A DNA stretch of 64,000 nucleotides from the NCBI GenBank assembly GCA_023920165.1, contig CP089276.1:1550001-1614000 (forward strand). The letters are read 5' to 3'. A program made the position numbers and the translations under genes. Source of the stretch: Curvularia clavata (taxonomy: Eukaryota). The notes under the pieces were generated by a model. That model was not told the origin of the DNA. It did not search any database and saw only the letters and a program-made list of their open reading frames with translations. How positions within the stretch are numbered: position 1 is the first letter of the stretch; each line of letters begins with the position of its first letter. Positions 1-64,000 of the stretch are shown here, in pieces.

Positions 1-606
1 CAAAGTCAGGTAGAAGGTAGTCTGTGCCTGTTGTCCGGCAGGAGTTTGTGGAAACTGAACAAGCGGCAAGAGGTTTGATGTGGGATTCGGTGTATTTGGA
101 GTCTGCATTGTGCCAACGTGTGGTATCGAAGTGACCGAATCGTTTGTCGGTTGTGGTACTGAGGAAACGTTGTCGCTGCGTGGGGACTGCGCGTCGTGAT
201 CTTGTACCCTGGGTTCTTGTCCGTCCAGCTCAGGCTGTTCATTCGACTTTGCAGGCTGGGTAGGTGCCAATTCGTCTTCGGAATCCTCTCTGTTTCCTTC
301 ATCTTCACTTCCTTGTTCCGGCTCCTTCTCTACAGCCAATCCAAGCGTGTCTAACAACATTGTCTCTTTCCGACCGACCTGGCGCTTCAGTCTCCGCAAA
401 TGACCTCTATCCACTACCACTCGGTTGGTCTTCATATCGATCTCATCGCTCATGGACTCGTGCATGTTTCCATATTTCTCGAATATCGACTCTAGTCGGC
501 CTTTGAACTTTTGTTGTTGTTTCTGCTTCGCTTTGATGTACTCGACATTCTCTTCGTCCACTTCGACAGACTGCCAGATGCGCATGCACTTTGCTGATGG
601 TTCCAT
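1..606 (-). CDS. SCM3: Centromere histone (Cse4/CENP-A) chaperone Scm3-domain protein, 5' part; runs off the left edge
   Basis: Not in the ORF track because there is no stop inside the window. Manual translation from ATG 606: MEPSAKCMRIWQSVEVDEENVEYIKAKQKQQQKFKGRLESIFEKYGNMHESMSDEIDMKTNRVVVDRGHLRRL. This matches the Scm3 motif (ESIFEKY...DEID...VVD.GHL) and is followed by a disordered acidic/Pro-rich region open to position 1. Confidence 0.85.
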   Translation of the reverse strand, partial: MEPSAKCMRIWQSVEVDEENVEYIKAKQKQQQKFKGRLESIFEKYGNMHESMSDEIDMKTNRVVVDRGHLRRLKRQVGRKETMLLDTLGLAVEKEPEQGSEDEGNREDSEDELAPTQPAKSNEQPELDGQEPRVQDHDAQSPRSDNVSSVPQPTNDSVTSIPHVGTMQTPNTPNPTSNLLPLVQFPQTPAGQQAQTTFYLTL

Positions 607-904
607 GGTGCTGATGGCCCTTTCAGATCCGAGAGAAAGGAGCGCGAACGTCGCGCGAGGGCGACAGAGACGGCGGATTGACGGTGGGTGGGGGTTGTTT
701 GCGACGACTTGCGACAAGCACTAGCCCGACGCGCTGGCAATGATTGGGACGCGACTTCCCCTCGCCCAGCATCTCTGAGCGGCGGCCGGAGGTGCCCCAC
801 CCGCCTGCAGGTGATCTCCAACCCGCCAACCGCCGCAATCGTCATTCGTGACTACGCTTGGATATTCCACTCTCCTACCAGCATGACGGTAGGCCTCTTA
901 TGAG

Positions 905-2558
905 ATGCCCAACGACAAGAAACCAGCAGGTTTGGCCTGCCAGAAGTGCCGAACACCCATAGACATCGATGCTTCCATCGATCAGCTCAATCCGGCTGCC
1001 TTCAAGCTATTGACAGGTACATCCCCTAGCTTCTTCTCAGCTTGGATTATGTTTTAACTGCGACACAGACTCTGTAGTTTCAGGCCAGCTATCTGCCCCA
1101 AAGATCTCTCCAAACCGCCAGTCGCGTCCCCTCAACCCTCCAGAACACCTCAAGACGTATCAAGATGCGATCAAAGATGCAAAGAACCCTACACACAAAC
1201 GCAACATCCAAGGCGCACCGCCGTCACGGAGCTCAAATGGCCCTCAGAATCCTGCCATGTCCTTTGTTGATATTCACATGTCCGAGTCGATGATGGATCC
1301 GCCCTCATCAGAGCAGGTCCGCAGTACCAACGGAAAAACTCAAATGGAAGACAACAGCTCAGATGCGAATAATAAAGCACGGCGGAAAGCTACAGCAAAC
1401 GGTCCAAGTACAGCAGGAGGTGCGAGTCTGGCAGACGGACTAGAGACAACAAATCGCATGTTTGAGATACTCTCCGCACGCTCCGACATCGATCACCCGA
1501 TATGCGTGGAGTGCACCGAGATCCTCATTGAAGGCCTACAGAAGCGACTCGGCGTCGCAACCCGCGAGCGCGACGCATACGTCGACTTCCTGCGCCGCGC
1601 TAACACCGACGTGCCTACCGTCGAAGAAGTCAAAGCCGCAGAGGCCGCCCTCAAAGCGGCCAAGAAGGCCGAGAGCACCGCCATCACGCAGCTCGAGAAC
1701 CTCGAAGCGGAAAAGGCGGAGCTGGACAACCAGATAGCCGCCCTGGAAGCCGAGGCACGCATACTGGACCAAGAGGAAAACGAGTTCTGGAGGAGCCGGA
1801 ATGCCTTCAACACGACACTGACTGAGTTCCAAAATGAGCGTGACGCCCTAGCTATACGGTACGCGCATGATGCACAAGTCCTCAATCAGCTCCAGCGAAG
1901 AAGCGTCTATAACGACACCTTCAACATCACGCACGACAACCACTTCGCCACCATCAACGGCCTGCGCCTCGGCCGACTACCCAATCCCTATGTCGACTGG
2001 CCCGAAATCAACGCTGCGTGGGGCCAAACCTGTCTCCTACTCGCTACGCTAGCAGAACGTCTAAGCTACAAGTTCGACGGCTACGAGCTGTGTCCCATGG
2101 GCTCCACGTCCACCATCACCCGCATAGAATCTAAAGGCGGGGGCTCTGTTGCTGAATCAACATCAAGGCCGCAACAAGCATCTACCGCCACTACGGCGTC
2201 TTCACCGCAGATATCGAAACAGCGCTTAGAGCTATATTCCTCCGGAGACTTTCCCATCAACTTTGGCTTCTTGCACCGCAAGTTCGACGCCGCTATGGTT
2301 GCTTTTCTAGAGTGTCTTAGACAGCTAGGCGAGTTTGTTGAGCACCAGTCTCCGCCAAGTGGTGCTACTGGTGGTGCCAGTGGGGGCGTCAAGATGCCGT
2401 ATGAAATCCGTAAAGATCGCATTCACGACCAGAGTATCAAACTTGCACTTAACAAGGATGAGGGGTGGACAAAGGCTTGCAAGTATACTCTCACGTGTTG
2501 CAAGTACTTGCTCGCGCATGCCAATAACGTCGAGAGTAATGCTATGCGGAGAAGGTGA
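905..2558 (+). CDS. ATG6: Autophagy protein Atg6/Vps30 (Beclin-1 homolog)
   Basis: Exon 1 905-1016 (MPNDKKPAGLACQKCRTP...LNPAAF), intron 1017-1068, exon 2 in frame with ORF 1257..2558. Motifs IDHPICVEC, coiled coil, FATINGLRLGRL, WPEINAAWGQ, WTKACKYTLTCCK. Confidence 0.96.
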
Positions 2559-4908
2559 GGCACGGGGCGAGGTCAGGTTGGGAGAAGGAAGGGGACAAGG
2601 CGGGGCTGGCGGCCGCGGTACGAGTATTCTTGGTTGCTTTTTGTTGTATAGTGGATAAGATACCCCAAATTTTGATTTTACTTATTCTCGCAACGCTTGT
2701 TCTGTGATGGTTGCTTTTCCTGGACAGTATATCCGCCTGTCGTTTTATTGGAAGATGGGAGCCATCTCCAGACATGATGAACCTGACTTGTCAATTGATG
2801 AGGACACAATCCTGCACCTGGTTGCATTGGCAAAGTACCTCAGGTCGTACTGTGACTTGATTATAAATACGCATAGGAGTCTATTTCGTACGACAGTCAT
2901 CCTGTGTCCCACCGTCACATGACGGTGGTGTGAACGTTCTCAGCCCCCCGTAGTAGTGTTACTTGATTAGTCCCTTCATATACAAAGCTGTGTGGAATCA
3001 TAGTGCCAGAGCATGCCATAATATGGGGCGGTTGCGCAAAAGATGAATTCAACGCCGGAGAGCCTCTGTGCGTGGTCAGGTGGTAGTTATATTGCACCAT
3101 TCCGTTGGTATGTGTCGTCAATCCTGCGGGACGATGGATTTTGCCAAATCGATACGGAAACTTCCTTCATAGGGGTCAAATGTCGGCCCACCAAGACACC
3201 CAACACACTGGGATTAGCACACGCCTGTACTGGCAAGAGGTGAGTCGACTCTCTGTATGAGCGCGTCTGCAGCGTGCATTGATTACGTGGACCCGGAATT
3301 GGGGTAAAATCGCCACGCCTGGTCAGTAAGGTCTGGTGCAGCTGGCCAACCGCACCGACCAACGAGCACGGATTGAGGATCCAGCACATCTCGGGATCCG
3401 CCGGCAGAGGACAGCATGCCGCAAGCCGCAAGCCTCGTCAGCCCTGATGCAGCAGCCAAAAGGGGAAAGGCACGATCCTTTCGGTGGTGTTGCGGCTCTC
3501 AACTCAGAAGACAGGGTCAGCTGAGTTGTGCAGCCTTGTGATGCTCAAGGTTAATGTCTAGACGGACGAATAGGCGACACGTGTAGCAGAAAAGAGGCGT
3601 AGTCCGAGACCCTATTGGAAGCCGCAATGTTGTTGCCGTGGCTAGATGGCGGGTCCGGTGGCCGTGCCCAAACCAAATGAGTCTCAAAGACCCGGGATTG
3701 CTAGGGGGTCGAGTTGTTTTGCGGGGTAGCGTAATTCCTTAGCTCATAGAAACCAAGAGGAGGAAGTGACAGTGCTCAGACAGTTGGTGGATGCCGTCAA
3801 GGGGCACCGTCAGTACGGGTAGCCGACCTGCTGTGCGCCTTTGCGTAATGAGCATCCAGCCTGACGTGCCCGTGATTGCATCAGCGGAGTAATCAGAGCC
3901 ATCCGTGCAATCGGAGTCGGCCTATTGAGCACTCGGAAGGATTACGAGGGATCAGTGGGAGTGTGCTTGGTTCAGATGGAAGGCTAAAGTAGTTCCCGTA
4001 TGGGAATTAGTTTATGGTTGTGGAGAAGGTGCATGGCGGGGAAAGTTTTGAAGACGTAAGAAATTACCAAATCCGCCCCAAGTCGACCACGATGGTGAAG
4101 AAGCTAGGCTTCAAGTCATGCAGGCGAGAGCCATGTACGTGTCAAGAGGAGCGAGCGTCCATGCATCGTGAAGATTTTGCATACGGGTGCATCAGGGGGT
4201 TCCGCGAGGCGCTGCGCTGTCAGGAGACGAGAGCAAAGCGAGAGGCTAGCAATGGTCTGGAAGCATTGCAGCCGTCGCAGGGACGAGAAGGGGACAATCA
4301 AGGAAATGCGGTGTAAGTCAATTGCGGTGGTGAATGGACGGACAAAGGGCGTTTGTTCTGGCGAGGAGAAGCGCGGAGAAGCAAGGCATACATGGATGGT
4401 GACGACGAAGGGTGGTGAGATGGTGAGATGGAGGCGACAACAAAGGGCAAACGGCATGCATCGGCAGCCGGTGGCCAACAAGGCGAGCACAGAGGAAGGC
4501 TCGACGCAGGCACGAGGGGGCTCGTCCGAGGATTTTGATGTGTCATGGGCGGTCAGGTGGCCTGCGGATTGAATTTCCTGGGGGTAATCGAAACGCAAAG
4601 GCCCAGGCCACGTGAAGGCAATTTTGTGCTTTGCTTCGCCGCGCCAGCATACCCGACGCGCCAAGCCGCTCTGACGTAAAGCGAACCGGCGCTCTGCATC
4701 ACAAAACTAGATGCCAGTCTGCGTGGCTATTGGCTCGGCTGGCCGCTGCTGCGGAACCATTTGCTCTGCTAGTTCGTATTCATCGTCCGAGTCGTTGGCG
4801 CGGCTGCACAAAGCTGGGGAAGCGCTCACCTTTGACTAACACGGTACCACGGTGCCTGGTGTTTGCTCTCTTGGATAAATCTCTGCTCCTCCGCCAGGGC
4901 GTGGCGAC

Positions 4909-4915
4909 TATAAGA
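4909..4915 (+). promoter_or_regulatory. Putative TATA box of the F-box-like gene
   Basis: TATAAGA about 150 nt upstream of ATG 5061, followed by a C/T-rich leader. Confidence 0.4.
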
Positions 4916-5060
4916 TGGCCTGGCCACCCTCTCACTCTCACCGTACACCACTCTGCCCACCATACTGCAACACTAACCTACCCACAATTAAAGCCGGCCA
5001 TACCACCCTTGTCCTGTGCCATATCAACATCGACTTACCCTACCCGTGCCGGACCATTCA

Positions 5061-6559
5061 ATGAACATCAACGACTTCCCCTACGAAATCCTTTGCCAGA
5101 TCCTCCAAGAGGTTACCAAAGCCAATGTCCGTGAGGGTCCTACCTATACGTTTGGACTCCAGCAAACACCACTGCCACTAGAGAGGGCCAAACTTCAGCG
5201 CTATGTGAGGGGCCCCGTTCCGCCCGAGCTGCTCAAGTGGGACGCAACTGCTACCCTTCGCTCCGTCTGCTGGAAGTGGCACGAGTGGGCTTTGGAACAC
5301 TCGATCAAGGATGTCTACATTCGCCGCTGGAAGGGCGGAGAGGTTAGTGATATTCCGTACAATGACTCACCTGCCACGATACTAACACTACGCAGCGATG
5401 GGCCGAGCTCTCCAACAGGCGAGAAAGCTACCCGCTTTACGAGCTGATTGACCGTCCCACTGGCACAGCCGTTTATCGTGACCCGTTTGCCTCTCTCAAG
5501 CGGAGCGTTAAGATGTGCAACGACTACCCCAACGTGGCTTCCAAGATCAGACGCATGTGGGTGCATGGCTTCTACACGGCTGAGACCGATCGTATGATTT
5601 TCGAGTGTCTGCGAAACTGCTCCAACCTCACTTCACTCTCCATTCCGTGGACGACCATCCGGCACGTGGATGCCAAGGCTTGGCGAGCCATGTTGACGGG
5701 AAGCGGCAAGTCCCTCCAGTCTCTTGAGCTCCAGTGTGTCGATCCTACATCGCAGCAAGCAGCAGACAAGGACAATCTTGTAGACCTAGAGCCTTTGCAG
5801 TCGGTCAACTTTAGCCAGTTGCGGCGCTTGAAGATTTTCGGTGACACGACCTTCATGCCCATTACCGACAATGACCTGTTTGCCATTGCCCGCACGGCCA
5901 CGCAGCTCGAGGAGTTCCACTTGACTTGCAACTCTTCCATCACCATTGACGGCGTCATGGCGATTGTCAAGGCTTCCCGCAAGACACTGCGTGTTCTCGA
6001 GCACAGCCCGCGGTCCCAGGACGGCTTCTGGCACCCTCATCCCGGCTCTCCAAGCGACAGCGAGCATCTCTGCGACACTTTCCGCAACTGCCCCAAGCTA
6101 GAGACGCTGTCCATCTCTCTGCCATCCATGTGCTCCCACCTCTTCTCCAACGAGGAGGCCAAGTTTGCGGGTGACTTGCAGGTTCGTGCCCTGCATATTT
6201 GTGAGCACGAGCACGGGCGCTCTACCCACGAGGCTACCGACGCCCTGCAGAAGCTCCTGGAGCAAGCACGTCGCTTCATTCGACTGCGTGCTGAGAGCGC
6301 CATTCCTCGCGAGCTTTACATTGAGCTTTTCTTCGCCGACTGCATCTTTGAGCCGGGCTTCAAGGCAGTTCATGGCGACTTTTCCCTGGCCCAGATTTCG
6401 TCCGAGGGACACTGGCCGCAAAACGTCGAGTTCAGCGGAAAGGGACCCTACGGCAGCACCGGCCTGTACGGAAAAGAGGAAGAGGCACCGTTCCAGCGCA
6501 TCGACGAGGCCGAGTTCCTGGCTGGCGTCCACAGGAGGCTTCATTCCATTCAGACTTGA
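5061..6559 (+). CDS. F-box-like / leucine-rich-repeat (RNI-like) protein
   Basis: N-terminus INDFPYEILCQIL...LRSVCWKWHEWA is F-box-like with an insertion. Intron 5343-5395 (GTTAGT...CTAAC...CAG) joins it in frame to ORF 5513..6559, which has LRR-like units (CSNLTSLSIP, LQSLELQ, LRRLKI, LEEFHLT, CPKLETLSISL). Confidence 0.75.
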
Positions 6560-7715
6560 GTGTGGATCATTGTACCAAAAAGCGACCGATTTCACTTCAC
6601 CTGTATACTTTTACTACTGTTTTACGATATGACGACCACATGCATGAGCGAGCGGGCTGGAGCCAAGAGATACCAGGCTGAAGCAGCCACATCGGATTCA
6701 TGCATTTGAGCAATTTGACCACCAGGATATGGTTTGTGTCTTTTAAAAAAAAAGCGGCTACCGGAATTTGCATGGGATGGTAGGCATTCTGTTTTTCTTG
6801 TTAGCATGATAGCGTTCACATCTGGATACCATTGTAATCAAAAGAGTTCTATGCACTTGTCGCTCGACCATGCTCTCTATCGGTGCTTGTTCTGTCAAAA
6901 GAGATGGTGTACAAGTATGGTGTAATGGCAGCTATAAAAAGCAACGACGACGTGTCCTTGAAAAATCTGACCACACGGCAGCCTTATTAGAATCTTCGCG
7001 ACAACACCTACCCCTCCTACCTTGGCGATCACAAGCCCCCGCAACGCAAGCTTCCGTTCCGCTCGCTTGCCTCAAAGGGGAAAGGCCCAAGGTACGCAAT
7101 TCCGCTATGCTGACACAACCAACAGTAAGCTCTTACTGTTTCGGCCGTCGCCTGTTCCCTCATCCGGAGCTTACATGAACATAGAGGTGGGCAGGAAGAT
7201 ACAGCTCAGTTTGAACCAATCCGAGCGCGACAACGAGACGTGGATATGATGCGATTCGGGACAATTTCCCCCGCCCGGATTTCGGACCGTTTTGATGCAC
7301 GGAATCGCAGCGATTGCAGATGGTGTAATGTGAGGGCCAGCAGGGCTGGCGATTCTGGCAGCTTTTCAAATCCTTACCAAGCACTCATGTAATCGAGAAA
7401 TCCGCAGAAGAGAAAAAATGGGCCCATGACGCTACTGCACCGGGGATATAAGTGGGGTGCCGCTATACCTGCCTGGGCTAGGTCTGGAGGGGCATGCCAG
7501 TGTCTTTGCAACACTCTGAGCAATCGGCTCGTCTGATAACGGCAAAGTCTAGCTGTGCTGACTAGGCCTCGTCTCTGCCATTGGACCACCTCCAGGTGCA
7601 TGCCGGATTGCACCATGTCATGTAGAGTAGCGAGAGATGGGAATCGGGTCTGGGAGCGTTAGTGGTTACGCTGCCATGTTTTGGCGTGTTGGTGCATGAG
7701 GTCGAGGCTAACAGC

Positions 7716-7722
7716 TATAAGA
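7716..7722 (+). promoter_or_regulatory. Putative TATA box of the quinone oxidoreductase gene
   Basis: TATAAGA about 115 nt upstream of ATG 7832, followed by a pyrimidine-rich leader. Confidence 0.4.
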
Positions 7723-7831
7723 CGCGACGTTTTCCCCTCCCCGATGCTTTCCCACAGTTCCATCCATATCCTCCACGCTCCAGTACAGTTATCTCTCTCT
7801 ATCGTTTTTTTGATACCCCTAGCTGTTCAAG

Positions 7832-8714
7832 ATGGCGCCCAAGATCGCAATTGTCTACTACTCCATGTACGGCCACATCAAGCAACTGGTACGTTGACCT
7901 GGCAAGCTGTCTTGGAGCTCCCCACTAGCTTCAAGGAGAGAGAGAAGAGCTCTACTGACATCAATCCCAGGCCGATGCTGAGCTCAAGGGAATCCAGGAG
8001 GCTGGTGGTGAAGCCAAGCTCTTCCAGTATGTATTCTCCCATGCTCCATATCCCTGACACGATGGTCTTTCCCTGTCTCCTCCACATTCCGAAACACTCC
8101 GATTGCAACCCTTTGCACCCTACGTTCAGATCATGTTCTAACAAGAGACAGGGTTCCCGAGACCCTTCCTCAGGAAGTTCTCGAGAAGATGTACGCCGGA
8201 CCCAAGGCCGCCGATGTCGAGGTTATCGAGGACCCTTCCGTCCTTGAGGCCTACGACGGTGTCCTCTTCGGTATCCCCACACGTTACGGCAACTTCCCTG
8301 CCCAGTTCAAGGCTTTCTGGGACAAGACTGGCAAGCAGTGGTCCCAGGGCGCCTACTGGGGCAAGTACGCTGGTCTCTTCGTCTCCACCGGTACTCAGGG
8401 TGGTGGCCAGGAGAGCACCTGCCTTGCTGCCATGAGCACCCTCGCCCACCACGGCTTCATCTACGTCCCATTGGGCTACAAGACCGTCTTTGGTAAGCTT
8501 CTTCCTATGCTATGACATGCTCCCGGAGACAGTAAACTAACATCGTCCCACAGCCGACCTTGCCAACCTCAACGAGATCCACGGTGGCTCCGCCTGGGGT
8601 GCCGGTACCTTCGCAGGCGCCGACGGCTCCCGCCAGCCCACTGAGCTCGAGCTCCGCGTTGCCACTGCCCAGGGCAAGGCCTTCTACGAGGCCGTTGCCA
8701 AGGCTCACCAGTGA
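7832..8714 (+). CDS. PST2/YCP4: NAD(P)H:quinone oxidoreductase type IV (WrbA/flavodoxin-like; Pst2/Ycp4 family; Alt a 7-like)
   Basis: Exons 7832-7888, 7971-8026, 8152-8492 and 8554-8714. Protein [16 protein letters not shown]...[22 protein letters not shown]...[14 protein letters not shown]...[20 protein letters not shown]...AVAKAHQ*. Confidence 0.97.
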
Positions 8715-8918
8715 CTAGATGATGGTACTTCGGGGGAAAAGAAGGCGGTAGACACTGCCCCTACAACAACCAACGGAACCACAACCGCGGCAGCGACAAA
8801 CAACAATGCTTCTAGCACTCCTGCTGCTGCTGCTACATCGTCATCACAACCTCAGCAAAAAACCGAGAAAGATAAGGAGGGTCCATGTGGCTTGCCGACA
8901 AAGTGCGATATCATGTGA
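8712..8918 (+). other. Putative stop-codon readthrough element (TGA-CTAG) with a 67-codon in-frame extension ending in a CaaX box (CDIM)
   Basis: TGA 8712-8714 is followed by CTAG. The frame stays open to TGA 8916-8918 and encodes LDDGTSGEKKAVDTAPTTTNGTTTAAATNNNASSTPAAAATSSSQPQQKTEKDKEGPCGLPTKCDIM. Confidence 0.78.
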
Positions 8919-9252
8919 TATTCTCACTTTTGTTTGTTGAGCTGCTTGTATACCCTTTCTTAGTATATAAACCCTACGTAAATGATACCAATGTAATGAA
9001 CAATAAGTAAACACACGCTTTCTTTGCTCATGTGCCACACGCTTGTGAAGTTACAAGAACGGCAGAAGAGTCCGTTCACTTAACAGAAAAAGCCCAAGTA
9101 CGCAAGTATAAATATTGATGCATTTATGTGGGGTATATAGCAACAAAATGAGACGTTGCCTAAGTAAGAAAAAAAGAGCCAATAACAAAGATAAAAAGCC
9201 GTCTATATACCCACCCGTGCCAAACTCCATAGAGCCAAACTTATCATTGCAC

Positions 9253-11560
9253 TCAACTACCACCCTCCTTCCCCTTCTCACCATCCTTGCCTCCCTTAGC
9301 ATGCTCACTAATCCACTGATCTACCCACTCCTCAATCCCATCCGCCTTATGCGTCAACCACTCCCACCAACTCTCCTTGCCCTTGCCCTTGCCCTCGCCC
9401 TCGCCCTCGCCCTCGCCCTTGTCTCCCTCATCACTTCCCTTCTTAGGCTCCTCCTCGCCAGCAGGTGCAGAGGGCGGTGTCGGTCGTGCAGGCACCTCAT
9501 CTTCGAGCGTAGACCCCTCGAGACCCGATGCTGAGGCTGCGATGCTGGAGAGGGGGTCGAGAGGGGTTGAGGGCATGGAGGCGAGGTTAGTGGGTAGGAC
9601 AGAGGACGAGGAGGATGAGTACGAGGGAACGGGGTCTTGGGGAATCTCATCAGGTTTTGTGTCTGCGTTGGCGGTATCGCTGTGCAAGCCGATGGGCTTG
9701 AGCGGCAGCCGCAGTGTCCCGTTGTTAGGCGCGGGTTGCAGTTTGATAGAGTCGCAGATGATGTTGTAGAGCTCAATGTTTTCTATCGTTGTTAGCCTAA
9801 CTTCTCCAGCAGAGTTGTGCAGCGTTTTTTTACGTACGAAACGGCGCCATTTGACTACCTGGCTGGTGCGGGAATGCAGGGCCTCTGGCTATGAAGATCG
9901 CGCGCATGAGTGGGTGCTCGTGGTCATAGCCGTGGAGACCACGCGGGTGATACACATTTCCTTCTTTCTTGCCTTTTTCAATGTCGAATTCGTCTTTTGT
10001 GACAATGGCCCAGCCGGTTTTGGGGACGATCCAGAGAGGTGCTATGCGTTCGTTCTTGCTGAAATGGTAGCGCTCGGGCATATCGCCGTCGCGGAGATAC
10101 ACATCTAGATTGGGGTTGTCGGCAGTGCGGTTCTTGAGCTGGTTGTACAGGCGATGCAGTGAGGATGGGTCTTTGGGTCGGAGACCGTAGAGAGGCCAGC
10201 CGTCGGTGTGGGAGAGTTCTGAAGGGTCGATGAGGTCTTCGAGTTGGATCAGGCGGCTAATGTCCGTTGTGGCCATACCATGGTCAGATACAACAACCAC
10301 GTTGACAATACCGGTAAGATTTCGCTCATGGAGGCCTTTGAAAATGTTCCCCATCATAGTGTCAACCCTCGTGATGGTTTCCCGGATCTCTGTGCTGTTG
10401 GGGCCGTATCTGTGGCCGTCGCCATCTACGTCAGGGACGTACGCAGCAATGAGTTGGGGTCGAGGAGTAACCGCACTCGCACCAATGTCTTTGGGACCAG
10501 GCAGATCAAGGAGCCCCAAGATGCGATCTACTTTCCTAGATAGGACTTCTGAACCATTGTACTTGTCAATATAAGCAACCTTCTGATCCAGAATATTGGC
10601 TTCTGAACCTGGCCACATATGTACTGCGGCCCTGACATTCTGCTTCTCTGCCGTCACCCACAGCGGCTCTCCTCCCCACCAGTGCGGCTGCAAGCTCTGC
10701 TTCGGATGCGTGTAGTAAAACTCCTGCTTGAGCTCCGGGTCCCAGAAAGTGTTGGACACAATGCCATGCGCCTCAGGATACAGACCAGTTGCAAGCGTAT
10801 AGTGATTCGGAAAGGTAACACTGGGGAAACTGGGCAGCATGTACTTGGGCGATATACCCTCTTGCACAAACTGGTTAAGCGTGGGCGTAAGATTGCGATA
10901 CAGAAAGTCGGCGCGGAAGCCGTCAAGGGATATCAGGATTGTGGTAGGCGCAAAGAGTGAGGTGCCATTCGACACTAAGACCACGGTGCCCTTGACATCT
11001 TGCGGGGTGGAGAGATTGTATGCGGTCGCTAGGAGGATGACAAAAAGAACGATGACGGATACGTATATGGCTATGCGACGGTACAGACTCTTTCTTTGCG
11101 CCTGTTACGACCGTCAGTTTCCTTCGTGCACACAGGGGCATACCTCACTGACCTTCCTCTGCGATTCAGTCGCAAGCAACCGTTGTTGATTGCTCTCCGA
11201 GTTTCCCGATATGAAACTGGTACTGGAAGCCCCGGTGCCCTCCTCAATGTCATACATGAGCGCGCTTGACTCCTCATCGCCGCCCTTTCGACGCGCTTTC
11301 GACTTCTCCTTGACCCATTTCCCGACCTTGACGCTTGACCCTTTGCGGCCCAAGAAGCCTTTGCCTTCGTGGTCCTGTGTAAGCAGCTTTTCACGCTCGT
11401 CTTCCGAGTCTAGTATATCGTGGTCGTTTTTCGAGAGCTCGCCCGAGGGCCTGCCATCGTAGCTTTCGTCGTCGGAGGTATGCTCGTAGAGCGTGCGTTC
11501 GTCGGTACCCGCGTCGGAGCTTGCGACCCTGTGTAACTCGTCTGGTAACCTTGCAGCCAT
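9253..11560 (-). CDS. NPP1: Ectonucleotide pyrophosphatase/phosphodiesterase (type I phosphodiesterase, type II membrane protein)
   Basis: Introns 11102-11152 and 9783-9837. TM segment IAIYVSVIVLFVILLATAY. Motifs ISLDGFR, PSFPSVTFPNHYTLATGLYP, PDVDGDGHRYGP, VSDHGM, GLHGYD, FQNIELYNIICD. Confidence 0.94.
9375..9421. repeat. Hexanucleotide repeat (CCTTGC)3(CCTCGC)4 inside the NPP1 tail
   Basis: Visible tandem repeat; encodes GEGEGEGEGKGKGK on the minus strand. Confidence 0.9.
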
Positions 11561-11928
11561 GATTGTATCCTCGAGGGCTGTGTTACATGGCTGTGTGAGC
11601 GGTCGAAAATGTGCATCTCAACAATGTTACAGAGTATAGAGCGTGTCAGCGGCCCCAGACATGTGGCTTGGCATCCATGTTTCACCGTGAAAATAAACAA
11701 CCATGGCATAGGGAAATTAACACATGTGGGTATACGACGGTAATTAGACCAATCGCACGGTAAAAAAGCATAGGAGGCAATGTATGGAGCATTTTTTGAA
11801 TGGTGGAGTGATTTTATGACCTGCCCGACGCGAACGCGTGTATATGACAGGTTATCAAGACTAAATTGATCGCCGTCCGACGTATCCAATATCTGTCCCA
11901 GGACCATCACCATTGCTTATGCAATCAA

Positions 11929-13215
11929 CTATGACATTACAAAGGCTGGATTTCCATCAGCATCAATCCATTCCGACCCAGAGCCGCATATCTTTCCCTC
12001 AGAACATACCCACAAAACTATCCACGTATGCTCTATTATCTCCCCCCAACAGTACAGCTTTAGTTGGCCGAGCTTGAAAGAAGTGCCGCCTTCACGGAAC
12101 AGCGTCACACCCCATCCAAGACATCCACTTTTCACCCGCCAGATAATATCGTACCAGAATAGCCGCTGAAACTCCATGCTCATGCCCGAGCAGCTGATCG
12201 ACCAATATCCACGATCATCGGGCTTGGGCTTCTTCAGTCTTTTGATGGGTTGGAACCGTGTTGGGTGTTGCTGCTTGAGCCCTGCTAGGTGTGGAGTGAT
12301 TTGCGAAGGGAGAGTACCGGGTTGCGCTGTCGACACCTCTGGCTCGGGTGGATAGACAATGCTTTCAACTTGGGTGAAATCTATAGGTGGGGGGAATCCG
12401 CTCAAATCAATCTCCTTCCCATCTATTTTGCGTTTTGGTGGTAACAATGATGACCTCGGAGTGTTGCCTGGACCTGCAGGCTCCCGAAGGGTTATAACTG
12501 CATTAGATTTCGAAGATATAGGAGTCTCTGCCACCCTACCCGCCTCTTTCAGGCGCTTGCTTCTTCGACGTTGTAGATCTTTTTCGTCGGGCGCCGCTGC
12601 GACTAGAGCTTCGATTGTGTCATCCGGAACCCAGTCTCCATTCGTGTCGTTTTCAGAGGCACCGTTAGGTTCCATCAAGTGGTCACCCCGGGATTGGCTC
12701 TGAACACCAGTAGCAGCCACTTGCGTGTCCTCGATAAAGCCCATGTCGACATCTGAACTATCATCAACCTGCCTGTCTAATCGCTTTTCCTTTTTTGAGC
12801 TTGATCTAAGAGTTCTTTGCCATTTTCTGTTGCCAGGCATATCCTCTGGCTCAGGAGTTTGGCTTGATGTTGGTGGCAAATCATCTTCGACATCACGATT
12901 CCATCCATCAGAGGCAGGCGTGGGAGTTCTAAGCCTGCCAGAAGATAGATACGACGGAAAGCTACCGTAAGAGTCTTTGCTGGCGGATAAGATGGATGTG
13001 TTTGCAGTGCCTCGAAAGGAGTTCCCTTGATCTGGTGATGCGGCGTCGTCCAGTCTTGATGAAGCAGGTTGATTTGATACATCGGCTTGTCGCGAACTGC
13101 TTCGTTGAGGACTGTGTGGCTCAAATTCAAGGTATGCCTCAGCCAAAGATCGGTATTGTTCGTCGCCCTGGCGTGTAGTCGGAGCTGAGATATGGACTAG
13201 GAGTTCATCAATCAT
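11929..13215 (-). CDS. Hypothetical protein with a short ordered N-terminus, disordered middle and Trp-rich C-terminal domain
   Basis: Uninterrupted ORF of about 428 aa with first ATG at 13215 (MIDELLVHISAP...). C-terminus DRGYW...LGWGV...LYCWGEIIEHTW...WIDADG. No function recognised. Confidence 0.8.
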   Translation of the reverse strand: MIDELLVHISAPTTRQGDEQYRSLAEAYLEFEPHSPQRSSSRQADVSNQPASSRLDDAASPDQGNSFRGTANTSILSASKDSYGSFPSYLSSGRLRTPTPASDGWNRDVEDDLPPTSSQTPEPEDMPGNRKWQRTLRSSSKKEKRLDRQVDDSSDVDMGFIEDTQVAATGVQSQSRGDHLMEPNGASENDTNGDWVPDDTIEALVAAAPDEKDLQRRRSKRLKEAGRVAETPISSKSNAVITLREPAGPGNTPRSSLLPPKRKIDGKEIDLSGFPPPIDFTQVESIVYPPEPEVSTAQPGTLPSQITPHLAGLKQQHPTRFQPIKRLKKPKPDDRGYWSISCSGMSMEFQRLFWYDIIWRVKSGCLGWGVTLFREGGTSFKLGQLKLYCWGEIIEHTWIVLWVCSEGKICGSGSEWIDADGNPAFVMS

Positions 13216-13612
13216 GATTGATATCAAATGGGCTTAAACGATATTGTGCAACAGTCACAGTAAATTTCAGTGTTTCTCAATCCATACTCAATGCGACGTG
13301 GGTAAAATATATAGTCTAACTTGAGAGTTACAAGGGTGAAGTTACAATGCAAGCAGGAGAACTGGGGTAGCTTGGCAAGCATGGCCTGTGCACGTCACTA
13401 TCTGGCGAACAATGGTTCTTCGACCGCATGACCTCGTCTATCGAGTGAAAGATTGTCCCACATTAAAACACATGTACTTTTTTGAGTCATATAGACAACT
13501 TCCGTTGAATGTTGTCATTGAATGATGTATCTCATATTCTGCATGCAGTCATAGACCCAACCCGGATATCGCTGGAAAGAAAATAAACACTGTCCACTTG
13601 CTTGACGCAAAT

Positions 13613-15439
13613 CTACTCATCGTTCTCTTCAGTCGGTGCTTGCATTTCATCAATGTCCTCCTCCTCAAAAGTGTTGAGGGGGACAGAGTACAGGCGGAGA
13701 ACGGGCTTGTTAGGATCCTTGACGAGGACGTACTTGCCGTCGTCCATGCGAAGGACCATGTCGACAATGGTGCGAACGATGGCCCATCCATTGTTGAGGT
13801 TGAGCGCCATCTGGGCGGCGAAGTCGCGGGGCTTGTTGGTAAGGACGCCGAGAATGACGTGGTCGTTGTTGTTCTTTGGGTTGGCGCGCGATACGAAACT
13901 AAGTCTTTGTTAGCAATGCTCAGCCTAGAACAATGAAAAACATACCCAAGCTTCATGGTGTCAGCCTTGGCCAGAATACTCTGCACGGTCCACCGAGCAA
14001 GCTTGCAAGAGTTGTTCTTCATCTCAGTGGCAAGAACAGCTCCCCTCTGGCTTGCCAACTTGGTCCTCCAGTCCAGAGCTCCACCGGCTCCCTGGGCCTT
14101 GTTGTCGAACTCGTTGAGCGCCTTGATTGTCAGGTACTGGTCCTCGCCGTTGATGTTGTTCTTGATGACGGCGTCAAGCTCAGTTCGGACAATCAAGTGC
14201 AGTGGCTCCTCATCCTTGTCCAAGGACAGGTCGAATCGGCGGTACCTGTATGCCTTGGACGCTGGTGGGTCGGTCTCGACCTCCTCATTGTAGAAGGGAT
14301 GCTCGTGGGGCATGTTGACCTTGTTGGTCTCGGATTCAGTAACGACCTGAAGAGGGAATACGTTGTTGATGTGTGTTGCTTCCAGCATCAGGGCACCAGG
14401 GCTGTTGATCGAGTCCTTGTTGCCCTCGGAAATTTCAAGTGGCGCATCTGCAGCGTTCTCGTTGACAGTGACCATGTCCAGACTTGATCCATCGCGCTTG
14501 TCAATGAAGACCTTGTTGTCCCTCTTAGTGAAGACCAAATCCCACGAGTAGACGGACTTGGTGGCGCACATGAGCATGGAGAGGATGTTGTCAGTAGCAA
14601 AGACAGTAGCCTCGTCCTTGTCTGCAAGCTCCTGCAGAACGGGATCGCTGGAGGTGGTGACGTTGTAGGCGGCACGATCGAGGACGTTGAGTCTGCGTTC
14701 GGAGGTCTTGGCACCAGGCTGCTTGTCGTAGCTTCGGTCGTAGTAGTAGAGGAAGCCGTATTTGTCGATGTCCTCGCCCTCGTGGGTGTCGAGGTTGAGC
14801 TTGCTGAGGCGGGAGAAGTCAATTTCCTCCATAACGCTCCACTCGGGCTTGACCTGGACGGAGGCATCGCGGTTGCGCTGAGGCTTGTCGTCCCTCCAGC
14901 CGAAACGACGTCCTCCTCTTCCACCACGGCCACCGCGGTTGTCGTACTGCTGTCCGCCACGGCCACCAACGCGCTGGAAGGTACCCCGTCCTCCCCGTTG
15001 CGCCTGTCCACCACGCGCACCTCCTCGTCCACGGAAAACAGTGCCGCCGCCGCGGCCAAATCCTCGTCCTCGTGCCGATGTTCGTGTGTTGTCGACAACG
15101 GAGAAGGTTGCCTCCTCCTCGGCGGCCTGGATGGCGAAGGGGTTGGTCTGCTGGTTTGCACCGTACACTTGCTGGTCTGTGGTATGCTGTCAGTCTCTTT
15201 TAATATCCTGGATCTGCCCAATTCAACGTACCCCGGTAGTTGCGGTTGCCATACTGCTGGCGTCCACCCCGCTCGCGGTCCTTGCCCTCAGTCCAGTCAG
15301 CCATGCGACCCAACTTGTCGGCCTTGGAGTAGGGCGCGAAGGGCACGCCGTCGAGCATCGTCTCGTTGGAAACTGGTGGGCCCCATGCTTGGGTATCGGG
15401 GAGCGCGGACACGAGGTCCAGAAGGGATGCTGGAGCCAT
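13613..15439 (-). CDS. EIF3D: Eukaryotic translation initiation factor 3 subunit D
   Basis: Introns 15177-15231 and 13899-13945. Motifs [25 protein letters not shown]-rich segment, [61 protein letters not shown]. Confidence 0.97.
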
Positions 15440-15925
15440 GTTGTCTAGTCGTGGGTTTGCTGTCACTCGGACTTGGTGGCTGCCGGCCGACGAAATTGCT
15501 CGAGGTGGGCTGCCAAGATTACGCCGCTAAGGAAAAGCGAAAGTCCGTACCCCGCGCTAGCACCTCAACCCAACTTGGAACCACCTGCGCTCCCTTGGGA
15601 TAAAATATTATGAAATATTACAGTATATACCGATTTCTGTTACGACGATTGTACACTAGACACGGTTGTCTTTTGCGTGCTACACTCAGCAGTCGACTGT
15701 CACGTGCAATGGCTACGATTCAAAAGACTTCTGCTGTATCCGAGAGCCAAGACTATTCCTGGAAAAGGGCATATCATGCCTCTTGAGATTGATTGTATCA
15801 TTTTGGTGCTAACCATGGCATGACATGGCAAACAAAGAGCTGATACTCTTGACTGGAACTTGGCGCAAGGTACTCGAGATGGATGGCCCGCCTCCCAGCG
15901 CTTCTCGCACTGTAAATACCAGACG

Positions 15926-16345
15926 CTACAATTTCTTCTTCGACTTCTCTGCCTCTTGTCGCTGTTCCTCCTGGTCGTCTTTGAATGCCATGATGACATA
16001 TGCAATCAAGACGACATTTGCCATGAGTGCTGCGAGGCCTCCTGCATATGTTGCGTTGCCTGGACAAAGTCAGCAGCCCCTTTTCGCGCACGACAAAGAA
16101 CCCACCCTGAAAGACAAAATTCACAGTAAAGAAGTAGGTGCCAATGGGCAGCGTGATCATGGCAAAAGTGAAGCTCATCAACTTCCAAATGACGGATCTG
16201 TCATAGTGTAAGCCAGCGTAGCGTGCGTAGCATCAAGGACGGCTCACGTTGGCACCGCCGGCGAAATGTCTGATGGCCCCGACACAGGCTTTACCTCGTA
16301 CTCGAGGGATAGCTTATCTTCGCCAACATTTCTTCTGGTCGTCAT
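15926..16345 (-). CDS. VMA21: V-ATPase assembly integral membrane protein Vma21
   Basis: Introns 16198-16247 and 16060-16105. Spliced protein ...SDISPAVPTSVIWKLMSFTFAMITLPIGTYFFTVNFVFQGNATYAGGLAALMANVVLIAYVIMAFKDD...KSKKKL*, with two TM helices and a C-terminal KKxx ER-retrieval signal. Confidence 0.93.
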
Positions 16346-16729
16346 GTTCGCGTGGTAATGTCGTGTGGTGTGAATGGCGCATGCGAATGTCTGGCCCATG
16401 CCAGCCGAAAACAGTAACGTAATGGGCGTTCTGGAGGTCCAAGCGTCCAGACTCCCCAACGCGTAAAGTGCTTTCTTCGACGCGTAGCGGACTTTTTTGG
16501 CAATCGCCGCCACAGGCTCTGTTCACTCTTCTCCCTACCAGCGCTTCTAGCAGACGCGTGTCGCGCCATGTCAACCGCGCTGTAGAGCCTTGCCCCTTGC
16601 TTCGGGCTGTTCGAACAGGTACTAATAATCCCCTAACCATTTTCTCCGATTCTGCGCCCAAGGCCACCGAGTCGACGGTAGCCCTTTGGCTCCCTTCCAC
16701 CCAGCTCGTTTTTGTAGCATCGTTGCACC

Positions 16730-19700
16730 ATGTACCGTCGAGACCCCATAGTATCTTCATCACCACCCCCTGGCGGACCACGAGCTACTTCGGCCAGCGA
16801 CGACGAGCAACAAGATCCTTACGTCACTCAGCCTACGCAGATTCTCGGTGATCGCTCGCCATTTTTTGCAGCGCCGTCCGACACCACGCAAACTACGCAG
16901 CCTACGCAAATTCTAACACCACGCGCAAACCGAACCCAGCCCTCAGCATCGTCGCAGTTGCAGGTTCCACGCTCATCTCCCCCCGTTCAACGGTGCTCCT
17001 CACCGGTCATGTCGCCAACCCAGTCGCAACAACCGTATGGGGGTTACAGGAATCCAATGGCGCCCCCTGGTACAAGCTTCTTTCCTCCACAGGCTGTTCG
17101 CAAGCCAATCGTCGATTTGACCTCGGACGATCCACCGGTCGAGCGCGACCCGGATGAGGACGAGTCTGAGTACAGGTCTAACATACCACTGTCAAAGATT
17201 GAGATGGCTTCTATGGCGTCAAGAATTGAAGAGACACCACAAAAGCCGACGTGGGATCTCTCTGGATACAGGTACAATAGCGATCAGCCTCGAAAACGAC
17301 CGTTTGAGGCAAGCTCGGGTTCGCCACCGAAGAGACAGAAGCCTTTGCCGCGACAAGCAGGACCATCACGCGCTATGCCTGTAGACTTGACAGAGGATTC
17401 AGATATGACCTTGGAGGATATAACCGACTTTGCAACACAACGCAATGTGAAACGATTGCAGGCCATCTATCCCAATCGATCAGTGAAGCAGCTGTACGAT
17501 GCCTTGCTTAAGAAGAAGGGCGACTTCACGGACGCATGTTCGTACTTGGCAGAGGAAGAATCTGAGGATGAGTTACTTCGGTCTCCACAACTGGGAGTGG
17601 CTCAATCAAAATCAGCGCCAGTTGTGAAGAAGACGGCACAGCGTGGTTTGAAGCAGCCTGTGCAATCGCTACAAAACAAGTACTCAAAGCTGGGAGCTAC
17701 CCAAAACAGTCCGGTAGTAATTGACAGCCCTGAGAAGGAAGCACCAAAACGGAGGGGCAGGCTCGTCAGTGGAAAAGATCGCAAGCCGAAAGCGACGTTT
17801 TCGTCCTCACCAGAGTCTAGCCCCCCACGACTGCAGCCGCAGGCGAAAAAGCAAGCACCAATCGTGGTATCTTCGGACGAGGATGAGGGCATCGACGCAA
17901 AGCTTGTGGCTGATGACGATTCGGACGCAAGCGTAGCACCAGAAAGGAATTTTAGCGACGATGCTTTGTTGAGCTTCTTCAATACGTGCACGGTGGAAGC
18001 CATGATTGACTTGTCGGGTCACAAGGAAGAGGATATCGAAGAGATTTTCAAGCAGCGTCCGTTCGACTCGCTCGATGATGTTCGAGCCATTCACGTAGAC
18101 CTTACCCCAGCCGAGAAGGGCAAGAAGAAGGCTCGCAAACCGCGTATAACGACAGGAGCAAGGCTTGTAGACTCCACCGAAGGCATGTGGAATGCATACT
18201 CGACAATCGACTCAGTTGTCAAACAATGCGAAGCCATAGGAAAACCAATGGTTGCGGGCATGGCACGATGGGGAATTGACATTTTTGGTGCATCCACCGA
18301 GGAAGGCATGGATGTTACGAGTCTCGATGACAGTGACACCAGTTCGTCACGGGATTCCGGATATCACACACCCAAGAGTACCAATGGCAGCGATACTGAT
18401 TCTAAGAGCATACGCAGAGCTGCGGGTCATACGAAGTTGCTCAAACAACCGTCAATCATGAATAACGATGTTGAGCTAAAAGATTACCAAGTTGTCGGTC
18501 TCAACTGGCTTAATCTTCTCTGGCAGACTGGAACCTCTGGCATCTTGGCTGACGATATGGGTCTGGGGAAAACTTGCCAGATTATTGCTTTCTTGTCTCA
18601 TCTGAAAGAAGAGGGTACTGGAAAGCCAGCGCTCATCGTTGTGCCTGGATCGACGCTCGAGAACTGGTGTCGTGAGTTTGAGCGCTTCTCAAGCTCCATT
18701 AACTTTACGCCCTACTACGGATCGCAAGCTGAGCGCTTTTCGCACCAGGAAAGCATCCATCAGAACATCATGCAGGGGACTTGCGACGTAATCATCACGA
18801 CATATGACCTTACATTCCGGAAGGAGGATCTTATTTTTCTCAAGAAGTGCAGGCCAGAAATATGCATTTTTGATGAGGGACACATGCTGAAGAACGCAAA
18901 TACGATTCGCTACAAGAGCTTGATGAAGATTCCTACCAAGTGCAGGATACTACTGACTGGCACGCCGCTGCAGAACAGTCTTCAAGAGCTCATGTCGATT
19001 CTCGGGTTCTTGATGCCACAGGTCTTCTACGGTGAACAACAAGAAGAAGTTCAGGAAATGTTGCAAATTCTGTTTAAACACAAGGCCAAGACTATGGAGA
19101 GCGACTCGCACAACTCTTTACTGTCTGTTCAACGTATTCAGCGCGCTCGAACAATGTTGACGCCCTTTATCCTGCGAAGGAAGAAGGCACAAGTGCTCAA
19201 ACATTTACCAAAGAAGACCTCTCGAGTCGAGTACTGTGAGCTCACGGATACCCAGAGACTATTGTATAACGAGCAGTTGGCGAAGCAGCGCAAGATTCTC
19301 GAGGATAGGGCGGCTGGCATTATGGTCAAAGACCATGCCAACGTGATGATGAAGCTCCGTCAGGCAGCTATCCACTCGCTCCTGTTCCGCCACCGCTATG
19401 ACAACAACACCATCCGAAAAATGTCAAAGGCTTGTCTTAAGGAAGACATGTTTGCTGAGAGCAACCCTGACATCATCTACGAAGAGCTCGAGCTCTACCA
19501 AGATTACCAGTGCCACCAACTCGCTTCCAAGTACCGGGCGCTGAAGAAATTCGAGCTCCAAAACCACGAGTGGATGGACTCGGGCAAAGTCACTGCTCTT
19601 CTCGCTCTGCTGAAAAAGTACAAGGAAAACGGTGACCGGGCGTTGGTGTTTAGTCAATTCACCTCTGTCATGGACATTCTTGGTTGGGTCTTTGACGACC

Positions 19701-20266
19701 ACGACATCAACTTTATGCGCATGGACGGTTCTACTCCGATCCAGGAGCGCCAGTCTCTCATGGATATCTTTTACCAAGATGAATCCATCCAGCTCTTCAT
19801 GATCAGTACTAAGAGCGGCGGCGCGGGTATCAACCTCGCCTGCGCAAACAAAGTCATCATCTTCGACTCGAGCTTCAACCCCCAGGACGACATTCAAGCT
19901 GAGAACCGCGCCCATCGTGTCGGCCAGACGCGAGAAGTAGAGGTCGTCAGACTCGTTACCAAGGGCACGGTCGAAGAGCAGATTTACGCGCTGGGCGTCA
20001 GTAAGCTTGAGCTGGACAAGATGGTCCAAGGTGAGGATGATGGTGCCGCAGGAGCAAAGGGCAAAGGCAAGAAGAAGGACGATGCTTCTGCCGCTGGCGC
20101 ACTGAGCAAAGCAGAGGAAGCAGGTATGGCGGCCGTCGAGGCCATGATGATGCAGCAGTTGCAGTCGCCGCCAGAGGAGAAGTCAAAGAAGAGCAACGTC
20201 GGCGAAGACGTTAAAGAGCAGTACCTAAAGGGTCTCAAAGACGCGGGGCTGGATATCGAGGCTTGA
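16730..20266 (+). CDS. FUN30: SNF2-family chromatin remodeler, Fun30/Fft/SMARCAD1 type
   Basis: 1178-aa ORF with a CUE-like region (VKRLQAIYP...LLKKKGDFTDACSYL), LKDYQVVGLNWL, GILADDMGLGKT, DEGH, LLTGTPLQN, SFNPQDDIQAENRAHRVGQ. Confidence 0.92.
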   Translation: MYRRDPIVSSSPPPGGPRATSASDDEQQDPYVTQPTQILGDRSPFFAAPSDTTQTTQPTQILTPRANRTQPSASSQLQVPRSSPPVQRCSSPVMSPTQSQQPYGGYRNPMAPPGTSFFPPQAVRKPIVDLTSDDPPVERDPDEDESEYRSNIPLSKIEMASMASRIEETPQKPTWDLSGYRYNSDQPRKRPFEASSGSPPKRQKPLPRQAGPSRAMPVDLTEDSDMTLEDITDFATQRNVKRLQAIYPNRSVKQLYDALLKKKGDFTDACSYLAEEESEDELLRSPQLGVAQSKSAPVVKKTAQRGLKQPVQSLQNKYSKLGATQNSPVVIDSPEKEAPKRRGRLVSGKDRKPKATFSSSPESSPPRLQPQAKKQAPIVVSSDEDEGIDAKLVADDDSDASVAPERNFSDDALLSFFNTCTVEAMIDLSGHKEEDIEEIFKQRPFDSLDDVRAIHVDLTPAEKGKKKARKPRITTGARLVDSTEGMWNAYSTIDSVVKQCEAIGKPMVAGMARWGIDIFGASTEEGMDVTSLDDSDTSSSRDSGYHTPKSTNGSDTDSKSIRRAAGHTKLLKQPSIMNNDVELKDYQVVGLNWLNLLWQTGTSGILADDMGLGKTCQIIAFLSHLKEEGTGKPALIVVPGSTLENWCREFERFSSSINFTPYYGSQAERFSHQESIHQNIMQGTCDVIITTYDLTFRKEDLIFLKKCRPEICIFDEGHMLKNANTIRYKSLMKIPTKCRILLTGTPLQNSLQELMSILGFLMPQVFYGEQQEEVQEMLQILFKHKAKTMESDSHNSLLSVQRIQRARTMLTPFILRRKKAQVLKHLPKKTSRVEYCELTDTQRLLYNEQLAKQRKILEDRAAGIMVKDHANVMMKLRQAAIHSLLFRHRYDNNTIRKMSKACLKEDMFAESNPDIIYEELELYQDYQCHQLASKYRALKKFELQNHEWMDSGKVTALLALLKKYKENGDRALVFSQFTSVMDILGWVFDDHDINFMRMDGSTPIQERQSLMDIFYQDESIQLFMISTKSGGAGINLACANKVIIFDSSFNPQDDIQAENRAHRVGQTREVEVVRLVTKGTVEEQIYALGVSKLELDKMVQGEDDGAAGAKGKGKKKDDASAAGALSKAEEAGMAAVEAMMMQQLQSPPEEKSKKSNVGEDVKEQYLKGLKDAGLDIEA

Positions 20267-20712
20267 TGTTTGGGTTCTTTCTGACTTTTTTTTATTTATT
20301 TCTTAACTCGTCCTCGGCTTTGGCCAGGGCCTTCAACACCGTTTCTGTATGCATTGCAATAATCCCATGAGCAGTAGCATGTAGCATCTAGCGAAGGCGT
20401 TAGGTAGATAGGATACGCGGGGAGATTTTTCGATAAGAAATGAAAGTGTGTGGTTAATCTAGCTCTTTGATTGTGCAGATAATGTGAGGACGGACTACCC
20501 TGATTCCTTGACTGAGTGACAAAAGTGTTTGAAATGACAAACTACCCAACGCCCAGTACAACTGGCCACCTTAACCGCAATCCACTGCAAGCACACCTTT
20601 ATAGACTGCAAACTGTATGTACAACGTATTGGAAATTCCGATCTATGTAAACACTTAAACATACTACAGTCCAAAGAAGAAAACCACGGTATCCCTACAA
20701 GGTCCCGTCTCT

Positions 20713-22659
20713 CTAATCCTTGACACTAATCCCCGCTTTCGCTGGCGCCTTGGCGGGCTGCTTCTGCGTCTCTTCCTCTTCTTCCTCTTCCTCGCTACTC
20801 TCCTCATCGCTGTCTTCCGCAGTAGCTGCTGGTGCGACAGCAGTCTTCTTCGCTTGTGCTGTGCCCTTGTCATCTTCCTCCTCTTCTTCGCTATCCTCCT
20901 CTTCATCATCATCATCATCATCGTCGTCGTCTTCTTCCTCACTACTCTCTTCCTCATCAGCAACAATAGCTGCTTTCCCCTCTTTCGTAGCTGGAGCCAC
21001 AGCCGCATCTTCCTCTTCTTCGCTATCCTCCTCCTCGGAGCTTTCTTCCTCAGACTCTTCCTCTTCGCTGCTCTCCTCGTCCTTCTTATCCTCTTTCTTA
21101 TCCTCATCTTTCTCAGCCGCTGTCGTGCTTACAGGTCCTGCACTCAGCGCCGGATTCTTAGCATCTTCCTTCATAGAAGCAGAAGGCGATTTAATAGGTT
21201 TCTGCACGTCTGAGGCTTTGGGGATACCACTTTTCTGAGCAGTGGTCGTTACTTTAGACGGCTTGCTATCTTTGGGCTTTGCTGTGGTGGTGGATTTTGG
21301 CTTGGCGGCGGTGCTGGTAGTTTTGGTTTTGGACGCAGAGGTAGAAGAAGTGGATTTTGGTTTGGATTTTGGGGCGGGCGGAGTGTAGCCGAAGAGGCTG
21401 CCTGTTGCGGGTTTCCGTGTCGATGTTGTTGATTTCGAGGTTTTGGAGGTTGTAGTGCTGGGTTTGGTGTCTTTGGACTTTGAGTCTTTAGCCTTTGCGT
21501 CCGTTGTCTTCGACTTGATGTCTTTGCTTGCAGTAGGCTTCGCTGTTGCCTTGACAGTCTTCTTCGCATCCACCTTTGCGTCTGCCTTTACACTTGCCTT
21601 GGCCGTTGTCTTTGTCTCTGTCTTCGCGCCTGTCTTGATGGCTGTCTTGGCCGCTGGCTTTGCTGCTGTCTTTGCGCCTGCCTTCGCCTCTGTCTTTGCC
21701 TCTGCCTTCACCTCTGGCTTATCTTCTGGCTTATCTTCTGGCTTATCTTCTGGCTTATCTTCTGGCTTATCCTCTGTCTTCTCCTCAGCATCAGCCTCAA
21801 CTTCAGTCTTAGCCTCAGCCTTATCCTCCGTTTTGTCCTCTGTCTTATCCACCACCTTCTCCTCCACCTTCTCCTCCACCTTCTCTTCAGGAGCATCCTT
21901 CTTCTCCGCTGCAACACTTGGTGTACTCGGCGTCGCCACCTTCGGTGTTTCCGGAAGTGGCACCGACTTAGGTGAGAGAATCCCACTCTTATCCTCCTTC
22001 ACGGGGCTCTTCTTCGCCGCAGCTGCCGCCTCCGCCGCCGCCTCCGACGCTGCATTGGTCTTCTCACTCAACAACGGATTCGTAGTCTTGATGTTCCCTG
22101 GCACAGGCTTCATTGACGCTGCCTTCCTCGCCGCCTCAGCACCCAGTTCTCTCAGCGCAAGATTCGTTTCAGGGCTAGGCATCGAAACCGTCTCCTCCTT
22201 TATAGCAGCTGGACTCTTGAGCGATGACGACGATGTGAGCGGAGCAGCAGCAGCGGCAGCCATGGGTGGTGGACCGGGTTTGGCGGGAAAGGGGGTAAAA
22301 GCAGAGGTGACGCCCAGTGCCTCTCTGATCTCATCGTATTCGTTCCATTCTTCAATTTCGGTGATGCCCTGCATGAAATGTAAGCCCATCTGTGCTAGCT
22401 ATGCACTGCCCTTTGCACGTACTCCCAAGACATATCCTTCCTTGACTATCAGCGGTAGTTTCTTTCCACTTGCTCTCCGCTGGAACAGCTTCTTGGCCAG
22501 CTCATCGGTCGCTGTGTCTACCCCTTTAAAAGGAATCTTGTTGGCTTTGAGGATCGTCTCGATTCGCGAGGTGGCAGTGATGATGTGCGAGGACCCGGCA
22601 GTCAGCGATGTGAAGAGGTAAATGGTCGGGTCATTGTCGTAGACGCTTAATTCACTCAT
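20713..22659 (-). CDS. SH3BGR/glutaredoxin-like N-terminal domain protein with a long low-complexity tail
   Basis: Exon 1 MSELSVYDNDPTIYLFTSLTAGSSHIITATSRIETILKANKIPFKGVD...KLPLIVKEGYVLG; intron 22369-22422; then GITEIEEWNEYDEI and a Lys/Ala/Glu/Ser-rich tail of about 500 aa. Confidence 0.8.
21713..21774. repeat. 12-bp coding minisatellite (TCTGGCTTATCT), about 5 copies
   Basis: Visible tandem array encoding EDKP repeats on the minus strand. Confidence 0.9.
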
Positions 22660-23071
22660 GGCTGGAGCTCTGTTTGAGGGGTGATGCAGTGGTGGGGAGC
22701 TCTGATTTGCAGGATGCAGTAGTGAAGACGACAGGAAACGTGACGCGGAAGATTAAATAGCACCACGCAGGTTTATGCAAGCTTGGAACAAGGCGCAGTA
22801 GTTATGTGTTTCAGGGTTTCAGGAGTAAGGCATACTTGAGCGTCCATGTGTTCGAGCGCGATCCTCGTGCGCGCGGGGCTCTGATCTGGACCCTGACTCG
22901 TCATCGCCCCGCCACCATCGCGCCTGGGCGCATGCACAAGAAAGTCTCCGACCCATCATCCACACTAACTCATGTTTCCTAACACAAAACTTGTATTGCT
23001 GCTTTCTAATGAAGAACATTACATATTATCCAAAAAGATATAGCCATTAGTTTGTTTCTCGTCAACAGACA

Positions 23072-24579
23072 TTATGCGAGAGGTGGAGACCCATTTGAGA
23101 ATTTGCCAGCAAGGACGGTCATGAGTGCATCCTTGACCTCAAATTCCTCAAGCACGGCGCCAAATCTACAAAGTGTTAACATCCACACAGCGACAATGCA
23201 CATTCTCTACTTACCCGTAGCAGCGGACTTTGGCGAGGAGCTCTCCCTTCATGAGCTCAAAGTCCTCCTTGGTCAAGTCGCGGAGGTTCTCGTGCTGTAG
23301 GATCTTTGCCCAGGCCATGATGGGCGTAATCTCCCCGTCAAGGGGTAGGCGGTTGCTCAGGTCGAGTAGTTTCATCAGATCTGGCATGTTGATGTCCGGC
23401 ATCTGGTGCGGATACTTCTCCTCTGGGCAGTTTGTGATGTGCGCATCGGGAGGAGCCGTGGCCATGAGGGCATGGCCACTGATGTTTTCGTCGGCGTCAT
23501 GGGCGCGTACCATTAGAAATTGCATGTGGTCCATGCATGGTCGCTCGAGCCTGTCAGACACAACTTGTCAGAGCAGAGCCCATCGATACTGAAGAAGAAC
23601 GTACGCCAAGTTTGGAAAAGAAGAAGACAGAAAAAGACGTAAGCGCACTACTGCTGGGGCGGAGGAGAAAGATAGGGCGTTCGGTCGTACGTTAAAACGA
23701 AGTCTATGCCAATCTGGTCATAGTCTAGGCCCTGGGGCTGCTGGTTCGGCTGCTGAGCTTGATGCTGCAGGGTCAAGGATTGACCGCCCATGCCATCGTG
23801 GGAGGCCGATCCGCGCGTCGGTGGGGAGGTGTATCCCGTCGAAGCCGACCCTGGCCCATAGCCCGACACGCTTCCCGTCGAGCTTCCATACGTAGAGCTT
23901 CCAACTTGGGTCATACCGTTGGAAGGCCGGCTCGAAAGGTCAAAGGAGATGCCATGCGCCATGAGCAACTCGCGGAGTCGGCGGTTCTCTTCGGCGTAGG
24001 CGTCGCGTTCTCGCGAAGTAGCGGCGAATGTGTCCTTGAGACGGATCACCTCCTGTTCAAGGGCCTTGATGTACATTTCTTTCCTCTCGCGATGTGTTCT
24101 TGTGAGCAAGTCAGCACGTGATTAATGTGGTACATAGGATTTGCCCATGTTACCTCTGTGCCTGACGGTTCAGCTCTTGTCTGCGTGTCAGAGCAGGCTT
24201 GCTGTCGGGCTTGGGACCCCTTCTCTTTGGTGGTTGTCCATCTTGTCTGATTAGCAGTGCGACAGCAACCATATGCGGCCGTAAACCAACCTCGTGTTGT
24301 CTTCTTCTCAGTCAAGCTCTTGAAAAAACCAAACTGGGCTAGAGGACTTTTGGATTCGCTGCCTATGGATTGCCATTGCCCGGTACTCTCCACATCCGGC
24401 GCAAATGCAGCCAAGCTACCCCTCCTGCTGCTGCCCATGCTCATCTCAGACAAGCAGTCGGAAGGGCGACGCGAGGCAGCAGGAGAAGGGTACTCGTTAG
24501 CAGCGCCGGGGGGAGGGTAGATGGGCGCCATGGTCAGCACGTGCGCATTGGGCCAGGACATAAAGCGATGATGCGACAT
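23072..24579 (-). CDS. meaB: bZIP transcription factor, MeaB type (nitrogen regulation)
   Basis: Introns 24242-24290, 24099-24153, 23551-23690 and 23166-23214. bZIP KRRGPKPDSKPALTRRQELNRQAQRTHRERKEMYIKALEQEV; C-terminal domain LERPCMDHMQF...SGHALMAT...LDGEITPIMAW...KVRCYGFGAVLEEFEV. The start codon is uncertain (several in-frame ATGs). Confidence 0.85.
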
Positions 24580-26378
24580 GGTGTTTATGAATTACAAGAT
24601 GACAGTTAAGAAAAGGTAAAAAACAAAAAAACAAACGTTAGGGATGGGTATATATAACGTGTATAACGGGCTTGCATGCGGGGAAAGAGAGAAGAAGCGT
24701 AGCATGGCCATGTATATGTAGCGGCGTGCAAGCCTTGAATCGCTGAGGCCGCAAAGAGTTCGTCGACGGGCCTGTCATTCATGCACCGTCGCCCATGGCC
24801 GGCATGCACAACAGCCGTGAGGCTCGTGTGCAACGTTATGCTGACATGGGAATGGCGGGCTTGAACGAGACTTGCTCCGTCTCTGCAACGGCCGTTGTAG
24901 GGTGGGGAGCAGAGAAAAGGAAGAGCATGAACGTGGGCGCTGGCCAATGGCGGCCAGGGGGATCCACATGCCAAGCACTCAGGACAGGAGTCGCGAAGCC
25001 GAGATAAAACACAACCAACGTCAAAGAGAGGGGGGCGATTAAAGCGCACGGCACGACGAGGAGAGAAGGATGCGAAGGGGGGAAAGATGACCAGAGGAGA
25101 GCAAGTCTACTCACCACTGCCGTTCTGGTAGTGCGTGTCCCCAATCGAGGGGTCGGTCTTGACGGAGGCAGCCATGGTTTACGTGGGCTTCATGGATCAA
25201 ATCGACGTTATTAGTAGTTGTCTCTACAGGGCGACGGTGCTGGGGGCGCGCTTTGGGCGTCTCGAGTGGCGGAGAAGCGTGGGTGGTGTGGAGAGCAAGA
25301 GGCACACTAGAGTAGACGTCTGTCAGCCCACGCTCAATCCCTGTGCACATCCGAAACATACACAGGCCAGACAGAGGGTCTACTGGCCGCGTCCGGAAGA
25401 CGGTGGTCGCGAGCAGCAGGCCTGAGGAGAGAGGTTACCGTCTTGTAGTCGAGCAAGGCGTGCTCGGGGGGTTCCGTGTACTTCCGCGAGCGCAGTGCAA
25501 AAGGGAGCGAGGTTGGGCGCAACGGGGCAACGGGCAGAGGGCGCTGAGCAAGAGGTGGAGCGGCGATGGGCGAGTAGTGGCTGATGCAATTGAGACGTGT
25601 GATGGTGCTCTTGGCGTCGCAGGCGTGGAGAGGGCCTTGTAGCACAAGCACACGTAGAGGGCGAGGGTTACTCGAGGGCGGCCGCTGAGAACAACTCTTA
25701 CACTTGCGGTGCGATGTCGACGGTAGTTTAGTACCAACCCGCCCGCACCGCAATGCGCTACCCAGGCAGGCTGATCGGCGAGCTCACTGGCCCACACGTG
25801 GATTTGGAAGACGAGCGAGGCCCATGCACGGCAGCACGCCCAAAGCAGCCTCTGGCTCGCCCATCAGGCCACACCAGCGCGGGCGTAGCTTGTCGCCTTG
25901 TCTCGATTGCTCTCTAGTGCATCGCCTCTGCCCCAGCTGCGGCTCTGCTCCCATGGGCTCGCTCAGAGGGCTAGAGTGGATCGTCGCCCTTCGCGTGCCA
26001 TGACGACCTCCAAGTCCGCGGGGGCTGCGCGAAAAAAAAAAGACGCTTCCTACTTGTATATCCATCTATATGCAACAAATCCATGGATTGGCTTGCCAAA
26101 CACCCGTCATACATAGTGCACTCGATGGCCTTGGCTCCCCGACAAAGTTCGGGCAAGGCCATGTACGTTTGTCGTGGGCACAGGAATCAATACTTTCCGC
26201 TAGCCCGTCGACTTGGTAACTTTGCATTTTCATGTGTCTGCGAGTCTGTGTCTGAGGCTGCAGTTACATGAATCGTCTATCTAGTATTCTGTCCTATCTC
26301 CGTCCTGCCGACGACACGGCATGAAGCAGACGACGATGACACCCGAACCCAGGCCTCTGAGACCACGCCAACACCGCT

Positions 26379-27548
26379 TTAGGGCTTGTTGGCGAGAATC
26401 TTCTCAATCTCCTCCAGGACCTCGGGCGTCAGCTTAGGAAGCAACTTGAGAGCGCCACAGTTGTCCTTGACCTGTTCAGGCTTCGACGCGCCCAGAATCA
26501 CAGTGCTGACATTGGGGTTGCTTGCAGCCCACGCCAGGGCCAACTGTGTCGTAGTGCCTCCAAGCCTCTCGGCAATCTTTGTCAACTCCCTCACCTTCTG
26601 GATCTTAGCCTGTCCCTCTTCGCTCTTGAGCCCCTCGATGGTGTTTTTGAAAAAGTCCGGGTTTGTCGCGAACCGGCTGTCGTCTGGAATTCCGTCGTTG
26701 TACTTGCCCGTGAGCAAGCCACTTGCCAGCGGACTCCAGATGGTGGTTCCGTACTGGTACTTCTTGTACAGCGGAGCATACTCCTTCTCGAACCTCTCGC
26801 GGTGGAAAGCGTTGTATTGCGGCTGCTCGACAACAGGTGCAATGAGGTTGTATTTCTCGGCAATGTCGCACGCCTCCTGGATCTGCTCAGCAGACCACTC
26901 AGAGGTACCCCAGTAGTAGGCCAGGTTCATGTTAATTGTCTGGGTGAAGGCCTCGACTATCTCCTTCATCGGTACGCTAAAAGACTGTCAGCACGTGCCC
27001 TGCGCAGAAGGCGTGGCGTTGCATACTCAGGGTCAAAGCGATGAGCAAAGACAATGTCGACGTAGGAGTGATCAAGTCGCTTCAAAGAGCTCTTCAAGCC
27101 CTCGACAATGTGCTTCTTGGACAGGCCCCTGCGCGTGTGTTAGCCAAGTACCAAGATGCACTGCCGCATTCGGCTTACCTGGTGTTGGGTTCCCGTCTCT
27201 GTGTTCCGAAAAAGACCTTGGAAGCTTGTCAGTCTGGTGCCCACGGTGTTGCTGTGTAACCAGCGGTACCTTTGTCGACAAGACGTATTCGTCACGCGGC
27301 CATTGTAGCTCCTTGAACGCCTTGCCCATTTCAATCTCGCACTCTCCGGCAGCATAGACCTCGGCCGTGTCGAAGAAGTTGATTCCATGGTTCCATGCCT
27401 CGAGCATGCAGTCCTTGACAATGGAGCCCTTCTGGGTTCCTCCATATGTCAACCAGCCGCCAAGAGAGAGCACCGACACCTTGAGGCCAGCCGGCCCAAG
27501 GCGTCTGAACTGCATGTCCTTGGGGTCAAACTTTGTTTCTACGGGCAT
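26379..27548 (-). CDS. Aldo-keto reductase, Kv-beta (voltage-gated K+ channel beta subunit-like) family
   Basis: [87 protein letters not shown]. Three canonical introns between about 26977 and 27270, including a micro-exon of about 38 nt. Confidence 0.95.
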
Positions 27549-28571
27549 CTTGATGACAATTGGAGAGCAATTGGGTTGTAACGAGAAAATTTCCGATTGA
27601 GAAGAGGGTCGGTTTATGAAGCTGGGCGCAATGAGGGGCACGACATGGAAGGCATATGAGGGGCAAGCCGCGGCACCAGACGGTCGTGATGTCACGTACT
27701 AGGCGTAAACTGGCAATTAGACATCAGGACATGAGCGCTATCAGCTATTGGATTAGTATACTAGGCTGCGAGCCGTGTCAGCGACGGCCGAGGAAAGCTG
27801 CGATGATTACATGTACTACACGTTCAGCCGGCGTGCATGGACTTGGCGCCTGGAAGAGGCCTGAAAGGAGAGGCGCAGAGCGTCCATGCTTGATCGTGGC
27901 TCAGCACACGGAGAGGACGCCTAATACCACCTCACGGGCCCTTGAGCAGTCCACCACCACTGACTCCCGCTGTCAAGTCGCTATGCATGCACTCCTGACG
28001 CCCCGCCCGCGCACAAAACCACCTTGCAATCTCAATGCGCTGGTGACGGAGGCGAATTTTGACGGCTGTATGGCAGCGCTGGCAAACGGCTGGCCGCCGC
28101 CTGTTTCACGTTTCAAACACACCCACCAGCTCGCCTGCAGCCAGCCAATCATTGCCGGCAAATCGCCATGTCACGTGCCTTGCCATCACGTCGCGCAGAA
28201 ATGATTGGCAGTGGCTGTTTGTCGATCGCAGGTTACGCTTACACTCTTCTTTGATGCTGCTGTCGTCCAGGGCGCCTGAAAGGAGGCGCCCGCCGCCTTG
28301 CACCGCCCTATATCTTGGGCGTTCGCTTTCTCATCACACTGCCTCACGCTCATTCCAAGTACCTTTATTTAGCCATTCACTTCCACTTTTCTGCGGGGCA
28401 GAAGAACGGACCATTCACGCCCATTCTGTTAAGAGACATTGTATTCACCTTCACTTCGGCCATTCTGTACTACATAAACTCTCGCGACTTTCCACAGTCC
28501 CTCCTTTATCCACACGCAATTCCAACTTCCTCTCTCTAGGACCTTCATTACCAAATCCTACACCTTTCAAC

Positions 28572-29287
28572 ATGGGCTTCAAGAAGAACCTTTTCTGTGC
28601 CGGCGCATTCGCCCTTGGCGCCCTCGCCGCACCCATGCCAAACTGCCCGGAGCGCGTCCCAGATACCGGGGCGGCGGCCCTGACCGCGGCCACGCTGATC
28701 ACCATCGCTCCCAAGACCCAGTCCTGCTCCGGTGCAGACTTCCCAGAAGAATGCGCAGACGCCGAGAAGGCTGCGCCCGCTCTGAGCAAGGCTTTCGAGA
28801 CCTACAAGATCACCTCCAAGGGCGAGCAGGCCGCCATTGTCGCTTATGAGCTCTTTGAAAGTGGAGACTTCAAGTACAACAAGAACCACTTCCCCGGTCG
28901 CCCAGGCCAGGGTACGCGAAGTAAGTAATCCTCTGTGTAACATGCATACTACAACGTCAGCTAACCACTTCTCCAGTGATGGCTATGCCCAACTACGTCG
29001 AGCAGTACGCCACCAGCGTCGTTGGCGCCGATGCTGTCCAGAAGGCCAAGGCCGCAGGCGGCGACGCCGGCTTGAACGCCGTCCTCGCCCTTGTCAACAG
29101 CGACGACGAGAAGAGCTTCGGCAGCGCAGCATGGTTCGTGAGCACCGTCTGCACTGCTGACGTGCGCGCCGGACTGGCCGCTGCCACCAAGGACGGCTGG
29201 GACAAGTTCCTCAGCGACTGCGTCGGCACACCTGCTGACCCTGCCCGCGACCCGGCCTGGGAGGCTGCCGTTGCCAACATCAAATAA
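28572..29287 (+). CDS. Small secreted Cys-containing protein (219 aa), possibly with a lysozyme/GH19-like fold
   Basis: Signal-peptide-like MGFKKNLFCAGAFALGALAAP; intron 28921-28976 (GTAAGT...GCTAAC...CAG); strong GC3 bias; motifs FESGDFKY, GRPGQGTR, SFGSAAWF. Confidence 0.85.
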
Positions 29288-30246
29288 GGCCACCAATTGA
29301 AAAGCTTGGGGCGGCTTGGGGCTGATGGCAATGACTTCTTCTAACGGCATGTCTCTATGACTTCTTTCCACTTTACATATTTACCTTTTCATACTTTGGC
29401 AATAGCCGATTCAATACAGTCTTCTTGCACGTGGGCGTGCTTGGATATTTGATTCTTTGATCTACTTGTGCTGTGTTTAATGTGTGTATCTCGAGCCTAA
29501 ACCAAGGCGTAATATTCCTGCATTGTCTTACTGCATAAGGAATCTTCTTGGCTGCTGACTGGCGCTCCACTAGCGCACAACTATGTCTCATGATGCCCTG
29601 AACTTCACCATGACATGAATATCATTCTTGCAGAGTCACTTTCACATCCCTGTTTAGGAAGTCACACCACCAAAGAAACCAACTTGTTGGAGACTACACA
29701 GATTTATCGGGCGAGTTACGGTATAACAAACCCAGACCATCAGTAGGTGGCAAGGTTGATAGTGGCTTTCATTAAGAGCTGCTCACCACCATGGATCAGA
29801 CACAAGATCGCAACGAGAGGATCCAAGTATACAGCATTCTGAGTGACTGCTAGTTCTCCTAGGTGTTTTCTATGGCAAAGGCATAAATCGCAAGAGAACT
29901 CGAAAACATGCGCTCTTGTTCAAACGATGGATAGAGGGAGACCAGGTATTATGATTAAAAAATACCATTTATAGTAGTATGCGTTATGCCTAAAATACAC
30001 AACTACCAGAACACCCAACCCCCGATTGTGAATACTAATACAAATAGAGAAAAAAAAGAGTATACCTCCCTTTCACGTTCTGTGTGTCATGATCATGATT
30101 TCACTCCCTCGTTGAATCACCACGAACCCACCTTTTGGGTCTAAAAAATCGAAAGACAAACAAAGGAAAAATGACCCCACAACGCCAGAAGCACCAACAC
30201 CCAAGGATATCTATATATACATTATGAAAAGAAGAAACAACACCCC

Positions 30247-32175
30247 TCACAGCAGCGAAGCCCCTGTAAAAGCAACAGCATCATCCCTGGCCATCGCCTC
30301 CCCACACTCGGGACACGTACAACCCTCCAAGCCCCTCACGCCCCTCGCGCACGTCGAGATCCATGTTTGCAAGCACTCGACGCAAGTAGCGGGTTCGTGC
30401 CAGCAATTCTGTGTGATGCGACGAGCTACGAACTCGCTGGTAGGACGGACGGCTTTGCACAGGATACATGTGCGTTCCTGGGCAGGCGTGTTACGGCGCG
30501 AGGCGGGTGTCATGAAGCGCGGGATGTCGGTGGGTGGCGTGGTTGCGGCGGTGGTAGGGGCTGGACGGGAGGAGTATGAGTGCATCGAGGAAGGGCGGAT
30601 TTGCTGGGGGATCTCGACAGAAAGTCTCAAGGGGGTTTGTTTCAAAGAGAGTGAGGTGGCGCTGCTGCTACGCCGGTGGTGGTCTGCGGTTGTGGCGGCC
30701 GGACTGGGTGGTGCGTCGGTGGCCCAGGGGGCAAATGGCGCTGGGAGAGGCACGGCGAGATGCGGAGAGGTCGGGCTGACGTTTGTGTTCATGGGAGAAT
30801 ATGTCGGGGTAGGCACGAATTCGATGGCTGATTGCCGTTTGGGGTGCGAGGAAGCAGAGTAGGCTTCGATTTCATATCGGTGCAGATTCTCCTCCGTGAG
30901 CTTCATCTGGCGAACGTCATCGACGACTGCAGCAAACTTGGGTTGTTCTTGTGTGGCGACGGTAGATGAGCCTCTTCGCCGCGCACCAAAATTCTTGAAA
31001 GCTTGCGGTATAGATGACCAGCGGCTCTTGCTCTTCTTCTCTGCTTTGGTCTTTTCCCCAACATTGTTATCGAACCCATCAAATGGACTGCGGACTGGGG
31101 TCGTTGGGGCAGCCTGTACAGCCGAGACTGCGGATGGAGATTGGAATACAGAGGTGTCGAAGGTTACAGGCGTAGGGGGGCCGACTTCGTTGTTTTTACC
31201 GCACTGGCAAACCACGTCATTCTCAATGTCCTCTCCAGCAACTGACCTAGGGATACTGCTGGATACCGGCCTTGGGGAAGTCGCTGGACAGCTGTTGTTC
31301 CGTAAACCGCGTGAGGAGGCAATCTTAGTCCCGGAACGAGCACGTTGATGATAATTTGCAAACGATGTTGGACGAGCCCGTTGCTGCAGCGGTGGACTGT
31401 CGAGTGAAGTAAAGCTCTGGGGGTGGTATGATACAGGACGCCCTTCCTGTACGTCCTTTGCTTGCTGTATGGGCTGATAATCCCGTACTGCGGGGTGCAA
31501 GTTTTCACACTCGCAACTGCCGCCCGAGGAGACGCTACTCCTCCTTAGCTCTTGCAGACTGTCGAGAACTGATGGTACAGGCCGCGGAATTGGTGATTCA
31601 GGAGTCAAGGCAGTTGGCGAAGCAGTCCATTGTGGCGAGAGTAGATGCTGCGCGTTGTAAGACACGGGCCGTGCGAGTAGGGGTGGTCGTCGTGTAGCAA
31701 ACGATGCATCAATCGCCGGCGTTGGTCCCAGGTTAATAGACGACGTTGGCCTGTTCGGGTTGGTCCATTTGTCCAGCAGATCAGAATCGCTGTCGTCGTC
31801 TTCTGCCATCCCTTGGGGAATTTCCAGGACTCGGATGCCAGGCTCTTGTTGGGATGGCTGCTTGACTTGTACAATTTCAGGCGCCGGATCCTCGCTCAGT
31901 TGCTCTTCCACTTTGAACTCTTTCTGTTGTCTTGCCACCTCCAATGCCCTTTGCTGCTCTTCTACCTCCAATGCCACCTGCTGCTCGTACATGGGCCGTT
32001 CCAGCCATCGTGTTGTTACTGATTTCTCGCGTTGGAGGCTCTTCAATGCTTCCTCGGAGCCTGCAATCATATCCAGCATGCGGTGGGCTTTGGCCGGGTC
32101 CCTCTTGATTGGCCGGGGATGCCTAAGAAGAGGATGCACGTCATCCTGGGAATAGTTGTGCGCCACAGCCGCCAT
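30247..32175 (-). CDS. Disordered Ser/Pro-rich protein with a C-terminal RING-type zinc finger
   Basis: Long uninterrupted ORF with first ATG at 32175 (MAAVAHNY). C-terminal CILC-x17-CWH-x4-CVEC-x19-CPEC pattern. Confidence 0.8.
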   Translation of the reverse strand: MAAVAHNYSQDDVHPLLRHPRPIKRDPAKAHRMLDMIAGSEEALKSLQREKSVTTRWLERPMYEQQVALEVEEQQRALEVARQQKEFKVEEQLSEDPAPEIVQVKQPSQQEPGIRVLEIPQGMAEDDDSDSDLLDKWTNPNRPTSSINLGPTPAIDASFATRRPPLLARPVSYNAQHLLSPQWTASPTALTPESPIPRPVPSVLDSLQELRRSSVSSGGSCECENLHPAVRDYQPIQQAKDVQEGRPVSYHPQSFTSLDSPPLQQRARPTSFANYHQRARSGTKIASSRGLRNNSCPATSPRPVSSSIPRSVAGEDIENDVVCQCGKNNEVGPPTPVTFDTSVFQSPSAVSAVQAAPTTPVRSPFDGFDNNVGEKTKAEKKSKSRWSSIPQAFKNFGARRRGSSTVATQEQPKFAAVVDDVRQMKLTEENLHRYEIEAYSASSHPKRQSAIEFVPTPTYSPMNTNVSPTSPHLAVPLPAPFAPWATDAPPSPAATTADHHRRSSSATSLSLKQTPLRLSVEIPQQIRPSSMHSYSSRPAPTTAATTPPTDIPRFMTPASRRNTPAQERTCILCKAVRPTSEFVARRITQNCWHEPATCVECLQTWISTCARGVRGLEGCTCPECGEAMARDDAVAFTGASLL

Positions 32176-33639
32176 TTTCCTGAGGCCGTTGCGGGCGAGA
32201 CGAGGGATGCCAGGAAGAAATACTGCGAACAATAAAAGAGGTCGGGGGACGAGATGAACTAGCGGGCGCGAGCAAGACAATAAAGCGAGAGGCAGGAACT
32301 ACCCCTCGTAACCATGTGGGACAGCGCCTGTCGTTATCAGCAGCTCACAGCGGTCCTACCAATGCCATGGGCCCCGGCTGGCCATGCGTGGCTGGCAAGG
32401 TAGCACAGAACCGACGTACCCGTTTCAAGCCCTTGGCCACCAAGCCGATGCGTAACGCACCGTTAGCTGGGCACCGCGCGACACTGCGCCTCCCACTATT
32501 CGCTGCCGGAGCCCGTATTGCTAGGCCCGCACTCAATTGCGCTCGGCCGATTGGGCCTAGCGCCGCATGCGTCAGACATATTTTTAGCACCCGTGGTAAC
32601 TTCTCTATGGTTCTTCGCCGAGTGCTAAAGCAAATATACGACGCCTGTGGCAATCCCAGGAAGCCGATCGTGACTGCAGCATGCAAACGGGAGCCCGTTA
32701 CGAGCTGTCGTGATGACAGAGCACCTGAGTTGCGTTGGCGGTGTGTGGCATGCTGGGAGTTTTGCGCGAGGCTGGGGCAATCTCGAGTTGCAATGATCAG
32801 CGAGCCACATAATCGCATGACGACGAACGTCCCCAGTGCTCAACGTCAGTGGGCCGGGAAACTCAGGTCCAAAAACTTTACAAAAAGCACCCTGCCTTCT
32901 CGAAAAAGAGCGGTCCGGAATTACTAGGAAGATGATCCGCGGCACCAACAAATAAACAGGCACAAGTAGGGCGCCGGCACCGCTAAGGCGTTTGGATCCC
33001 AATACGGCCGAGGAGCCATCCAGAAGAAAGTCTCATCTCACGTTTCCGGCGTTCAAGACATTGATGACTGTCAGACATCCAGAGAAATAGCGCTTCGGCT
33101 CCGCACGCTTGCAAACGCTACCGTCCGCAGCGGAACTATGTGGTAAGCCAGTGTTTGCACCCATACTTTCTGCAGTAATGCGGTACGGATACCGAGGGTA
33201 TTCAATCAATAGTGCGCCCGAAAAGACGCGTTATCTTGTCGGTGGCTATGCTGTCTTTGTCGGCATATCGATTGTAAGAGGCAAGCAAGGATACCATAGA
33301 AACAGGCAAAAACCGCCTCGATATTTCCAGAGGCTCGAACGAGTCGCCTGACACTGCTAGCTACATGCAAGTGAGCCTTGAGAGGGGCAGTGCAGTTGTC
33401 GCTTTTTGGCAACTTGCCAGTACGACAGTAGATGATGTCGAAAATCTAACCATCACTATCACGTGATGTCACATGCTTTCACACCACTGTGGCGCCAAGC
33501 ATCATCTGTCCCTGACTAATCAACAAATGGTGCTAGTCCGAAATGGGCTGTCGAAACTTTAGTGCACCTCACGGCTTGTGTTGCCATCCCCATCCCCTCA
33601 ATCAACCTACTCCCAGACGTCACGTAACCTGCAGCAAAT

Positions 33640-36600
33640 ATGGCCGGGCCGCGCGCAGGAAACTCGAAGGCCAACGGCGCCACTAATGGGGACACGTCCA
33701 ACAACAAGCAGTCGCTCACAGAGGCTTTTGACAAGGAGCTCTACGGCGGCAACAACGGCGACTACGTCGGCTCCATTGCCGTCACCGATAACGACGATGA
33801 TATGGACGACGTGCAGCTGAATGGTCGGAGCCTCGTTGGCCAATACACGGCATCCAAGGAGATGATGAACGAGTTCGCGCATGGTGACGCGGGTGAAGCC
33901 GACATTCTCGACAGCCGCGAGAAGCAGGCCCAGATTGCATCACGCGAAACCGACTACCAACGGCGACGATTCGATCGCGCACTCTCTCCTACGCGCGCCG
34001 ACCCTTTTGCAAAGGACGGCGAGGGTGGCGGCCAGTCATACAAAGATGTCATGCAGCACCGCGAGCTCGAGCGCGAGGAAGCGCGTGTAAAGAAACTCAT
34101 CGAGGAGAAGGAAAAGTCTGGGGGCAACGAGGTCCTCGACCACAAGCCAACGCTCAAAGACGATGCACCTCCCACAGTCGATGGGGACAAAACCCCTCCA
34201 ATGAAGAAGACTCGCAAGAGGAGACGGTGGGATGAGGTGGCAGAGGATGACACTTCGGTCAAGCAAGACGTCAAGGAAGAGACGGCAGAGCCCAAGAAAC
34301 GCTCACGATGGTCACCCACACCAGAAGAGCCAAAGGAAGCAGCTGCACCAGCCCGGTCACGTTGGGATACCACTGCTATAGCCCCTACAAGTGCTGGGAC
34401 GCCTGCCCCCGCCGCGCAGGGCGCGCAACAAATCGTTCCGACTTTCGCATTTGGTAACGATATCGCCATGCGCAATGCCCCGCTGTCTGATGAGCAGCTC
34501 GACATGATGCTCCCAGGCGAAGCCCAAGGCTACAAGATCCTCGAACCGCCACCAGGATACGAACCAATTCCACGACCAGCGGGCACACCAGCCCTCCCAG
34601 CCGGGTACCAAGGCTTTTTGATCCCGGAAGTTGACAACAGCCTGGCAGCCATGGGCAGGCAGCTACCGACCGAGATTCCCGGAGTCGGGGATTTACAATT
34701 CTTCAAGAACGAGGACATGAAGTACTTTGGAAAGCTTACAGACGGTGCTGATGAGAACGACATGTCAGTTGAGGAGTTGAAGGAACGCAAGATTATGCGT
34801 TTGCTTCTCAAAGTCAAGAACGGAACACCGCCCATGCGAAAGACTGCCCTCCGACAACTTACCGACAACGCCAGGCACTTTGGTGCCGGCCCCCTGTTCA
34901 ATCAGATTCTGCCACTCTTGATGGAGCGGACCCTGGAAGATCAGGAGCGACATTTGCTTGTCAAGGTCATTGACCGTATCCTGTACAAGCTCGATGATCT
35001 CGTTCGTCCATATGTCCACAAGATTCTTGTCGTCATTGAACCTCTCCTTATCGACCAAGATTACTATGCCCGCGTGGAAGGCCGAGAAATTATTTCCAAC
35101 CTCGCAAAGGCTGCTGGTCTTGCACACATGATCAGTACGATGCGCCCCGACTTGGACCACCAAGACGAGTATGTCCGAAACACCACTGCCCGAGCCTTTG
35201 CTGTTGTTGCGTCCGCCCTTGGTATTCCGGCTCTGCTGCCTTTCCTTCGAGCTGTTTGCCGTTCCAAGAAATCATGGCACGCACGCCACACTGGTGTAAA
35301 GATCATCCAGCAAATTCCTATCCTCATGGGTTGTGCTATTCTACCCCATTTGAAGGGACTTGTGGACTGCATTGGCGACAATCTGAACGACGAGCAGCCA
35401 AAGGTGCGCATGGTCACAGCACTTGCTCTGGCCGCCCTTGCCGAAGCCGCCAGCCCGTATGGTATCGAGTCTTTCGATGATATCCTCAACCCTCTCTGGA
35501 CTGGAACCCGCCGTCAGCGTGGCAAGTCTCTTGCGTCTTTCTTGAAGGCTGTGGGTCACATCATCCCACTCATGGACGAGGAGTATTCCAACTACTACAC
35601 CAATGAGATTATGGACACTGTCATCCGAGAGTTCCAATCGCCCGACGAGGAAATGAAGAAGGTCGTGTTGAAAGTTGTCTCTCAATGCTCAAACACAGCC
35701 GGTGTCACTCCAGTCTACCTCAAGGACAAGGTTTTGCCCGAGTTCTTTAAGCACTTCTGGGTACGACGCATGGCTCTCGACAAGCGCAACTACCGACAGG
35801 TAGTGGATACCACTGTAGATCTTGCACAAAAGGCTGGTGTCTCTGAGATTGTAGGCCGCATTGTCAACAACATGAAGGATGAGAACGAAGCCTACCGCAA
35901 GATGACTGTTGAAACTGTTGACAAAGTCATCAGCACATTAGGCGCTCATGACATCGATCAGCGTCTGGAGGAGCAGCTTATTGATGGCGTGCTTGTCGCT
36001 TTTCAGGATCAAACCGTCGAGGATCCTATCGTTATCGATGGTTTCGCCACGGTTGTCAACGCACTAGGCGAGCGCACGAAGACATATCTTCCGCAGATTG
36101 TTGCAGTCGTTCTTGCCAGGCTCAACAACAAGTCTGCTACCGTTCGACAGCAAGCCGCAGACCTCATTTCTCGTATTACTTTCGTAATGCAGAAGTGTGA
36201 CGAGGATCCACAACTGATTAAACTTGCGCAGGCTCTGTACGAATATCTCGGCGAGGAATATCCCGAAGTTCTTGGTTCGATCCTTGGTGCCCTTCGCGCT
36301 ATCGTCACGGTTGTTGGTCTCCATGCCATGCAACCACCCATTAAGGATCTCTTGCCCCGTCTCACTCCCATTCTTCGAAACCGGCACGAGAAGGTACAAG
36401 AAAACACCATCGATCTTGTAGGACGTATTGCTGACCGAGGTGCCAACTACGTTAACCCTCGTGAATGGATGCGAATCTGCTTCGAACTCTTGGATATGCT
36501 CAAGGCTCACAAGAAAGGTATTCGTCGTGCTGCCAACAATACATTTGGTTACATTGCCAAGGCTATCGGTCCTCAGGACGTGTTGGCTACCCTTCTCGGC

Positions 36601-37209
36601 AACCTTCGAGTGGCAGAGCGTCAGTCCCGTGTCTGCACGGCTGTCGCTATCGGTATCGTCGCTGAGACGTGTGCGCCGTTCACCGTCCTCCCGGCCCTGA
36701 TGAACGAATACCGCGTGCCAGAGCTCAACGTACAGAACGGTGTACTAAAGTCACTATCTTTCATGTTCGAGTATATTGGCGAGATGGCCAAGGATTACGT
36801 CTACGCTATCACACCCCTCCTGGAAGATGCTCTTATCGACCGAGACCAAGTGCATCGACAGACTGCTGCTTCAGTAGTCAAGCACGTTGCTCTGGGCTGT
36901 GTCGGTCTTGACTGCGAGGATGCGATGATCCACTTGCTCAACCTTCTCTGGCCCAACCTTTTCGAGACAAGTCCTCACGTCATTGATAGAATTATCGAGG
37001 CCATTGAGGGTGTCCGCAACGCAGTCGGCACACCGCTGGTCATGAACTACGTATGGGCTGGTTTGTTCCATCCAGCTCGCAAGGTTCGACAGCCTTACTG
37101 GCGCATCTACAACGACGCGTACGTTCAGAATGCCGACGCCATGGTTCCAGCATACCCGAGTTTTGACGACGACAAGCTCAAGAGACACGAGCTGGACATT
37201 TTCATCTAA
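33640..37209 (+). CDS. HSH155: U2 snRNP splicing factor 3B subunit 1 (SF3B1/Hsh155/Prp10)
   Basis: 1189-aa ORF with N-terminal RRRWD/RSRW ULM motifs, [25 protein letters not shown] repeats ([19 protein letters not shown]) and C-terminal [14 protein letters not shown]. Confidence 0.98.
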
Positions 37210-38841
37210 GCAATACCCATAGTGCTCTTTTCTGTCTTTTACTTTGGAGTCACCACTCCAAATTTGCGTGTGCATTTCCACTAGCGATTCGGGATCAAGT
37301 TATGGGTTTGAGTAGTCGTGGGTCAGTGTCCTTACAAGTTGGGCTTACCTTGCTTATTATGTACATCACTTAGGGTCAGATCGGAGTATTGCGGCGTTGT
37401 AGTAGCCAGGGATGAGGACTTCTGACCTGCCACCGGAGCCACTTCATAGGACCGCTTAATGGTAACAAAAATAATCTGTCCCAACTTTCTTTGCTGATCA
37501 CCTTTAGGTTCGTGAAGTCGCCCTGTTCTGTTTTGTGCGTTTTTCCTCATATATCAAGGTATGTGATTGCTCGTTGTTTTACTGTGCGCTGAGCTGTCCA
37601 AGACGAAGGAGCGGCCTTGAGCTTTGCAGGGCCATGTTCCTCCACACTTGACACGGATTCATGAGGATGAGTAGACATGCTCCTTCGCCCCACCGTTCTT
37701 AAATTGCGTGAAGTGATTAATGTCTTTTGGTACAAGATTGGTAAGAATTGCCCGATGCTGCTCCTTACCCGTTTTATCACAGAACTGTGGTCATGGTCTC
37801 AATTTTTACGACCGCTACTGGTTCAGAAAGATGTTTCCTTACTTTGCACTTGTGGTGTGCATATCGTAGCAACAAGTTATATGCTATGGCTCCAAGAGCC
37901 CCATGTATTAACCTAATCCCTTTCACTATTGATGCTTGAACCAGTTCTGTGCCATGTCGCTCTTCGCGGCATTAGGGTTAGATTCTGTAGCCGCTTCAGG
38001 CTTGTGTTGGTAGAGCAAGGTGAGAAAAAAAGGGGGAGGGCAGAGTATGTGAAGATGTGGTAGCGCAGAAGGCTATGTAGCATGCTATCACAAGCGTCCT
38101 ACAGTATCAAATCATCCTTGTGTTTCCCCAGAAAGCATCTATCAAACAGTTGATTCAGCTTTCGTATTTTTCCTAGTTACATGTCCAATCCAACCAGCTC
38201 CTGCTATACCTTAACATGCAGCAGATGAAACATGTTGAGATGGACAGAAAGCTGGGCGACCAGGATAAGCTGGCAACTTCACTTCGAGACAGCAAGCCAT
38301 GTACTATGTAACTACACTAGTAGGCCGGGTCAAAGGCAGACGAAATGAAAGGGATATCAAATCAGCCACAACATTAGCCCTGCATTGCAATCCAATCAAG
38401 CAAGCTCCTTTGAACAAAAACGCGAGCTCCGCCCGAGCCAAGTGACTAAATCACGCATGGCACTACCGTGACACGACATGTACGCGAAGTCAGCTGAGCA
38501 ATGGGGAAGTACCTCCCCCGCACCCGCACCACCGTGGCTTTATCCTACATCTTTGATTCGCGATAACGTCGCCGACACCAGAAGGCAACAACATTCACCT
38601 GCAACTCTCGGAATCCCCGCTTTCGAATGGAGTTTGGCGTAGGCGTGAGTGAGGTGAATCAACGATAGGGGCACTTTATCTCTATGTCAGTAGGAAAAGG
38701 CCTCGCTACCAATTGAGTGATGAAAAGGCGACCAAGCTGAGGGATCTGGCCCCCAAACTCAACTCAACTCACTTCCTTTATCTCTTCTCCTCGCCTTCCA
38801 ATCCCCCCCTTCTACTAACCCAAGGTCCCTCCAAACCAACC

Positions 38842-39385
38842 ATGTCCTCAGATTCACTACCACCCCTAACCTCCATCCCCGTCTCTCCCTCCCCCACCGC
38901 CCCCACAGCAACCTACACTGCGTCATGCCACTGCGGCGCCTTCACCTACAACGTGACTGCGTCACCACCTCTCGACGACGCCAGCGCGCTGGTGACAGAG
39001 TGCAATTGCAGTATCTGTGTCAAGAATGGGTATTTGTTGATTTATGTGCCGGATGAGAGGATTGTGTTTACGCAGGGCAAGTTTGAGGACTTGGGGGTAA
39101 GTCTGCCATGCTCTAATGTCTCCTACACACGTGTGAGGAGAGGAGAGGAGAAAATTGGGGTGGGCAAAGGAGAATAGAATGTGCTGACGTTTACACACAC
39201 AGTCCTACTCTTTTGCCAGTAACAGCGTCGGCCATCGCTTCTGCAGTACGTGCGGCTCATCTTGTATGGCCCGGCCTACAGTTGATGGGTTTATGCCCGG
39301 TATGACTGCAGTGAATGTGAGAATGTTCAAGGATGTTGATGTTAAGGGGTTGAAGAAGAGGTTTGCGGATGGGAAAAGCCTTTGA
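38842..39385 (+). CDS. GFA/CENP-V (Mss4-like) zinc-binding protein
   Basis: ASCHCGAF, ECNCSICVKNGYL; intron 39097-39202; exon 2 HRFCSTCGS...AVNVRMF...DGKSL*. Confidence 0.92.
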
Positions 39386-39818
39386 GAGAATGCTGCGGGT
39401 TTGTTGTTGCAGAGGCGTTGGGTATAGACCTTGGAGCGGGAGAAGAGGAAGATGGATGTGAAGAGAATTTTCCTGGAGGAAAGGGGGGTGAACCGATTGG
39501 AATGGAAATATATTGGATATATAGATAGTCTTTCACAAATCAGCGATAGTCGCATAGAAATATAACGGAATAAAAGTACTACTTGTTTCCACTTTGCAAG
39601 GACTTGAACCAGAGAGAGATGAATAGATAGAAAAACCAGAGATCCCATCGACGCCTCTCGCTGTCTCTCTGAACTGACCTAGGTCCCAGACGGGGGGAAA
39701 CGCCCGCTGATACAATTCTTTTCTTCTTCTCCGTCTTCCGAATAAAAAAAAAGGTCAATGCGACCATGCTCTCACACCCTCAACACAACTGTCTGACAGT
39801 AGCTACTGTGTGCCGCTC

Positions 39819-40788
39819 TTAAGAGAACTTCCACCTGTTACCGCAGTTCATGCACTCGCAGAACGTCGTCATCGGTTCATCAGCAGATCGCGTCTGCGCC
39901 TGGCTGTAGCTGACCTTCTTCTGCTTGCACTTTCCGCACTGGAACTCCTTTGATATGGCCTTCTCCACCTGTGCAACCATAGCCTGGTTCATGTTTTCCT
40001 TCTCGAGCTTCTCGTCCTCTGCTCGTCGCGCGTCCGACTTCATCTCGTCGTGTGTCATGACGACAAACTTCTTGGCTGAAATATCGCCAGCGAGAACCCG
40101 CTTGCGGAGTTGTGGATTTGACTTGTTCTTGAGGTTCTGGAAGAGCGAGCGCATTTTGCCTTTGTAAGCGTCATTTACACTACCGGCGTTACCGTAGGCA
40201 GCAGCTTCGACTTGCTTGGCGACGACGAGGATTTCGTCAGGCACTAACGACGGATTAACAGAGTCCATAGTCATTCACCTGCTAGTACTTACTCGCTTCG
40301 CTCATAAACGCCAGACCGTCGTACATCAACCTCACGCAGTTGTCACGCGCCTCATTCCCGGTGACCTGGTATTTGACCTTGTCTGTCTTGTGGTTGCGCT
40401 TGTCAGAAGGCACATCATGCTTCTTCTTAGACTGGCTAGGTGCTGGAGACGCAGTCCCTGATGGTGGAGGAGCAGGTGAGGATGTCGAACCGCCATTGGT
40501 GGCTACTTTGGCTGCGCCGTCCTTCTTAGCTGGCTGCTTCTTCTTGACCTCATCCCTCCACTTTGCCACTAGCTCTGTCGCCAGTTTTTGCACAGCTGGA
40601 TCTTTGTGAGTGCGCAAACGGTTGATGGTGACACCAATCCTTGTGGAGCGCAAGAGGTCCTCGGTAGCGTGAACACCAGTCTTGAGGTCGTTGAGCAGCT
40701 TCAGTATCGAAGTGCTAGGCTCGCCTTCTGCGACAGCCTTGCCGATGGCCTTTCCACGAAGCTCAATCTCTTTTGCATCCATTGCCAT
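39819..40788 (-). CDS. DST1: Transcription elongation factor TFIIS
   Basis: LLRSTRIGVTINRLR N-terminal domain; intron 40244-40292; YKGKMRSLFQNLK; zinc ribbon CGKC...QTRSADEPMTTFCECMNCGNRWKFS. Confidence 0.97.
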
Positions 40789-41317
40789 GTTGAAGGTTGT
40801 GGTGTTTATAGAACCGAAAGTTGACTGTGAGCGCAGAACCGTAGACGCCTTCGCGAAAGGGGCGATCCTTTGAATAGGTCGCAATCAAAACAGGGTTTCC
40901 GTATTCTTTGTGTGATGGCCTCGAATGCTGTCGCGCTTGCGCTTGCGCTCGCGAATGGTGAGGCTGGTGTCCTGACGAGTCTTTGTTTGAAGTCGGCGCG
41001 GGGCAGTCAGTCGCGTCCGAGGGAAACCGATGGGCCGGGCGGTTGCAGACAGGGCGGAGGTGCGTACGGGTGAGGTTGGAAACGGGTATTCGGAAGGGAG
41101 AAGGAGGAGGCGTGGCGCGATACCATCTGCGATTGTGATCTAGAAGTTGCGTTTCCTCAAAGAGGCCCAAGCTCAGAAGCGCTAGCCTCCGCGTTCACCA
41201 GAAGCAAACCAACAACCGTCGCCTACTGAACCTGCAGATCCGGTACACGCAACATATACTACAAGAGTTGACAAAGGAACCCCCAAGACCGTATACGACA
41301 CTACACGATACTTCAAG

Positions 41318-41972
41318 ATGACGGAAAATGCGCCCCCAGCTAGCGCAAACAATGTGAGCACAGATAACTCGCGCGGAACGCCATACTACGAAAGACTGCG
41401 ACGTGACCTCCGCGAATCGCTGAACAAGAAGCGCTTGATCGACAACAGTCTGGTAAGTATCAGATGCGACGCGTGGTAGATGCGCATGCTAAGCCTTGCG
41501 ACAGCTACAAATCGAAGAAAACATTCACCGCGTCGAGACCCAGTACCTAGAGGAGACGAGCGCCGGCAACATCATAAAAGGCTTCGATAACTACATCAAG
41601 GGAGCAGCGACTACGACGACAGCTGGCGGAGCAGGCAATGCAACCAGGCGAAAAGCCCCCATCAACGACGCAGATAGGATATTCAGTCGGAGTTCGTCAA
41701 GCTTCTTGAGGGTACGTGAAGGAATACCAGGCCTTGCCGCAGCGCAGAGTACGAAGAGACAATAGAACTGATGCCGCTTCCAGGAATCGTCGACACCAGG
41801 CTCAGCTACCCCATCACACGCTCCGGCGCCAACCTCGTCATTTCCTACCCGCGAGTCGAGCCAACCCACAAACGGTACAAAGCCGGGAGAAAAGAAGAAG
41901 AAGGCCGCCGAAGACGACGATGAACAGAACAACAAGACGAAACGGCAAAAGATTTCATACGGACGGGAGTGA
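41318..41972 (+). CDS. EAF6: NuA4/NuA3 histone acetyltransferase subunit Eaf6
   Basis: Introns 41453-41504 and 41712-41783; PYYERLRRDLRESLNKKR, ETQYLEETSAGNIIKGFDNYIK, DRIFSRSS. Confidence 0.94.
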
Positions 41973-44900
41973 GCATGCCGAATCAAATGTCGTATCATTG
42001 CCCAAACTCCGCGGCGGTACATTCATACGATCCAGAAATCCAGGCTGACAAAGCTACCTCTACGCACCTATGTACTACTGACGCGAGTAATCTGCTTCAT
42101 CCTACAGACGATTGCGCGTCCTATGGGTCCCAAAATCCCTGAAATTATCCGAGCTACCAACAAACGAGGAAGGTGGAAAGGCATGGGTTGCAAGCCCGAA
42201 GCTGCGCGTGTTCAAGCAGTGGAGACTTTTTGCCAGGCATGCGGAATCCTGAAACCACGATAGATCGAACATGGAATTGCGGGGTTGGTTCAACATAGAT
42301 GTAAGATCCACTTTTCTGTAGGACTTGGCGCTACTGTTGGACAACAGCACATCTGTGCGAGCGGACTCGCATGGCGGTGGAGATGAGGGTTGGTGCTTAG
42401 CTGGTAGCTTGGTTGGAGTGTTCAGCGAGATGGCGACGGAGGGACTGCTTGGCATCCGCCTCTAAGCGATGTCGCTCCACTGTTATTATGGGGGCGTCTT
42501 CATCTCTGCGAAAGCGGAATACATGCTCGACAAAGGTTAGCATAACGGATCACTGCTAGATGAGTTTGCTGGTGGCCATGCGCTTGAGCTGTGAATGGCC
42601 CAGACGAATACGAAGGATCTCAAGTACGAACAGGGAATAGTCCAGTCGGAAATGAATGTTGAACTCTTCCCGCCACTGTTGAACGTTGTCGTCGCAATGC
42701 ATTGATGCGTGACCGCAAAACACGTTCGCCCCCTATATGTCAAAGGTGCATGAAACTCTTATTCCCGTGTAGAAAGACGGCCCCCAAGGGCGACAGCGCG
42801 GCTGACAGACGACCCTCATCTGATGATATTTTTTCCAAACAAGCGCAAAGGCACTCGAGGCAGGGGAGGCCAGGATTGATATTAAAAAGTCAATCATGTT
42901 TGGTTAAGTTGAGACGTTGGCGCAAACGGCAAAGGATGCAAAACACTATGTTTGCATGATGGGAATGTCGTATACCTGGATATTGTCGCGTTGACTACTC
43001 CGTGGGTTAACGCAACCATAGAGCTGGTCGCATGCCAAGACAGTAAAGTGCGCACATTGACCGCGTGAGTTTGTCGCCATCGAATAGTTATTCGACAATA
43101 CACACAGCGGTCGGTTTAGAAGACATCCACTACACCTAGCAGGGGGTATGTGTTGCCAATAGTGGAAGGTAGCGACAGCGATGCCAGCAGTGACTTGCAT
43201 GCTGGCTAAATGATTCGCTTTTCGTTGGCGCACAACATCTCAAGCCCCGACGGAGTAAGCCAGTGCGATAGAGGTGTAAAGAGAGGGGCCGGTATGTGTG
43301 TGTGTGGCGAAAAGCAAAACGCTTACGAAAGAAAGATTGCGGGTAACCTCCCTTACGGCATGTCGGCCGGCATTACTGCAAACCAAAATTGCTCGTTTCC
43401 TGCGTCTCCTCTGTCTCCGCTGACCCCCGGAAGCCTAGCAAAGCGGAGCGGTAGCGGGCCCAGGACTTCCCAAACTCAGAAGTTTTGGCGTCGTCATTAT
43501 TTTTATGTGAGAGCGGGCAGGGAAAAAAACGGTCAGCCCTGCGTTTAGGGAACGTGCTGTCAGTCGTCGCGTCCTCCCGGCGATCTTGCCTTGAAGGAAC
43601 GGGCGAGGGAACGGGACACAATCAGGCACGCTACGATCTCATCTCAGGTCTCCTTTCGGTCCGGTATCTAACGTGCGTGTGAGTGTGTGTATGACCCACC
43701 CTCCACGAGAGCGAAGAGGCATCCGTGATTGGGGAGTCCGTGTGTAGCACCGTAGAGGCAATCAAGGCGTGCGGAATGGCTGAGACAAGAAAGAAAGCCC
43801 GAACGGTTGTCAGCACGCAAGGCCGCCGGTAGTTGGTTTTTTTTTCCTCGGGTGCGCGCATGGATTTGGGGGTTAGGGTGGGAACAGAATGAATCGTTGG
43901 TCCTTTCAGCGGGCAGCCTCGTACGCAATCTCGAGCCGCTGAGCAGGGGCAATCCAAGACAGATTGAGGGGCCAATTGATGCAAAGAGAGCAAATGATAG
44001 CATCGGCACAGGCAGCCTCAGGCGGCACAAGGTGCATCGGCAGGCATCCCACTCGTTGACAGATGGGAGGCGAGCGGAGGTCGACCAAATTTCAGGGTCC
44101 AGTGCAGACTAACGAGCCGTGACGCTGCATGACGAGTGCCAAGCACCGGCTCTAGTCCTAACTTGACCGCTCACCAAACGCCAGATGATGGCATGGTCAA
44201 AGGGCAGGCGACATGGCTTTGTCCTTTTCGTCCAACTGAAACCGGGCGCGCCCGTATGACGAAAGCACACGGATCCACGGTACCAAATCGGACTATTATC
44301 GTCTGTATAGAGGAGTGTGTCGTCACAAGGCTAGCTGGCGGACAGAGAAAGCATCTAGAGAAGCACGTCGAAATAGGAAGGGGGCGCGGATGGATTAAGC
44401 AAGGGTCTTTGATTCTGCCGCACTTGTAATCCCACTATATGGAGAAATGCGTCATTTTCTCGCGCTGCTTCAACCCGACGCAGTGTCGTGAGGAAGGCAA
44501 CCCTGGCCTATTGCCAGGTCGCTGTGGCACCGATGTGCGCGCGCTCAAAGCTACTACACTAATGTACAAACGTCATTGTATGCAAGCCATCCGTAGCGAA
44601 CTCTGCGTCGGAGAGATGGTTGCTAAAAGAGAGTCTAAAAGATATTAAAGGGTATAAGCGAATGATGACAACGTTGTGCTTCATGACGACAGTGACGAGA
44701 GCCCTGTCGAGCACCGTTGAGTATTAGGCGAGTATGTGCAGGCGGTAAAAAGAAAAGTATCCTGGCCCAGGCGACGAGGCGCGTAATATTACAGAGTTGA
44801 GGAAATCGCTCCAAACCGCAGAAAACAGTATAAACAGATACTCATAAAGGCCTTCAATTCGAAACGCCAGAAAACGCCGTAGACCTCTTTCGTAGGGCGC

Positions 44901-45109
44901 AGGGCCAGGTGGTATCTCCGTAAAAGCCAGTAGTGTGCAGCGATAGGTGGAAGAATCGTCCAAACTAGATGGCGGTGCGGCCCATAGATTTGGCCGATAA
45001 ATGTGCAACGGTGGTATCTCAAACCTCAGATGTACTAGACAAACGGCGAGGCCATTGGTAGTGAAAACAAAAAAGCGTGAACATGACAAGGAACCTAGTG
45101 GCGATTCCT

Positions 45110-46284
45110 CTAGTGATCAACGCTCTCTGGAGACGGGTGATCGGCACTGCCGTCGTTCTTGTGAACTTTTCGGTGTCTCCTCAGATTTGAGACGACGGAG
45201 AAGTGACGTCCGCAACCCTCGACTTCGCAAGCAAACGCTGTTATAGTTTGTTAGTGTGCGAAAAGGGCGGAGCGGTTGAATCAAACTTACGTTTCTCTCC
45301 GGTGTGGCTATACATGTGCGTTTGGAGAGAGCTAGGTCGGGTGAAGCGTTTGTCGCAGATCTTGCACTTGTGCTTCTTCTGCGAGCTGGATGAGACCTTG
45401 GAGCTGAACTGGCTCATCATGGAGGCGGGCGCTGGTGGCATGCTGGCACCGATAAGTGCACTAGGACGGGGCAGTGTGCGCGAGCTGCCCAGGTCGACGG
45501 ACTCGGATGCGGAACTGTAGTCGGTAACTGAGCCCTCACCGCCATAGTATCCGTTGGGGCCGTAGCTGGCCGAGGAGATGGACGAGTGTGCGGAGTGTGT
45601 CGAGGGGAATCCGTATGATTCCGTGGAGCTGCGGCTGGTTCCTTGAGTGCCATAGATATTCCTGGGGGTAATGTCTGACTGGCTCAAGGAGACCATGCCA
45701 CGGCTGGCGTCAAGAGCATCGCTGAAGCTGTTGCGCGGCTGCTGGCTATTCATTCTGCTAAAGTCAACAAGTGAACTTTGGCGTTGCCGCTGCGACTCGA
45801 CTGATTCGTAGAAGGCTATGGAGGGGACTGACGGGTGAGAAGAACGGCGAGAGGCATCCTGTTGGAATGCGTACGGGCTGCGTTCTGTGTTTGTATATTC
45901 CACCTGGGAGTATGGCGCTGAAGTGGGCGCATACGACTGGTTTTGAGGAGAGGCAGAGGTAGCATAACCAGTTGGGTATCCGCGTGCCATGATGTCTTCA
46001 GAGGTATCTAGTAAGTTTGCTGTTCCGAAGTTGGCGCCCGGGAGGGTAATACCTTGTCCCATGGGAGGAGCTGTGACTGGCATGCCGTGGAAGGGGATGG
46101 CGATGCTGGTGGGCCTCTGGGTGTCGACATTGGAAGCGACGGTGGTCTGGTACAATTGCTGCTGCGAGGTGGCTGCTGAGACCCATGGGTTGGTGAAGTG
46201 TGGTTGTTGTTGTGTGTAGCGCATGTGGTCGTAGCCCATGCCGCTCAGCTGCGGTTGTTGACGATTGTCGACTGCCATTGCCAT
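45110..46284 (-). CDS. nsdC: C2H2 zinc-finger transcription factor, NsdC type (development regulator)
   Basis: Intron 45238-45290; spliced fingers [55 protein letters not shown]; Ser/Gln-rich N-terminus. Confidence 0.85.
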
Positions 46285-46932
46285 TGCGTTGTTCTAGGGA
46301 GCGGGTGGCAAAGGTATGTTGAGCAGAGTCCGGGGATTGGGAAGGAGCAGAGGATGGGATGGAAGGATGTTGTTGATGATGATTGTGGTACAAGAGAGAC
46401 AAGACGAGGCGTGTATATCACCGTCCAGAGTCCGGCGTGTAGATCCAAGAGGGTGAAACAAGGTAGTCGAGGGTCAAAAACGTGGAGATGGTCGATCACA
46501 AGTACTTGGTGATGGGATCTGCGAGGCTTTTGAATTGAGTCTGACACTGGGGACTCCCGTGCAGTGGTATGCCGAGAGAAGTAATGATGGTCGGGTTGGT
46601 ATGTCGATCAGTTGACCTGTACTAGGCAGGACCCGTGACAATGAACCAGCGAGATTAGGTGTAGTGCGAAGCGGACACCAGCGACCGAGTGGCAGACGCT
46701 CGGGCGTTTCAAGTCGAGCACAGTGCTCAGAGGGGAGGGGGTAGGGGAATGCCCAGCGGGTGCAGGGGCGGACGGTGTGGGGTGGGTTGCGTGTTGCGTG
46801 TCGGCGTGGAAAAAGTTCGGTAGCGTTAATTCGCCAGAAAAGCAAACCAGCGACAAAGAAAGTAAGGATGTGAGGGTAACAATGATGAAAGCAGTATGGA
46901 TGGGCTGCCAGGCAGAAGGTGACTTTTTTTTC

Positions 46933-46970
46933 TGGATGGATGAATGGATGGGTGGATGGATGGATTGATG
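46933..46970. repeat. Imperfect (TGGA)n microsatellite
   Basis: tggatggatgaatggatgggtggatggatggattgatg. Confidence 0.8.
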
Positions 46971-47291
46971 AGATGGGACGAGGTGATCAGCGTGCAGCAG
47001 GACGGGGAGCCCTCACTGATAAATTCGCGTGCTTGTCGGGTTTACGTCTTTGGGTTCACAGGAGCTCCATCATAGGCTGGCAGGCCAAGCATGAGGAGCT
47101 GGCACGCTGGCTTCACCACCCCGGACGCACCTACGTCTGCGCCGACAGGGGTGCGCTGCCCACGCTAGCCCTGCGCTTCGACCGCTGCTTTTACCCTCTG
47201 GTGGGTGGAGAGGACGTTCAGCGATGTGCTCACGGACTGGGTTGCATCCGCGCCATCTGGCACTGTAGCCTCAACAGCCCGCCGTCCGCAC

Positions 47292-47312
47292 TGCCTTGCC
47301 TTGCCTTGCCTT
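47292..47312. repeat. (TGCCT)4 microsatellite
   Basis: tgccttgccttgccttgcctt. Confidence 0.85.
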
Positions 47313-47727
47313 ACCTGTCCGCAGCCGCTACTTACTCGCTCGACGCGAACTGCTCACGACGCCTACACTATCGCCGGCAACTGCGGCGCCTCCAGCACCA
47401 CGCAGCGCCTCAGTCTTGGTCTTGACTTTGCACAATCCATGCCTACACACACACATCGAATCGCCGGGCGGCTCGCGCGGGAGGGCTTTTTTGCCTTTGT
47501 TTTGGCGTGCATCCACCAGCACTAGGGTCGACGACGCGCATTGAAGCAGCCTAGCACACTTTGCTCACAATTGCATGCTTCCCATTTGGGCACTCTGACT
47601 AGCCGGATATGCAATGTGAGCAGTGTGCAATTGCTCCGCAGCCATTGCTGGGCGTGGGCGAGGGCGGCAGGGCCATGGGGCCTCTCTGTCATCATCCCGG
47701 CCTCGAGGGAGGGCCAGCGAGCCACCA

Positions 47728-47760
47728 CCAGCCAGCCAGCCAGACAGCCAGCTAGCCAGC
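47728..47760. repeat. Imperfect (CCAG)n microsatellite
   Basis: ccagccagccagccagacagccagctagccagc. Confidence 0.8.
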
Positions 47761-48940
47761 AAGAGAGCGCGCCCGCCACCCCAGGGCCTGTGGTTGGGCG
47801 CCGCACTGCTTTTTGCCCCCCCAAGCACAAGACCGTCACGTCGCAAAAAGGCATCGTTGCAGAAATAACGGTCGCCTGGGATCAAGGCCCGCGCCAGCAG
47901 CGACGCAGAAAAAAAGGGACCGAAAAGACGGCTTCACACTCTGGGAATGGTCGTCTGGAGGTGCATCGCGCCGGACACTGGCCGGAGACGCTGGCTTTGG
48001 CGTCGCGGAGTCGGACCGCCACAGCCCATCTCCACGACGTTGCGTAAACTCGCAACTCTGTCTCTGTCGCTGGCCTGGCCCTAGCGCCCATTCCGCCCCT
48101 CTCCTGACTCTGTCCGTCGCGCACGGCGGCGGTCCAAGGGGAGCCAAAAAGGCGCGCTCGTGGTGAAATTAGTCCCCTGAGGCTGCGCCAGTGCGCCCAA
48201 CCTAAGCAATGGTCAAGCGTTTGATCGCCGTCCAGTTTGCTTTTGATGCCAGACGTGGAGCCTCGTCAGATAGCGGAGCCAAAAACTGAAGCATACACGT
48301 CAATTGGGGAGAGGGGAGACCAGTGCCAATAGGGGCTCTGTCATGACCATGGCCATGGTCATGTGGTCGCCGTACCTGCTTCCCACGGCCCTAGGAGCAG
48401 AGTGCCCTCGACCTCACATGGCCACGCTTAACTCAACCAGAGCCGTCATACTGTATCGAGCTGCTGCAGCACAGAGGGCAGGCTTCGTGGCTTACCACAA
48501 TGACGACAGCCTCACATGCACACCCACTCACTCGCCCACCCTCAGGCCTCATACATGGACATACATACGTCCAGCCATGTACGTGCTCACCTACGTACGG
48601 TCCCATCCACAACCGAAAAGTGATGAGAGCCAAGGCCGTCCTGTAGCCTTCCCAATGGCAGAGCCGCTGGTAGAGAGAGGGGGGCGCATCGATGTCGTCA
48701 TGGCAAAGGCGCCATAGCTTGCGTGCTAGCTGGGGGTAAGCGGGCCCTGATTGGTGCACCGCACAATTTGTACCTGGCGACAGCAGCCAGAGATGCAAGA
48801 TGATGTCGAGGCGGCCAAGTGCACGCATTCCGTCCCGCTCCAGCAGCAACTGCACGGCCATGGCAGTCAGCCCGCTGTTGACTCGTTTGTTTCTTCCGGG
48901 CGCCGTAATGTGGTTGCCGTCCGCGCAGCACAAGGCAAGA

Positions 48941-48970
48941 CAGCACAGCACAGCACAGTACAGCACAGCA
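48941..48970. repeat. (CAGCA)6 microsatellite with one mismatch
   Basis: cagcacagcacagcacagtacagcacagca. Confidence 0.85.
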
Positions 48971-51789
48971 TGGCTTCTAGAGGGTGCCAACGGACTCCGA
49001 GGTGGCAAACCAGCCAAGGCGATGCACACGGGAACTGCCATCTCACCGCCGAGTAGCGTGCAGCCTGGCACCTGCCTCCCCATTGGCTGGCGGCCGGGCA
49101 ATAAGGGCCCGCAATGCATCGCGCTCGGGCCATGCTCCAGCATCTCGCTCTTCCCCCCTCACTTTCTGACTCTCCGCGGCGCCCTGTGATGCAGGGCAAC
49201 TTCTGTAGGAGCAGCGCCATCCCGCTCCCTAGAGGCCACTCAAGAACGCCAGGTATCCACCCGCCAGCGCTCTTCTCCAGCGCTACCTCGCTCGTGCATG
49301 CTGTCGCCGGATGCGCTACCCGTCCTTGCCTACTCGAGATGGGAACACATTATTGACACCACCACGACGCTGGGTACCGCTTGCCGCTGCTGACTTCGGC
49401 CTCACCAAGGCGAGTTAAAGTGGATATCGCCTTACGACAGAGTGACCGCGTGCTCACGCTACAGCACAGATTTTTGCAAGTCCCCATGCCCGCAAACTTC
49501 GGCAAACCGGTCAATGACACGCTCGGCATTTGCACGCTGGACCCTGCATTCGTAAGCTTGGCCACATCCCCCTCACGCTGCTTAGCCGTTGCCCTCTTCA
49601 GCAGAGAGGGGGCGTGGGTGGGAGGCAAACAAGTCCTATGTCGGCTTGCCAAGCGATTTCGAGTCGTCGATAAGCTCGCGGGCTATCTTTTTATTTCCGA
49701 GATCACAGCCTAGTCAGCCAATACGAGCGGTAGCGCGTGGCAGGTGGAGAATCAAATCCGCAGGTGTCCACACCCCTCAATTCATCCCCCCCCATGCATA
49801 GCATGCAAGTGTATACTATTGTGTCTATGTGTGTAGGAGATACACATTGTATGTACAACATTGATCCATATTCTTGGAGATCGTCAAAAAAAGCCCCCTG
49901 CCCCGCGATCTGATGGTGCGAGCCAGATGCGCGGCTCTGCAAACAATGGATCAGCGCAGTTTGACAATCAGGCACGCATGTCAAAGCAGTGGTAATGGCA
50001 TATCAACGTCTTTTTTTCCCTAGCCCGCCACGATACATCCGCCTCTACAAAAGAGGGGGAGGCGCTGCGGAGTCATCTATCCACGGTGGAGTCTGCTCAA
50101 CAGAGACAGGACAAGAGAAGGGCGAACAGGGCAGCAAGTGAGCCGAAAGCCTATCAAATGCACTGGAGCACGCACAAGGAACAAGCAGTCAACTGGGCAA
50201 AGCAAAGAAGAAGGAAAAACCAATCTGGTCGGCGAGGCAGCGAATCAAGTCGACCCGACACTCTGGCACATTAACATACCTCCCATGTACCTTGCACGCC
50301 GACTTCTCTCGAGGTCGCAACAGCAGCAAGCAGCCTGCTGGTCACGGGCAGCGGCGCATTTAGGCCCGCCCCATCTAGCCAGCCAATCACCGTCTAGCAT
50401 GCCAAGAGAACGCCTCGAGTCGGCGTGCCGCAGCGTGCGCAGCAAGTGCTCAAGCCGCCCGATGTAACGTTTGTTGAAACTGCGGGAGTAACGTGGGCTG
50501 TCACCTAGGACAAGCCTTGGGGAGCCTGCGTAGCCTGAAGTCTGTGCGTATTTGCCTCTGTCTCTGCCCTGGCTGTCTCTGTTCTTCCCGCGTGCGCGGG
50601 AGATGCTGCAATCCCATCTTAGGTGACCTTATATGATCATCATCATTCTAACATTACCAGGGACATGATCATCGCTACCCAAAAAGTCAAATACACACAT
50701 CTGGCAATTGATGAGCCCCGCTGCATTTCCGCTTTCAGACCAAGAGAGGACAGAGCGCTCGCCATTTGATTGTCTCTGCCATGTAGGAAATTCTAAGCCC
50801 AAACCGTGTTTACACTTCCAGTTCGCAGATCAAAATCTTACTGCCACGTTTTCCCCCTTCCAAGATTTGAAACTTGACCCTGCGTGGACAGCATGCTATT
50901 ACAGAAATGGCTTACATACAAATTTGTCGTTATTGAGCCGTCTCTCTACTTGTACTACACCCATCTTGCCTTCCACCCCTTTATGCGGAAATAAGCAACG
51001 ACACCCAACACACAGCGCCAACGTTACTGCTGGCGGAGCTTCCACGATATCCAGCCTCCTTCTCACTCAAAAAATAAAGCTTCAACGTCGCATTGCGTAC
51101 GCCATCCCTATCGACGCCTTGCTCATGAAATTGCTTCTTCTTAACGAGGAAGTGCGTCGATGTGCACATGACGTCTTTTCTTGAGCACGTACACTCTACA
51201 TGTCTATAACAGGATAGCCACAGCTCCCTATTCTGACATGAGATTGCAAGGATAGCCTCCCCTGCGAGAGCGGAAAGGCACGTGCTTGGGGGAGGAAGGG
51301 AGTGGGAGGGGCGCGCGCCAGCCTTCTATCCATACGCCGCGCCAATTGAACAAAGGCTAGCTGCGCAGACACGCGCTGACCACCAACATCAAGTAAAACA
51401 AAACAACACCTCAGCATGGCCTGCCTCCCTCCCTCCCTGCAAGATCTTATCTCATAGTCCCATTTACCAGTGCGGGGGGTCATAGGTACGAACGCCGCCC
51501 CTTCCACCTCCTTGCCAAAGACACTTGGTGGTGGTGGTGCCCTGTTTAATTATTTCTCTCAACCCGCTTCGTCCATGTCCACCAAAACTTGGGCCTTGTT
51601 ATGCACGGTCAACACGCGTGACTACTCTGTACTTGGCAGTTGCAGCAGCAAATACCATTGCGCCCATGGTCAAGGTTCCAAAAAGGAAGGCGCGCGACTT
51701 CGCCGTCCAGGCAGAGGTTCAGTTCCACGTCAACGTGACGGTATCATCTCGGCATATCCCATTCGTGATCATGGTCGTTGCTGCGGCTC

Positions 51790-54700
51790 TCAGCGAGCCA
51801 CACGCTCAACAATAGTCTGTTCACTCTCTCGCTGGCGGACGTGTTGGAGATCCGGCCGCGGCACGCCCAAGTGTCTGCTACCATTGTCGCTGGTGCTGCT
51901 TTGTACTGGGTCATTGGTTGCATTCGAGTCGATACCATCAGCTCGACGACCACCACCACGTCCAGGTGAAGCAGACTTCCTTGTCGCTGCGCCATCGGCG
52001 TCCTGTTCGTGGACCAGCTTCTCAATGTTTTCCTCAGTCAGAGGCATCGACGGCTCGCTCTGGGGCCCCTCGGCGACCTCATGGTGCAGGAGTTGAGGCC
52101 CCACCAAGGAGAAAAGCTTCTCGTCCCGCAATTTCCTGTCCCTTTCCTCCGCGTGGATACGTCGCATGGCTCTTTCGCCCTCGTTCTCACTCGTCCTGGC
52201 AAACGCTGTGTCGCTTTGGTAGTGGAGGCGGTCAAGTTCAGCGGTCAAAGCTTGCGCCGTTGTTTCAGACTCGAGCGACATGCCTGCCGTTTGCGGGTGA
52301 TCACTAGCACTAAAGCTGTTTCCAGCTTTCGGCACTGTCTCGTTCCGTCGATCCTGGTCGTTGGTGCGTGGCGTTTCCCTGGCCGCTTTTCGCCGCCCTT
52401 CAAGTGCCCACTTGACAAGCATCTTTTTACTACTCGTTAGCGAGTCCACTTGTTGGTGGCTTGAGGGGGGGTTTGAACGTACCTTCTCCAGAAGCTTTCC
52501 TTTTACTGGCTTGGCGAGATAGTCCTGTCGTGGTTTCAGCATGTTTCGCTCTTCAATACACTAGTAAACGTCTATTCAATAATACTCACATCCATTCCAC
52601 ACGACACACACTTCTCCTTGTCTCCTTGGATCGCGCTAGCTGTCATGGCCACAATCGGAACGCCTTGGACCTCAGGCATGTTGCGCCAGGGGGCCTCTGT
52701 CCGAATCGCATGGGTGGCAGAGTAGCCGTCTCGAATGGGCATCTGCGTTGTCTTCCGTCAGCTGCCGATGCAACCCAAAGCCGCATGGTTGCCTACCTGA
52801 ACGTCCATGAGGATGATGTCTGGACGTGGATGTGACGGACCGAAGTCCTTGGCCAAGTAATCAAGCGCCTCCTGGCCGTTCCACACTGCGTTGACCGAGA
52901 AGTGGAGTTTCTTGATTGTCTTCAGTGCAATCTGCTGATTAATGTGGCTGGGGGACGGGGTCAGAAACGCATTACAATCAGTCATACGCCCGGGCTAGAC
53001 TTACTTGTCTTCAACTATCAGCACGTGAACCTGCTGTCTTTCACTCTCAGAAAGACTCATAAACTGATCAGGGATCGAGGATTTGAACATTGGATAGGCC
53101 GAGGTTCCATTCGATACTTGAGGTGTCAAAGGTGGCGTGTGGCCTTCAGAGCTTCCACAAGATACCGACATGTCACTTTGAAGTCGATCCGGTATCGATT
53201 CGAGATGCACCAATGGCGATTCGCCATCCTGCGAGGGAGCACGGGTGAATGGTATCCAGAAGGTTGCTGTAGTTCCCTGACCAAGCTTACTGTCGAGCCA
53301 TATCTGACCCTTCATGAGCTCAACCAGATTCTTGCTGATAGTCAGGCCCAAGCCAGTCCCGCCAAACCTCCGCGCTGTGGAGGAGTCTGCCTGACTAAAC
53401 GGTTGGAATAGTCGCTTGCGAACCTCCTCCTCAATGCCGATTCCGGTGTCGACAATGCTGAAATGGACCGTGACTGTTTCTTTAGTTTCGTGACTAATAG
53501 AGACATGTAGCTTGACCGTCCCCACGGATGTGAACTTGATGCTATTGGTAAGAACGTTAGTCAGGATCTGGCGAAGTCGGCCAGGGTCTCCAATGACTCG
53601 TAGATCTGACTGTACTTCATCCTGAATCAAACTCTGATAGTCCAACCCCTTTCTGTTCGCCGCAAAGGCCATCATTTTGTTCACATCCCTGAGCACGACA
53701 CTCAGACTGAACTGCACCTCTTCAACATCCAGTCGGCCAGATTCGACCTTGGAGAAACTGAACAAAAAAGCCGAAAGTTAGCAACTTCTTTGTGAGCAAA
53801 GAAAAACTCTATCCAGTCGATAAAGATATAAAACTTACTCCAATATGTCGTTGATCACTGTCAAGAGACTGTTTGCGGAGCGATGGATGTTTTCGGCGCA
53901 TTCTTTTTGCTCGTCGTTGAGATCCATGTCGAATAAAAGCTCACTCATACCAATGACACCGGCAATGGGCGTTCGAATTTCGTGTGACATGTTGGCCAGG
54001 AACTGAGACTTCATCCGACTGGCTTCTTTCGCTGCTGCCTCGTTGGCCAGGAGCCGTGAATTTTCCTTCTCTTGCTCCTTCAGTTGCTCTTCTCTTTCCC
54101 GCAGTTCCGTGATGTCCATCGAGACACCGATAACTCCATCCACAAAAGCATTGCCTTCGACACCCGCTGTCCGAGATGCACTCATTAGTGGGACTAGGCG
54201 TGTCCTATAATCGCGAGCCTCCGACATGTAGCCGCCATTAACGATTTCGTCTGACTGTTTGCCCTGGAGAATTTCTTGTATTGGTCCCTGCCAGCGTTCT
54301 CGGTCGTTGCCAGTCAATTCAAATACGTCGTACACGCTTCTTCCAAGGAACTCCTCCTTCCGGTAATGTTGACCAGGCTCGATTTCACCCTCCAGCACCT
54401 TGACCTTGTTGTTACGATCGATGACCCACAAAACAATTTTGGCGTGTTGGATGACCTGTTGCAGTTGCTCCCTTGTTTGTCTTGCCTCTTGACGCGCCAA
54501 TACTAGATCGTGAATGTCAGTGCAGGTACCGAACCACTTCACTATGCGGCCGGCGTCGTCGTAGAATGGTAGGGCCCGCCCCAACATCCAACGCCACTGT
54601 CCGTCGTAACGTTGGCACCTGTATTCTGTGTTGTACTCGTCGCCCGTTCTCAGTGAGTGATGCCAATTTTCAGCAGTTGCCTGCATATCATCAGGGTGGA

Positions 54701-56337
54701 AAGGAAGCCGCCAACCCTCGCCCAAGGATTGCTCGACTGTTAGACCTGTGTAGTCGTACCATCTTCGTGAAAACCAGTCATGCATGCCATCTGGAGTAGT
54801 CGTCCATACCATGACTGGCATAAAGTTTGCAATGGACTCGAACTGCCTCTCGTTCGCTTCGATTTGTGCCGCAATCTTCTGCGTGTATTCTGTAACGTCC
54901 TTGAAAATCACGATGCCGCCGAGAAAATCGCCCGTCTCTTCATGGAACACTGGTTCGCCATTGATTTCGTACACTACCCGAGAGCCTGTCTGAGGGTGTC
55001 TTAACCCAAGCCGCTGTTTCTCAATCTTTTTCCGATTCCGACAGACTTCAACAATGGGGAATTCATCGATTGTTAGAAGACGCTGGAAATCTTCAGTCCA
55101 ACATTGGAATAGGGAAAGAAAATCTCTTTGGTCACCAGGGGTGTAAGAAATGTCCTTGGGCAGTAGCCGTAGAAGCGCTTTGTTTGGAATACCAAAGCTC
55201 TCGTCTTTCCACATGGCTACAAGAGTGTTAGCAGAATGGTACGTGCTTAGGCTTCACCAACAGACATACCATAGGCAGGCAGGGTAATGGAGTTGAGAAT
55301 AGCGTCTTTGAGTTGTGTTGCCTTTTGAAAGACTGAAGCGGATGCTGCCATGTCGCCCTTGTTTTTGCTAGGAGGTCCCCGGGGAGGGAACTCTGGTTGC
55401 CCCAACGTGGGTGTGACTGCTTTCGACGCAGGATTTGAACTGCTTCCGGAACGGCGACCTGAAGATGTACTCGAACCCGAGCTACGGGATTTGTCGAGAT
55501 GTGCTCCAGTGTTTGTCCGGTTTACCATGCGGGTAGAGGCCTGTGCATGCTTACTAGTTTCAACAGGCGATGCGCTTGTGAAGGTCAGAGTGTAGTATTG
55601 AGTGTCTTCAATGCTCCATATTGAAATGATGCATGTTACTTGTGTTGCATCCTTGTACGCTCCCTTCTTGTCACACTTTTGCAGTACGCCGTCAGAGCCC
55701 ATGACAAGTGGCGAGATGACAACGTCTACTGATACATCGTGTACTGTAGTCCGCGCAAGATTAGTACTGCTCAAAGGTGGCAGAGATTTGGCTGGTTCAG
55801 AGGTGGTGTTCGCTATAGTGGGCGTTGTGTGTCCACTCTCCATGAAAGAATCTCCATCTTGGTCCAGGTCGTCTGGTACTGAGTCCTTCAGAACACAATC
55901 GAGGAAAGCCTAGACGCATCTTTTGTTAGGCATTGTGAATACAAGTTTCACGCGTGTGCGTGTGTGGATGGGTGGATAAAGATACGGACCTCCCAAGTGA
56001 TCAGAATTGGAGAGCCGTTTTGCAGAATGTCTACGCCAAGTTCTCCCATCGACTTTTCCTGCAAAGCCTCTGTTATGGAAAGATGATGGATACTTTCGAA
56101 ATCGATATTAAACAACCGCCCCATGGCTTCATTCGCCAGCATCACGGTCTTTTGTGACGACAAAACAAGGACCGGGACGGGCAGATACTGCAACGCTGTA
56201 AGAGCCGCCTCGGTGGGTGAGGGCGAGGTCAAATGTATCGACATGGGATCGCTTCGGATTGAATTGGGAGACTCAGGGCGGGAGCGAGGTCCCATCGCGA
56301 AGTAATCGCCCTCATTGCCGTCGATATCTTCAGTCAT
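51790..56337 (-). CDS. Cytosolic hybrid histidine kinase (PAS/PAC - HisKA - HATPase - receiver); probably fungal group V
   Basis: Seven exons joined by canonical introns. PAS ([33 protein letters not shown]...PFHPDD...WFGTCTDI), H-box [51 protein letters not shown], receiver VEDNHINQ...ILMDVQMP...AMTASA...DYLAKP. The group assignment is inference from the architecture. Confidence 0.95.
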
Positions 56338-57666
56338 TACGGTGGCGAGGTGGTGAAAACATGCAAGTGCCTATCTGCGGTCGTCGTTGTCCAACCCTGG
56401 TCGAACGCGGAGGTATTGGCCGTAATGCCGAGCGGAAAGAGAAGCCGGTGAGCTGGATCGCCTCACGGGGACTGCGCGGCGACAAGGAGCGTGCTTCCTA
56501 GGGCAAGCATGAGGGCAGTCGCATGTAGGAGCGCTCGAGAGAAGGAAGACTGACGGCGCCTCTGCGACTAGCAGGCGGAAGACGTTGGGAGCAACGGCCG
56601 TATGTACTGTAAAGCGAGTGCGCACGTCGGAGTGGGGATGGCACGACAGGACGGATGTAGAAGTGGTAGATCGGTTCTAGACCAGACAATCGATTAGCGC
56701 ACGGGGCAAACAGGGCGCTTCCAGCTGCCGAGGCTGCACTGCGAAGAGAAAATTGTTCAGACGTACATACAAAAATACAGCACGACGCAGAGACAGGAGA
56801 AGGGCAGGACAGTCAAGACCAAGCGGAGCCCACTTCCAGCCTCACCCAGCATTCTAGAACAACGTCTTGGGCCCGGCTATGGGCGCGGCACAGTGGAAAT
56901 GACGCAAGTTTGCATGTTGAATTGACAGGCGAGGGGATGGTGCACGACCATCGCCGGCCTATAGTCTAGTCCCCGAGCTTGTTCATTCGACAGTGGCCAT
57001 CGTATCGGCGTTGGAGAGCAACGCATCGACTGGGTCTGCCGGGGCGGAGTGATCATCATGAAAACCCTGAGCGGGACTCTCTTGCACGACTTCCACTTGG
57101 ATCAGCCTTCCTACATATGTCAAATCCTCTGGTGGCTGATCGGCCTCGTCTGTTTGGAACAGAATCCCTGTTCACATGTGCCTGTACTGACGATCAGCGT
57201 AAACCGCTACCGTCTATATGGGGCCGCCGACCAAGGGCCACGGGTGGCCTAGTCGGCAAGGCTGTCTGACTATAGTGTGGTCCATATGGCATGCGTATCG
57301 GGATCGAGAATCCCACTGGTCTATATACTGTGTCAATGCATAATGTGCTCTGGATCGCAACTGTATAACTCTCAATCATGCTGGCCGAAGTCCGATATCG
57401 AGCAGGCGGTCTTGTTGTTCAAACTTTGTAACATCTGCACAATCCTTTTGGTCTCTAACGAACATGTGGGAAAATGACGGAGTTGCAACCCCAGAGAATT
57501 TGTGGGTGCGGGTGATTACATAAGTCTTGTGATGATCGACCCGGCCAACGACAACTGTCTTTCTGGTAGGCAACCTCAGCAACACCAACACTCAACCCCT
57601 AGCCCTTAGTGTCACTGCTTCCGAAATCATACCAAACGATAAGATTACGCGGATCAGGAATCGAGA

Positions 57667-58182
57667 ATGTTCTTCTTCGGGTTGGGCGGGCTCTTCTACG
57701 GTACTCCTCACCAAATTGCATCGACAGACCAAGTAGCTGACACGTCCAGTCGCCGTACTCCTCATCAATGCCATTGCCATTCTTTCCGAAGACCGCTTTC
57801 TCGCACGCAGTACGCCCAGCCCTATTTTACGCCCCTCCCCACTCGATTTTCCCTCCTACGCGCACATCGGCCATATCAATTTACTTGGGATAAATGTGTG
57901 CTGACTACGGACAGTTGGCTGGACAGCCTCTGCAGATCCTGGCTTTCCTGGCCAGCGCGATGACTCGAGTGTCAAGGCACGATTGATCAACCTTGTTTCG
58001 TCCGTACGAACATTGATGCGGAGTATGTCTACCCCTCCAACATCCTCCCGAAGCCATGCTCTCCACGCGAGATAAGCATGGCTTCATTAGAAAATGAGCA
58101 AAATAGATAAACTGACACTCACCCAGTACCGTTAATGTTCATAAACACACTTATGATAATCTACCTTATCGTCCTCGGATGA
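57667..58182 (+). CDS. YOS1: Yos1/IER3IP1 small ER-Golgi transport membrane protein
   Basis: Introns 57701-57749, 57810-57914 and 58023-58126. Spliced MFFFGLGGLFYVAVLLINAIAILSEDRFLARIGW...SVKARLINLVSSVRTLMRIPLMFINTLMIIYLIVLG*. Confidence 0.95.
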
Positions 58183-58827
58183 TCACCACGTATACGAAGC
58201 CGAGGCTTTCGCAACAAGCACGAACACGGTGCTCACCCAAGTCGCCCTGGAAGTATCGACGACGTAATAAGGGGCCCAAGAGCACTGCGCAATGCTTCCA
58301 GGAATCTACAGGAAGTGGCGGAGTCGCGTCGTGCTCAGAAACGCGTTAGGAGGAGGATGGGCCTTGGCCACCAGCGCGTAAAACGTCCTGTTAGGCCAAA
58401 GATGGCAACAGATCTTACTATACCCATGCGTATCACTTTTGAATGTACAAAATCAAAGTACCGCTTGACCAGTGTTTTGGCAATCTGTGTGCGCGCCTAG
58501 GGGAGCACTTTGTATGATATTGCTAGTGAGGCAGACGCAAATATCCAGAGGAGACACTGGTTCCACGGCGAAGATCATGAGGAATGTAAAGATAGCTACT
58601 ACAACTGTAATCTACAACAAATACACTGGTCTAAATATTAGCTCTACATCTAGCATACACCGTAGCTCAACCCCATGTGGGGAAGAGTGTTATTATTTTA
58701 CGAGAAACAGCGGTTTTTAAGGACAGTCTTATAGCAGCGAGGACGCAGAAGTCACAGCATAAGTGACGGCGAACACTGTAGATATAATTCTATCATCTTA
58801 TCCTCTATAACTCCTTCGCTACAACTC

Positions 58828-60658
58828 CTACAGACTTGGCTCCTCTCTAGTCTCTAACAGACCCTCAATCATCTTCTTCCACATCACTGCCCTCTCCTCG
58901 CTAATGGCACTCAAGTCATAGCTCGCCGCGAACCTCACAATGCCCTCGATACTCGTCGAAGCTCCCACCAAAAACTCATTTTCTCTTGCCCTAACCCCAA
59001 CCATTACGTCTCGAAATTCTGCAACAAAATCACCGTCTCCCAATTCGTGAACGTTGTAAGGCCCACGTTCGAAGAATGCTGCAAGAGGACCTGTCGAGGA
59101 GACACCGCATGTTGCACCAAACTCCTGGGACATGGGCGGCAGAGCGCCTTGCGGGTTGCTATAAGATGACGAGAAGCGCAGTTCTGCTGGCAGTTTTGCT
59201 TGGATGCGCTCGATTTGCGCGATGTAGCCTGTGGCAAGCAGACGGCCTGGCGAGTACTTATCTAGAACGGCTGCCGGACCGGTTGTACCTTTGTCTTTCA
59301 AACGCTTCTGGTAAACCCGTAGTCCGCGGTTCGCGTGCTTGGCTATGAGCTTGAATCTGCGTTCGATAGGCAGGTCTGATGAAAGGAAGGGCATGACGAT
59401 GCCGTCGCTGAAAGCGAGCATACACGAGTCTGCTGGCGGTGGATTGGTGAAGAAAGGGCGTGGGTTTAGCGGGAAGGATGCTGTGAATGCCGGTTGCTCT
59501 GGTGAAGGGTGTAGCGTTTCTTGTAGCGCCATCATGGCAAGACCGGCGAAAGCGAAGCATCCAGCACCTATGGATACCTGTGCAGAACGGCAGAGAGATA
59601 TGAGACGGGCTGAGGCGGAAGCCGAGAGCGTGGCGGGTATGTGGCCACACGACATGGGTGGTCGTGTTGCGGCACTGTAGTCAAAGATCTTGCTGAACTT
59701 TGGTTCCAATGCCAATGGCTCTTTTAATCGCTGCTCCCGACGAAGCGGGTTCGTGAATGTAGGTGGTAAGCCCTTGTGCACATGACGCAATACGCGGATC
59801 AAGGCCCAGAACCAGCGTTGCCTCGCCCTGTTTCCAGTAACGGGTGGATACAGGTCTTCCTGCGCTCGTGGTAGGATAGCTTTCATCTTATCTGCTTTTC
59901 GAAGGGCTTCAATGTCTGCCAGTATCTCTGTAGAGGGCTGGTTGAGAATACGATGGAAGTGACTGAACCAATTGTACGTTGACAAGGCGTCGGAGATTTG
60001 GTGCGCGATTGTGATGAGGAAGCGGAGTGCAAAGGTTCCATCAGAAAGGCGCCTCACAGGCAGAACATGCACTTTTGAAAGGAATTTCTCGGGTACAATG
60101 ATTCGAGTCACGTTGTAAGCGTGGTGATACATTTCTTCGTCGCTGACTTCCTCGTATGCGTCTTCGACCCAAACGATATCGTCTTTGGTAGCTTGGATAG
60201 CAGCATCTTGCGTAGAGGGAAGGTCTACTGCGAAACCGCGAGACACCGTATCCGGACCTTCTTGAACACGAGCGAGCAGAAGTGGATGTTGCAGGCGAAG
60301 TGAAGTCCAGGCTAATGCTATCTTGTGCCGGAGTTCGTCTTTCGAGAGTTTGTGTTGTACAGCCAAGGTAAATAGGGCGTTCATATCTGTAACACTGTTG
60401 GTTAAATTATAACACTGCTTGTTATCAACACCCCAGTGATACCTTGCGTCGCAAATATAGTTGAGTGTTGTACGAAAACCTCGCCTACTTACCTGCACGG
60501 CCGCCAAAGTATCTGCCATCAATATCAAATGAGGTCTCTACTAGCCCCAGTGGACGTTGAAATGACTGGTTGCCATCCGGAGTGCTTCGTAACTTCCAAT
60601 CAGCATAGTCCGTTGCATACTTGTCTAGCCAATGGCCCTTTTCCTGTTGCTGTGCCAT
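58828..60658 (-). CDS. CoA-dependent acyltransferase / condensation-domain-like protein (alcohol O-acetyltransferase-like)
   Basis: Exon 1 from ATG 60658 (MAQQQEKGHW...FQRPLGLVETSFDIDGRYFGGRA), intron 60387-60492, then DMNALF...AWTSLRLQHPLL, HxxxD motif AHQISDAL, FPLNPRPF. Confidence 0.75.
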
Positions 60659-61479
60659 CGCGCTTCTTGAATGTCTCTTCTAGGAACGGCGAGTTAGTCA
60701 CTATCTTTTGGCAGCTGTTATGTGTACGATTCCGAGAGTCGCGCCGAACAAAATGCAGAGATACGAACAGAAAGTAAAGTTTACATATAAAAACACAAAT
60801 ACGGTCGAAACAATATATAAGTACATAAATATGGCCGAAACTCACTGTAGTCCGAATGTAATATACGTAGCCCAAACGCAGAAAAGCGGGTCAATTTGTT
60901 GATTGGTGTGTACGAGTATTAGGAACTAGGTGTATGCACACTTGTCCAAAAGCATGAATTAATGATACGAATGCGACAATATAAGACGTTGAGAATTGTG
61001 AAACTATTCCGACTGGTGCGGTATCAGCAGTTGGGCAGGTTCTCGGTTTGCCTATTCGGTTGCAATGCGGGGGTTGGGACGTGGAGAAAATGGACCGAGG
61101 CCTGCTCTCTCAAAAAGACAAGCTCCTGCACATTTTAACGTCATTCTTACCATTAACACATTGTCGAATAAACAATACCGAGCCTTGAAGCAATCTGCCA
61201 CAATTTACTTGAGAAAAGCATTGGAATAGCAAATTGTTGGCCATTAATTGCATAACGCGCATGCTCTAATAATACATATAACCTACAACGCCCTTTCGTG
61301 ATGGTGTCTCGCAGCTTCAAGAAGAGAAGTGTAGATTGCCCATTCGGAATTAAGAATCAAATTTCTACCAGCGCAGAATTTCTTTGCAAATCGGGTATCG
61401 CTAAGGCAATTGCTGTCACGTCCTTGTTCCGTATCCTCATCCTCAGATATCGATAATTTGCAGTCTTCGAGCCAAACCT

Positions 61480-62532
61480 CTAAACCACATCCTCCATCTC
61501 GTCTTCGCCCTCCGAGTCACCATCACCAGGGCCCTCTGGCGCTGCTGCCTCGGCCTGTTTACTGGTGTCACGCTGATTTTCAAAAACAGCTTGGCGTTTC
61601 CAGTTGCTTGCAAAAGGCCCAGACTTGACAAGGAGTGCAATGTCTCCAAGAACCTCTTTGAGATATTGTTCTGGCTGTTTGGTGCGCTGCTTGATTGCTT
61701 TCATAGGCCAGTATTGATATTCGTCGAATAGAGTATGCAGGAAATCGATGAGATCGGACCTGGCCATACGAGCAGCCTTGTTCTGTTGCGACTTTCCCTT
61801 GGTCATAGGTCTGATGAAGTTCTTGAATCGGTTGTTGAGCATGATAGAATTGTTGATATCCGAGACCTCGGTATCCTTCGTGATGATGGTGGTTGTATGC
61901 GAGCCTTGAATGGCTTGTTTGATGCGCGCAGCGCTAAAGTCTTGGTATTCTTTGGTTTCTAAGGGATTGGCGTTGTACTGCCGTGTTGCGTGGCCCAGGA
62001 GTGCGGTTTGCTTAGGAATGGCTTTCTTGTACTTGCTCCGCTTTTGCACGCGCGCCTTGGGGTCTTGCACACCACCGAAGCTTCCTTGGTGGCCCCCTCG
62101 ACCAAAGCCGTGCCCCCGGAAGCCTGGTAAATCCTTTTCTGTGAAGACATATGTGTTCCCTAGCAGTGTGTCGGTGGCTGGTGCAGGGTCTAGCTGGAAG
62201 GCGGACGGCAGATTCGACTTTGCACGCCAGCGGTCGTTGAGAAAGATGCGCATCGGCTTTGTTTTGTCGATGCCGCTCGTTGTCGCGAAACCGTAAACCT
62301 CTCCGATTTGTATTTGATCGTTGTCATTGCCATCAGCAAGGTCCTCCCACTTGGAAACAGCCTCATATAGCCACGGTGGGATACGCGTAAGCCATATGTC
62401 TTTCTCTGGACCATCCTTATTCATGATCATCTCGCCAGTGTCTTCATAGAACTCGTCGTCCATGAAGCCGCCGCCCGGTGTCGATGCGTCTGGGTCCATT
62501 TTGACGTCAGGATCCGCTTTTATGCCGTTCAT
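61480..62532 (-). CDS. TFG2: General transcription factor TFIIF beta subunit (Tfg2/RAP30)
   Basis: IWLTRIPPWL, NTYVFTEKDLPG, KAIPKQTALLG, and winged helix KAARMARSDLIDFLHTLFDEYQYWPMKAIKQRTKQPEQYLKEVL. Confidence 0.95.
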   Translation of the reverse strand: MNGIKADPDVKMDPDASTPGGGFMDDEFYEDTGEMIMNKDGPEKDIWLTRIPPWLYEAVSKWEDLADGNDNDQIQIGEVYGFATTSGIDKTKPMRIFLNDRWRAKSNLPSAFQLDPAPATDTLLGNTYVFTEKDLPGFRGHGFGRGGHQGSFGGVQDPKARVQKRSKYKKAIPKQTALLGHATRQYNANPLETKEYQDFSAARIKQAIQGSHTTTIITKDTEVSDINNSIMLNNRFKNFIRPMTKGKSQQNKAARMARSDLIDFLHTLFDEYQYWPMKAIKQRTKQPEQYLKEVLGDIALLVKSGPFASNWKRQAVFENQRDTSKQAEAAAPEGPGDGDSEGEDEMEDVV

Positions 62533-63128
62533 GGCGACGAGTAGAAGCTGAACAGTGGGAGGATAAAGTCGTGGGTCAAATACGTGCGATGGAGGCAGTG
62601 AGGTGTAGATGGGATGATGAAAGGCAGCAGGCCGCCCATGGTTAGCTCGTTCCTGGCGCGCGCGCGCATTAGCGTGCCAAGATCGTTATCGATAATACAG
62701 AGTCGAGCACTCTCACCACAACTAGCGACACCAGAAAATGGCGACCTAGTAAAGGAGCTGTTTTCAAAAGTAGCTGTAGCTGTCAGAGTCATTTGTTAAT
62801 TAATACGCTCTTAATACTCACGTCTTTAATTTTGAAAGTAACTGTACTTGTGACAGATGTTTATTCATGTTGATGGCATGTCTTTGTAGTGAGCTTGTCT
62901 TGACGTTTCGGTTTTAGCCTCGCGCTTGCCCCAGCTGCCCCACGTCTGCTGCCTGCCACCTCTATCGCAGGCGTCATCTTGATCTTCTCTCGCAATACGA
63001 GTGCTGTCAACAAACACATTCCTTTGTCCTTCCATGTACTTTGAACCAGAGCCGGTGTATTGACGACTATCCACACCCCTAACGGCGCTAATCCATCACA
63101 ATTGATTACGCTTGCCCCTCCCCAAGCC

Positions 63129-64000
63129 ATGGCCTCGCAAGCTGTCACCACTGCTTTACAGCAGATCGAGACAGCACCCATTAGCGAAAAGCCCTCCCAG
63201 TATACCGCTCTTCTCCAACAGATTATTGAGTCATCGACCAATGTGGCTGTCGACCTCAAAGCATATGCACAAACTCTCCTCGACGATTCGCTCGGCATAG
63301 TGGTGCTTAGACCACTTCTTGCTACCTTCGTGGACGCTTTCCGGACACTCAAGGATCCAGATGCTAAGATAGAGATTGGAGAAACTGTCATCACACTCCT
63401 GCAATCCAAGGGTGCAGGGCAGTATGAAGAGCAGGACACGCAGATCAAGCAAGCACTGGCGGATGCTTTCGAAGAAAATGAGGACTACAGGCGGTCTGCG
63501 CAGACACTCGCTACCATCAACCTAGAGTCCACCCAGAAGTCTGTCACTCCCGATGAAAAGGCCAAGGTATGGATCCGGATAGTGCGGTGCTATTTGGAAG
63601 AGGACGACCCGACAAGCGCGTACACCCATCTCAACAAGATCAAAAACATTATTTTCAGTGTCCAGGATAAGGCTACCAAAGTCATGTTCCACCTTAGCCA
63701 AGCCCGAATACTTGACTCGCAGCGTTCATTCCTCGACGCTGCACAAGCGTACTATGGCATAAGTAATGAGCCAATGGTGGACAGTGAAGAACGAGATGGG
63801 TTCCTTGGAAGGGCCATCATCTGCACTGTCCTCGCGCCAGCAGGTCCTCAGCGAGGGAAGATGTTGGCCAAACTGTACAAAGACGACCGAGCTAGTTCCG
63901 CTGATGACTTCCCAATCTTGGAAAAGATCTTTTTGAACCGTCTGCTCACACCTGCCGAGATCAAAGCTTTCTCTGCTAAACTCGATCCCCACCACCTCGC
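63129..64000 (+). CDS. CSN4: COP9 signalosome subunit 4, 5' part; runs off the right edge
   Basis: Manual translation from ATG 63129: MASQAVTTALQQIE...SLGIVVLRPLL...YEEQDTQIKQALADAFEENEDY...WIRIVRCYLEEDD...QARILDSQRSFLDAA...VLAPAGPQRGKMLAKLYKDDR...ILEKIFLNRLL. No stop before the edge. Confidence 0.94.
   Translation, partial: MASQAVTTALQQIETAPISEKPSQYTALLQQIIESSTNVAVDLKAYAQTLLDDSLGIVVLRPLLATFVDAFRTLKDPDAKIEIGETVITLLQSKGAGQYEEQDTQIKQALADAFEENEDYRRSAQTLATINLESTQKSVTPDEKAKVWIRIVRCYLEEDDPTSAYTHLNKIKNIIFSVQDKATKVMFHLSQARILDSQRSFLDAAQAYYGISNEPMVDSEERDGFLGRAIICTVLAPAGPQRGKMLAKLYKDDRASSADDFPILEKIFLNRLLTPAEIKAFSAKLDPHHL

Follow-up and report, generated by a model that had tools for sequence, protein, structure and literature searches.

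Here, we describe a WrbA/Alt a 7-like gene of Curvularia clavata whose stop codon very probably lies in a programmed UGA-CUAG readthrough site, conserved across Pezizomycotina and making a predicted prenylated isoform. The gene was found in a window of 64,000 nucleotides (contig CP089276.1, positions 1,550,001 to 1,614,000), which is the whole stretch of DNA analysed and whose numbering is used throughout. It occupies 7832-8714 of the plus strand in four exons and ends at TGA 8712-8714, directly followed by CTAG. The positions given in the original prediction were confirmed, namely TGA 8712-8714, CTAG at 8715-8718 and a frame that stays open for 67 codons to TGA 8916-8918, as was its placement of T-rich sequence after that second stop. 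The features are as follows.

Exons 7832-7888, 7971-8026, 8152-8492 and 8554-8714, plus strand: WrbA/Alt a 7-like flavodoxin-like quinone reductase gene, short form of 204 aa by spliced translation
8712-8714, plus strand: first stop TGA, a putative leaky stop; 68/68 intron-free loci have TGA at the orthologous position
8715-8722, plus strand: readthrough context CTAGATGA, positions +4 to +11 with the T of TGA as origin
8715-8915, plus strand: 67-codon in-frame extension, an open frame with a T/A/S/N-rich linker and a conserved end motif
8874-8915, plus strand: conserved C-terminal motif KEGPCGLPTKCDIM, with its upstream Cys at 8886-8888
8904-8915, plus strand: CaaX box C-D-I-M, with the terminal stop exactly 3 codons past the Cys
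8916-8918, plus strand: second, terminal stop TGA, after KEGPCGLPTKCDIM
8919-9013, plus strand: short T-rich 3'UTR of the long form, with the mRNA end near 9000-9013

RNA contigs from three runs show joints at all three GT..AG introns of the gene. Exon 3 matches the Pfam family FMN_red (PF03358) at 4.3e-10, above the cut-off, which identifies a flavodoxin-like FMN-reductase domain, and PF03358, PF00258 and PF02525 are present in homologues of the protein. The short form ends ...AVAKAHQ directly before the first stop. The extension (8715-8915) translates as LDDGTSGEKKAVDTAPTTTNGTTTAAATNNNASSTPAAAATSSSQPQQKTEKDKEGPCGLPTKCDIM, and a Pfam search of it matched no family.

Orthologous loci were collected by scanning metagenomes with the tail motif, yielding 108 loci. 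Eight of these are truncated, and 84 are unique and include the upstream stop; because all loci were selected by that motif, the counts describe tail-bearing orthologues. An intron-free class makes up 68 of these 84 interrelated loci, and in it the sequence runs from the end of the WrbA domain through an in-frame stop into an open tail. The first stop is TGA and positions +4/+5 are CT in all 68, and the open tail spans 44-100 codons, always in frame 0 despite 28 different lengths, as the original prediction had anticipated for stop context and frame in orthologues. The codon after TGA is CTA in 48 loci, CTG in 15 and CTC in 5, making CTA the commonest Leu codon at that site, and CTAG is found in 40. 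The window gene (TGA CTAG) and its intron-free orthologues all carry the UGA CU(A)(G) readthrough motif. A sense codon replaces the stop in 0/84 loci. Five metagenome gene calls (P0061, P0078, P0079, P0081 and P0083) have W at the stop position and were not counted as sense codons; in P0061 the second stop is also read as W, which indicates a gene call with TGA as Trp. Comparison of the loci shows that TGA and its CT(A)(G) context are conserved, together with the frame and the geometry of the CaaX box, across Dothideomycete-, Eurotiomycete-, Leotiomycete- and some Sordariomycete-like loci, where class labels are the best BLAST hit among 35 named proteins. Four of the 84 loci are counted in no class. 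A single palindromic contig, whose frame is broken, supplies both L020 and L021 as its arms; L035 shows TGA CTACAT together with the tail but lacks a domain upstream; and L084 is too short.

Within the window, TGACTAG occurs 4 times versus 6.3 expected from shuffles, which is uninformative by itself. None of the other three sites (7559, 47596 and 49710) ends a convincing ORF, and 47596 and 49710 lie in none. It is by its conservation in orthologues that the stop-context feature is recognised as non-random.

Constraint extends past the stop at the level of nucleotides. Unlike the first stop, the terminal stops are mixed (TAG 29, TAA 20 and TGA 20 among 69 tails). Position +9 is T in 57 of the 68 intron-free loci and A in 11, with C and G in none, and synonymous choice after the stop is one-sided (GAT 37 vs GAC 0; CAT 9 vs CAC 0). 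Mixed terminal stops, constrained synonymous sites such as +9 and the preference for CTA speak for selection that acts on the RNA context after TGA as well as on the peptide. Independent initiation within the tail was considered and rejected, since an internal Met is found in only 2/69 tails and the extension in the window has no ATG ahead of its last codon.

The peptide itself is also constrained. Protein-guided pairwise alignments, whose pairs are non-independent and whose estimates are biased downward, gave a median dN/dS of 0.26 for the linker (67 pairs, all <1) and of 0.04 for the last 14 codons. Linker differences at codon positions 1/2/3 number 1037/839/1955. By these measures the tail is under purifying selection; an in-frame extension conserved as coding sequence behind a stop that is itself conserved is the pattern by which readthrough is recognised.

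The C-x5-CaaX end predicted for orthologues proved invariant. In 90/90 unique loci the terminal stop follows exactly 3 codons after the last Cys, a distance that the search pattern, which ended at that Cys, did not impose; the C-x5-C spacing, by contrast, was in part fixed by the pattern. The a2 residue is aliphatic in 90/90 loci (I 65, V 23, L 2), and the X residue is L in 49, M in 23, S in 8, Q in 7 and I, A or V in 1 each. The tail therefore ends as a CaaX protein does, with a Cys four residues from the C-terminus, an aliphatic a2 and an X acceptable to prenyltransferases. M, S, Q and A at the X position favour farnesyl, and L favours geranylgeranyl. The KEGPCGLPTKCDIM motif also ends about 35 annotated long models from five Pezizomycotina classes.

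In RNA contigs from runs X1, X9 and X14 the three known introns have been removed, and from 8553 onwards the sequence continues without interruption to 8999, 9001 and 9013. Neither a joint nor a changed letter is present across the TGA or the tail. Stop and extension thus stand on one mature mRNA, unspliced and unedited, in contigs of three runs; assembled contigs drop rare variants, and a transcript end is not strictly provable from them. X1 also yielded a contig retaining intron 1, at a depth of 8.3 vs 21.8 for the spliced form, so a minor isoform can be revealed by this method. Two outcomes that the original prediction had named as counting against it do not appear in this lineage: the contigs run about 80-95 nt past the second stop, where an early poly(A) site would have ended them, and they pass through TGA and tail with neither splicing nor RNA editing. 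Separately, an X14 contig of another organism reads ...CAG TGA CTG CAA GG... across its own junction.

The tail is not always attached in this way. Twelve of the 84 loci, all Sordariomycete-like, reach the same tail via a canonical intron that contains the stop, with the consensus G/GTGCGTRA ... GCTAAY ... AG. The CTA context is absent from 10 of these 12, and all six out-of-frame loci are of the intron type, so that frame and context are kept only at intron-free loci. Attachment of the tail by splicing in part of the Sordariomycetes adds to the picture drawn by the original prediction.

These loci lend some weight to the idea that in Curvularia, too, a minor transcript drops the stop via a non-canonical or very short intron and the UGA is never read through, as do the roughly 35 annotated long models that bridge the stop with introns. 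A G at -1, found in the window and in 38/68 intron-free loci, also creates GTGACT there, a weak donor-like hexamer. However, the other 30/68 loci have no such G, and the hexamer has C at +5 where fungal donors have G. No canonical in-frame intron, with donor, branch and acceptor, was found in the window or in 64/67 other intron-free loci scanned (L002 was outside the scan). The contigs of all three runs show the unspliced junction only, even though X1 revealed minor retention of intron 1. The junctions of the annotated long models vary between species, and the Pyrenophora-type junction is a 48-nt GTCGCC...AG segment without consensus signals. Nor would splicing demand frame 0, openness from the first codon past the stop, TGA in 68/68 loci, CT(A)(G) or T at +9. 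We therefore consider alternative splicing an unlikely source of the long form at these loci.

Still less probable is A-to-I mRNA editing, by which UGA would become UGG in certain developmental stages and the long form would arise without ribosomal readthrough. In fungi the edited A is preferably preceded by U, but the A at 8714 follows a G. To our knowledge, editing is so far known from the sexual stages of a few lineages, whereas the TGA-tail arrangement spans loci resembling four classes. Removal of stops by editing does exist in Sordariomycetes (PMC13123824), with stop-loss editing in Fusarium sexual development as a precedent. Editing would also result in an in-frame Trp and so explain the conservation of frame. 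Against this, the contigs of three runs, which drop rare variants, have no letter difference at 8714, and conservation falls on the downstream CU(A)(G), the motif of readthrough. The poorest account holds that the tail has no function. It would then be either the decaying rest of an ancestral ORF resembling Ycp4, cut short by a nonsense mutation, or a chance open frame. In its favour, the probability that 67 codons stay open by chance is by itself a few per cent, and TGACTAG is not enriched in the window. A remnant, however, would gather frameshifts and stops, and 68 unique loci, with tails of 28 different lengths, agree in the TGA, its context, the frame and the CaaX geometry. In addition, dN/dS is 0.26 in the linker and 0.04 in the motif, the stop lies 3 codons past the Cys in 90/90 loci, and the divergence among metagenome loci excludes a single near-clonal lineage.

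Under programmed readthrough, the main product would be a soluble 204-aa NAD(P)H:quinone oxidoreductase of the WrbA/Pst2 type, terminating at UGA 8712-8714; quinone reductase activity and oligomeric state are presumed from the family. A fraction of ribosomes would insert an amino acid at the UGA in its leaky UGA-CUAG context and continue for 67 codons, giving a long isoform of ~272 aa with a flexible linker ending ...EGPCGLPTKC-DIM. For the C-D-I-M CaaX box we predict farnesylation followed by trimming and methylation, and a second lipid, possibly palmitate, may be attached to the invariant Cys that lies six residues further upstream. Predicted CaaX lipidation would place the long isoform at the membrane, where, given the oligomeric nature of WrbA-type enzymes, it could hold mixed oligomers. 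We infer the readthrough and how often it occurs, the lipid modification, the location at the membrane and the tethering; most likely, one gene would yield soluble and membrane-bound forms by way of a leaky stop.

Folding of 8700-8840 revealed no stimulatory RNA structure (z = -0.96, with 37/200 shuffles folding as well), and we know of no need for such a structure at the UGA-CUAG motif. In passages on Ustilago maydis, UGA CU is described as sufficient for readthrough and UGA CUA(G) as a weak termination context, with readthrough driven by UGA CU(A)(G) in both U. maydis and human cells (PMC4207609). Selenocysteine at the UGA was rejected, as fungi are without the machinery (PMC4207609). We hold it to be reasonably likely that the UGA-CUAG readthrough is ancient and maintained by selection in most Pezizomycotina, that it gives a minor share of subunits a dually lipidated CaaX anchor, and that this is the first conserved instance of a lipid membrane anchor added by recoding.

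Cryptic PTS1 isoforms of fungal glycolytic enzymes were reportedly first described by Freitag et al. in 2012. Those of PGK, GAPDH and TPI share with the WrbA-like gene the same UGA CUA G and, as proposed, the same kind of minor, extended, targeted isoform (Stiebler et al. 2014, PMC4207609). They are described as arising by UGA-CU(A) readthrough or by alternative splicing (PMC4207609), and such a mosaic of readthrough and splicing is common to PTS1 isoforms (Schueren & Thoms 2016, PMC4973966) and the WrbA-like tail. The PTS1 isoforms carry a short peroxisomal tripeptide, whereas the WrbA-like gene carries a CaaX signal after a linker of 44-100 residues, its host is a flavodoxin-like quinone reductase, and its predicted destination is a membrane surface. 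The WrbA-like gene would be a further case of the known UGA-CU(A)(G) readthrough, with a new payload. Mammalian LDHB and MDH1 have the same high-readthrough UGA CUAG heptamer and a low-percentage extended isoform, with readthrough of ~4% given for MDH1 (PMC4359377, PMC5133446, PMC12233894). These are animal genes with a PTS1 payload, whereas in the WrbA-like gene the nucleotide constraint reaches at least +9/+10 (T, G).

Ycp4 of Saccharomycotina belongs to the same enzyme family and has a low-complexity tail with a Cys-rich CaaX end. The original prediction drew this comparison, which is supported by yeast homologues whose tails are contiguous in the main ORF (Candida ...SSCSKCIIM, Lachancea ...NGCCLLM) and by the account of a ~90-aa extension ending in CAAX in C. 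albicans Ycp4 (Li et al. 2015, PMC4556627). Yeast Ycp4 also appears, with Ras1/2, among the listed substrates of the palmitoyltransferase Erf2 (PMC5364179). In yeasts, however, the tail belongs to a dedicated paralogue, Ycp4, and the tail-less Pst2 and Rfs1 are separate genes, whereas the window gene would give both forms with a stop codon between them. Domain and tail do not form a single uninterrupted ORF of the Ycp4 type, being separated by TGA in the window and in 68/68 intron-free loci.

A readthrough extension of Drosophila likewise has a predicted prenylation motif; it is one predicted case among ~350 candidates, in an unrelated gene, and the passages cited speak of neither its conservation nor its function (Dunn et al. 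2013, PMC3840789). In the literature searched, largely without subscription journals or supplements, we found no description of readthrough or of a stop-separated CaaX tail in the WrbA/Alt a 7 family, in agreement with the original prediction, which knew of no CaaX-giving readthrough described there. The minor allergens Alt a 7 of Alternaria and Cla h 7 of Cladosporium correspond to the orthologous short form, which we take to be 204 aa in both. Most database entries, among the 120 matches listed, are of 200-206 aa and end at the first stop; the Alt a 7 / Cla h 7 entries have no extended isoform, and long models skip the stop via ad hoc introns.

If confirmed, the gene would be one more conserved natural case among the few functional readthrough genes listed for fungi, and a lipid anchor would join peroxisomal signals among the known payloads of readthrough. 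The proposal also bears on annotation, where the error is systematic: most orthologues are ended at the first stop, the roughly 35 long models use species-specific pseudo-introns, and in metagenomes some gene calls read TGA as Trp. If the proposal is true, a longer isoform of the allergens named Alt a 7 has gone unrecognised. With the leaky stop and the intron side by side as routes to the same tail, the family offers a clean natural experiment on the replacement of recoding by splicing, or the reverse.

Flavodoxin-like quinone reductases are reported to protect against quinone and lipid-peroxidation stress and to promote Candida virulence (PMC4556627), and the mechanism of their recruitment to the membrane has been called unknown in yeast (bioRxiv 10.1101/2023.04.27.538084). 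The leaky stop offers a mechanism by which these enzymes could arrive at the membrane in filamentous fungi. If this is true, the rate of readthrough sets the share of the oligomeric enzyme at the plasma membrane or eisosomes for ubiquinol regeneration, and fungi would have met one problem with three solutions: a leaky stop in most classes, a stop-containing intron in some Sordariomycetes, and the Ycp4/Pst2 paralogues in yeasts.

The WrbA/Alt a 7-like gene has its exon 3 matched to Pfam FMN_red (4.3e-10), and its homologues in a database search are fungal WrbA/Pst2/Alt a 7 flavodoxin-like quinone reductases. The gene and its two stops are arranged as follows:

7832-7888, 7971-8026, 8152-8492 and 8554-8714, plus strand: four exons of the WrbA/Alt a 7-like gene, 204-aa product
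8712-8714, plus strand: first stop TGA, closing the 204-aa product, protein end ...AVAKAHQ
8916-8918, plus strand: second stop TGA, same frame, after 67 open codons

CTAG directly follows the first TGA, and the 67-codon in-frame extension is a T/A/S/N-rich linker with the C-terminal end KEGPCGLPTKCDIM. Re-derivation from the window sequence confirmed every coordinate that the original prediction, of a leaky stop yielding a longer form with a CaaX tail, had assigned to the gene end and tail. Within the window, TGACTAG is not enriched (4 copies against 6.3 expected), and the RNA fold of 8700-8840 has ordinary stability (z = -0.96). The gene is adjoined by a minus-strand ORF at 9253-9888, where a GCCCTC/GCCCTT hexamer run near 9380-9420 encodes GEGEGEGEGKGKGK; a low-depth RNA contig from public sequencing run X9 spans 9132-9281.

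Metagenome contigs were scanned with the back-translated motif E-G-P-C-G-L-P-x-K-C, yielding 108 loci, of which 8 are cut off upstream and the remaining 100 collapse to 84 unique loci, none with a sense codon in place of the stop. These were sorted into class 1 (68, intron-free), class 2 (12, with an intron) and four of no assigned class (L020, L021, L035 and L084). Every class 1 locus has the WrbA domain end (e.g. ...KVNFA, ...KVNFQ, ...KVSF) followed by an in-frame TGA and then CT (68/68; CTA 48, CTG 15, CTC 5; CTAG 40), and the tails remain open over 44-100 codons and come in 28 lengths, bearing out the conserved context and preserved frame anticipated by the original prediction. By best BLAST hit to named proteins, class 1 loci resemble Dothideomycetes (17), Eurotiomycetes (28), Leotiomycetes (19) and Sordariomycetes (4). 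At position +9, counted from the T of TGA, 57 loci have T and 11 have A, with C and G absent; codon choice is GAT 37 vs GAC 0 and CAT 9 vs CAC 0, and the post-stop Leu codon is mostly CTA. Since these constraints sit on synonymous sites, they act on RNA. Terminal stops are mixed (TAG 29, TAA 20, TGA 20; n = 69 including the window), and only 2 of the 69 tails contain an internal Met. Position -1 of the TGA is G in 38 of 68 class 1 loci (CAG 14 vs CAA 1, CCG 10 vs CCA 3, GCG 11 of 24 Ala codons) and may belong to the readthrough context on its upstream side. L020 and L021 are two arms of one palindromic metagenome contig, most likely an assembly artefact, which carries the gene end twice in opposite orientations with a break in frame separating the TGA CTAGAT junction from the tail motif.

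A public-run search returned 20 runs carrying matching sequence, and contigs of three, X1, X9 and X14 (the latter two recorded as metatranscriptomes), were compared with the window; a fourth run, the raw-read set X22, yielded no aligned reads. The three gene introns are absent from these contigs, which are therefore RNA-derived, and all three continue from 8553 through the first TGA and the entire tail without a joint or a letter difference, so that a single mature mRNA holds both stop and tail. The contigs terminate at 8999, 9001 and 9013, placing the apparent mRNA end only ~80-95 nt beyond the second stop; an mRNA end upstream of 8915, which the original prediction had named as contrary to it, was not seen. 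The main rival explanation is that the tail is reached by alternative splicing in the Curvularia clavata lineage. No alternative isoform at the first stop was seen in the assembled RNA contigs of X1, X9 and X14, and intron 1 is partly retained in the X1 RNA sample (retaining contig at depth 8.3 vs 21.8 for the spliced form, window 7860-7999), so minor isoforms of that order are detectable in such data. Neither the window nor 64 of the 67 other class 1 loci scanned (L002 lay outside the scan) has an in-frame intron with acceptable donor, branch-like site and acceptor; in the three exceptions (L074, L094, L096) a GTGAGG or GTAAGG donor lies 41 nt upstream, and its use would delete part of the domain. 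A canonical intron does lead to the same tail in class 2, and splicing in this lineage is judged improbable. The second rival, A-to-I editing of the stop, is judged more improbable still, with the assembled contigs of all three runs letter-identical to the window over the TGA and tail. In X14, a contig from a different organism, overlapping 8667-8703, goes on ...CAG TGA CTG CAA GG..., which shows this junction type in RNA of a second species. The X9 contig carries an additional TC dinucleotide following position 7791 of the TC-rich 5' leader; strains are polymorphic in length here.

Class 2 (L011, L022, L023, L036, L039, L044, L045, L073, L082, L097, L101 and L103; 12/84) is mostly Podospora- or Fusarium-like by best hit, with the domain end ...FGA. 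The donor is the consensus G|GTGCGT(A/G)A and includes, at intron bases 6-8, the TAA or TGA that closes the short form, so that the short protein would come from intron-retaining transcripts and the long one from spliced transcripts; a GCTAAY branch site and the acceptor AG follow, 55-67 nt past the stop (101 in L101). The tail is out of frame in six loci (L022, L023, L036, L082, L097, L101) and in frame in six, 10 of the 12 loci have a context other than CTA after the stop, and all out-of-frame tails of the whole set fall here. This intron class serves as an internal control. L039 and L045 have both the intron and an in-frame TGA CTG context.

Substitution patterns were estimated (Nei-Gojobori) from 96 pairs of class 1 tails at 55-97% identity, using protein-guided alignments. 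Median dN/dS is 0.26 for the linker (67 usable pairs, all < 1) and 0.04 for the last 14 codons, figures that are indicative rather than exact because the alignments are protein-guided and the pairs non-independent; linker differences at codon positions 1, 2 and 3 number 1037, 839 and 1955. The search pattern ended at the last Cys codon, leaving CaaX geometry unimposed. In line with the CaaX conservation expected by the original prediction, the stop lies exactly three codons past this Cys in 90/90 unique loci and all 90 have I, V or L at a2, with X being L in 49, M in 23, S in 8, Q in 7, and I, A and V in 1 each. As encoded, the tail end has the geometry that defines a prenylation signal. The comparative data contradict the idea that the tail is a functionless remnant, which is scarcely credible. 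The evidence matches programmed readthrough at a known leaky context, with translation of the tail predicted: the TGA, its CU(A)(G) context and further downstream synonymous sites are held, frame and openness are strict wherever the intron is absent, the substitution pattern is of coding type, and the mRNA carries both parts.

Searching for longer relatives with the last exon plus tail identified ~35 annotated long proteins (236-298 aa) in Pyrenophora, Alternaria, Penicillium, Aspergillus, Paecilomyces, Sclerotinia, Rhynchosporium, Lachnellula, Hyaloscypha, Fusarium, Podospora, Colletotrichum, Agyrium and Icmadophila; each has the C-terminal end (K/D)KEGPCGLPxKCxx[LMQS]. The domain-tail joint varies between these models (Pyrenophora ...AFYEA/AVETNG..., Alternaria dauci ...AQAQ/DDGKAAGD...), the expected product of gene predictors forced to hop over a stop. 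NCBI long models (proteins P0003, P0004, P0009, P0005-P0017 and others) bridge the stop with species-specific junctions, which are probably artefacts of annotation rather than genuine introns; a 48-nt GTCGCC...AG segment of look-alike locus L054 corresponds to the Pyrenophora-type junction. Most of the 120 normal-length relatives listed are 200-206 aa and end at the first stop. Metagenome gene calls P0061, P0078, P0079, P0081 and P0083 have W at the stop position (e.g. ...AKAHAWLDG...). A true sense codon was rejected, as P0061 has W at the second stop as well; such W are therefore TGA=Trp calls, which suggests that fungal metagenome contigs were gene-called with a TGA=Trp code.

The comparison with yeast Ycp4 drawn in the original prediction holds for annotated homologues that carry a Cys-rich, CaaX-ending tail in the main ORF (Candida ...SSCSKCIIM; Lachancea ...NGCCLLM and ...NGCCIVM) and for a Saitoella protein (...GGVCGLKCEVM), and C. 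albicans Ycp4 is described as having a ~90-aa extension with a CAAX box at its end (Li et al. 2015, PMC4556627). Yeast Ycp4 is among the listed substrates of the Ras palmitoyltransferase Erf2 (PMC5364179), and a 2023 preprint describes it as palmitoylated and the mechanism recruiting these enzymes to the plasma membrane and eisosomes as unknown (bioRxiv 10.1101/2023.04.27.538084). UGA followed by CU is reported as sufficient for readthrough in Ustilago maydis and active in human cells, with UGA CUA(G) given as a weak termination context and fungi as being without selenocysteine machinery (Stiebler et al. 2014, PMC4207609). Cryptic fungal peroxisomal signals are described as a mosaic of readthrough and alternative splicing (PMC4973966), repeated here by the intron class. 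Full-text searches, covering few subscription journals, found no description of readthrough or a stop-separated CaaX tail in the WrbA/Pst2/Alt a 7 family; the closest precedent is a lone prenylation signal predicted in a set of Drosophila readthrough extensions (Dunn et al. 2013, PMC3840789). Neither the recoding mechanism nor the Ycp4-type tail is new in itself; what appears new is their combination, its conservation in loci that resemble four classes of Pezizomycotina, and the three evolutionary alternatives of leaky stop, stop-containing intron or separate paralogue. The case would add to the known examples of functional readthrough serving dual localisation, its new payload being the predicted CaaX anchor.
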